Program-made: the position numbers and the translations under genes
Shown here: piece by piece, positions 1 to 64,000 of the stretch
How the letters are laid out: each line of letters begins with the position of its first letter
Numbering within the stretch: the first letter of the stretch is position 1
Source: Eledone cirrhosa
Lineage: Eukaryota
Assembly (NCBI GenBank): GCA_964016885.1
Contig: OZ024740.1
Coordinates: forward strand, 367,164,001 to 367,228,000
Direction: 5' to 3'
Length of the DNA stretch: 64,000 nucleotides
Notes under the pieces: model-generated
Told to the model about the DNA's origin: nothing
The model's input: the letters and a program-made list of their open reading frames with translations, nothing else
Databases searched by the model: none

Positions 1-96
1 GTCATGTTCGAGAGACATGCACCATATCCACTGTAGAATAAGCTCAAAGATTCCAATGAATAGATCGAGCATTTTATATCAACTAGAAATTGATTG

Positions 97-235
<139 letters not shown>

Positions 236-422
236 AAGTTAATATCGCCACAGGTACTAAGTACCCCTGGAAATATATAGGGTGTCTATGATACAATGGT
301 TGTTCAATGGTATTAATTTGACATACCAGAACTATAAAATTGAGGTAAGGGGAGCAAGTAAAATTCAAACAATTTTTTAAAATAAATAAAAAAATATAAT
401 TTAAATATTTACCTATTCCAAT

Positions 423-506
423 TGCTTTTACCGAACGGTTTCACTTCACAAAAGATTGGAGATTCCTAGGAATCTCCAATAGAAAAGTTTAAATCACCAG
501 AAAGCA
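423..506 (-). ncRNA. Type-I hammerhead ribozyme, mutated copy (core CUGGUGA)
   Basis: Reverse-complement copy of 1242-1325 with an A6G change. Confidence 0.6.
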
Positions 507-669
507 TTTTCCTTTCCTAGAACAAAAAGTCCCGGGAAAGGCAAAATATAATGCCATCTGCCAGCTAGCACAGGATCGAATGGGGCCGAACATTTGACCT
601 ATGCATGAACCAGCCCCTAGTAGAAGCGGAAGTAAACATAGACGTGTTGTCTATCTCGCCACTAATAAT

Positions 670-853
670 TGTTTCTACTTTTGGCACAAGGCCATCAATT
701 ACCCAGTACATTACTGGTACTTTATTTTATCGACCCCGTAAGGATGAAAGGCAAAGTTAACCTCGGCGGGATTTGAACTCAGACTGTAAAGGGAGGACGT
801 AACTATGCTGGAAAGCATGGCGTCCGACCCTCTACCGATACTGCCAATCCACA
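670..853 (-). mobile_element. tRNA-derived SINE with Nin/Deu-type domain (cephalopod OR/OK-like)
   Basis: Minus strand shows an A-box-like TGGCAGTATCGG, B-box GAGTTCAAATCC and GCCTTTCATCCTTACGGGGTCGATAAAATAAAGTACCAG. Target-site duplication CACTAATAAT at 660-669 / 854-863. Confidence 0.9.
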
Positions 854-1241
854 CACTAATAATAGCAGCTAAATAGAACAACAGATTTGTTCTCTACATA
901 ACGGAGTATATTAAAAGAAGTTAATATCGCCACAGGTACTAAGTACCCCTGGAAATATATAGTGTGTCTATGATACAATGGTTGTTCAATGGTATTAATT
1001 TGACATACCATAACTATAAAATTAAAGTAAATATTCTCCGTTATGTAGAGAACAAATCTGTTGTTCTATTTAGCTGCTATTTTTAGTGGTGAGATAGACA
1101 ACACGTCTATGTTTACTTCCGCTTCTACTAAGGGCTGGTTCATGCATAGGTCAACTTTTCGGCCCCATTCGATCCTGTGCTAGCTGGCAGATGGCAATAT
1201 ATTTTGCCGTTCCCAGGACTTTTTGTCCTAGGAAAGGAAAA

Positions 1242-1325
1242 TGCTTTCTGATGATCTAAACTTTTCTATTGGAGATTCCTAGGAATCTCCAATCTTTTGT
1301 GAAGTGAAACCGTTCGGTAAAAGCA
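1242..1325 (+). ncRNA. Type-I hammerhead ribozyme (GUA site, cleavage predicted after 1319)
   Basis: TGCTTT-CTGATGA-[stem II containing palindrome ATTGGAGATTCCTAGGAATCTCCAAT]-GAAA-CCGTTCGG-TA-AAAGCA. The base of stem II is imperfect. Confidence 0.75.
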
Positions 1326-1406
1326 ATTGGAATAGGTAAATATTTAAATTATATTTTTTAATTTATTTTTAAAAGTTGTTTGAATTTTGCTTGCTCCGCT
1401 TACCTC

Positions 1407-1452
<46 letters not shown>

Positions 1453-1645
1453 AACACATTGCGCATGTCTCTCGGACATAAGACCCTTAATTTAACTTTG
1501 GATATATATATATTGTTATACTTGGGGAGGGTCATATTGTTGTAATAATATTAGCAGAAATAATAACAGAACATACTCACTGTTTGGTTGGTTTTCGCTT
1601 CTGCCTCTTTTATATCTCCCTAGTTAATTTATTTGGCAATCAAAG

Positions 1646-1681
<36 letters not shown>

Positions 1682-1809
1682 AATTTATTTGGCAATCAAT
1701 GTTATATATATATTAGTATTTAGGGAGTAAAATCTTTCATATTCGTTAACTTTAAAGGAACCAGTATTTTCAATTATATTTGAAAAAGAAATGACTATTC
1801 TTAAATGCA

Positions 1810-2400
1810 CAAATGTCGCTGTGGATCCACAGTAGACTGCTTCGGCCCTATCCACGATCCTGCGCTCACACAGCGAGGTAATAAATCATGGCTTTAATGC
1901 TGCAGGCTTCCCCTCCCAGATCGAGCTGGTGGGGCTGGAAGAAGGGAACGGCAAAAGGCAAGATGGCATGACCGTCTTCCTGTTCCGCGGTGGTAAACCG
2001 CTCATCTGGTATGCCTCATACAGTGATATACTCTCCAGTGGCAACATGGGGCAGTCTGCAACTAATACAGGCTCTGCTACACCTCGGGCCGAGGAGGGTA
2101 AATTATCTAAGTATCGGTCACTCTTCGAAAAGTTTGCAGTCGAACCCGAAGCATTGGAAACTTCTGGTGTGCTAGGCCCTAGGACCACCTCCCAACTCCC
2201 AACCATCGACACAGAGTTGGCTACCCGCAGGAGGGAGCCCATTGAGCGTCACCTTCACCATACTCTGGGGAAACGCTTTCTCTATTTTGTCCACTGGGAT
2301 CATGGGGTGGCCAATGCGTGGGCTCCCATTTGCTCATAATAGTGAAAGATGGGGAGAGCGGCAGAGACGGATGCAGTGACAGTGGTAATTTGGTTCCATT
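1810..2400 (+). mobile_element. Decayed 3' fragment of a CRE-like non-LTR retrotransposon (restriction-like endonuclease)
   Basis: ORF 1929-2339 reads GNGKRQDGMT..GKPLIWYAS..AEEGKLSKY..ALETSGVLG, resembling the KRPDG..GK.L.WD..AE..K..KY..ET.G.WG pattern of CRE-clade RLE domains. Confidence 0.7.
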
Positions 2401-3065
2401 GTGTTTGGACCTGGTGTATATGTATATATTTATTTACCACACTACATCTTATTCACAGTTGTATATTGAACAGTCGAATAGGAATTAATGTATTCTATTT
2501 TTTTATTAATAGATGTCTTCGCAGGAATGAAAAATAATTGATTAATATCTCCTTACCCAAAGGGATATATACACAGACACACAGACAAGTTTAATTGTTA
2601 TAAATAGTGGAAACAGCCATGTTTGATGTTAATGATACGGTTTCCGTCATCTTTGGCAGCACTGCTAAGCTAACCAATATTCACAATGAATCACGTTTGT
2701 CAGTTTCGAAGTTTCTCTGTTTGTAGTTCATAGGTTAGAATACCATTTTAACAGAATGTCTGAACCGGGTTGGAAGGTGCAAAACAAAACTTATTGAATA
2801 TATTATTTTCCTCGGATCTTCCAAAATTAGGCTGTGCATTGAGAATTGTGAGGGCGTCGGGTAATCTGCTTTGTGGTTTTAGATGCAGCTCTTTACATTA
2901 TGAGGTCAATCCTGTTAAAATCCTCCGGAGTGTTTTCACTATAATCAAAGGAGCACTGTTGTACGTCAATCTGTCACCAAATCTATTAGAAGAAATCCGA
3001 TAATGTGTGGTATCATCGGTTTCTCATTCTTAAATATGGTTTCTCTTTACTTACATGCTCGCTCA

Positions 3066-3144
<79 letters not shown>

Positions 3145-3175
3145 TACACATATATATGAATGTATATATATATAT

Positions 3176-3228
<53 letters not shown>

Positions 3229-3325
3229 TATATATATAAAACCCGCTATCTCAATTTTACTTTTGATAATCATAAGAACTGTGAAACCAGTAAAGTAAAT
3301 AAATATTGCATTTTCAAATTGTTTT

Positions 3326-3432
<107 letters not shown>

Positions 3433-3456
3433 TGCGTGCGTGCGCGTGTGTGTGTA

Positions 3457-3493
<37 letters not shown>

Positions 3494-3651
3494 GTGCATA
3501 CTTCGTTCAGTCACAGATTAGAAACTGATATTTTAAACGCATGTTTCAGTAATATTAAAAGGCATACACATTTTAATGCCTATATACCCCATATGATAAA
3601 CGAATGTACAAAACAAGCCCACTTTGGCATTAAGTTTTCCTGGAAATGATT

Positions 3652-3870
3652 TTGGATGGGCAGAATTGTTAGAGAGTCGGATAAAATGGTACTGCGGTAT
3701 TTGCTCTGGATCTTTACATTCTAAATTCAAATCTTGCTGAAGTCAACATTTCATTTATCTTTTCGGGGTTCGATAAAATAAAGTAGCTGCTTCGTAATGG
3801 GGTTGGTTTTATCAATATTGCCGTTCTCTCCATAATTGCAGGCATTGTGTCAATGTTAGAAAGAATTATG
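3652..3870 (+). mobile_element. Diverged Nin-domain SINE
   Basis: GGATGGGCAGAAT..AATTCAAATC..TTTTCGGGGTTCGATAAAATAAAGTA matches the other SINE copies. Confidence 0.7.
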
Positions 3871-4062
3871 TGTTTCGGAAAAATGTTGATTTCGTCATTT
3901 AATCCATGTCTCTTTCTTGGGAAAAAATGTCGCGAGTAATCTCCCACGTGCAAATTAACCGATCCGGGGTATTATGGCGAAATAGCAAAGGCAGCTTGAT
4001 ATAGATATATAGTTATATATATGTACACACACGCATATATATGTACACACACGCATGCAAAT

Positions 4063-4097
<35 letters not shown>

Positions 4098-5337
4098 CAC
4101 ATATATATACATATATATATATATTTACTGTAGAAGAGAGAGTGAGAGAATTAGAGTGAAAAGAATCGACTCTAGCTCTTAAATGTTACTGAATTTATCG
4201 ACCACAGAAATACAAGAGACGAAATTGACCTCGGCGAGAACAAAAACAGCAAGACATTCTATTTGATGTGTGATCGAATCTGCCAATTCAACGTTTATTT
4301 AAATGTAACGACCATTACCGACTCAATATACCAAATTTAAACAGGGCATTTATGTAATTACCTAAAGTAAACAAACAAACAAAAAAAAACCTTAAAACGT
4401 AAAAATAAAATTTTCGCCAGTTTGAGCGAACTCTACCTCTTTTGGATTCTTTAAATAAAAGTGGCTTAATTTATCTTATTTCAACATCCGTTGCTATAGA
4501 TAAGAAATAATTCATTAAAATATTTACCATAACAGTCTGCTATAAGTTAGAAAGTATATGATGATGCATAAATAAAAATACCCACCCCTCTAAAAAAAAA
4601 AAAAAAAAAAATCAAATGAAAAAGAAGCAATGATATTTTTATTTCTGACCTTAAAAATATGATAAAAATAAATGCATGAATAATTATGCTGAAATAATGA
4701 TATAAAATATAAAAATGAAAAAAAAAAAAAAAAAAGTCTAATGAATAGTTTTATTTATTTGTTAAGATTTTGGTGGTGATAGAGATGAGGAATGAGAAAA
4801 ATAAGAAGAGAAACAGAGATAAAGGGAGACAGAAAGTGAGAAGAAATATGGGGGAAAACATAGAAAACAAAGAGAGGCGATTTAGAGAGAAAGAGACATA
4901 GAGATACAGATAATAGGAAAGACTCTTGAGAAATATTTATAATCATGGATGGACACAGAGATGGTTATGTATTGACACTTCTGAGGAGTGGTTACACGTA
5001 AATTCATTTTTGGTGCCAAGTCTATTGGAATAATCAATTTAATGCTTGCTGAATTCCTCATGATACCAAGAAATATAGAAACAAATAAAGAAATGAGAAA
5101 AATGAAAGTAAAATAAAGAAATATAGAAAGAGAGAAAGAAAGAAAAAAAGTTAAGCTGTAAATAAGCGAATAAACAACTCTGACAGTATGATATTAAAAA
5201 TTAGACACATATAAAATCAGACATAAACACACACACATATATACACATGCGCGCGCACACACACACACTCACACACAAACAAGCACATATATATGTATAT
5301 GTATGAACATTTTAAGTTTTTATCAGGTAAGTGGGTA

Positions 5338-5383
<46 letters not shown>

Positions 5384-5609
5384 TATGTGTGTGTGTGTGT
5401 GTGTGCCTGTATATACGTATGTATGCGTTTAATATATATATATATTATATATATATATTGTTATATTTTGGGAGGGTCATGTTGCCAATAAGAAACACAC
5501 GCACCAGTTGTTTCACTTCAATTTATTATAAATTAAATTTATAAATTTAGGAATTTATAAATTTCCGGATGGTTGGTTGGTTCCACAACCAGACGATTGT
5601 TCATATATT

Positions 5610-5652
5610 GTCAAAGTTCTTTCGTCACACAGTATGTGACCTCTTCAGTGAC
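5610..5652 (-). ncRNA. Minimal type-I hammerhead ribozyme
   Basis: Minus strand: GTCA-CTGAAGA-G-GTCACA tactg TGTGAC-GAAA-GAAC-TT-TGAC. Confidence 0.75.
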
Positions 5653-6170
5653 AGGGGATTCTTTTCTTTGTTTCTGTGTCTCTCCTTTGTTCTGTCCTAC
5701 GCCATCGTGTTTTTGTGTGTGTTGTGTGCTTAGTTTACGCTTCTGTTACATCCGGGTGTCTGTGTGTGTTTATATTTGTTTATTTATTTGTTTATTTACA
5801 TGTTACTGGTTGGTTGTTTGTTCTATGTGTATGTGTGTGTGTTTTCATTTTGTCCCTAATTGTAAGTTGTGATGTTGCTATTCCATTCATGCTTTCTATT
5901 TAATGTAAATTAAATTAAATTAAATAGAAAGCATGAATGGAATAGCAACATCACAACTTACAATTAAGGACAAAATGAAAACACACACACACACACATAG
6001 AACAAACAACCAACCAGTAACATGTAAATAAACAAATAAATAAACAAATTTAAACACACACAGACACCCGGATGTAACACATGCGCAAACTAAGCACCCA
6101 GCACACACACAAACAAGATGGCGTAGGACAGAACAAAGGAGAGGCACAAAAACAAAGAAAAGAATCCCCA

Positions 6171-6213
6171 GTCACTGAAGAGGTCACAGAATGTGTGAGG
6201 AAAGAACTTTGAC
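6171..6213 (+). ncRNA. Minimal type-I hammerhead ribozyme (mirror copy)
   Basis: GTCA-CTGAAGA-GGTCACAGAATGTGTGAG-GAAA-GAAC-TT-TGAC. Confidence 0.7.
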
Positions 6214-6442
6214 AATATATGAACAATCGTCTGGTTGAGGAACAACCAACGAACCGGAAATTTATAAATTCCTAAATTTATAAATTTAATTTATAATAAA
6301 TTGAAGTAAAAGCAACTGGTGCGTGTGTTTCTTATTGACGACATGACCCTCCCAAAGTATAACAATATCGGTTTCAACACACGTTTTCAGATAAAGAATC
6401 TTGCTAATCAAATTCAGAAACGATATATATATATATATATAC

Positions 6443-6524
<82 letters not shown>

Positions 6525-6733
6525 ATATGTGTGTGTGTGTGTGTGTGTGCGTGTGCGTGCGTGCGCGTGCATATAGGTAATTAAATGTTTAATCTCAAGT
6601 AGTTATGCATTTAAAGCGGATTCTGTATCAATGGAAACCGGTTGTTGTTAGTGTCGTCGAAACTTATATAATTTTTGTTGTTATTTATGAATATAGTGCA
6701 TTCATACTTATATTCATGCATAAATGCATACGT

Positions 6734-6764
<31 letters not shown>

Positions 6765-6784
6765 AATATGTATATATATATCAG

Positions 6785-6905
6785 GATCGAAAGGGTCGAA
6801 GCTCAGCCGTCGGGGTCCTGACTATTTTCCTATTACCCACTCTATTACCCTAAGTATTGAGTACTCTGGTATGTTATGGTCTACCTGGTATCTTGCCACA
6901 CCTTT

Positions 6906-6908
<3 letters not shown>
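6785..6908. mobile_element. Short (TA)n-inserted repeat, family of 28651-28853 (truncated)
   Basis: Shares GCCGTCGGGGTC..CCTATTACCCACTCTA..CCCTAAGTATTGAGTACTCTGGT with 28651, 30148, 40923 and 49186. Confidence 0.75.
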
Positions 6909-6990
<82 letters not shown>

Positions 6991-7340
6991 ATGTATATAT
7001 GTCTGTGTGTGTATGTATGTATACACACACACCCTTATATATATATATACATATATATATACGTTTAGAGGCTGAATTCTGTATCAGACTGCTGTCTGTA
7101 TCAAAGTTGGACCCGAAGTTTGTTTTAGTGAGATATAGGCACTCTTCTCGTGTATAAGGAATGTATTTCATGTTCACGGTATCCGAAGTTTTTTTTTACA
7201 GTGATACGATTATGTGAAATAGCTCAAATATTCTTAACCACAACTAAAATATATCACTAGGCACCAACTTTTCAATTTATGCTCAATATATTACTTTAGC
7301 CATCTCCACCTCAACCAATTACAAACAAATAAAATCTGCT

Positions 7341-7530
7341 GGTGAATTGGCAGTATCGGTAGAGGGTTGGACGCCATGCTTTGATGCATAGAGTTACGGT
7401 CTTTGCCATTCTGAGTTCAAATCCCGCCTTGGTTAACTTTGCCTTTCTTCCTTACGGGGTCGATAAAATAAAGTACCAGTAATGCACTAGGATAATTGCT
7501 GGCCTTGTGCCAAAAGTTTTAAACAATTAT
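7341..7530 (+). mobile_element. Nin-domain tRNA SINE
   Basis: A/B boxes and Nin domain as at 670-853. Confidence 0.9.
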
Positions 7531-8702
7531 ATTTAAAATACGGGTTCCAAACATAACTTTCATTTTCTTTTATCACCTCTAGTCTTGGGCTATCGTGTAC
7601 CTCGCTATATAGTGATGGATTCACCAGGGAACTAGTGAACCACAGTCACACCTTATGTTTTGGTTTCTTAGAATTTGATTCCGAACATAGCACCAGGTTT
7701 TCCTCATCATCAATCTTAACGGTTTCTAATTTTGGCATAAGGTCAGCCATTTTGGAGGTTAAATAGTTGACCGGTTCATTATTTTATCGACCTCGGAATG
7801 ATGGAAAGGAAAGCTTGGCCGATGGCTTAAGCTGATGGAGTGTTAATATCCGTATTAATGCTATCAATATTTTACATTATTAAATCAATGTTATTCTACA
7901 AAAATTCTTTGTTATATAAATCTAGAAATAAAAGATAACGGGGAGGCTCGTCCCGTCAGAAATAGCTGCCAAATCTCCCACACGCCACATCATACCAAAT
8001 AAGATATGATAATGAGGTTATAGATATACTGTTTGAATTTCCAAAAGAATGACGGGTCAAGTCAGGCTACAATTTTCGCAATGAAGTATTTTCTGGAGTT
8101 AAACAACGAACAAAACAATAACGAAACATATTTTGAATTAAATGTCTATTTTCAAACACATGATAATAGTTGAGACGAGAGTAAAGTTATAGCAATCCAT
8201 TATACGAAAAACTGCTGCAGTAAAAACTCGAGGCTATTTGTGCCTCAGACGTAAAGTTTGTTGCCAGAACACGAAGTTCCAAGTTAATTTAACCAACAGC
8301 AACTATAACAACAACTACCACAACACATATAACAACAATAGTAACAAAGACTAAACCAGTAACAACAACATCGTTAAACTAACCAGTGAAAGAAAGCAAA
8401 CAAAGTGTAAGTTCACTATTTGCCAAGTAAAGAAGAAAAAATATAACTGGGAGAAAATGAGGTTGGAATTTGCCCAACTATAAGAGTCACTTCTAACCTT
8501 CATTTCTAATTCTATTTTCGAAACAAATTTTCACTATTATCTAGATCGACACCAACAAAGTCTCATTTATTTCCACTTTTTCACATTAAAAACTTTTTTT
8601 GTTTGTGAAATTCAAATATTAAGTATAATTTTAAGTATAATTTTTGTTTCATTACCTCAAAACCTACACATTACATTATTGATACTATTATTACATATTG
8701 TA

Positions 8703-8818
8703 ATAATTGTTTCTACTTTAGGCACAAGGCCAGAAATTATCCAGTGCATTACTGGTACTTTATTTTATCGGCCCCGTAAGGATGAAAGGCAAAGTCAACC
8801 TCGGCGGGATTTGAACTC
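8703..8818 (-). mobile_element. Nin-domain SINE, 5'-truncated
   Basis: Matches the 3' half of the SINE up to the B box. Confidence 0.88.
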
Positions 8819-10305
8819 GTATTATTGTAAATGTTTCATTGCAGGAGGATATTTATAACGCATTGCAGGAGGATATTTATAACGCATAACTTCCATGTAT
8901 GGTGGATATGACGTTGCTGTTGGGTGTTTAGACACGGATAAGTACTGGTCAAGCATATAAATATGATAACATGCATTCCAGATGTATTCACACAATATAT
9001 CAAAGAACGTATTCTTTATGTCAATCTTTACGAGCATTTTTATACAAACATGTCAAGTGACATCATAAAACCTCTCGTATAGTTGCAATGCTACATCCTT
9101 ATAGAGGACACTTAACTCTATGTGCTCCTGTTCAACCCGATATTAAACAAGAAATAACATGTATCACGTATTGATAATTTGGAATAATGTTACACATCTC
9201 TACACCAGGTATTTTCCACATACCAAGAAATGCAACTTTTGTTTCACTTCAGTTAAATATACAGACGAAGAAGAATGAGGTGTAGAAAAGATAAGAAGGG
9301 AGAATAGAGAAGAATAGCCTGGGTGGATGATGTCTATTATATGATAGATTCAATATAGGCTCACATAACTAAGATTTTAGAATATAAATTCAGAATAGGA
9401 CAAACACAAAGAGGAGAAAAAACAACAACGGAAAGACGGACAGTCACATCTCTTCAGTATATATATAGAGGTTGATCTATTCTGCCTCACTATAGTACAT
9501 ATGCTGAATGTCGCTTCTTCACAGAAGTCCATCCCTTCAATGTTTTGTAATGAGCACCCGTGGGTACGGATGTGGCTCTCCTGTACAGCTTCTATTTTGT
9601 AAGTTTTGTTGTGTATGCGACAAACAGAAACTTGCCTTCTCTTGGACTATATCGGTGCAAATGGAGAACTGGCATACAGAAACACCTGCCTGTCTTCCAC
9701 AAAAACAAAAACACCTTCCCCAGGTTTGTGTCTCGGGGCAGGGGGTGCATTCGTGCACTTGGTCATTTGTGAATAAAAAATGAATCTTAAGACCGTCGAA
9801 ACCCGACAATGAGCGCCATTATATTTGTATATAAATGCACGAAGTAAACAAAAAAAACAAAAAACACACAGCAAACGATACAGTACAATAACAAAACACA
9901 CAGCAAACGATACAGTACAATAAAAAATATATTAGTTTAACGCGAGATATAGTAGCAAAATAGTGTTACGGTTTCGGATGTTAGACCTTCATCAGAAGAT
10001 AGATTAGAAAATAAAAGAAATAAGTGTGTGTATGTATGTGTGTGTGTGTGTGTGTTTGAGTGTGTGTGAAAATCTGTAAATGAACCCACCACACAAAAAC
10101 ACACTTATACAAATATGTATATGCATGCATACATACATACACACACACATACATAAGTATGATATATTTATACGTTTATATTTGTGGGTATGTGTGTGTG
10201 CGTGTGTGTGTGTGTCTGTGTATGTATGCTAATGTTTTCAAGATACAGGAAGTTATAAACGATGTTGACGTCTCTATCAATAATTAGAATGACGCTGGTC
10301 ATCTC

Positions 10306-10384
<79 letters not shown>

Positions 10385-11539
10385 GATTCTTTCAATCACT
10401 GTCTTAATCCTGAAGTCACTTGATCTATATATATTGTATGTCTTTGTGTGTCGACCTTTCTTCTTCACTGCCTCTCTATTATTCGGTTATGTAAATTATA
10501 CAAAGCTACACATATATTTCCAATGTGTCATTTGGTTCACTAAATTCACTTGTTTTGTCAACGTTCGTCGGACAGGAGTCAACAGCAATCCAAAGTGATC
10601 TCATATACCAGAAGCAGAAATCAATACTCAAGACCTTAATTTCTTATGTAGATCTTATTGATTTCTATCTCCATCCGGGAAAAAATGAAAATAAAGCAAC
10701 AGATATTTAAAACCAGTAAAAAAACAAAACAAAAAAGAAACACAAAAACAAAACAAACAAAAATTAAACAAATATGGCCAGAAAGCTGATCATACTTTAT
10801 TACTACAATACTGTGTGTGTCTGTATAATTGTGTTGGTGTATCCTTGTTTGCATATATGTTAGTAGTAGTGTAAATGTGAAGGCGGCATGGTCGAATGGT
10901 TCAAACATTTGCTTACAATCACGTGAATCAATTTTCTGTCTTTCCACCTTTTTCGTCTATCTTTAGCCTTTTTATCCTCCATTACCTATCTTTACACCTC
11001 ATTTGCTCATTTCTTCCCCTTCCTCTCCCTCTCCCTCGTTCCTCCTACTCTCCTTTCTCAATGTATCTTGATTTATTTCCCGCTTTTCGCTTTCTTTCCC
11101 CAACTTTCTGCCTTTTATCCTAATTTACCCCTGTTTAAATTCAACAACTTTCCCCTTTCCCCCACTTCCTCCTCTTTCCACATTTTCATTTTTAGCACTT
11201 TGCATCCTTTATTCCTATTTCTTCACTTTTATCCCACTTTATCCCGTATTTAGCTCTCATGCCCCCTCTGTCCCATTCACCCCCTTTCTTCCATTCCCTC
11301 ACTTCTCCCTCTTTCCCATGTACACCCACTTTCTATCTTTTTCCGATTTCATCGCCTTCTTTCACTCTTTTTGGCTCAATTTATGCCTTTTTATGCCAAT
11401 TTACTTAGCTCACGTTTTTACTTGTCTTCTCCTTTGTCCCTCTCTTCCCGCCACTTTAGCACATTTCTCTCCGCTTTTGACATCTCTATCCAATTTTACG
11501 CATCTTTAATCCTCTTTCGCTTACTTTATGACATACTTC

Positions 11540-12085
11540 AACTCGTCAAATGATATAAACCAGGATAGAACAAGATTGGTCTGTTGTGAACTCACTAGAT
11601 AAGTTGTTGATATTTAACATAACTACAAAAACTAAAGTTAGATTATTCAAAACTACAGTGGAATAGATCTTACTGTATTCCTATGAATCATTGTCGGTGA
11701 CAATACCTATCACCAACGCTTTAGAAGTTTTCTACACACGAACATTAAAAAAGATAAAACGCACCAAACATTTTAACCGTGCTACAGACAAAATTCTCTA
11801 CGGCAACTCCCCGCACATTAGCCATACCATCCGTATCAGGCGTCTTCAACTTGCAGGACATGTCATGTGAGGCAATGAACTTGCAACAAAACTGTTACTA
11901 TGGGAGCTCACTAATGTGAAAATCAAACGCTAAAGACCTCTCAAGGTATTAAAGTGAGTCATTTAGGAAGATACAGATTTATCCGGGGTAGAATTGAACC
12001 AGTTAATATTGGATCGTGTGAGATGGAAAGTTTTTATCATGTCACCACAAAGAAGTGGATAAATCTAGTAGTAGTAGTAGCTTAC
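11540..12085 (+). mobile_element. Decayed RTE-type LINE 3' fragment
   Basis: Translation by eye: FKTTVE*ILLYSYES..LYGNSPHISHTIRIRRLQLAGHVM..KLLLWE. Homologous to ORF 60728-61021. Confidence 0.75.
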
Positions 12086-12399
12086 CCCCCCCCCCCTCCC
12101 ACTTCCACCTGTTTCCTCAAATACGCACATTTATAAAGGCATAATTTCAAATACTTACAAAGTATTTGGGATGGCGTGTATACATATTTGCATATGAGTT
12201 TAATTTAGGCATATGATAAGTGTTATTCATGTTTCATGCATTGAGTGCTTACATATCTGAATGCTTCGGTGTTTTCACCTATGGGTATGTATTTATGCAC
12301 GTAGTGTATTGTTTTCCTCGTATCAGTTGTGTGTGCACACATGATTATGCATATGTTGGTATAGTGTATGTAAGGTAAATTAACAGCTATAAGAGAATT

Positions 12400-15240
12400 A
12401 GACCAAACAGAGAGGAATTAATGAATTAACCGGGATCGCTCTCACACACAAATGAAATAACAGTTTAAGAAGATGCATTATAGCTGCATACGTTAAGCAT
12501 CGCTAAATGCCAAAACTAAGTTTAAAGGTGCCTACATTCATGCTGCTCCACTAATAAGTTATAATTATATGATAATTAAACTAAGAATGTTCTACCCAAA
12601 TTAATAAGAAAATAATGACTTGACTACATCTAGAATGAACTTTACAATAAACAAAAACTAAGGCCTAGTGCAATGAGAACTGTTTTACAAAATATCAGAA
12701 TATAAATACAGAAATACAAAAATGGCTAGCAGAAGATAGCGAAAACTTAATGTAAATCGCTGCAAAACACTACCAAAATAAAAACGCTTTTTTGTGCCGC
12801 CGGGGAAGCCAATAAATATAAAATAGAGACCGAAGTAACAGGTTTATGTAAAGAGTAACAAAAAATAAAATAAATTGTAGAAAAACTGCAGATAGAGAAT
12901 GTTATAAAAAAACGGCATCAAAAACAAACATATACATGGAAAAAACTGAACGAAATGAAAATCAATAAACAAAATCTTAACACTTGCTGAGAAACGTACC
13001 ACTAAAGGTTGTGACTGAATGATTTTGTATTGCGAGGCAAAGATATGTAAATCTGTTTCTGTGATATGTCAATTCACACAGACAAGGAGATCAAGGTTAG
13101 TCGTTTGAATACTATTAATAATAACCAAGAAATGAATTGCCTCCTAAGTATCAATCCCAAGATGGCAATATATAAAAAAAGAGAATGCGGAGACTGAAAA
13201 CATAAACAATACCTATAATATTCTGTAGCTTGGGAATGACTATAACCATACAGACAAACAAAATCCTACATTCATATTCAACTCACAGAAAGCTGCAAGA
13301 GTAGGTACTGCATGTATGTTACGTAAAGTACATTAAATGGAATATGAAATAAAAACAAAACAAAACACTTCTCTTACTCGAGATACAGTTATGGTCGTGC
13401 AACGAGTAACAGCATGCAGTAAAAGTATGATTTAGAATATATGTTTGCTTAATGGAAGTTGCTTCAACACATATTTTTATTTGTTAGGCAATGCATTAGC
13501 TTATTTTCTGAACGCCACTGAGGTATTTCAAATATAAGTTACGTATTGTTTCAATACTGCCGATTGGTTTACATGTATAAACCTTATAGGTGAATTTTCA
13601 TTCAGAAACATTCATCAAGAAACAACACATGAAAAACAATCGAAATGTACCAGTCGCCGCAAGTTTATAAAAGTTATTCATATTTAGAAGTAAGAAATAG
13701 AAAGTTCGTAAAATATTAAGTGCAAAATATTTAATGACCAGAAATAAATTAACAGGTAACAATAAAATTGATATCAATCTCAATAAAGAACCGGGATGTT
13801 TTCTCCAAAGTCTTTTAAATATAGAATAGTATAAATGAACTCGAAAGGAATATGCTTGCAAACTATGTGTATATTTTACAGCTACACCATGTAGTTAGGA
13901 AATATACGTCGCAATCAATTTGCTACGTTTTTAATTCCCCTACATAACATTTTCAAATGCATTCTACCATAGTCTGTGGTCAATCAAAGCATTGGGAGCA
14001 AAGTTAAGCAGTAGGAAATTGTGTGGAAGCAATTGAATAGAATGTAAATGTTTTTGTTTAAAAAACGACATACGTCTGTGTATTATTACCACCACATAGC
14101 TCCGGGTTACCTTAAACGAAATCCACTATGCTGCAAAAGGTTGGATCAGAATTCTGTTTTGTGGCTATGTCCTCAGTTTCATCCCACCAATCTTGGATGC
14201 TTTGAAAAATGTTATGACTACTGCCCTTCGTTTTTTTATCTAAGCTATATAGAAAGAAAAAAATGATACGGAAATATATCACAACTCCAACGTACGCGTA
14301 TAATATCAGGAGAGGAATCTGCTTTCCAACATACAAGCTAACTTAAGACATTGCACAGTTAAAGCTACAAAGCTATCGAACATGGAAATAACTAATGTCA
14401 AATTGCATAATGAAAATATAATCAACAAAAATGAAGTATCAAAAATACAATAAAAAACGAAACAAAATATCAAAATAATAAAATTTGAGAACATCAAGTC
14501 AGAATGATAGACGTAATTCTTAGAAACCAAACATGAGAAATAACAAACCACAGCAACACCAAACTTTGCATACTTACAGAATATTGACCAAGAGACACCT
14601 AACCAGAGCTATACAAAAAATGAATTCTGTTGAACAAGAGTAAGATCTAAGGGTAGAAATATCTAAAATTGGAAATTTTAAATATGACAGTAATCTGAGA
14701 CTGGAAATAATGAAAGAATTAAAATCGATAGATCTTTCTTTGAACCAAAGATAAATCTTTACGATAAAATAGCAGCGACAATAAAAAAAGCTTTATTGAG
14801 GCATCATAGACATACTGGAAACATATGTGAACATCAATATCACTTGAATGAATCAACTAATCTATACGGTAAGAAAAGTAGTTAAAAGGAAACTTCTAAT
14901 ATAAAAGATCTAATACCAAACAAAAGCGTGGTAAAACAACTTACATATAAAGACACACAAATAAAAGTTCTCTCAATATTAAGGAGATTGATAGGGAAGA
15001 GTCATACGTATTCTACAATTACAACAGACCCCCACAAAAAGCAACCTCTTACATTTCACATACCCCACACAGCAAATAAAATACTAAAGTAATACCAGAA
15101 GCTAAGACAAAAAAAAAAAAAAAAGCATTAAAGCTGAACGGATGCAAGCGCAACTCTACACCCCCAAAAAGACATGCACCTGATATCAAATAGAAACTCA
15201 CATAAAACTGTACAAAACATGAAGACGATGATGATGGCAA
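12400..15240 (+). mobile_element. Possible highly decayed LINE (L1/Tx1-like) remnant
   Basis: A-rich plus strand with correctly ordered RT-like remnants FSNAF (~13950), LDQNSVL (~14140) and TYAYNI (~14290). Many stop codons. Confidence 0.35.
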
Positions 15241-15247
15241 TAATAAT

Positions 15248-15470
15248 AATGATTTCTACTATAGGCACAAGGCCAGCAATTATTTTAGGGGGAGGAGAAA
15301 GTCGATAAATTTGACCCCAGTGCATTACTGGTACTTTATTTATCGACTCCGTAAGGATGAATGGCAAAGTTAAACTCGGTGGGATTTGAACTCAGAACGA
15401 AAAGGGCCGTAACTCTATGCCTCGAAGCATGTTGTCAGGTGTTCTGACGATACTGCCAATCCACCACCCT
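15248..15470 (-). mobile_element. Nin-domain tRNA SINE (plus a partial copy at 15495-15599)
   Basis: Same conserved blocks as the other copies. Confidence 0.88.
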
Positions 15471-15599
15471 GATAATAATAACAATAATAATAAATCTTTC
15501 TAATTTTGAGACAAGACCTGCAATAACCCAGTGCATTACTGGTACTTTATTTAATCGACCCCGTAAGGATGAAAGCCAAAGTTAACCTTGGTGGGATTT

Positions 15600-18500
15600 A
15601 ATGATGATAATAATAATAAAAATAATAATAATAATGCTTTCTTTATTAACCACAAGGGTTTACATAAAGTAGACATTAAGGACAGTACAGGACAATACAG
15701 GACGGTACAAATGGGAATTTCTGAGTGTAAAATAACAAAAACAGAGGATGTAACAAAAAAAAACAATGAAAAATTCCCCAATAGGGGGGAGACCTCCGAG
15801 GGACATTTGTGGAGAAAGCCCATTAAAAGGCCCCAGTGACCCTGACCACCAGGAAAAGTGCCCTCTCCCAGTTTTCCACCTTTAATTTACAGACACATAC
15901 TCAGAGTAGGCCCATTCACTCGGGCCATACTTGCTTCTCTCACCCATCTTTCAACAAAATGCTGGGAAGAAACCACTTCCCTCTCTACCCTGATTTTCCT
16001 TTTCAAATGAAATTTGAAAAAGTTAATCAGGGCATCACCGAAGAGGTAAGTGCTCGTCTTCAGCCCTTTCAAACGTGTCCACCATACTATCTCTTTCGCC
16101 ATGGCCACCAGACAGATAAAAACTGCCTGCGCTTCCCGGCTAAAGGAAGAGAGCGGGGCAATCCTCACGATGGACTCAGTTGATAGCTGGATCCGTCCTA
16201 CACGCGACAGCAGGTGTTCGACATAAACCCACAAGTCAGCAACGCTCGGACACTGGACGATGCGTGCAGGACGGTTTCGTCGCCATGCGCGCATCTCGGA
16301 CATGCCCGGCTGACGGCACCTCCATGCCTGTAGAGTTTATCCCGAACTGGCAAAGCTCCTCGGTAGCACTGCCAGGCCAGGGATTTCTGGAAGTTGTCCA
16401 TAGTCCCCGGCCCGAAAGTTCTTCCGAAGAGACTGGCTAGTTGATTTTCGTCGACGCCTAGAGTTTCTCCAAGTACGTCGTCGCTCTTTCTCTCCACTAA
16501 TCCTCTATAGAACGCCAAGGTGGAGTCTCCACCGACCACATTGCCCGATTGGTCGAGGGCTGTGAGCGCCTGAAGACATTCCAGTCTCCAAGTGCTCCTT
16601 CCCGGACTTCGCTTGACCCAGGACTGCAGCTCTGTCAAGGAGAAGAGCTGGGGAAAGACGCGTATAGCAAACGGTGACCACACCTGATCACCGTCGAGGA
16701 ATATGTGGAGATGTCGCATCATCAGCCACGGCATGCCGAGCCTCCACGTAGCGGGTGTTGACAGCAGATGGCCCGCCTGACCATCGGAGCGCGTCCCTTC
16801 CACAAAAAGCGAAAGAGCAAACGCTCCAGCGCAGTCAAGCGAGGCTTAGTACAAGGCACGACGGTCAGGCGGTAGTAGATGACGGACGCGATGTACGCGT
16901 TAGCCACCTCCGCTCGACCTTTCAGGGATAGCTTCCTCTCCGCCCATTTCTGGGTGAGAGAAGCCACCCAGCTCGTCACTTCGTCCCAGTTTTTGTACGT
17001 CTGGAGGTCCGGACCGAACCAGAGCCTTAGCAATTTAACCGGTCCGTCCGTTCAGCGCGCGACGACGCTGTTGGACGGTATGGACCTGCCTCTCCAGGTG
17101 CCGCGCTGCAGGCCCACCGACTTTTCTTGGTTGGACATTGCTCCTGTCACCATTTCGTATTCTCTTAGTGTAGTGCCGATCGCCTCGATGTGTTTGGCGT
17201 TCGACACAACTACGGTGACATCGTCCGTATATGCTGACACGGATCTTCCGCATCCTAGTTCGCGCGAGACCCCCTCAACGTCTCCAGTTTGTGCAGTAAT
17301 GGCTTGAGAGTCAAAACGTACAAGAGGGATGAGAGGGGACATTTTTGGCTGACCGAGCGCATGATGTTGAACGGTTCCGGAAGGTGACCGTTCACTCTCA
17401 CCACCGAGCAGATGTCGCTGTGCATGGCAGCGATCCAGCCTCTGATAAGGGGCCCAAAGACAGCCACCCTCAGGACTGCCGCTAGGTAACGATCGTCGAC
17501 CCTATCGAAAGCTTTCGACTGATCTAAATTGATCAATGACCCACCCGTGCCAGGTTCCCTAGCTACCCTCTCCACGATATGTCGCATGAGGTGGAGGTTA
17601 TCGTGGATGGATCTGTCTGGAATGGCGTACGTCTGCGCCTCTCCTAAAAGACCACCAACGACAAGCGCCAACGTCTTTGCTAGCACCTTAGCCAACATCT
17701 TGAACTCTGTGCTTAGCAGAGTTATGGGCGTCAAATTATCTATGTTATCCTCGTTGTTTGGATCTTTTCTCAGCAGCGCCACCGTTCCTTGGCTCACAGA
17801 GCTGGGAATTCTCCCGTTTTGTTGCCACTTGCAGTAGACGTCCGCCAAGAGGCCTGCGAACAAGTCTGGCATCTGTACGTAAAGTTCATAGGGAAGACCA
17901 TCCAAACCAGGAGATTTACCCCTTGTGCAGCCAGTCAATGCCTCCCCTATTTCATCTGCTGTTATCGGCTTTCGCAACACTCCGCTTCAGTGGCCGAGAG
18001 CCGCGGAAGTCCACCAAGGTAGACACTAAAGGCCATCCCTCGATCCGGCCCGCCGCTGCCCCCGAACAGCTGAGCGAAGTGTCGCTGAAAAGCTTCACAC
18101 ATTTTCCCGGGATCGAGTAGCATGCGACCCGTCGTGGTCCACTAAAGACCGGATCGTGGATTTGTTGCCACGACGCGCCGCCGCCACTCGGGCCTATTGA
18201 ACGGCTTTCGACCCCTCGTGTCTAAGAGCAAGCACCCTAGCTCTGACAACGCAGCCTTCGTGCTTTGCATTATTGAAGAATTGGTCAAGGGCCAATTTCG
18301 CCGCAAGTACGTCGGTCGCGATGCCTTTGCTAAGCGCCTCGTCTAATTTTCTAACTAGTTCTCCCTCTGCTCTATTTTTCTCTATTGCTAAAGCGTTACT
18401 AAACCTAATGGACTCTATTCTAATCGCTCTTTTCAGCGCAAACCACCACTTGTTGTTGACGATGGCCCCCGTCAACGCCCGCTTAACTCGTTCGCTAATC

Positions 18501-20340
18501 CGGTCTCTGTAGGCCTTGCGCGCTGGTAATGACGCGTTTAGCTTCTAGTAGCCGGGTCCCTGTCTATGAAGCCTATCTGATCCAATGTGACAGATCACGA
18601 ATTTGTGGTCCGTGTAGTCGACCATTTTGAAATGTGGACATCCTATGCTAGGTCTATCTATTTCCCTACAAAATACCTAGATAGCTAGATATGATATGGA
18701 TGACCCGATGCGGTTTGTCCATGTCCACATTGGCACATACAGCAAATCCAGACGGTACCTGTCAGAGAGTTGAAACCGTCTGAGCAGTTTTGCGGGGCTT
18801 TTACCCTCCTCCCATATCCGCTAATCCCATACAGTCCCAGCGTGCATCTAAGATCCCGTTCTAGTCGCCCACTAACACTAAAGAGCAGGACGTTCCAAGA
18901 AGGTCTCCAGACGCCGAAAGAAATCAGGCCGCCCTTCCACTGTCGGGGCATAGACGGCCACTAGCCTGAAAGCTTGCCCGTCTGCGCTGGTCACGTTCAG
19001 CACCACCAACTTACCTTCTGGGTCCTGGAAGATGGCCCGTATGGCGTGATCCAAACCTCTCCGAAAAAGCACAGCAACTCCTCCCCCCAATCCAGGACGG
19101 CTGGGAGATGCGTACAAATCGTAGCCGCCGAAGATCGGTGCGAAGGCCCGTGCTTCGGAGATTCTGGTCTCGCTGATGGCCACCACATCTATGTTTAGTG
19201 ACCTGAGATCGTTGAGCAGGTGGCCCTGCTTCCATGACGACCCCAGGCCACGCGTATTTATGCTGCTTATTCTGAGTGAGGTCATGTTGAAAAGGAGTGG
19301 AAAAAGATGGGAAAGAGAACTTACCTCACTTCTCGTAGAGGAAGGATGGTTTCTTCATTCTTCTCACTGCTTGTGGCCTCCTCTGGAAGGATGTCCTTAT
19401 AAATCCTCCTGGAGTGTGTTTGTCGGAAGTCTCCGATGTCCTTGGGGAATTTTTATTTTAGTGTCGTGTACATTTTCTGTGTGATTCGAGTGATTTGTAT
19501 GTGTGGAGGGGGTGTGAATTTTTAGGCTGTTGTGTAGTCTTTTTCTGTGATGCTGGTGTAGTGCTGGATGTAGCGTAATAATTGGTTGTTGTTCAAATTT
19601 AATGCTGTGTAGTGTGTATCGTTTTGGTTGTTTTGTTTTGTTTGCGTTTGTTGTGGGTTTGTTTCTGTTTCGCATTTTGGTGATTTTTGTGGTTTGGAGA
19701 TGGTGGTTCTGGGATTAATGATGGCGATGGGTGCTGGTGGTGCTGGGGTTGTTGCTGATACAGTTGCTTCTGTTGTTGCTGTTACAGTTGTTGCTGCCAT
19801 TTCTGCTGCTGGTGGTTTTGATGGTTGAGTCACTGGTGTGGGTAGGAGAGGTGGCCTAAACTGTTTAGCCTAAGGGCAGAAAGCTTTTAGGTGGGTTCCT
19901 TTGCCACAAACGACACACCTAGGCCTTCTACACTCAACAATTACTGTGAGGTGGGTGCGGTCATTGAGCTCTATCACCTCTGGAATTTCATCAATGTGTT
20001 ATTGGTCAATGGCCGGTGGAACGTGGGTCACCCTGATCTTCACGGGTGTCTGACCACAATAGCTTGGGGCGAGTGTGAACTCGTCACTTCTTAATGGGGC
20101 CATGGAGTGCTCTCTGGCTTCCCCTGGGGTTCCAAAGAACACGTCCACAGTCCATATTTCTGCCCACGTCTGATACGGGGTTTTTTCGTCCACACATGTC
20201 TCAAAGCTTTTTGTATCTGGGAATCGGATGCCCGTTTCACTCGGCATGATATTGTGTTTATCGCCCGATATGACACGGTGCATAGGCGCCGATGGTCCAT
20301 TTTATTAGATGGGGGGGTGGGGGTGACCCTGTACCCATCT
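15600..20340 (-). mobile_element. Near-full-length, frameshifted Tx1/L1-clade LINE (ORF1 zinc knuckle, APE endonuclease, RT)
   Basis: ORF1 has KIRVTHVP and CVVCGKGTHLKAFC (CX2CX4HX4C, ~19875-19917). APE: SINTRGL..VAISET..VAVYAP (18878-19285). RT: KSPGLDGLP, LDQSKAFDRV, SAYTDD (17052-17980). C-terminal CPRCAHGDETVLH. (ATT)n tail at ~15600-15635. Confidence 0.92.
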
Positions 20341-20454
20341 TTTTTACCATTCTCTTAGCTTCATTTAATTCATCCTGGCATACCTCGATTGTTTCACTTT
20401 TCTTGGCACATTTTGTTTTGCGCTGGTGTTGATGATATATATGGAATTTGGTGT

Positions 20455-21892
20455 TAATAAGTGTGGAGTCCTAGTGAGGTAAATTGAGCAGAAGCAACGG
20501 AATCCAGGTACCAACACGTGAGATGATAAAGGAAATTGACACTGAAGAGGGATACAAATATTTAGGTGTTCTGGAGGCAGATGACATCAAGAACAAAAAA
20601 ATGAAGGAATTGATAAGATCTGAGTACACAAGGAGAGTAAGGAGCGTATTAAAATCACATCTATATAGTAGGAAATTCATAAGTGCAGTGAATTCCCGAG
20701 CTGTGTCTATTATTAGGTACAGTGCGGGAATTCTGAAATGGAATGTTGCTGAACAAAAAGAAATGGATAGGAAGACTAGGAAGCTATTGACTATCTACAA
20801 CATGTTCCACAAGAGGAGTGATGTCGATAGACTCTACTTAAAGAGATCTAAAGGTGAAAGAGGTCTTATCAGCATAGAGGACTGTGTTCAGATGGAGAAA
20901 AACAACCTGCACAAATATGTGACTGACAGTAGGGAGCCAATGCTAAAAATTGTACTGAAGGAGAAGACAATAGACCAGGGGATGTCCAAGGAGGAAATAA
21001 CAACAAGGAGGAAGGGCAACCTTCATGAAAAATCACTTTATAGTACCTCCTTTAAGAAAACGGAATTTAGAGATCCACAGACATGGAGCTGGTTAAAAAG
21101 AGGAGACCTTAAACAAGCTACAGATGGAATGCTAATGGCTGCGCAAGAGCAAGCCCTCAGAACGAAGTGCGTAAAACACCATATTGACAAGAAGGAGGCT
21201 AGCTCACAGTGTAGGATCTTTGGAGTGAGAGAGAGGAGACTTTTGCTCACATTGTATCCGAGTATAAACACCCAGCCCAGACCCACTATAAAGACTGGAG
21301 ACATGACACGATATGATAGGCAGGGTGATCCACTGGCATCTATGCAAAGTAAACAATTTACCACATTCTCAGAAGTCGTATGAGCATAAGCCAGAGTCGA
21401 TGATAGAAAACGATCAGGTGAAGGTGCTATGGGATTTTAGGATACAGATGCACAAGAAATTAGAACACAATAGGCCTGACCTGGTGGTTTGGGACAAGGA
21501 AAAAAGATCCTGCCTGATTGTAGATGTTGCCTGCCCATTTGACACGAGAGTGCAAGAAAAGGAGAGGGAGAAAATTAACCGATACCAGGATTTAATGTGG
21601 GAGTTAAAAGGGATATGGAAATGCCATGAAATCAAGGTGGTCCCGGTTGTCATAGGCGAATTAGGAACTATCTGAAATGTTTCCAAGGATGGTTAAAGAA
21701 GATTAATCCAGTCCCGCTTTTTAGAATACTTCAAAAGGCATGCTTGCTGGGAACAGCAGGACCCCTCCGATACGTCCTGAATGTCTGAGGCTGAAGGTAG
21801 CGGCTTGATATTCATTTCAACAAACTTTCCAGTTAAATAACATCAATGACTGAGACTCAAAGAATAATAATAATAATGATAATAATAATAAT
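20455..21892 (+). mobile_element. R4/Dong-type RLE LINE, 3' portion
   Basis: YKYLGV, DVDRLYL, AAQEQAL, HNRPDLVVWD..LIVDVACPFD (PD-D/ExK). (TAA)n tail at 21863-21892. Confidence 0.9.
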
Positions 21893-23360
21893 TGTTTCAT
21901 TTATTGAACCCAAGGGCTGTCATGTAAGGGACAATACAAAGACTGGGATAGTGTTATCTTTTTGCATATAACAACATGTAAACGATATAAATAACAATAA
22001 CAAAATAGCAATAAGATAACAAATAACATTCTCCAATAAGGTGTATAACTACCCTATGGCGACCCAGGAACCCGACCAATCCAGAACCACCAGGCGTTTC
22101 GAGGGTCCCGGAGAAGAGCACCCTCTCCTTTTGAAATTAACCAACCTACAGGCGCATGTTCAGAGGGCCATTCCTACCACATTCAACCAGCTTTTAGCAA
22201 ATGTACTGGCGGACACTTATCTCTCCACCCTCACTTTCCTTTCCAAGTGAAATTTGAAAAAGTTGATAAGGGTTTGGCCGAAGAGAAAATTGTCTGTCTT
22301 CAGTCCTTTCAACCTGGTCCACCACACAGCTTCTTTCGTTATGGCCACCAGACAGAGGAAAACTGTCTGCCTTCCCGGCCAAAGGAAGGCGGTGGGGTGA
22401 CTTTCACTATGGACTCGGTTGATAGCCGGATCTGTCCTACACGCGACAACAGTCATGCAACATAGCTGCAGCAGTCAGTAATACACAGACACTGGACGCG
22501 CGCTTTCGTTGTTTTGCGCGCATCTCGGGCAGGACCGTCTGACAACACTTCGGTGCTTATAAAGATTATCTCGAACCGACAGCGCCCACCGGTAGCACTG
22601 ATAAGCGAGGGTTTCTGGAAGTTATCCATAGTCTCTGGCTTGTCCTCCGGAACAGACTTTTCAATTCGACTTCATCGACGCCCAGAGTCTCTCCGAGTGC
22701 GTCGTCGCACTTGCCACCACAAATTCTCTATAGAACTGGAGAGTGGAAATTCCACTGACGCATTGCCTCCTTGGCAAAATTCCAGATGCCTGCCGCCCAG
22801 TCGTGGTTCCTTCTTGACCCAAGGCTGCAGCTCAGTCAAAGAGACGAGCTGTGGAAAGGGCTGTTCACCGTTTCAGTAGAATATCTGGAGATGCCGCAGC
22901 TTCAGGGCATGTTAGCACATTATTAACCATGGCCTGCCTAGTTCCAAGCGTAGAGGATGCTGGTGGCAGATGGATCGCCTGACTAACGGAACCTGACCCT
23001 TCCACAAGAAGTTGAAGAGGAGCCATTCCAATTTGGTGAGGCACAAAAGGGAGCAAGTTGTGACGGTAAGGTGGTAGTAGATTACGGACAGCTTCTGCTC
23101 AGCATATTTCTGGATGGAACTGCATACCTTGTTCGTAACCCGACGTGGCTATTGGACGGAATGGACTTGCCTCTATACGCGTCGAGCTGCAAGCCCACCG
23201 ACTTTTCCGGGTTTAGTTTTGTTCGCATCAAACTTTCATATTCTTTCAAGAAGGTGCCGATCACCTCGATTTCCGATGGGTTCAACACCTTCAAAGTGAT
23301 GCCGTCCGCATATGCACATTTTTCAGTGAGATAGGCTACCTTGCTCGTGAAGCGTCACGT
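21893..23360 (-). mobile_element. Second, 5'-truncated decayed Tx1-type LINE
   Basis: Homologous to 15640-17240 (KEAVWWTRLKGLK, FFKFHLERKVRVER, EKSVGLQL). Confidence 0.85.
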
Positions 23361-23949
23361 CTACAAAAGGGGAAAGAACATATGTTCTAGTCAGGTCAGG
23401 CGTAAATTGTGGAAATAAACGGTGTTCTTATTGTTATACGTGACGGAGGTGATGTTGGTGTTCATTACTTTTGGCTGTGAATGGCTACTCTGTTCGTCAC
23501 CTGGCCCTAAATCCTCTCCGCTTTTAGAGCTTGACCAAACCAAATCCAAAATATTTAACTACACATTCTCTCCATTGCCCCATGACGCTTTTGGATGGTA
23601 TGGATCTGATTCTCCAGTTGTTACGCGATTAGTCCATCTGGTTAATGTTCAATCCTATTATAACTTTGTACTCTTTTAAAGTGGTGCGTGCCTATCACCT
23701 TAATGCGCTACGGTGTCGTCGTCCGCATATTCCGACAAGGAACTTCTGTTCTTTTAGGTATTAAATATATATCATGTTTTTTTTTTATCGATTTCAAACA
23801 CACATACAAACTCATCTTCGAATATTCGCTTGACGGCGGTACAAACAATATTCTCAAACTCATATCCCCACAATCGGATGTCAACCCATATTTTCTACCA
23901 ACAATATTATTTAGTTATAATTGTGATCATTAGTTCAAGGAGTGACAAC

Positions 23950-26060
23950 CATACCTGGCACAAGTCCCGAACTTAGCCAGCCGTTCCTGAGAGCAACTGG
24001 CATGGGCCTCTTCTCCAGAAGACACAGTAAGGATAGTCACACTAAGTAGTGATTAAATAACTAAAAAAAATATGTAAAATGTAAGGAATACATGTTATGA
24101 GTGAAGAACGGAGGCAGAGAGTGACAGCAAGGGAGGCTAAGATAAAACTATACTAGACGCAAATAGAATTTCAGTAGTAGAGAATACCCAGAAGAGATTC
24201 TTTGAGACACTGAAGCGTTGTACTACGATATGACAGTTAACTATCAGGCTCAAAGTAAATCAACGAGATTTGGCGTAATATATGTAGCGAAGAAGTTAGT
24301 CATAATGAGGTGTTGTGGATAGAAGAAGTAGCAAAAGAACTGAGTCAATTAAGTCAGTATGTTGCTATATAATAATAACTCCGGAGCTCATTACAAAACA
24401 AGTTGAAAAACTACTTAATTGGAGTATACCTGGATCTGCAGGTTTTCTGCCTGAAGAACATTAAAACATTGAATTGGAAGACTAAGGGCAAAAACCCAAT
24501 CATCACTAATTGAAAGACGCCGAGGTCTCAAAATGCAAAAAAATAACTTATTCCCCTTACTATAGAACCTATTAACAAGTCTTTGCAAAAGGTAGGTATG
24601 CATACACCTTAATCAACATAAAGAATGTCGGAGACATTGAAACGAGACAAAGTACAAGCTGTTAATTGAGACATGACAATAAGAAATTGCAAGAGAAGAA
24701 AAAGTACGTTCGGAGTAGGGTGGACCGATTAAAAGAATACTAAAGATATGATCCCTCGGACTTAGATTTTGAAGACAGTCAGATTGTTCAGTGTTGCAGA
24801 TAACATTTCAGAACTGATAAAATTAAGCATGGTAGAGAACGCAACTAACAGCAGGAGAATGTCACTTTGAGGAGTCAAAATAGTCCGAGGATTTTCTAAG
24901 GTGACGCCTACGTTTTATTATGCGCCTCATCCTTCTTTCTAATGAAAGGCACAAGCAATGAGAGTGACAGAATGAACCTGAGAAATTGACACATATGATG
25001 AATGCAAATCCTGAGGCGGTTTTGAAAGTTTATGAATTAATGGAAATCAAAATCAGTCGAGAGTTCCTGCGAAGAGTAAGGCGAATGTTGAAATCCAAGC
25101 TCAAGTTAGTTAATAGAATCAACGCTCTGAACCAAATAGCAGTATCTATCATCAAAGATAGCACAGAAATAAGAAAATTGAAATAATTTCGCAAGTTCGA
25201 TAGAAAACAAGGAAGATATCGACAAGCTATATGTTAGCAGAAAAGATGATGCACAAAGAATAATAAGCATCGAGGCCTGTGTGATGACAGTAGAAGAGAA
25301 CCCGAGGAAGTATGGTGCTGATAATAAAATAGTGCTCAAAACCTGGAAGCACCAAAAGAGAAGAAAAGTTTAGACGGAAAGGTTTTTCCAAAATATTTAA
25401 AGGCATCGAGATGAGACGTAATTCCGATGGCTAAAGAAGGGAGATATGAAAAGAGGTAGAGCGTTTAATATTTGTTATGCAGGATCAGGCAATCAAAACG
25501 AGATATCTCCGAAAGAATATAGATAAGGAAGACATCCCGTTTAGAATGGGGTGTGAAAGACAGTGGTGCATATGGTCTTTGAATGTAATATGTTTGCTCG
25601 AGAATATTTTTAGAACTGAAGACACGACAAAGTTGCCACTATTTTTACACTGGTGAATGTGTGGAAAGATTGAATTTGAAGTTGCAAAGAAGTATGACCA
25701 CAAACCAGATGGTGTGTTTGAAAGCAAAATCATGCCAGAGCATGAAGACTCAAATGTAGCTTTCACGCCCAGATACTCAATAAAAATGAAAGAGTGTGTT
25801 GGTTAATCAATGATGTTTACTCATTTGATACTTGACAAAATCATAAGAACAAAATCATAAGAAAATGTGGAAAATAGCCGAAATGCGGTTATTCTCATAA
25901 TTGTAATAGGTGACTTAAGGACATGGCTAAAAGTTTGAAGAGTTAGTTTAAAATGGTGGATATCGATGTGAATTTCCAGACTGTAGAGAATATTTGTCTT
26001 CTTAGCACAGTACGAACCATACAAGGTTAGTAGATACTTAAAGCTGCAGAAGAGAGTTTG
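23950..26060 (+). mobile_element. Highly decayed R4/Dong-type LINE
   Basis: Remnants EFLRRVRRMLKSKL..INALNQIAVSII, DIDKLYV, QDQAIKT and YDHKPD are collinear with 20484-21675. Confidence 0.7.
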
Positions 26061-26942
26061 ATATATTTTAATCTATTTAATTAGAAAGAACAGTAAACAA
26101 CAGTATTTCCTTCAAACTACAAACGAATATTTAAAAAAAAGAAGACCCCCACATTGGAGGTATATTTCCTTAAATTCTGTATGAATATATTTCCCCTGCT
26201 ATGTAGAATATGATTTGCTGAGGAGATCTAATAAAATCAAATATGTCCAATGCTTTCTTATGTTAGCTTTGAAGACTAGATCTAATCTTCATTACGGTGG
26301 AAATCTCAAACGTTCGATAAACTAGTTTTATTGGAGTTATATTCCTTGATTTTTTTCTTTTTGTTTGCTTTTAAAAACCTTTAGACGGATATTTGCTTTA
26401 TTTGCTTTGATAATGTCGGTTGATAAAAGTATTTTCAAATCACTATATGACATATGCTAGACTCCTCTGTGTTTGTAGTTAGTATGCTGCACGTTCACAT
26501 GGCGCATTTTCGTTCGTCTAACTAACAACAGACAATAAACATCATACACAACAAACAACAACTTTTACAACACAGACACAAATGAGAAGGAGCATTGTTA
26601 GAGAAAACAAAACCTCTCTACTACCACAATAATCAGCATATCAAACTGCATTCTTATGATACTGAATAAACGAAACGCAGCAAACAGAAAAAAAATAGAC
26701 ATCTACTTACATGTATAGAGGGTAAAATTGAGATATTGATTTCAACGATAAATGTCATACGGAAACAAACAAAATGTCGAATGTCGCTCTGAAAATACAC
26801 GCCAGTGCCCCGGTAAAGCTGCAGAAATACATAGACGTAGATGTAAGGCATAAAACATAAAACTAAAGAAACAGATGCACATACACAGACAGACACACTG
26901 GCGTAAACACACTCAGAGATATACACATATAAATATACACAC

Positions 26943-26986
<44 letters not shown>

Positions 26987-27073
26987 TTTCGCACACACAC
27001 CTCCACACACTTCCACCAGGCGTGAACCGAATATAACTGTGTAAAATTACCTCCCGTGTTTTGTTTGTTTATC

Positions 27074-27104
<31 letters not shown>

Positions 27105-27345
27105 ATATATATATTTAGAAACACACAGATACATGCGGACACACACATATACATGAATGCATCCACACCCAACCGTGAGTTAAGGGTGCCAACCTCACCG
27201 ATGTTGCTCAATGAATGACTGGGACAGACCAATCCGGTTGAACTAGACTGAACCAGTATCAGAGTTAAAAATACATTATGAAGAGAGAAGAAACATTTAG
27301 ATATAATTAGTAATAAAATATATCATACCCAAACTGCTCCTAGAT

Positions 27346-27435
27346 TCCTCGACTACGTAGTTTCGTGGCATAAACAAAAACAATACATCATAAAGATATA
27401 GAGTCCCTGCGAGGTCTGCCGACTTATCAAGAGGA
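27346..27435 (-). ncRNA. Type-I hammerhead ribozyme, U3-A8 variant (mirror copy)
   Basis: Reverse complement of 27940-28029. Confidence 0.8.
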
Positions 27436-27939
27436 TACCTCATTTTACTAGTCTCAAGAACGCGTCTACACGACGTGAGAAAGAATCCCAAAAGGCGGAG
27501 GGGGAGATAGTCACGCGATATAACGGTCGAGAAACAGAGCTAAGCCTCTTATAACCCCGAAGAAAATACCACAGAGGCGGAGGGGGTATTTATCACCCTT
27601 AACTCATGGTTGGGTGTGGATGCATTCATGTATATGTGTGTGTCCGCATGTATCTGTGTGTTTCTAAATATATTGTTAATAACTCCCTCTGGTTGAGTAA
27701 TCTTTGAAGTGTGGTGGCTGCTGGAAAGCTGCCATTACTCATACTTCTCGCCTCCTTCACCACCTCTTCTACGGCTTCGATATAAATACCCCCTCCGCCT
27801 CTGTGGTATTTTCTTCGGGGTTATAAGAGGCTTAGCTCTGTTTCTCGACCGTTATATCGCGTGACTATCTCCCCCGCCGCCTTTTGGGATTCTTTCTCAC
27901 GTCGTGTAGACGCGTTCTTGAGACTAGTAAAATGAGGTA

Positions 27940-28029
27940 TCCTCTTGATAAGTCGGCAGACCTCGCAGGGACTCTATATCTTTATGATGTATTGTTTTTG
28001 TTTATGCCACGAAACTACGTAGTCGAGGA
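27940..28029 (+). ncRNA. Type-I hammerhead ribozyme, U3-A8 variant (GUC site, cleavage predicted after 28024)
   Basis: TCCTC-TTGATAA-GT(C)GGCA..TGCCAC-GAAA-CTACGTAG-TC-GAGGA. Confidence 0.82.
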
Positions 28030-28099
28030 ATCTAGGGAGCAGTTTAGGTATGATACATTTTATTACTAATTATATCTAAATGTTTCTTCTCTCTTCATA

Positions 28100-28134
<35 letters not shown>

Positions 28135-28147
28135 CGTGTGTGTGTGC

Positions 28148-28233
<86 letters not shown>

Positions 28234-28498
28234 ACATATCGATAACTACTCCAGCAGAGTAGATGATATCCAACACCATATCGCAATGTTTCGTACACAG
28301 GCCGCATACCCACGTAAGATATTGTACGATAACGTCACTTTCACACACATTTCAGGAATTCCCTCACTGGATTTCTTTAGACATCAACATACATATGTAA
28401 AGGATGGACATAAACCTCATTCCCCGCACAAGTAAAAGGGATTACAAATGTCGCAGGAAGTCGTCTTTCTACCCCTGAGAGAATAATATATATATGTA

Positions 28499-28580
<82 letters not shown>

Positions 28581-28581
28581 T

Positions 28582-28650
<69 letters not shown>

Positions 28651-28651
<1 letters not shown>

Positions 28652-28853
28652 ACGAAGGAGTTGTAGTAAGGAATCAGTTGGACCATAACGCACCAGAGTA
28701 CTCAATACTTAGGGTAGTAGAGTGGGTAATAGGAGAAAGTATGTCCCCGACGGCAGAGCTCAAGCCGTTTCGACGGCTATTATATTCCACTTTAGTCCAG
28801 AAATAGCCGTCGAAACGACTTGAGCTCTGCCGTCGGGGTCATACTTTCTCCTA
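28651..28853. mobile_element. Short hairpin-ended (TA)n-inserted element
   Basis: ~80-bp unique end plus an inverted repeat ~28729-28781 / 28802-28853. Multiple copies in the window. Confidence 0.8.
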
Positions 28854-29591
28854 TATATATATACGTATATATATATAAAGCAATTAGTTATTTAAACTTT
28901 AATCTGCTCTTATATATATATATATATATACATAACGAAATTTTAGACAAGGATTATTATTAAAGTATTTAATAGATTCACGAACATCTCGTTAAACTGA
29001 TAGGAATTAATGGTCGATTCCTGCAAGAATATCTCATTAGAATCAATTAAATACAAGTAATTTACTTTACATGTTTTAAAGAACCAGTGGGAGAAAAAGA
29101 AAGCGATAAATAATACCGTTTAAATATTGTAAGAGAAACGTTAGAATTATGGAAGCCTAAATAGCAATTAAAATTTATAAATGATAAAATATTTACGTTT
29201 AATAACTATAGATATTTCACTAACTAATGTATTGTTACAAAAGAATAGCTCTACAATAGATCTAGATTCATGCTATTGAGAATTATAAAGTCTGTTATTA
29301 CTTCGTAAAGGAAATTATAAAAAAAATATTATTAGCATATACTAAAAGAAAGTTAAAAGTTTATGGAAGCATAAAACAGTAATAAATATATATAAAATCA
29401 AAATAAAGGTTATATAACTAAGAAATTTCAATAAGTTAATCAGATCAGGATAGAAAATATAAACTCCTTTCAGAATAAGGCTGGGATATTAATATCAATA
29501 GGGTTACAATTGTATGATAAATAAGAGAACAAAGGCAATAAATTAGAATAATTGTGTTTGCGTGTATGTGTATACGTATATACCCCCCCCC

Positions 29592-29643
<52 letters not shown>

Positions 29644-30147
29644 ATGTGTGTGTATATATATATACATATATATTTGTTTTGCAAGGTTTTTGTTATGAAA
29701 TAAACGAAAGCGGAAACCAGTCCAAACCAAACAGTGAGTGTGTTTTATTATATATTTCTGCCAATATTATAACAATATGACCCTCCCCAAATATAACGAT
29801 ATATATATATAGTCGATATGACATAGTAGTCCGAGCTTTGGATGTTTGTTCGAGTCCTCTGCATTCTGAGTTAAGACCTCTTCGAAGACCGTTCTGCCGA
29901 TCATCTTTCGGGATCAATCAAGAAAATTCCAGCTCAGTGCTTTTGCAGCGCACTTTCTTTCCAATTGTCACATATTGGATATTCTGTTGAATCAAATGAA
30001 GGACGGTCTCGCGCGGGAGTCGATGTATGTCTGTATCTGCTTGCAATTGCTTGAGCATCTATATACTTTAGCATGAAACAACCATTTCATACTATCATGT
30101 ATATTAGATTGCGAGCGATGGTTTGTAGCTTGAAGTATATATATAGA

Positions 30148-30343
30148 TATGAAAAAGTGTGACCCCAACGGCAGAGCTCAAGCCGTTTCGACGGCTATTT
30201 CAATCCAGTAATAGCCGTGCGAAACACGGCTCGAACTCTGCCGTCGGGGTCAGACTATTTCCTATTACCCACTCTACTACCCTAAGTATTGAGTACTCTG
30301 GTGCGTTATGGTCCATCTGGTTCCTTACCACACCTCCTTCGTT
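30148..30343. mobile_element. Short hairpin-ended element (same family as 28651, opposite orientation)
   Basis: Sequence match to 28651 and a terminal hairpin. Confidence 0.8.
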
Positions 30344-30991
30344 AAATATATATACATATATATATATCAGTATGTATACGTGCATACATATATGTATACA
30401 TACGTACAGTAGTATGTATATATATATATATACATACATGCACACACATATATATATATATATGTACGTATGGATTCACCGAACATTTATATAGTTGCGT
30501 TTATATATATATATATATATATATATTAGTAGTAACACAACAGTTAGTGCACCATACCGAGAACAACCTTTAGACCGTGGGAGTTTATCTCTTGGGAGAA
30601 GTGACCGTTTCTGCCCATATGTATTCATACTGTTGTTTTTCTTTTTCCGTACAGCCAGACTCAGTCCGAGCTCAATATCTGCCCTTGTATTATTATATAA
30701 CACTTTGTTTAGCTCTACACCTCACTAGTGATTTGAACCTAAACATCGAAAGCTCACGTGCGTAAACCTACAGAAACTTTACATTACCCTCCCTGGATAT
30801 ATATATATATATATCACATACTTTCAACAACAAAATATATTTATATGTCTTTATATCTTTATATATTTTTGATGGTCTGTTCTATACATAGAACACTCGT
30901 TTTTTCCTTTGCTTTCTCTTCAGAACCATCTAACACGTTTATTTTTATTTTTATATATATTTATATATATGTATATATATATATATTCAGT

Positions 30992-31112
30992 GAAGGCGTG
31001 TAGCTGAGTGGTTAGCGAATTGGATTCACAATGTTGAGGTTGTGAGTTCTATTCCTGGACCGGGCGATGCGTTATGTCCTTGAGCAAGACACTTTATTTC
31101 ACGTTGCTCCTT
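30992..31112 (+). mobile_element. tRNA-derived SINE fragment of a second family (CORE-like block)
   Basis: TAGCTGAGTGG A box, GAGTTCTATTCC B box, then TGTCCTTGAGCAAGACACTTT. Confidence 0.75.
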
Positions 31113-31144
31113 CTACCTGGAGTTGCGACCGATAGATAGTACTA

Positions 31145-31178
<34 letters not shown>

Positions 31179-31284
31179 CACACATTTATTATGATGTTCG
31201 GTTTCTTTGTAAACAAACAGCCCGAATTACGCCGTACAGTGTTCGGCAGCCATCGTCGCCCTTTTGTTCAACACTGACACAAGA

Positions 31285-31327
31285 ACGATGTACTAGTTTC
31301 AAGCTTAATAGCTATCGTCAGCATCGT
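31285..31327 (-). ncRNA. Minimal type-I hammerhead ribozyme (GUA)
   Basis: Minus strand: ACGATG-CTGACGA-T-AGCT atta AGCT-T-GAAA-CTAG-TA-CATCGT. Confidence 0.88.
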
Positions 31328-31436
31328 ATAATAAATGTTCGGTAAACCCATACGTACATATATATATGTATGCATGTATGTATATATATACATACTACTG
31401 TACGTCTGTACACATATATGTATGTACGTATACATA

Positions 31437-31475
<39 letters not shown>

Positions 31476-31821
31476 GCATGTATGTGTGTATATATATATA
31501 TATATACGTATGTGATATATGTGAGTGTCTCTATATGTTTTTATATATGTGTGTGTGTGTATCTATATATATATGTGTATGTATATGTGTATGTTTGTGT
31601 GTATATATATATATGTGTTTGCATGTATGTATGTATACATACATATATATATTTTCCTTTTATCAGAATGTGTGTTTGTGTGTGTATATGTATGTACATA
31701 TATGTCTTTTTCTATATTGCTATATATTTTTATTTTTTTATTTTTATCCTGTTATTTTCCAGCCTCACTTCCAATTGTTAACAGATTTTAAATTTTATTT
31801 CATATCTTTTATCCATAACAT

Positions 31822-31893
31822 CTCTATCTGACGAAGATCCAGACGCATATATTATTATTATCGCCTGTGATCCAGAAACCTTTGGTAATGGAG
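31822..31893 (+). ncRNA. Type-I hammerhead ribozyme (GUA)
   Basis: CTCTAT-CTGACGA-A-GATC CAG..CTG t GATC-CA-GAAA-CCTTTGG-TA-ATGGAG. Confidence 0.78.
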
Positions 31894-33441
31894 TAGTTAT
31901 ATTTTGTGTTGTTCACTTTCTAATTATATATATATATATATATAGTATTAATGATACTATTTATGGTTATGTATATACTAAAACCTTTTATAGTTATATA
32001 TATTTTAAACCCTAAATAGTGAAAGACAGTAATTTATTACTATCTTATTACCAGTAAGATAAATAGCTCAATGTAACAACATCATTTGTTTTACAGAGCA
32101 GTTATATAGAAAGTACTTAGACTACATTACACCAATATATAATTAATGTACACTTTAAGCACGGAATTGGTTGTGCTAACATTGTTCTGCATATGGAGTG
32201 CCATCATTGGATAAATGGAAGATTAAGTAATTAATTTATTAACATAAAAGAGCTATATAATCTATATCCTGAGTGCAATGAATTATGTACAGGTGATGTA
32301 TGAGTTATACATTCATGTATGACTTGATGGTCAGATTAGTGTAATTGTAAGTGAGAATTGATCTCTAGACTACCCTAGTGATATTTAACTTTGCCATGCA
32401 ATCAGACATGCAATGACCCAGAGCTTACCAGGAGTCATATATAGAAGTGATTCTAATAAGACGCTGCCAGGTTCTGCGGGTAGACTACACTTACAAAGAT
32501 CATTGATTTGGAGATCTGACTCTTCATGTAGAATATTCGGTTGTGGCACTCTATGATAGAAGGTAATCATCCTAATATGAACACCTTTAGTACTTCTTGA
32601 TAGACTACACTGTAATTTATAGATCAGATACTTAAATTTAGAAATTGTTTATAAGCTTATATGATAGGGACTCATTTGAGACACCATTAATGTACTGTAG
32701 GATAATAAATTTAGCTATAGAAATCAGCTAGTTACCTCCCCTTACGCATTAACTCCCCTTAATCACACACACACTTCCGGAATATAATACGATGTCAACT
32801 CTCACAACAAAAACAACCTGCTCTATAGAATCGAATTAGAGAACGACAAGCTGTGATGTTCTAACATGGTTCACCAGGCACCCAATGTTGAATCATCGTG
32901 GATTGTGTGATGGACATGTAGTCTATAAATTGCGTTTCCTGGATTGTGAGAGTGGTGGTGTGTGCGAGGACAGTGGTGCTGTTTTGCTTCTCATTTGCAA
33001 TATTTTTGATATTTTTGGTGTTTCTCTACACACGGGCTTCTATATCGTACAGGTGTGTGTGAAAAAGGCTTTACCAGTACAGCCCCCATGATGCTCTTGA
33101 TTGCCTGCTTTGACTGCTTGTTTTACATGTAACAATCTGCCGCACTATAATCTTGGATAAATAGGACACGCGTGCATGCCTCACGTGTGACTGTTGCATA
33201 CACTGGCTACTCCAAACTATCCTCTTTCTTTATCTTCGTAAACTGCCAATGTTCTATTTTAATTTTAATTTTAATTTTAACTTTAATTTTGTCCTTTAAT
33301 ATGACTGTAATCTTTGTATGTAAATTGCCATGCTATATTATTATAATGGATGTCAAGCCACTGTGGGTCAATATATACATATGTTTCTATATATCTCTTG
33401 TGTTGAAAAGGACGTCAAGTATGTAAAAAATCACTGAATAA

Positions 33442-33490
33442 TTGCTCCGAAGAATCCAAACCTCGGTTTGGAAGAAACAATTGTAAGCAA
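33442..33490 (+). ncRNA. Type-I hammerhead ribozyme, U4C core variant (GUA)
   Basis: TTGCT-CCGAAGA-A-TCCAAACC tc GGTTTGGA-A-GAAA-CAATTG-TA-AGCAA. Confidence 0.78.
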
Positions 33491-34161
33491 ATACATGATT
33501 TAAACAGAACTTTGATTCATGTACTTTCTATATATATATATATATAGTTCTTCAAACTACAACCATCGCTCGCAATCTAATACTCAATTTGAAACTTTAG
33601 TGGCGAGGGGAGAAGTTGGAGATAAATGGAAGCGGATTTAATAGTCTCATGTTAAAAGATTGTCTTTATGTGTGTGCCTGTTGTTGTGTGTCTCTGTTTC
33701 TTTTTGTGTGTCTCTGTTTGTTATATGTGTGTATGTGATTTTTTTAAATTATATGTTTTGTATGCTTTTTTATGTTGAGGTTGTGTCTTTCTACCTACCA
33801 TGCTCCACCTATTCCCCCAACAACATACTAAACAGCCAATTGCTAAAAATCACAACTGTATTTGTACAGTGTGTGGGGGACAAGTTAGATTAGCTGTAAT
33901 TCCAGGGTTTGTTGATTAGATATTAGTGAATAATAGAGGCTATACTGAATGTTGTTTTTATATGTAATACGATATAATTTCTATAAATGGTGTCAATATG
34001 TCTTGTTTGGTGCGTCTCGAGTAGTCAAGATTTGTTGAATTTCTTTATTTTGAGATACAAACATTTATATATATTTGTATGTATGTATGTATACATGCAC
34101 ACACGCACACGCGCGCACACACACAAACACACACACATGCACACACACACAAACACACACA

Positions 34162-34197
<36 letters not shown>

Positions 34198-34844
34198 CAC
34201 ACACACATATATATGGGAAATAGTTAGGAACAGGTAAACGTTATCAATTCACGACATAAGAAATGAACGAATCAGAAGTCTCGTCTATTTAACGGTTCGA
34301 CTAACTGAAGAATCTCTAAATTAGCTTTCTCTATAAAGTTCCGTACAAATTAACATACACACTAATGATGAAACGGAATAGCTAGAAATGGTAATTAAAT
34401 GCTTGGATGGAGCGATTACCCAGCTTCAAAATTACTGTTAAAACAATGTTGACGGGGGATTAAACACAAATTAGCCCCGTCGAGTAAAATAACGATAATT
34501 TAACGAAAAGCAAACTTTATCGTGGATGTATTACAGGATAAGGAAATAAACTGTTATGATAAACTTCGGTTACTTTATTCACATATATAAAAGCCTTCCT
34601 GCATGCATACTTTAACATCATTAACTCATGAAAACCTCATTAATTTAGCAATGAAATTTGCAAATACAATTATCTCAAACGTTTGCGGAATTGTCACAAG
34701 AGACAGTTTAACAATAGAAACAGAATCAAACAATTTGAAAAATGTATACAAACCCTATTTATTCTGATACGAATCTCTCCAGTTTCGCTACTCCCTTCTC
34801 TCCCTGCTTTCTCTATGCATAAATACATACATCCATACACACAG

Positions 34845-34932
<88 letters not shown>

Positions 34933-35528
34933 GTATATATAAAGAGGAGAAAAAGAGATTAGTGACGGAAATATAACGTTATCATATAACGATGGAAATA
35001 TATAAACGTTTACGATAAAACGATGGAAATAGAAACGTTTATATATAATGATAAGCCGAAACACTCGTAAGCCGAAACACTCGTAAGTCGAAACACTCAT
35101 AAAGCGAAACGTATAAATAAAGATTAATGTAATGAATTTGAAAAGCATAGAGATTTGAAACCGCGTCTATTTGTTTCCTTGGCATTTTTTCAGACGGACA
35201 GACAGACAAACAAACAGAGAAATGCCCATTATATATTATAAATAGACTTGGCATGGTGTCAAGTCAGAACCGCCTCGAACTGGTTACTTCTGGCTTGTGC
35301 AAGGTGTCTCTATAACAACCAGCGATTCCCTCGGCCTCAGTGACCAAAGTCAGTGGAGAGGGGAAGGTAATGTTTCTATAGCGACAGTGTTTCTCTTGGT
35401 AATACAAAGTGGAGAAAGGATGGGGAAGGTAATATTTCTGTAGCACCTACATTTGAGTTTTAGGGAAGGACAGGCAGACAGACAGACAGACATACAAACA
35501 GAGAAATGCCCATATATTTCTGTGTGTG

Positions 35529-35559
<31 letters not shown>

Positions 35560-35706
35560 TACACACACAGAAATGTATATATATTTCTTAGAACAAAATT
35601 ATTATTAATGTTTTGCTGTTCATAACAATTGGAATTGAAAAATTACTTTTGAAATTATTAGTTATTTTACTAATGCTTAGATATGTAAAAATGAAGCAAT
35701 GTTTCT

Positions 35707-35899
35707 AATAATTGTTTCTACTTTTGGTACAAGGCCAGCAATTAGCCAGTACATTACTGGTACTTTATTTTAACTACCCCGTGAGGATGAAAGGCAAAGT
35801 TGACCTCGGCGGTATTTGAACTCAGACCGCAAAGGGACGTAACTCCATGCTATGAATCATGGCGTCCGACTCTCTACAGATTCTGCCAATCCACCGCCC
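35707..35899 (-). mobile_element. Nin-domain tRNA SINE
   Basis: Full-length match to the other copies. Confidence 0.9.
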
Positions 35900-36167
35900 T
35901 AATGTCTGTACGTAATGAGGGAGTGAGAGGGGAGAGAAAGAAAGGCAGAGGTGAAGTGACGAAGTGACTCTCTCCCCCTCCTCCTCCTCCTCCTCCTCCT
36001 CCTCCTCCTCCTCCTCCATCTCCCCATTCGTCACAGCGATAGAGGGGAGGAATGTTAGTGTGTTACAAAGAGAAAGAGTGAGAGTGAGAGAAACAGACAG
36101 ACTAAAAGAGAGGGATAGCTGGAGAGAGAGAGAGATATCAACAGATACAGTACAGTAGCTAAGGGAT

Positions 36168-36482
36168 CTATATATATTTCTGTGTGTATATATATATACA
36201 TTTCTGTGTGTGTAATATATATATACACACAGAAATATATATACATTTCTGTGTGTGTATATATATATATATATATTACACACACAGAATTGTATATATA
36301 TTTCTGTGTGTATATATATATATATATTACACACACAGAAATGTATATATATTTCTGTGTGTATATATATATATATTACACACACAGAAATGTATATATA
36401 TTTCTGTGTGTATATATATATCTTTCTGTGTGTGTATATATATATATATTACACACACACAGAAATGTATATATGTTTCTGT
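36168..36482. repeat. Palindromic ~45-50 bp minisatellite (ATTTCTGTGTGT(TA)nTACACACAGAAAT)
   Basis: About 6 self-complementary units. A related unit lies at 35512-35588. Confidence 0.85.
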
Positions 36483-36993
36483 AGCACTCCTCAATTCCCC
36501 CCTCTCTCCCTCCCGCTATCCCCCTCTTGTAGTCTGTCTCTTTCTTTCACTCTCACTCTCTCACTCTCTCTCTACGCGTGCGCAAAAAACATTCGCACGT
36601 GCGCACGTGTTTCCACTGTCGGACAGACAGACAGAGAAATTGCTGGTTATATATTATAAGGAGATAATAATGAGTATACTCGATGTTGCAGCTGCAAGTA
36701 GCAGATTAGCCTCGATCTTTGAAGACTGTCACAAAGCACTCGATGTGGAGTGATTAATACATTTCTCCTCAGACTGAACACAAGAGGTTAGTTAATAACG
36801 ACATCATGAATAATGCGAAAAGAGGCATGATACCAGATTAATATTACAGCAACAAAAAATACAGATATATCCGTTCACGGCGGAGAGGAGTAAATAGGAC
36901 ACAATAATGAAGTAGAGTTGTAATATTCCTTTTACGAAGGAGACTTGTTACTCTGGAGTTTCACCAGAGTCATCAGACAAAAACTAAGGTACG

Positions 36994-37028
<35 letters not shown>

Positions 37029-37059
37029 GAAATGGGTGAAATCCTTTGTACAGGTAGGT

Positions 37060-38564
37060 ATATTTGAAAAAAGGAAATTAATGACTTCACTTGTAGTTTT
37101 AAATAATTTGATTTAATTTTATAATATTACTAGCAGAATGGCCCGGCGTTGCTCGGGATTTGCTATAGGGTTCTTATATATTTGATATATATTTATCCTT
37201 ATCGAACATCGTTAAATAAATACGTTTGTTTATATTTTGTTATTGTGTATGCAAAAATATCTGTCCATAAATATATAATTATATATATATATTAAAATAA
37301 CAGACTAAAGTTTAAGCAAAGAATCACTGCTTTCACCCTTAACGGGATATTCTACCTAAAAGCAGTATGAAGTACATACACTAAGACTAATTGATGTAAT
37401 CTTTGGCCTTGTTTGTTTACATTTTGTTTTTGTGTATGTAAAAATATCTGTACACGAATATCTATATTAAAATAACATATTAATGTTTAAGCAAAGAATC
37501 GCTGCTTTCAACCTTAACGGGATCTTCTGAAACTAACAAAGTCAATCTGGAAAACAGGAAGACGATACTTTGGTTCGTGAAGACGTTCCCTGGCATAAGA
37601 ATATATATACACACACACACTGATCGCGTCATAATGACGTAATGCAGACAGTTAGGCATACAGACAGATATTATGAAGGCGCGACGTCATATCTATGTAT
37701 CTATCTAAAAAGAGAAAGACTAAGAGAAAGAGAAAGAGATCGCTAACTCATAAGGGAAGCAGACGACATATACACATGTATATAAATATATAAATATATA
37801 TAATAATAATAATAATATATATATATATACGTGTATACAGATACAGACACATATACATATGGCAAACTCACGCACGCATATGTGCACATACACACACTCA
37901 CATGTTAATAGGTTTTACTCTTATTGCAACGCTCACACAAACACACACACACGCACACATGTTAATAGTTATACGTCAGGTATCTTTGACAGTATCAAAA
38001 GACAGCGTCTTTCACTCCCCCCCCCGCTATCCCCCTCTTGTAGTCTGTCTCTTTCTTTCACTCTCACTCTCTTTCTCTCTTTGTAACTTACATTCTATCG
38101 AAAAACGCTGTGACGAATGGGAGAAGGAGGAAGAGGAGAAAAAAGCCACTTCGTCACTTCGCCTCACAGTTTCTTTCTCTCCCCTCTCACTCCCTCATTA
38201 TGTAGAGACATTGGTCACTTCACTAATTCGATCCCTAGGACAGAATAATTTAAAATTTTATTTGCTCAAAACACTTCCGGGGTCATATTTATTACACGTG
38301 TAAAGTATGAAAAACAACCGTTGGGTACTTTTCGAGTTTTAGGGAAACAGACACACAGACATCCTCTGTTTTATATATATAGATAATATTCTGAGTTGGT
38401 AGATCTAATAAGTTCTTTGTTAACTTCGGTGGGAAGAATTTTAAAGATTCCTGGTTAACTTTGTTGGAGATCTTTCTCGCATTCATCGGTGGCGATTGTC
38501 AAACTGAGATCATGTTGTGTTGAGATGCGTGAATTAAAGCACACGCAAACACGTTCACGCACGT

Positions 38565-38611
<47 letters not shown>

Positions 38612-39275
38612 CCAGAACATGGTGAGGTTGACATCAAGATAAGGGTGTTTGAGAAGGTGGTTGTAAACATCCCCTCCTGCCCTGTTTTATTTCATTAGAT
38701 GACCTTTGATAAGTATATAATGGCAGGGTGTTTTTCAAATTCGTCTCTTATAGCTGAATCAACTCTCTTAAATTTATAAAGAATATCTTCTAAAAATTTC
38801 TATATCAAAGATGAATTTAGGTGCGTTGTCTGATGGTGGTGATGGGTTTTAATGAGGTGTAAGTCTTTTGATAAGAATGGGATGACAGTAGAAAGAGAAA
38901 AGAAGGATAGTTTTGGAACATTTGTCAAAAATGTGTTGTTGATATTGGTTTGGGAGAGGAAGTGGGGGGGGGGGATTATATGAAATAAAAGAGTTCCTTA
39001 AAAGACAAGAATATCCGGTGAACATCACCAACACAACCATCTCCAAAGCCCGGAACATCCCAGTGACAACAATGAGAAAAACAATGAGTTGGTAGATCTA
39101 GTAAGTTCTTTGTTAACTTCGGTGGGAAGAATTTTAAAGATTCCTATATATATACTTATCAAAGGTCATCTAATGAAATAAATCCAGCAGGAGGGGATGT
39201 TTACAGCACCCTTCTCAAATACCCTTATGTTGATGTCAACCTCACCATTTTCTGAGTGTATATATGTATGTATAA

Positions 39276-39360
<85 letters not shown>

Positions 39361-39620
39361 TGTGTGTGTGTATGGGTGTGTGTTATGCGTGCGTGTATGT
39401 GTGTGTGTGTGCTTTAATTCCTTCAAATCTTCATCAACACTCATTAACACCACACCTCAGACACATCCAAATCTCTCTTATATATAGGAATCTTTAAAAT
39501 TCTTCCCACCAAAGTTAACAAAGAACTTTCTAGATCTACCAACTCATAATATAATATAAAATTAAATCAAATTATTTAACACTACAAGTGAAGTCATTCT
39601 TTTCCTTTTTTTTGCAAATA
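37060..39620. mobile_element. Complex fold-back element in (TA)n, interrupted by the Helitron
   Basis: 37060-37129 plus 38384-38452 is inverted to 39486-39620. 38530-38720 is inverted to 39148-39420. Block 38392-38452 is directly repeated at 39085-39145. Confidence 0.75.
37130..38383 (-). mobile_element. Non-autonomous Helitron
   Basis: Minus strand starts TC (38383) and ends with hairpin CCCGAGCAACGCCGGG followed by CTAG (37130). Inserted between A and T. Internal tandem duplication ~37225-37350 / 37415-37525. Confidence 0.85.
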
Positions 39621-39898
39621 TATATATATATATATATATATATACGGATTAACAAATAATAGTTAAATGCAGTCCACTTAGGTGAAGTCCAGTTATGGTA
39701 TTCCAGGTAGTGGATGATATTAACGCTTGGCTTGGTTTGACTCAACAAGGCGTTTTCATAGTGATGCTGCGGGTATGCTGTAATTCCTATGTTGTAAACA
39801 CTTGGAGTAATAATAAATCATTGTTCTAATTGAATGCCATAACTACTCCATATTTTCTTTTCTTTTCTTTTCTTGCCTGTGTATTTTCTTCATTCTCG

Positions 39899-40011
39899 CA
39901 TGCTCCGAAGATCTGACTGGTTATAATTCTGTATTGGCGATCGAGTGACGCAAAATTAGGCGGATAGCGATCTCTAGACAGACCAGTTCAGTGAAACAAA
40001 TGTAAGCTATG
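39899..40011 (+). ncRNA. Type-I hammerhead ribozyme, U4C variant with long stem II (GUA)
   Basis: CATGCT-CCGAAGA-T-CTGACTGGT..ACCAG t TCAG-T-GAAA-CAAATG-TA-AGC t ATG. Confidence 0.68.
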
Positions 40012-40059
40012 TGATTAAAAACTTTTTTGTATAGCATCTCAAGTAAACCTTCTTTCCTG

Positions 40060-40099
<40 letters not shown>

Positions 40100-40367
40100 C
40101 GCACCCAGGAGCTGGACATATCGATGGATTAACAGGGCAGAACACATTACAACATCATGTTTTCCTGTTTTTATTTCCTTAATTCTTATTATGGCTGAAA
40201 AGTGTATCTTGTTACTCGAGAATTTAGCCTATGGTAAATAGACGAAACTCTAGAGTAACAAGAACCACTATTCACCCTTAATAAAATGAATATTAAAACT
40301 CTACTGCGGTATTGAGTACTCTTTTCTCTCACACGTCAACCACATACGGATACACACACACACACAA

Positions 40368-40471
<104 letters not shown>

Positions 40472-40863
40472 ACACACATATATATGTGTGTGTGTATGTA
40501 TGTGTGTGCGTATGTGTGAGTGTATATCTATATGTACACGCATATGCATGTATTATTTGTATTGACGCTGATATGAATAGATGCATAACAATAATGTTTT
40601 TTGTCATAATGTATTTCAATATTACAAAGAAATGTTTTTCCTATATAAAATATATAGTATGTCGTACAGAATATCAGAATATCATATCATATTAGTGTTT
40701 AATATATTGATTTTATTCTAAAAATGTGCAACATCAACAACATCAATAATATTAACAATTTCCAGAGCGCTAACTGCAATACATACACAAGTACACACGA
40801 CACACATGAATGCACAAATATTGCGCACCCCGCCATATATATATATATAATATATATACATAC

Positions 40864-40918
<55 letters not shown>

Positions 40919-40922
40919 ATGT

Positions 40923-41093
40923 AACGAAAATAGTGTGGTAAGGAACCAGGTGGCCAGAGTACTCGATACTTAGGGTAGTAGAGTCGATAATAGGAAAAGA
41001 GTCAGGAGCCCGACGGGTGATATCCGGCCGTTTCGACAGTTAGATCCAGTTCAGAAATGTCTGGAGCTCAGCCGTCGGGGTCCTGACTCATTT

Positions 41094-41097
<4 letters not shown>
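40923..41097. mobile_element. Short hairpin-ended element (family of 28651)
   Basis: Sequence match and a terminal inverted repeat. Confidence 0.78.
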
Positions 41098-41164
<67 letters not shown>

Positions 41165-41311
41165 TATTTTCCGTTGTGTTGTAATATAAATATTACACAC
41201 AGTAGATTATCAGCTCACGTAGAGTTTGCTCGACGGTTCCAGTTGTAGTTCCAAAAGTAATCCGGAGAAAAATAGAAAGATTTGAATGGATACAGTTTAG
41301 TTGAAAGGAAT

Positions 41312-41428
41312 TTATTGACACGTGTTTCTATAACAGTTACATAACCTAAAACAGCTATCTACAAACTTTTAGTTATGCAGACATTCAATATTTCAATGTT
41401 ATTATTTACTGTCATTTCATCAGAATAA
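41312..41428 (-). ncRNA. Type-I hammerhead ribozyme with branched stem II (GUC)
   Basis: Minus strand: TTATT-CTGATGA-A-ATGACAGT..ACTGTTAT-A-GAAA-CACGTG-TC-AATAA. Confidence 0.82.
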
Positions 41429-42691
41429 TATTACTGAGGACCTATTTAGTTTTTATAGAGAATATTAGGAGGGAGGGGTGAAGTTGTTAGAAGAATAGTT
41501 GAAGGAGTGGTTTTTCGATAGCAGTGAGAATTCTTGGTGGCAGTGAGTAATTAGATTCACATCTGTTGTTTTGACATATTTTATAGAATATATTATTGGT
41601 TATTTTCTAAATCTATAGAAGGATTAGAGATAGTAAAGATATGCGTGGTTGGTTTTGTGTTTGCACTTAACATTCAGACTTAAATTTTTCTTTCAAGTGT
41701 ACGTATTCTTTCACCAACGCATTCACACACAAATATATTTGCACACCTCTACAAAATACATATACTCACAATTCACATATTCATACTTACATATATATAC
41801 ACATGCATACACATATATATACACGCATGTATTCATGTACATACATACGCGCTCATGTGTATACATTTTCATACTCAACTTATCTTTATATATACACACG
41901 TATAGACACACACATATATACATACATACTCTAGTCCATGTGTACACACATACACATACATACACATCCATATACACATACATACATACACATATATATA
42001 TACATATATATATATACACATATATATACATATACATATATATATATATTTATATACATACATATACATATATACACATATATACACATACACACACACA
42101 TATATATATATATAAGCACTTTAATACATGAATACACTTACATCTAACTATACACATCAAACATATATATATATTTACTTATTTATATACATTATCACAT
42201 ATATATACATACTTATGGACGTTTTTAGACACATTCATTATCGCATATTTGTACCTATTCTCATCAGCATATCTTTTCATTATTAGTATGGTAATTTAAG
42301 GTTATTAATATATGTTGAGAAGAGATTGTTTTTATATTTTTCTAACTAGATTAAGGTTTATATAGTTGGGGGATGTCCCTCTTTTATGTAATATTCTGCT
42401 TGTAGTGGGAAAAAAGGGTTTTAGTTCTGTGACGGCAGAATAATGTTCGTTCAATTCTGTTATTCAGCAGTTTCTTCTTGTGTGTGATTATGTAATAAAT
42501 CTCAAGATTACACAATTTGCAGAAATTTTGGCTCCTGGAAAAGCTTTGGGTTTTAGCTAATTTTTCCCATTTTAGGGTAAACTTTTGATTGCTATCCCTG
42601 AGCGTCCAAGCTTTTTCTGCTATATATATAAAAGAAAATTTCGCTCTACATGGCTGAATACAATAAATGTAATCTGAGCTTTTCGAATATT

Positions 42692-42889
42692 AATAATTGT
42701 TCCTACTTTTGGCCAGCAAATACCAAGCAAATACCCAGTGCATTACTGGTACTTTATTTTATCTACCCCGTAAGGATGAAAGGCAAAGTTAACCTCGGCG
42801 GGATTTGAACTCAGATAATAAAGGGCCGTAACTCTTTGCTGCAAAGCTTGGCGTCCGACCCTCTACTGATACTGCCAATCCACCGCCCT
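42692..42889 (-). mobile_element. Nin-domain tRNA SINE
   Basis: Full-length match to the other copies. Confidence 0.9.
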
Positions 42890-45393
42890 TCGAATATACG
42901 TTTCAAGTAAAGGTGGTCTATGTCACTGTTAATGTGGAAGTTTCCGGTGTTGTTCAGTATTTTTCGAGTTCCAACATCAACTGCTCGGATTTCGTCTATC
43001 GTCCAATTGAGTATTCCAAACGTTGGTGTTAGGGCAGACACAGCAAACACATTGTGAGCCACTGTTTTGTTTTGCGCAGAGAGTTCCGATGACCAGATCT
43101 TCCTTAATCGGGTGTAGTATTCCCTGGTTACGCGTTCTTTATTACAGATACCATTATAGGATATGTTCTCATCTATCCCCAGTTATCTGTAGCAGTCCTC
43201 ATCAAATATCGGTGAAACAGTTAGACCATTGCTAGATTGGGTTGTTGTTTTTCCCCGTTTTACAGTCATGTATGAGCATTTATCTTGGCCAAACTCCATT
43301 CCTATATCCTTTGAGAACGTTGTAACCAGGTAAAGATTTTTCTTCATCCCATCCATGTTCTTGGCATAGAGTTTCAGATCGTCCACAAAGAAGTTATGGG
43401 TTAGGTTCGTATTTCTGTCCTCCTGTGAGCCAATGATGTATCCCTCACATTTCTTTAGCAGAAAGGACAAGGGGTTTAATGACAAGATGAACAATATCAC
43501 AGAGAGACTGTCGCCCTGAAATATACCCCTGCAATATTTTATTTTATCAGTGAAAATAGAGTCCTCCCTCTCTGTCTTTACCCTTAGGATAGTAGCCCAA
43601 GAAGAAGACAGCCTCTCATGGCTCTGGCAATAATGTCTGGGACTTTAGCAAGCTGGAGGGCCTCTATCATCCACGAGTGGGGAACAGAATCGAAAGCTTT
43701 CCTGTAGTCCTGCCAGACTGTAGACATATTCCTCCTAAGTTGTCGCACCTCCGACATCGCAGTTTTGTTGATTAGGAGTTGTTCAGCACATACCCAAAAC
43801 CTTTTCTTTCCAGCTGCTTGTTCATATGTGATGATGTTATTATTTTCACTGTGATCTTGGAGGAATAGGTTCAGGCAGGCTGTATACATCTTATACATCA
43901 GGTTCTGGCATGCAATGGGTCGGTAGTTTTTCGCCAAGTGGGTCTCTTTGTTCTTTGGGACCAGTAATGTTTGTGCTAATGTCAACCATTCTGGTATAAG
44001 TGTATCTCCCTTAAGAACTTGTTGGTAGAGGTCAGTAAGATACCTCCGATAGAATATTAGTTTTTTGTACCAGTAGCTGACAATCATGTCTCTTCCTGGT
44101 GTTTTCTTATCTTGGAGTTTTCCTATCACAGTCTCAAGAGTACCCTCACTTATTTCGTATGTTTTTGTTGTAGTGTAGGAGCAATAGTTCTTTCGGATTT
44201 CTCTTAGCCACACTGCATCTTGGTTGAAATTCTTCTCTTCACCCATATTTTTCTCCAAAAGGAATCTCTCTTTCTGGGATGGGGCCTCAGTGACACTTAT
44301 TATTTTGCCCTTCATATCTCTATAGACTGATATTTGGTTTCGTCTGAATCATTTATTAAGCATTTTTCTCTCGTCTACCTTCTTCAGGTATCGGCGTTTT
44401 TCGCTAACAGCTCTCAATTCTTGTTTGAGGGTGATCAGCTTATATTGGAGAGTTCTAGTTCTACTGTTACCAAACATCGTCTCTATTTTATTTTTCGCTC
44501 TTTGTTGGTGAGGAGTGAGGTTCTTTTGCGTTTGTTTGCATGTAAGGAGCATTGTCACATGTCCTAGTTTTTTTCGTAGGTCAGCACTCTTTTTTTCTAT
44601 TTTAGTTATATATGATGGTATTTTTGGTGGTGTTTTGTTCGTGTTAATATCTCTGCTATCACCAAGATAATGCTTCACTGTCATTGCTAAGGCATATAAA
44701 CAGGCGCTGATTTGCCAAAATGTTGGGGTTTTTATCCGTCGTAAATATTCATCCCCTATTTCGTCAATAACACGTAGTATTTCATTATTTGGTTTTTTAT
44801 TTACCATTGTCATTTTAACACGTTCAGCAAGAGAGATATTTATACATGAGTTAATTTCTCTCTGGAAGATTTCGTTGAGGGAAATTTTCAATTGTTTATA
44901 CTCTTGATTATCATTATCGATAGTATTTTCCACAACAGTCGAGGTAGACTCGGATGGTATACGTGGTGTCACATTTATTCGATTATTATTATTATTTCTT
45001 CGATTATTATTATTATCGATAGCATTTTCCCCAGCATTCGAGGTAGACTTAGATGGTACAGGTGGTGTCAAGTTTCTTACAGGCATCGTAGTTTCAAGGC
45101 GCTGTTCGACCTCGCTGCTAGGAAGTCTAGCAGCATGGCGATATGTAGCACGTGTTGTTGATTCCATGTTTGTTGTGGGGGACTTACAATTAATAATATT
45201 TATCTTACTTTTACGTTCAACAAACGTCGCTTGTTGGCGTAATTGTTTCGCTGTGAAATAATTTAGCTCTGGGTGCATTTCGTCCCAGTGTAGCTTCATT
45301 CTATTCATATAGCCAATGGAGGGATTGTTTTTTGCCATTTTATAACAATTAAATAAATCATCATTAAGTTCGCAACTCCAAGAGAAATGCGAT
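42890..45393 (-). mobile_element. R4/Dong-type LINE, N-terminal region and RT, frameshifted
   Basis: NYRPIAC, DYRKAFDSVPHSW, GIFQGDSLS, FFVDDLKLY, SDIDHLYL. Confidence 0.9.
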
Positions 45394-45490
45394 TTATAAT
45401 ATGTATGTATGTATGTATGTAAGTATGTATTTAAGTATGTATGTGTGTATGTATGTATGTATGTATGTAAGTATGGATGTATGTAGGTAT

Positions 45491-46098
45491 GTCAGGTCAC
45501 CAGTTGGTGCTACTGGTAACATGTATCCCAGTACAACCTGTCTCATGGTTGGGTCGTTGGCGACTAAACTGGCAACCCCACCAAGATTTCTTGGTGAGGA
45601 GGGTGACTTTGGACATCTTACAGGACTAAAAACAAAACCTGTCAAAGGGCAAAGGAGCTCTTAAGAGTCAATGGCCATCCAAAATCACCGGGAGAGATGA
45701 CTCCTTAGCCTTTGTCAAGGCAGAATTCTAGGAGAAGGAAAACTCTGATATAACACCTGCAACCCTGATGGTATCCAATGATGTTGACTTGTTCTTCTTT
45801 TTGGTAAATATCATCTTGGTTAAGAGAGTGGGACTGGCTTTGTGCAGTGCCTTTGCTCACTATAACAGCTTCACGGCACAGACATTGCTTTATATCTGGA
45901 GATCTCTCTGCACTTGTCATCACATGGTACCATGGCCCAGCACTATGTGTCAATAATTGTCACAAGTGTAGTGTTTGTACCAGAGTTTTCAAGTCGGTGG
46001 CTGGACTAAAAAGTCACACTCTTTCAGCGCATCGGCAGGGGTTCTCCAACATGGATATCAAGTAGTGGTCGTACTCGAAAACGAGTTGGCAACCACCA
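45491..46098 (+). mobile_element. ~610-bp non-autonomous RTE-like derivative (5' leader fused to 3' end)
   Basis: End-to-end match with 53802-54417. The 3' part encodes a CSVCTRVFKSVAGLKSH zinc-finger-like peptide. Flanked by simple repeats. Confidence 0.65.
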
Positions 46099-46100
46099 TG

Positions 46101-46221
<121 letters not shown>

Positions 46222-46259
46222 GCTACATGACCCTCCCAAAGTATGACAATATATATATA

Positions 46260-48340
46260 TATATTGTCATACTTTGGGAGGGTCATGTAGCTAATAATAA
46301 CACATGCATCTGCGGTTTTCACTTCAATTTATTATAAATTTCCGGTTGGATGGTTGGTTCGATAACCAGATGATTGTTTATATATTGTCAAAGCTATTTC
46401 GTCGCACATCCTGTGACCTCCTCAGTGACTGGGCTTTTATTTTTTGTCTCTCCTTTGTGCCTGTATGTTATATGTTGTGTGCTTGGTTTGCGCATGCGTT
46501 ACATCCGTGTGTATCTGTGTGTGTGTGTGTGTTTTATGTGTTTATTTACTTGTCACTAGTTGGTTGTTCGTTCTATCTGTGTGTGTCTGATTTGTTTTAA
46601 TAGTTTAGTTTTTGTGTGTGTCTGTATGTCTTCATTTTGTCCTTAATTATTAGTTGTAATGTTGCTATTACACTCTGTTTAATTCTGTTTAATTTTGGGT
46701 GGAGTTAGTTTATGTAATTTGTCTGGTCATTGCATCTTTTTTGTGTTTGGATATAATTTTAATTTCTATGTTCTCCAGTGTGCCCATATATTCTATTTTG
46801 GCATGTTGGACTTCTCGCCAGTATTCATTTATCCTTTCTCTTATGCTACGGGCTGTTTCACGTATGTATGTTGTACTCTGTTCCTCAGTACAGCTTATGC
46901 TATATACTACGTTTCTAGTTTTGCAGTTAGATTTCGAGATTAGCTTGCAGTCTATGCATTTCCTATGAGTGCAGCGGGTTCTTTGAAATGGATATATGTT
47001 TTACTAATTAGGGTTTTTATGGGAATACCTGGTCTTAATACCTATCTAAATATTCAATATGAGCTTGCCAAGAGTCCTTCTAAATCTGTAAGCTAGTTCA
47101 CCTCAAGGGTTGTATTACACTCTGGTATTTATTGCTACCATACCATGATTTGTTTTTATTTGCCTTTTTCCTAATCCTTTCTATTCTGTTCCAACATTTG
47201 CTCCTATAGATGGGGCAAGTCCCATTTACATCATTTTCGACAAATATTTCCCCATTTAGTCCTGCCTCGTTTATATACCCTGATCTTGTCTCTCTGGTTG
47301 TAGCCAGAGAAATGCATTATTTAGGATTGTACATGCAGGAATCGTTCCCCACCACTCTTACTAAGTCCGCAATCAGTAAATTGATTTTCATGTGATCCGA
47401 AACAGCTGAGTTTCGGTGGATCAGTTACTTGGAGGTCATGGGTTTGGCACAATGCGAATGGAGGATTTCCGTTCTATTACTAATAATTTCCAACCATAGT
47501 TCTGTGTCTAGTACGGGTAGTCTATAGTTGGGGTATTTATTTGGGTAGTCTATAGTAACTTTAATACTCTGGTGGATGGATTTAGTTATTTATTGGATGC
47601 TTTCCATCGTGTTCTTCTCTAATTCCTGATTGTTCTCCTGTAGGGTTGTTTTTACTAAGATGTTTATGTCATCTATGTAGCGGGAGTACATAGTCAGGGT
47701 TATAAAATTGTTGTCTAAGCGTTCCCACCACACCAGAGGTTAGCTATGGTACCTGCAATGCTAACGCCAATGGCTACCCCCTTCGCTTGGGCATATGTTT
47801 TGCATTAAACCTGAACATATGTTACTTAAGGGTTAGTTTTATACTGGCCTACACCTCATGTGCGATCATTTTCTTTAATTTATCATGGTTTTCGGGGGTC
47901 CGTATGACTCTGGTCCACCCACTCCATCTTTCTATGTGGGTCTTCTTGGCCATTGAGGTAATGGTGGTTGGTTTGCCTCTATCTGGCCTTAAGGGGCAGA
48001 GACTGCTGAGGTCATGTGTGTCTAAATATTCCTTATTATGTGTGAGTTTAAGTAGGAGTCCCAGTCCACTGGTATCAATCCCACGGAATTCCACATCGCT
48101 CTCGCTGGTCATTTCTAAGCATTTCTCCACAACAAAATCAACGAATGGGTATAGGGACACTACATCCATGCAACCTATTGAACAGGATGTTAGGTCCCTA
48201 GACGGATTGCATTCACCGTTTCTGCTGAGGATGGCCTCCGTGCTGTCGCACATATATGGGGACATTTCGATTATATGGCGTATGATATATAATTGCCTGA
48301 ATTTTAAGATTGAAATAAAAGCCCTCAGTATTTAAATGTA
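46260..48340 (-). mobile_element. Decayed Penelope-like element: RT + GIY-YIG endonuclease + 3' pseudo-LTR with hammerhead
   Basis: MDVVSLYP (~48150), KGVAIG (~47775), SRYIDDI (~47675), NCKTRNVVYSISC..YIRETARSIRERI (~46830-46930). The pLTR 46260-46700 matches 5456-5905. Confidence 0.88.
46387..46429 (-). ncRNA. Minimal hammerhead ribozyme in PLE pLTR
   Basis: Minus strand: GTCA-CTGAGGA-GGTCACAGGATGTGCGAC-GAAA-TAGC-TT-TGAC. Confidence 0.68.
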
Positions 48341-48527
48341 AAGGTAAATATATCATATTATATAAAACATATGGCAGTTTCCCGAGGCATGCTGATGTTA
48401 TTGCTGTTTCATTCGCCAGAATGGGTGACGATCGAAGCATCAATAACATTGTCTTGCCTCGAGAAACTTTGCGTACCTAGGAAGATATATGCTATTTTGG
48501 TATGTCTTTTATATATTATAATATAAT

Positions 48528-48586
<59 letters not shown>

Positions 48587-48608
48587 AATAATATGTAAAT
48601 GTATATAT

Positions 48609-48745
<137 letters not shown>

Positions 48746-49185
48746 CGCGTATATATATACATTTACATATTATACTTATTCAAACACTACTTATACCATG
48801 GCTGCAAAAATTCTTTTTATTAAAATGAATAGAATTGTAGTCGTGTCATATCTTAATGGAATCTCTCGGTAAACCTCACTAGGAATAGAAACAGAAAGCT
48901 TTAAAATAAGATTATTGTAATCTAATCCATTTCCAATTTCATTTTAATAAAACAAATGATAAAGCGAATGAAAATTCTCAGTCGCAAAATATACTGTCAC
49001 GTAAATGGAGGAGAATTTTTATATTGGTTTTTTCAATAGTATTGGGCATATGGAAAAATATCTTTAAATACTTATTTTCAAATACTATTTTTTTTATCAA
49101 ATATGTGTGTTACTGAGAAGTGAGAGTTTTTATTCACCAGAACCACTTTCATTTTATAAGGCTGAGTATACCTATATATATATAT

Positions 49186-49350
49186 AACGAAGGAAATGTG
49201 GTAAGGAACCAGATGGAACATAACGCACCAAAGTACTCAAGACTTAGGATAGTAGAGTGGGTAATAGGAACGAGTAGAACCCCGACCGCTGAGCTCAACC
49301 CGTTTCGACGTCAAAACGGCTTGAGCTCAGCCGTCGGGGTCCTACTCGTT

Positions 49351-49354
<4 letters not shown>
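49186..49354. mobile_element. Short hairpin-ended element (family of 28651)
   Basis: Sequence match. Arms ATAGGAACGAGTAG.. / ..CTACTCGTTCCTAT. Confidence 0.8.
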
Positions 49355-49406
<52 letters not shown>

Positions 49407-50170
49407 AATATAAATTAGCGAGAATCGTATTTCAGCTCAGGAATCAACGAAAATCAACGTCCGATATGTGTGGCAAGTGCTCGATGATTCATGTGAATCA
49501 GAGCTACAACATACGTTAAGGGCCAAACACACTGAGATGATGGTTAAACATATCATCCGCATAGCCAAAACAAACGACCAAGTAATTCGGGTCAAACAAT
49601 AAAAATATATGTGATTGATAATTTACCCGGACCCTGCACTGTTGGTAAAATCCAGTATTTGGTTTCTGCGACTCCAAAATCACGTACTGTCCGCCTACAT
49701 AAAGAATGTTGGGCTTCTGGTAAGATGATTGAACAAGGAAGCCGTGTTATCAACGGGTTTTTGTTCCAAATGCTATACATAAGTGTGGCTATTACTGACC
49801 CCACGTGGAGTTCAGCAAGGGAGGCAACACTTATATTAGGCGAATGAATTCAGTTGTGTATAATATTGCGAGAATGCAAAATATCACAAATCGAATAAAG
49901 CTCTCGACAGAATGGTTAAATATAACAGAGCTATTCAACAGTCAATAGAAGCAACTAAAAAAATCAATAAAATTAACTGCTCAATAGCTAGACTCTGGAG
50001 ATTAATACAAATATAAATTAGCGAGAATCGGTGGTAACCACAGTAAGTAAGGTACTCAATATATAGCAGAATATAAATATCTAATATAGAAATGGCTTCT
50101 ACATGACTAGAACAGCGCTTTCCAGATTATTTCCTCCGAATGAAAGAGTTCTAGTCCTGTAGAAGCCAAT

Positions 50171-50224
<54 letters not shown>

Positions 50225-50391
50225 TACATCTACCAACATATGCGTAGAGATGTACAATAATACTAGTAAATATATAAGTTATGTCAAAGTACCTAGGTGG
50301 TTCAATGTAGGGGGATGCAGAACAATTATATGAAAGACGTAAAATAAGAAAATTTAAAAAATTAAAAATTAACTTACTTACTAAAATTTTC

Positions 50392-50473
50392 ACTCCAACT
50401 AATTAGTTTCTGTAATGGGATGAATATAGTTACACAATGTAACTATTGAGAATTCATTACGTCATCAGGGAGT
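50392..50473 (-). ncRNA. Type-I hammerhead ribozyme (GUU)
   Basis: Minus strand: ACTCC-CTGATGA-C-GTAATG..CATTAC-A-GAAA-CTAATTAG-TT-GGAGT. Confidence 0.85.
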
Positions 50474-50920
50474 CTATTCTCAGCTAAGTTCCCAGGCAAT
50501 GCGCGGACACTAGGAACCCATATAAAAATAATAATTCAGTGGATGTAATAAGCTAGCGGGGACTAAATTCCATAGCAATGAAAAATTTCACTGCCTCTGG
50601 TCAGTGGTGGATTCTAAAGAATCAATCACGTGACACTGAGGTTAGTCAGTTAGGAGTGGGGTGGTATTATGACAAGAGCCTACTACTACTACTATGAATT
50701 AGCAGTAGATTTGGCAAGTTTGCTCAACAAATAATTTGGAGATAAATATATAGAATTAATATCTACCAACATATGCGTACAGATGTACACTAATACTAGT
50801 AAATATATAAGTTATGTCAAAGTACCTAGGTGGTTCAATGTAGGGGGATGCAGAACAATTATATGAAAGACGTAAAATAAGAAAATTTTAAAAATTAAAA
50901 ATTAACTTACTAAAATTTTC

Positions 50921-51002
50921 ACACCAACTAATTAGTTTCTGTAGTGGGATAAATATAGTTACACAATGTAACTATCGAGAATTCATTACGTCATCAGGGA
51001 GT
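50921..51002 (-). ncRNA. Type-I hammerhead ribozyme, second tandem copy
   Basis: Same core, with single mismatches in stems I and II. Confidence 0.75.
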
Positions 51003-51299
51003 CTATTCTCAGCTAAGTTCCCAGGCAGTGCGCGGACACTAGGAACCCATATAAAAATAATAATTCAGTGGATGTAATAAGCTAGCGGGGACTAAATTCC
51101 ATAGCACTGAAAAAGTTCACTGCCTCTGGTCAGTGGTGGATTCTAAAGAATCAATCACGTGACACTGAGGTTAGTCAGTTAGGAGTGGGGTGGTATTATG
51201 ACAAGAGCCTACTACTACTACTATGAATTAGCAGTAGATTTGGCAAGTTTGCTCAACAAATAATTTGGAGATAAATATATAGAATTAAGCTGAGAATAT

Positions 51300-51381
51300 A
51301 GTCACTGATGACGTAATGAATTCTCGATAGTTACATTGTGTAACTATATTTATCCCATTACAGAAACTAATTAGTTGTAGT
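51300..51381 (+). ncRNA. Hammerhead ribozyme, inverted copy with eroded stem I
   Basis: CTGATGA at 51305-51311 and GAAACTAATTAGTT at 51363-51376. Confidence 0.65.
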
Positions 51382-51432
51382 GAAAATTTAGTAAGTTAAT
51401 TTTTAATTTTTAAATTTTTTTTATTTTACGTC

Positions 51433-51518
<86 letters not shown>

Positions 51519-51674
51519 AATGGCTTCTACAGGACTAGAACTCTTTCATTCGGAGGAAATCATCTGGAAAGCGCTGTTCTAGTCATGTAGAAGCCATTTC
51601 TATATTAGATATTTATACTCTGCTATATATTGAGTACCTTACTTACTGTGGTTACCACCGATTGAATCCGGGAT

Positions 51675-51739
<65 letters not shown>

Positions 51740-51743
<4 letters not shown>

Positions 51744-53370
51744 ATGTTAAGTAAGTGTTGTAGGGTTAGGACATCTTAGGAATGGGGGATGACTGTGTAT
51801 AGGGATTTGATGCCGAGGGTGAAGAGAAGGTGCGGGGAGCCAGGTGGCAAAATGAAGGAATTGAAGAGGTGGAGGGCGTGGTTAGTGTCAGAAATGTGGG
51901 ACCGTAGGCTAGCAACCAGTAGGGAGAATATAGAATCAAGAAAGGAGGGGACTAGTTCAGTGACTCCATCCCCTATTCCCAATTCTTCCGTCTATGCCGC
52001 CTGTGTAGTCGAACCCATCATTCAACTCTCATTACATGGCCAGACATCTCCCTAGAGGTGGATACCCCCTACACTGATCTAAGCCGCCCTCACCCATACC
52101 CGCGGCGTCGATTGCACCAGTGCCCTTACTTCACGCTTCAGACACCCTACCAACCGACTTCCTATCCCCCTTACCACCCTTCTACCTTGCCCCTCCAGAA
52201 GATGATCCTCCATCCTTTCCGCCGTCTACAGTCTGTTCCATCAACCTCCACCATTCCCCCCCTTCATTCGAGCGCGCTCGTAACCTTCGGAAAATCTTCG
52301 TCCGTAGCGCCCTTAATTCGCCCAACACCTCTCCTGGATTCCACCCTATTCCCAACCCCACTGCCATATATGCAGCTTTATCACCCAAACCACCACCCTT
52401 TTCCGTCCCCATGACCGTTCTTGCCGGGTTAGGGACACCTTCAGCTGCAACTCCACCAGCCTTGTCTATGGGATCCGTTGTACTCTGTGCGGAGCTATCT
52501 ACCATGGTCAGACTGGCCGTCATCTGGCTGAGGAAACAGCAACTTATTTTCTCCTTAGAAAGCTTTCTTCCCCCTCACCACCCATCTACCTTTAATCTAC
52601 TCTGTCATATACTCTCTCTGACACACTAAACTCCGTCTTTTATCCTATGACACATACTCCTTAATACATACACACTTACATACATATCCCAGTTAGATCT
52701 TTCACGTACACATAAACTTCAACATACATACACATGTTATTATTTATCATAAGGGCGGTGGATTGGCAGTATCGGTAGAGAGTCGGACACCATGCTTTGA
52801 AGCATAGAGTTACGTCCCTTTACGATCTGAGTTCAAATCCCGCCGAGGTTGACTTTGCCTTTCATCCTTACGGGGTCGATAAAATAAAGTACCAGTAATG
52901 TACTGGGTAATTGCTGGCCTTGTGCCTAAAATAGAAACAGTTATTATTTATCATACACTTACGCATAGTAATCCACTTTTATCACGGACATACACTACAC
53001 TACCGATACTTTATACACACACACACACACACACAATTACTTCAACGCACATAAACAGTTCACATACATGTCCACTACCAATAACACATGGATATACACC
53101 TACACTCAATTTCTTTGTTACTTTAAACATTTTACCTTTTAAATCATCCACATTTAAACTTACACTTACACTCACACATATAACAATACTAATACACACA
53201 CACCCACTTTGCGTTCTTACTCGTTACCAAGACTTATTTCCCCTTTTCATTTTCGTTTTACTTGTGTCTTTACTGGACATTTTTTCTCTTTCTCCATTGC
53301 AATCCCGCCTCTAATTGTACTCCTGAAGAAGGGCTTACCCCGACACGTCGAACTTTCGTTCCTCTTTACA
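51740..53370 (+). mobile_element. Decayed Penelope-like element with inverted 5' RT fragment, GIY-YIG remnant and degenerate 3' hammerhead
   Basis: Minus 51776-51982 reads LLFTLGIKSLYTVIPH (PLE RT motif A). Plus strand reads RARNLRKIFVRS and FSCNSTSLVYGIRCTLCGAIYHGQTGR (~52440-52520). CTGAAGAAGGGCTTACCCCGACACGTC at 53323-53349. Confidence 0.8.
52753..52946 (+). mobile_element. Nin-domain tRNA SINE
   Basis: Full-length and near identical to 59937-60122. Confidence 0.92.
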
Positions 53371-53390
53371 ATATATATATATATATGTAT

Positions 53391-54417
<1,027 letters not shown>

Positions 54418-54433
54418 ATATACATATATATAT

Positions 54434-54519
<86 letters not shown>

Positions 54520-55751
54520 TACTTTCATTATTGTATTAATCCATATTTTAATGTTGCCATCTAATTTCGATCTGTATAGGCTGTACTTTAAAGTCAGAAA
54601 CCCTTTTAACATGACCTCCAATTTCATGTTGATTTTTGAAGAATATCACCCATACCATAGATTGTAAACCTGAAGTTAATGTCATTTCTACAACTAGGAA
54701 GGAAACAAAAGAAACAAAAAACTAAATTCCATAGTCGGAATCGACAGCATACCAGGCATTTTTCGGAATATTATGGTAAGACAGGACATGCATGTGGGCA
54801 ATAAATTGTAGTTATGTCAACAACACAATATAATATGTATTTTATTATATCTTATTTTCTTGCAAGCTGAAAGGTTGTGGTCATAGCCGTTTGGTTAATC
54901 CGATTTGAATCTAAGTCTGACGTCTTGTGCCACATCGCATTCGTTTAATTTAATGGAATATTTAATGCTCTAACATAATGATAACCTATTTCAAAATGGT
55001 TTATCTAGGCAAAAGAATGTGAAGTATTAGGTTTTGTTATTACTAGAAAATCTAGTGATTACTACAAGTTTTGTTCGTTTAAACTAATCTTACACTCATT
55101 CTCTTTATTTGTACTCACCTTTTAATACGCTTGATGAAATTACTTTCTAATATTTGTGTTGTTGAAAGAAAAATGTACAAAAACACTAATGCGTTCGACT
55201 TTTGAAAACATTAAATTAATACAATATAAAGCTTTGGATACCAAACTGCTTAAAACAGGCCTAGTTTTACGATACAAACTTATCTATTCGAAACTATTAA
55301 TATATGTCCCCCCCCCCCCACACACACACACCTCACATTAACCGTTAGTTATATTGTAAAATTTCCCCAAATTTTATGTTATTTTCATAATCATTTGTAA
55401 AAAAGAATTATTGTTTTTCACGAGAGAGTTAATATGACAGTACCATTAGGTGCTCGCAGTTTAACCTTGTGGTTACTTCGTTTATACCAAATATCAGCAG
55501 AAGTTTAAAACCCGATAAACCCCTCTCGTCATCATGCGCGCTATTCTTGCTTGATTTTTAAAATTGTCTAGATAATATTTTGTTTTCAATAACACAACTC
55601 TTCAGTTTTCATTCTCTTTGGAAAGTAAACAGGATACATAAAGCCTTTTCCGGAAGAAGAGAATACCCAGTATTTTATGCGCAGAATCAATTGTATAGGC
55701 CTCTAATACAGTGCTGCGTATTATCGTGTTAATTGTATAATACATACACAA

Positions 55752-55809
<58 letters not shown>

Positions 55810-56042
55810 GATATTAATAAATGGAAACTATATTTATAAAACCATATTTATTTCATTATACATATTTCAAGGATACCAAGTTAAATTATGGTATGCCTTC
55901 ATCAGACAAAATACAATATATATCAGTTTTACAAATAAGCATTGACTTACCCTTTCAAAATGCGACCATTACTTTTGGAGGATATCAGGATAGTGGTTTG
56001 TTTATATTATTTTAGTAAGTCTTAGTGTTAAGGACAATTACA

Positions 56043-56145
56043 AAAGACGGAGAGAGAGAGAAACGCGTGGAGAAAAGACGGAGAGAGAGAGAAAAGCGTG
56101 GAAAAAAAACGGAGAGAGAGAGAAAAGCGTGGAGAAAAAGGGAGA
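56043..56145. repeat. ~31-bp purine-rich tandem repeat x3
   Basis: AAAAGACGGAGAGAGAGAGAAA(A/C)GCGTGGA repeated. Confidence 0.85.
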
Positions 56146-57183
56146 GATAAGTAAAGAAAAAGAGGAAAGAAAAGAAGAAAAACGGAAAAAATAAGAAAAC
56201 AGAGGAAAGCAACAGAGAGATATCAAACCATCAGACAGAGAGAAAAAAACTCAAGAGAGAGAAATAAGAGATAGAGAGAGGGGGAGAGAACGAAAGCCTT
56301 AAGTCATGTCATATTAAGTTGAGTTAACAATTGAGATGAAATGAATAAATAAAATTAGAAATATTAATATTCATGAATGGAATATACGTATATAATATGA
56401 GAAATTAATCATTGCTTAATTATGATTAGATATTTAGTTTAAAAATTGAGATCAATATACTAAAAATTGGAATTTAAACATTATTGTTTATTTCATATTT
56501 CATAACTATTTTATATTTTATTTTTTATTCCTGTACTTTATATATTTATAATGTCATTTTAAAATCCCCAATTCTTTCTTTCTCTAATATTTATACATAC
56601 ACCCGTACGCACACAAACTGACACACACTTATGCTACTCTATATGTGCGTCTCGTATGTGCATGTATATGCATATGTATGAGTTAACCAATACACATTCA
56701 CGCACGCACACACACATACTTATATAAATACATTGATAGACAGATAAATAAATGCTCTATTTACAGGATATAAATTACAACTTACAACTGAAAAATTTGT
56801 TTATCTATGTTGCTCTTGCTGCTTTTCACTCTGGAAGGGAAAGACAGTGCACATGACATTTTACGTGCTCCTCGAGTCTGGAAAATAGTGAGGAAATAGA
56901 GACTCTCCAAAATGCTTACAACAGGCTGAAGCCTGCTAATGCTCCTACGTACTAGATGGTGGTTTTAGACTGGGTGACACATTAAGTCTACCACCCAAAT
57001 ATAATAGAGTATGCTTTGGATTCAGAATGCAAAGCGCCGAAACAAATACAACTACACGATTTGCTTTGCACTCTGACGTGCAGCCAATTCACGATTGTGT
57101 GAGCGAGTATGTGTCTGTGTGTATGCGTTCCTGTGTGTCCATGTGGAAGTATGTGCGCATGCGTGTTTGTCTGCGTTCTCTCC

Positions 57184-57222
<39 letters not shown>

Positions 57223-58418
57223 GTCATGCATACACATCTCACTCTCTCTCCCTATATATATATATATTCATACACACCTACACAAATACTCGCACACAAA
57301 CACCCCCCACTATATTTATAAACACTGAATTGTACAATTTGTCTTCAAGATTTCTTATCCAGCATTTGCTCATGAGAAGTAGAATATTAACGAAAACCTT
57401 CTTATAAATCTTGACATTTATTGTCTTGAATGACACAAATTTCATTAGTAAATAAGGTGAACAATACGACTATATTGAATTGATTCCTGAATACAAATGT
57501 TTCAATATCACAGTAGCTGCTCAGTTAATATCACCAGTATTGTACAAAGAACTAAAGAAAATCAGGCTGTGATAGATTTGTTAATGACTGGAGAGAACAA
57601 TACCAATAAATATTCCAACAATGAACAGATCTTCAAGAAATTAAAAAAGGTCAAGTTTGTTGTCAACAACATTATATCACCTTTTATTAAATAAATTTTA
57701 AGGATTTCTTGTTTCACGATGTTAAAAAATAAACCCCTCATACTTTATATAATAAACAAGTGATAAAAAACAGCGTGTTCTGAAACATTTCCATGGCCAT
57801 GGTTAACAAAATATCTAATGCGTTACTCCAGAACATTTTGAAGGAGATGCCTAACAAAGATCCTAAATACCGGAATATGTTTCTTGCCTAAACCATAGTG
57901 GAGAAATAATTACGTGTCATAGAATACGAACCACCGCCATACTCAAGTGATATGAGTAGGGAGGTGGTTCGTTATCCCCACTATGATAGGCAACTAAGCT
58001 CGAGTCTGAGAGAAAAGAGATGCTGTGTAAAACTACGAACAACTTTACCTTATTGCGTAACATATTAGAGATCACCGGAGTATGATCAAGACGGTGTTAG
58101 TTTTGATTATTAGCAAACTCTATGTTGGTAATATTATTCAACTACATAATCTCTCTTCTCGGGTCAGAAATATTGGTTGTTTTTCTTTCTCCACACGGGA
58201 ATTTGAAATAATGGAGCTTTTGTATGAACGAATTCCTCTATCTTCTAATTGTTGCTGACACAGCCAGTCACAAGTGTTTAGAGATTTCTGGATTTTATCC
58301 TATATTTTATTTGTTAATCCAAACATTTTAGGCATCGTTAAAGAATGTGCATGAGAAATTAGGAAACAATAAATTTCTGTAGGGGTGCTTAAATTATAAG
58401 GATTACATGTAATATCGA

Positions 58419-59127
58419 TAACATAAGTTTAGCAGCATATCAGAAATTGATAATTCAGTTGATCTGGCCATTAAATCCAACTGCTGAAAGGGAAGCCACG
58501 GATATGTTTAGGTGTTATTTGACACCATAATCTACTTAGGTGACAAGAATAAAACACTTCCATAATCGGAAGAAAATACTACATGAGAGCATACCAAATA
58601 TAGACGTGTAGTTAGTTGTCAACTTTAGTCAACTTTTATTATCGCTGTAAATAACATTTACATAACATTTAAATTTCAAAGTCCCAATGTAATGAAATGT
58701 AAATATGTATCAGCGTGGGTTCGAAGAGAAAATACACGTCTATATTTGGTATGCTCCCATGTAGTATTTTCTTCCGACTATGGAAGTGTTTTATTCTTGT
58801 CACCTAAGTAGATTATGATGTCAAATAACACCTAAACATATCCGTGGCTTCCCTTTCAGCAGTTGGATTTAAAGGCCAGATCAACTGAATTATCAATTTC
58901 TGATATGCTGCTAAACTTATGTTGACTTTAGTCAACTATTATTATCGCTGTAAATACATTTACATAACATTTAAATTTCAAAGTCCCAATGTAATGAAAT
59001 GTAAATATGTATCAATGAGGGTTCAAAGAGAAAATACACGAACTCCACTGTGTATCGTTTGAATAATTTGTTAGTTTGAGTATATTTGATCGTGTATTCT
59101 CATACAATTTCCCAAATGTTGAAATGA
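58419..59127. mobile_element. Fold-back element B-A-B'-A-tail (~303-bp unit)
   Basis: 58419-58608 is inverted to 58733-58923. 58622-58738 is direct to 58925-59040. The tail ends in (TA)n. Confidence 0.82.
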
Positions 59128-59139
59128 TATATATATATA

Positions 59140-60170
59140 TATCGTTTAAACATTTGGGAAATTGCATTAGAATGGGTGTCCAAATACACTACAAACTATC
59201 AGTTATGTTTAGGAGCTGTTTAAACTCATTAACATACAGAACGGTTGCCGGCCCAACAAAAACTAGAAATTTGTATTTCTGCTCTGAAATAGCGACGTAT
59301 ATATGAATTCACGTATAGTATATCTAATGATATACTGCATATTTATTTAAAAAAACATCTTGAAGATCATTCACTATGAATTTTAAACTAGTGATTACGA
59401 CACATACTTAGTCCCGGCAAAAGCAAAGCGAAGTAATCGACATTAGTACGGTTTCTCACTTGTAGTGATTGTCAAGACTGCATATTCCTTCACTTCTACT
59501 GAGAGTGATAGATGCTGGATTCTTATAGGATTCCAGTTATGTTTACGAACTGTTTAAAGGTAGTCACTACATTAAAATTCATAGCGAATGGTCATCAAAA
59601 TATTCTAAATAAACACGTAGATATACAATACGTTCATTCATATATACATCGCTATTTCAGAGCACCTATACTAATTTCTAATGTTTGCTGGGCCGGAAAT
59701 CGCTCTGTATGTTAATGAGTTTAAACAGCTCGTAAACATAACTAGAATCTTATAAGAATCCAGCTTCTATAATCTCGACAGAAGTGTAGGGATATGTAGT
59801 CTTGACAATCACTTACAAGTGAGAAACGGTACTACCGTCTACTATTCCCCTTTGCTTTTGCCGAGACAAAGTGATATAGTCACTACTTTAAAATGGTCTT
59901 CAAGTTGTTTTTAAATAAACATACATAATATTATTAGTGGGATTGGCAGTATCGGTAGAGAGTCGGACACCATGCTTTGAAGCATAGAGTTACGTCCCTT
60001 TATGATCTGAGTTTAAATCCCGCCGAGGTTAACTTTGCCTTTCATCCTTACGGGGTCGATAAAATAAAGTACCAGTAATGTACTGGGTAATTGCTGGCCC
60101 TGTGCCTAAAATAGAAACAATTATTAGTTATACTATACGTACATCACTATTTCAGAGCACCAATACTATA
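59140..60170. mobile_element. Fold-back/tandem element (~330-bp unit) with degenerate U3-A8-type hammerheads
   Basis: 59200-59555 is inverted to segments of 59555-59935. Motif GTAGT-C-TTGACAA-TCACTT ac AAGTGA-GAAA-CGGT-ACTAC at 59796-59835, mirrored at 59443-59481. Confidence 0.72.
59937..60122 (+). mobile_element. Nin-domain tRNA SINE
   Basis: Full-length, with an ATTATTAGT-like target-site duplication. Confidence 0.92.
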
Positions 60171-60177
60171 AATATAT

Positions 60178-60209
<32 letters not shown>

Positions 60210-60721
60210 ATATATATATATATAATATATATATAATATATATATATATATTGATTTATTGATATTTTATTTGAGTGACCCGAATCTTCCTGGTCGTTCT
60301 TTTTCGGCTGTACGGGTGATTTTAGGCATAATCTCTATGTGTTGGTAATTTAACGATGGTTATAGCTCTGATTTATCCAAATTATTGAGCCCTCTGCCAC
60401 ACATATCGGATATTGTTTATCGTTAATTCGTGAGCTGTTTTTCCGATTCTCGATTATTCTACTATAATATATATATATATATATATATAATATAATATAT
60501 ATATATATAATATATATATAATATATATATATAATATATATATAATATATATATATAATATATATATATAATATATATATATAATATATATATATATATG
60601 TGTGTGTGTGAGTGTCTGTGTGTGTTTGTATCTATCAATCTAACTGTTTCTCTCTCTCTCTCTCTCTCTCAATCTCTCTCTCTCTCAATCTCTCTCTCTC
60701 TCTCTCTTTCTATATATATAT

Positions 60722-61025
60722 ATCTATCTAAGGCGGATAAAATTCCCGAGATCCATGGACGAGTTCTCTCCAGCGGTCTCTGTCCCTCATTATCGCTGCC
60801 ATATCCTGCATCTCCAACAGACCAGTGTCTGTCCTTAGGGCATCAACATATGTTAACCTTGGTCTTCCTCTTCTAGTGTGTCCATGTAGGGGCTCCCAAA
60901 GGAGCACTGAGTGCAATGTCAACTCTGGATGTCGGTGAGCATGTCCAGCCAACCTCAGTCTCCTCTGTGTCACTTTTGAGCTGACTTTTGGGATGCTCCC
61001 ATACAGCTCTGAGTTTTTCATCCTC
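60722..61025 (-). mobile_element. RTE-type LINE 3' fragment
   Basis: RRLRLAGHAHR..LLWEP..RRGRPRLTYVD..DRDRWR, followed by a microsatellite tail. Confidence 0.88.
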
Positions 61026-61067
61026 AGTGTATACTATATATATATATATATATAGTATATATATGTA

Positions 61068-61109
<42 letters not shown>

Positions 61110-62018
61110 TATATATGTATACTATATATATATATATATACAAGAGTGTAAATCCGCATGCAAAATGTATGAAATGTATTAAATAGGTTAGCATACAAAG
61201 AAAGCATATTATTACAAAGTTCATATCTAGGTTGTTACAAACAACATATGGATAATGAAAAAATAAAAAAATGTATCAGATGGGTCGCAGTATTATTAAA
61301 ATCTGAAATCTGAAAAAGAGAAAGAAATACATTAGCCCAAACGATGTAATTTTTAAATGCTTGGTCTAGAAACCTTTATACTGGCTATGAATTATATTAT
61401 TTATTCTATTTACGGAAAATTTGAAATCTCAAGACATTTTAGAAGTAAAGAAAAATATGACCTTAAGTTAGAATCATGATGAATTAGGTATATAGCAACA
61501 CGTCTCAAAATTGAGGTTTATTAATAGCACCTTCGGAAAATATTGATTAAATAATCAACAAAAACTTGTTGAGATGTACAAGAGAAAAGTCGTTGATGTC
61601 TAGATTTGACGTCAAATATTAAGTAGCCAACAAATATGAACATATGAAGGCTATTTATCTTGGAATAGCCATAAATCAACATTCAATATCCGAGTGAAAC
61701 TTGGTTTATCCAAAGTTCTTCTTAAACTGATGAAATAAGTATCATTATGATATTGGCAAAAGTAATTTGATTTGTAGTCGATTACAATCGTCTATACATT
61801 TACTAAATTTAGGTGAGAAAAATTATCACAATATACATTTAGTATTTATGTAGTTACGATGAATATGATTACATTCAATATACATTCAATATTCAAAACC
61901 TTTTACAGTAGATTTTCTTTCAGCGGTCTCTAACTATATACCAGAAGACATGATGTTATGAGAACATTGAGAAATTCATTCAAACTTTCTTTTTATTATA
62001 TTAAATTCTGTTATGATT

Positions 62019-62230
62019 GTGAATTGGCAGAATCAATAAAGGGTTGAACAAAAGGATCTGGTGTTCTACGTATGGTATTTAGTTACGTTCTATGTTCAAA
62101 TTCTGCTGAGATCAACTTTGCCTTTCATCTTTCCGGGTTCGATAAAATGAAGCACCAGTTAAGTACTGTGTCAATATGATCGACTTTTCCCTGCCCACAA
62201 ACTTGCTAGCCTTTTGCCAATGTTAGAATA
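62019..62230 (+). mobile_element. Diverged Nin-domain SINE
   Basis: GAATTGGCAGAATC..GTTCAAATTC..GCCTTTCATCTTTCCGGGTTCGATAAAAT. Confidence 0.8.
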
Positions 62231-63445
62231 AATTACATTAAACACAATTAAGTTCTTTTGAGGAAAAGAAATATAATGAAGTCAGGGAAAAATTAAGAAA
62301 TAAATATATCAGGAAACCCTTTGACAGAAAACGTGAAAGAAAACTGTCGTCTCAAAACGCAAGCCTGTCGTTTCAAAACGCAAGCACTTTATAGAAAACT
62401 AGACGTCGTTGATGCAGGTAATATTTCCTCTCCATAGCCAACAATGTTTTAGAAAGAGTGTACCTAGGACGACATTATAAATGTCTTCCCTTTTTTCTTG
62501 ATAATTATGAGTGATAGGAAGGATATTTGAGTAATATTATTTTATTTTTTTGTAGGTCGTATGAGGGTATAGAATCTCTTCCATTGGTTGAAAGAGAGCG
62601 TAAGATGGTATGCAACATTGTGAGAATATAGCATAGCAACAGCTCTGTATTCTTAACGATTAAATCGCTGTTCAACCAGCTGTTAATCAAGGGCTGACAG
62701 GAACAGTACAGAAACAACAAACATCACAACAACAACAACAACAAGAGGTAGTTGTATTATTCACTATTAATTCTGAAGCTATTCAATAGGAATGCTGCAC
62801 TTAATTTAGTAAAGAAGTTGTAGAATATAGAGAATATATTACACTATAACTGAGTATACTGTCGTTTTTTATATTATTATTAAGCCTCAAGCCAAATCAG
62901 ACTGAGCGAACCTGTAATTACAAACCTTTCAAGTGTACCTATATAATCTACTTCCATACACATTGTATCCGAGATTACGTTATACAATATGTCTTGTGTG
63001 GTTTTAATAAAGTTTGCTGGCTATTTTCTGGCAGGTTATTCAACCATGTAGTAGCTAGCTTCTTGTCTCGTAACAGATGCAATCTTTCTTTTAAGGTTTT
63101 GTGTAATATAGTGTGATATCGTCTATTGCAAAATGAATTGAATTGTACGCAATTCTTATATTATTACAGCATTCTTGTGTTATTTATGGCTTGCTTATTA
63201 TTACATGTTATCATTGTCAAACTGCTGGACTTGGCCCAATGTAAGAAATCACTACAATGTTTTATAATATATTACATTGGTCAAACACTATTTTATTGGC
63301 AATAATATTGGAGTCATTTCAGAGTAAATTTGAGGTGCCGATTCCAAACATGGCATCCGTGTGCCAATGTGTGCCAGTGTTTGATATATATATATATATA
63401 TATATAATCGGTATTATATTTAGAGAAGAAGTCTAGGTTGTTAAT

Positions 63446-63505
<60 letters not shown>

Positions 63506-64000
63506 GCATACACACAGATGTATGTTGTATATGTATATATGTACAATTGCTAAATCTATTGCATAATATTTTGTTATAGCATCAACATGTGTGTGTATAT
63601 ATATAATGTGAGAACACAATCACAAACATAATTGTGATACATATATATATGATAAAATTATATCTGTAATCAAGACTGCACTAATATGAATTTAAATATA
63701 CGCATTGATAATATGAAGGCATGTAAACATGCCAGAAAATGTGAAGCTCCCTGCAAATTGAAAAACTACGTCCAAAGATCGATTAAGGGTGTTTATCATT
63801 TTTTTAATTTACAGAAATGTTACTATTTATGTTTATATGCCTATATATGTGTATATGTGTATATCTATATTCACATTGTTGCAGTCTGGGTTACTCACTC
63901 TATGTATACCGATATATTTTATCGTACACTTCAACAGCTAGCACTTTTCTGGTACTTACAATAATAAGCACACAAGAAATACATAAACAAGTTGTATGCA

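Follow-up and report, generated by a model that had tools for sequence, protein, structure and literature searches.

The window analyzed here, a 64,000-nt stretch of the Eledone cirrhosa genome (assembly GCA_964016885.1, contig OZ024740.1, positions 367,164,001 to 367,228,000, forward strand), contains two head-to-head arms that are about 1% apart and are embedded in a (TA)n run. Arm Y (27782-28105) aligns with the reverse complement of 27271-27593 over 324 nt at 98.8% identity (3 mismatches, 1 indel), and arm X (27594-27673) aligns with the reverse complement of 27109-27188 over 80 nt with 1 mismatch. The plus strand reads X-spacer-Y, the minus strand reads Y-tail-X, and both outer ends of the locus pass into (TA)n. 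These alignments confirm the interlocked inverted repeat and the segment order that had been described from the letters alone (referred to below as the sequence-only reading). The layout given there also stands, with two corrections: X starts at 27594 and not at 27593, and the tail put at ~83 nt is 82 nt long (27189-27270). Within the window, no copies of the underlying 593-nt repeat were found beyond these two arms. The locus is composed of the following parts.

27094..27113, no strand: (TA)n target tract, left flank, read from the sequence; the ends of almost all copies sampled are likewise (TA)n
27109..27593, minus strand: arm 1, 5'-truncated, with Y, ribozyme, tail, and X; stops at fixed site B (monomer position 80)
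27109..27188, minus strand: segment X, which reaches to site B and shares a few bases with the TA target
27189..27270, minus strand: 82-nt stretch separating X from site A; this stretch and X make up the 162-nt "tail" that lies between both fixed 3' ends
27346..27442, minus strand: type I hammerhead motif, copy 1, from a motif scan; predicted cut after 27351
27593..27594, no strand: head-to-head junction of both 5'-truncated arms, without clear microhomology
27594..28105, plus strand: arm 2, 5'-truncated, with X, spacer, Y, and ribozyme; stops at fixed site A (monomer position 511)
27674..27781, plus strand: 108-nt spacer, which belongs to the monomer and occurs in arm 2 only
27781..27881, plus strand: TATA-like word and two C-rich boxes, from an alignment of four monomers
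27933..28029, plus strand: type I hammerhead motif, copy 2; predicted cut after 28024
27945-27951 and 27966-28000, plus strand: U3-A8 core and inserted helix II hairpin, respectively, of hammerhead copy 2, which also has a palindromic loop 3
27933-27938 with 27960-27965, plus strand: candidate pseudoknot in hammerhead copy 2
28103..28131, no strand: (TA)n target tract, right flank, read from the sequence

The motif scan of the window returned three matches, one in each arm and one that is apparently due to chance, which bears out the earlier assignment of a ribozyme arm, although an Rfam scan of the window reported only microsatellite-driven miRNA matches and no hammerhead. In the four-monomer alignment, the first C-rich box is invariant across subfamilies and the second has one change in the oldest subfamily; together with the TATA-like word, the boxes represent a possible internal promoter. 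The insertion had been considered recent, which holds in a relative sense and not as an absolute date, as the arms diverge by 1.0%, more than most of 20 other measured pairs. Elsewhere in the window are a second family of inverted repeats (28627-28847 and 30147-30367), which has TA ends and a long hairpin inside and whose sequence also flanks L120; decayed Penelope-like remnants (46800-48400, minus strand, and 51950-53250, plus strand), the second ending in a hammerhead-like core followed by TA; and decayed pieces of non-LTR retrotransposons (15900-19350, 20480-21675, and 42800-45490), two of which match Pfam RVT_1.

A search of the genome (3.0 Gb) yielded 103 matches from 40 scored candidates at 95 to 100% identity, many of them 593 nt apart, and locus L128 has six unit starts spaced exactly 593 nt. 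The first 60 loci provided 21 distinct ribozyme-to-ribozyme monomers of 591 to 595 nt with identities of 94.2 to 99.8%. These natural arrays establish the monomer that had been reconstructed from the locus, with a length of 593 nt instead of ~595 nt, and they support the head-to-tail template X-spacer-Y-tail, which is present as arrays elsewhere in the genome. Copies number in the thousands: a 24-mer of the hammerhead spanning the predicted cut had 7,444 genome matches, and its reversed control had none. Tandem Repeats Finder, run with a period limit of 500, missed the 593-nt arrays. The unit has a GC content of 0.43, and its longest stop-to-stop frame is 80 amino acids (among the frames listed). 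Neither the frame list, an ORF screen, nor tblastn revealed a reverse transcriptase or GIY-YIG endonuclease ORF in the unit, and tblastn with six autonomous proteins gave no match to it. On this sequence evidence, the 593-nt repeat is best described as a high-copy, noncoding retrozyme or nonautonomous Penelope-like element. An intron after the ribozyme and a remnant of an endonuclease C terminus in the spacer had also been considered from the sequence alone, and both were left unsupported.

Relaxed patterns uncovered older subfamilies with 15 and 270 matches (controls, 0), whose monomers are 588 to 593 nt long and have 77% and 63% identity to the young monomer. When folded as circles, the monomers were more stable than their shuffles (z = -5 to -9; 20 shuffles). 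Contigs from two other organisms (runs X5 and X6, of unrecorded type) contain pieces 90 to 99% similar to the unit, one of them spanning 617 nt, and the family may thus occur in related species too. One near-identical single copy in this genome (L131, G000:C7:90558500-90563500) starts at the same base as the plus arm of the window, and its two flanks, upstream and downstream, are inverted copies of each other.

The hammerhead motif, predicted to be self-cleaving, is of type I, occurs once per unit, and has U3-A8 in place of C3-G8; its loop 3 is palindromic, and its helix II carries a hairpin of 35 nt. Its structure was evaluated with 29 sequences, i.e., 37 nonredundant sequences minus 8 with deletions, flank junctions, or near-duplicates. 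In this set, 90.3% of cells were paired, compared with 30 to 46% with slid partners, with relatedness among the sequences inflating the counts. In subfamilies with identities as low as 63%, both-sided changes were seen in helices I and II, in the loop 3 palindrome, and in the hairpin inserted in helix II; one search pattern favored palindromes, and unbiased inner positions had already shown alternative ones. The single motif was not more stable than shuffled sequences (z = -0.37), and in the predicted fold of two ribozymes, the two loop palindromes pair with each other, as in dimeric hammerheads. In all subfamilies, a six-base word preceding helix I is retained along with its complement, which lies in the internal loop of helix II. 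For this candidate pseudoknot, 92% of cells were paired with one wobble change by subfamily. A double change at one of its pairs was seen in a single copy among 225 matches to the older subfamilies, and true covariation was found neither in the aligned subfamilies nor by a pattern search confined to the older ones. The first pseudoknot word might be conserved for another reason, such as a splice donor.

The U3-A8 core variant is described in Schistosoma Penelope-like elements (PMC4209133) and elsewhere (PMC3088659). According to the accessible text of these two papers, the hammerheads described there share with ours the U3-A8 covariation, a bulged base in helix II, a short helix III, a palindromic loop for dimer action, and a possible pseudoknot between helices I and II. 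In contrast, the combination of these features with a 35-nt hairpin that lengthens helix II past the internal loop is absent from that text. This genome also has a further hammerhead repeat with a U3-A8 core (L209 to L238, e.g., L216), in which helix II is short, the unit is ~319 nt, and the ends are TA; a short-helix pattern had 164 matches versus 15 in the control, most of them from this family.

To describe the ends of insertions, we used the first 100 exact matches listed on contig C1, which represent 51 loci, and scored 50 of them after dropping a rearranged older relative (L102). Half of the scored loci (25 of 50) are inverted, i.e., head to head, and the other 25 have a single orientation. 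Two 3' ends recur in the sample, site A at monomer positions 505 to 513 and site B at positions 77 to 87, and they are 162 nt apart. Among the inverted insertions, 23 of 25 combine one arm ending at A with one ending at B, none has A+A or B+B, and two (L047 and L104) have one odd end; the excess of A+B is unlikely under equal odds (P = 1e-7). Two of these loci, L054 and L057, are duplicates, leaving 22 independent cases, and the plus end of L034 was taken from the overlapping L035. The insertion in the window is a typical A+B case. Single-orientation copies end at site A in 12 cases, at site B in 12, and elsewhere in 1. In the oldest subfamily, site A is homologous and site B lies elsewhere, ~120 nt from A, and the three inverted pairs seen are all A+B. 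Almost every copy in the sample runs into (TA)n at its end, and at both fixed ends a few bases are shared with the TA target; target-site duplications are unreadable within TA runs. Contigs from sequencing runs of unrecorded type show just the same two TA-joined ends.

Arm lengths and 5' ends are variable. Thirty-three of 75 arms are longer than one unit (maximum, 2,907 nt), and the 5' ends are scattered, with a cluster at monomer positions 179 to 262. We do not read this cluster as a transcription start, as TA microhomology accounts for several of the ends. Most head-to-head junctions unite two unrelated monomer positions. The circular permutation perceived in the sequence-only reading is real as a pattern, and it appears because two 5'-truncated arms start from two fixed positions in a tandem template, a signature that is ordinary for Penelope-like elements. 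Inverted Penelope-like units are known to have a 30- to 40-bp tail at one end (PMC8557442 and PMC3846280, in the portions available), and for a lizard Penelope-like protein, published work describes AT-rich targets, a predicted dimer, and initiation at two internal sites in vitro (PMC11167929, likewise from partial text). A published count of the one-arm-per-site rule was not found in the open-access text.

Within an insertion, the copies of the unit resemble one another more than chance would predict. In 35 loci (L093, L123, L102, L057, and L047 were omitted), the first and last copies agreed at 920 of 929 polymorphic-site comparisons, where 285 disagreements are expected at random, i.e., one haplotype per insertion, although linkage of the polymorphic sites means that this figure overstates independence. 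Of 94 locus-private changes, 17 were in all copies, 74 were in one copy, and 3 were in a subset. Arm-to-arm divergence averaged 0.9%, compared with 2.6% to the median other locus, and in only 12 of 21 pairs did the two arms diverge less from each other than from the closest other locus. Gene conversion could contribute to the resemblance between arms. The array at L128 has nested changes that are unexplained by one pass around a circle. Most copying crosses the predicted cut, because on a linear, ribozyme-cut monomer, synthesis would run out after 80 nt when started at site A and after 242 nt when started at site B. These patterns lead us to favor a bottleneck of one monomer per insertion, which could be a circle or exact jumping between linear monomers.

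Our preferred explanation, held with moderate confidence, is that the locus is one insertion of a 593-nt hammerhead retrozyme into (TA)n, made by a Penelope-type enzyme acting in trans and probably copied from one circular monomer RNA. The monomer, arrays, copy number, TA flanks, end rules, haplotypes, and covariation are read from the DNA, and from them we infer the steps of transposition. Tandem copies would be transcribed, and two ribozymes would pair by their palindromic loops and excise a monomer, which would then be ligated. The enzyme would nick both strands of a TA run, and a pair of reverse transcriptases, likely dimerized on a single RNA, would prime at sites A and B with the aid of a few bases of TA microhomology. 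Each reverse transcriptase would continue beyond the ligated cut, for up to several rounds, before both cDNA ends are joined head to head. At the window locus, 512 nt would have been copied from site A and 485 nt from site B, giving the interlocked pattern. Several observations count against this explanation: uncleaved RNA is the main in vitro substrate of the lizard Penelope-like protein (PMC11167929), and eight of nine predicted Xenopus retrozymes did not cleave (bioRxiv 10.64898/2026.07.22.740005), both as given in partial texts of these sources. The failure of the single motif to fold better than shuffles, the arm closeness in only 12 of 21 pairs, the nested changes of L128, and the lack of a parent in three autonomous families (see below) also count against it.

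It is possible, and in our judgment appreciably less probable, that the same element and enzyme used a linear template, by jumping into self-cleaved monomers or by using uncleaved read-through multimers from homogeneous arrays, such that a circle is unneeded. Arms that begin exactly at the predicted cut number 19 (~16 independent; 12 were inspected, and all are true junctions), compared with 1, 4, 8, 7, and 4 arm starts at five control positions under similar filters, and this mild enrichment suggests that a free 5' end may have been present there on a fraction of the templates. The two- to fourfold excess is also a modest hint of cleavage in vivo. Autonomous elements of this genome form tandems as well (L205), and uncleaved RNA is functional in vitro in the available part of PMC11167929. 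In contrast, inherited multimers should collect unit-specific changes, and private changes shared by all units outnumber those in a subset by 17 to 3; moreover, set against the 7,444 exact matches across the cut, arms starting there are <1% of arms, i.e., >99% of passes cross it. Precise jumping between copies of one monomer and copying of a circle are indistinguishable by DNA alone.

Self-priming or fold-back, e.g., on an antisense template as proposed in PMC3846280 (in the text available), may instead have made the inverted pairs, with later unequal crossover and gene conversion making the arrays and the arm likeness. A few junctions do have both arms starting at one position (L116 and L126), and the nested changes of L128 suggest some local expansion. 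We consider this explanation improbable, as fold-back does not predict A+B in 23 of 25 insertions and most junctions join unrelated positions. Least probable of all, and largely refuted, is the reading that an ordinary Penelope-like element with an ORF had its body truncated and that the arms are its terminal repeats (pLTR plus tail): although all the structural hallmarks are Penelope-like as described in partial texts of PMC8557442 and PMC3846280, the unit closes on itself in arrays, no frame exceeds 80 amino acids among those listed, the length stays at 588 to 595 nt across subfamilies down to 63% identity, and a shared ORF is reached by no sampled copy.

Consistent with this, X followed by a long ORF, the arrangement that the sequence-only reading had set against its monomer, is absent from the 51 sampled loci, and an ORF screen of L092 to L131 detected only frames of neighboring elements. 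A rare ORF-bearing copy, if any, would be the parent and not the bulk of the family. Three young autonomous families (~1,230 to 1,290, 758, and 900 amino acids) share no DNA or protein with the unit, and no homologous pLTR was found in them; their overlap with the unit is limited to short repeat matches and to mini copies that lie inserted next to them. The short-helix U3-A8 repeat was rejected as a parent, as it is another noncoding repeat. The largest autonomous family (L086 to L091; G000 C4, C3, C28, and C2) is young and high copy, with frames of 1,227 to 1,294 amino acids and (TA)n targets. It has its own canonical hammerhead core and two 3' ends ~60 nt apart, as read by eye, and the two arms of L088 carry one end of each kind. 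The second (L181 and L206 to L208; ~758 amino acids) has an RDD-type reverse transcriptase motif, and the third (L203 and L205; ~900 amino acids) has tandem and inverted copies.

Under the preferred reading of a retrozyme moved by a Penelope-type enzyme, the class and the proposed life cycle are already known. As described in the accessible text of PMC7229834 and bioRxiv 10.64898/2026.07.22.740005, metazoan non-LTR retrozymes likewise have a noncoding tandem unit, one type I hammerhead, a GC content of <50%, thousands of copies, co-occurring Penelope-like elements, and a predicted self-paired circle. The 593-nt unit is larger than the retrozyme circular RNAs shown there (170 to 400 nt) and falls within the range of 51 to 972 bp given in the preprint. 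Unlike those retrozymes, the family described here has a long insert in helix II and a core of the U3-A8 type, half of the insertions sampled are head to head with fixed ends, and no homologous pLTR was found in the three families checked. With endonuclease-bearing Penelope-like elements, as far as they are covered in the available text of PMC11167929, PMC8557442, and PMC3846280, it shares two fixed 3' ends, a one-arm tail, an inverted 5'-truncated copy, partial tandems, (TA)n targets, and a hammerhead near the 3' end. It differs from them in having no ORF and a tail of 162 nt (120 nt in the oldest subfamily) versus 30 to 40. At both of its ends there is a few-base overlap with the TA target; in the accessible part of PMC11167929, by contrast, the lizard protein initiated at sites lacking homology to the cut DNA. 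Novel to this family are the architecture of its ribozyme, a tail that is long and shifts, the series of subfamilies, and the surplus of arm ends at the predicted cut.

We speculate, with considerable reserve, that the family may represent a long-lived lineage of circular RNAs of ~590 nt that has kept moving as one subfamily succeeded another, with no recognizable parent and with a U3-A8 hammerhead that is pseudoknotted, activated by dimerization, and undescribed in its architecture. In this scenario, a Penelope-type dimer would carry the RNA, priming the two strands of a TA break from a pair of sites on a single circle, with a spacing that could change from 120 to 162 nt. The tandem and inverted insertion mode of Penelope-like elements and the movement of retrozymes as circles are posed as open questions in those parts of the literature that were accessible. 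For such questions, the family is a short, high-copy substrate with a countable rule of one arm per start site, with a tail of four- to fivefold the usual length that could be dissected in vitro, and with a series of subfamilies in which one start site moved, together with a hint of ribozyme cutting in vivo.
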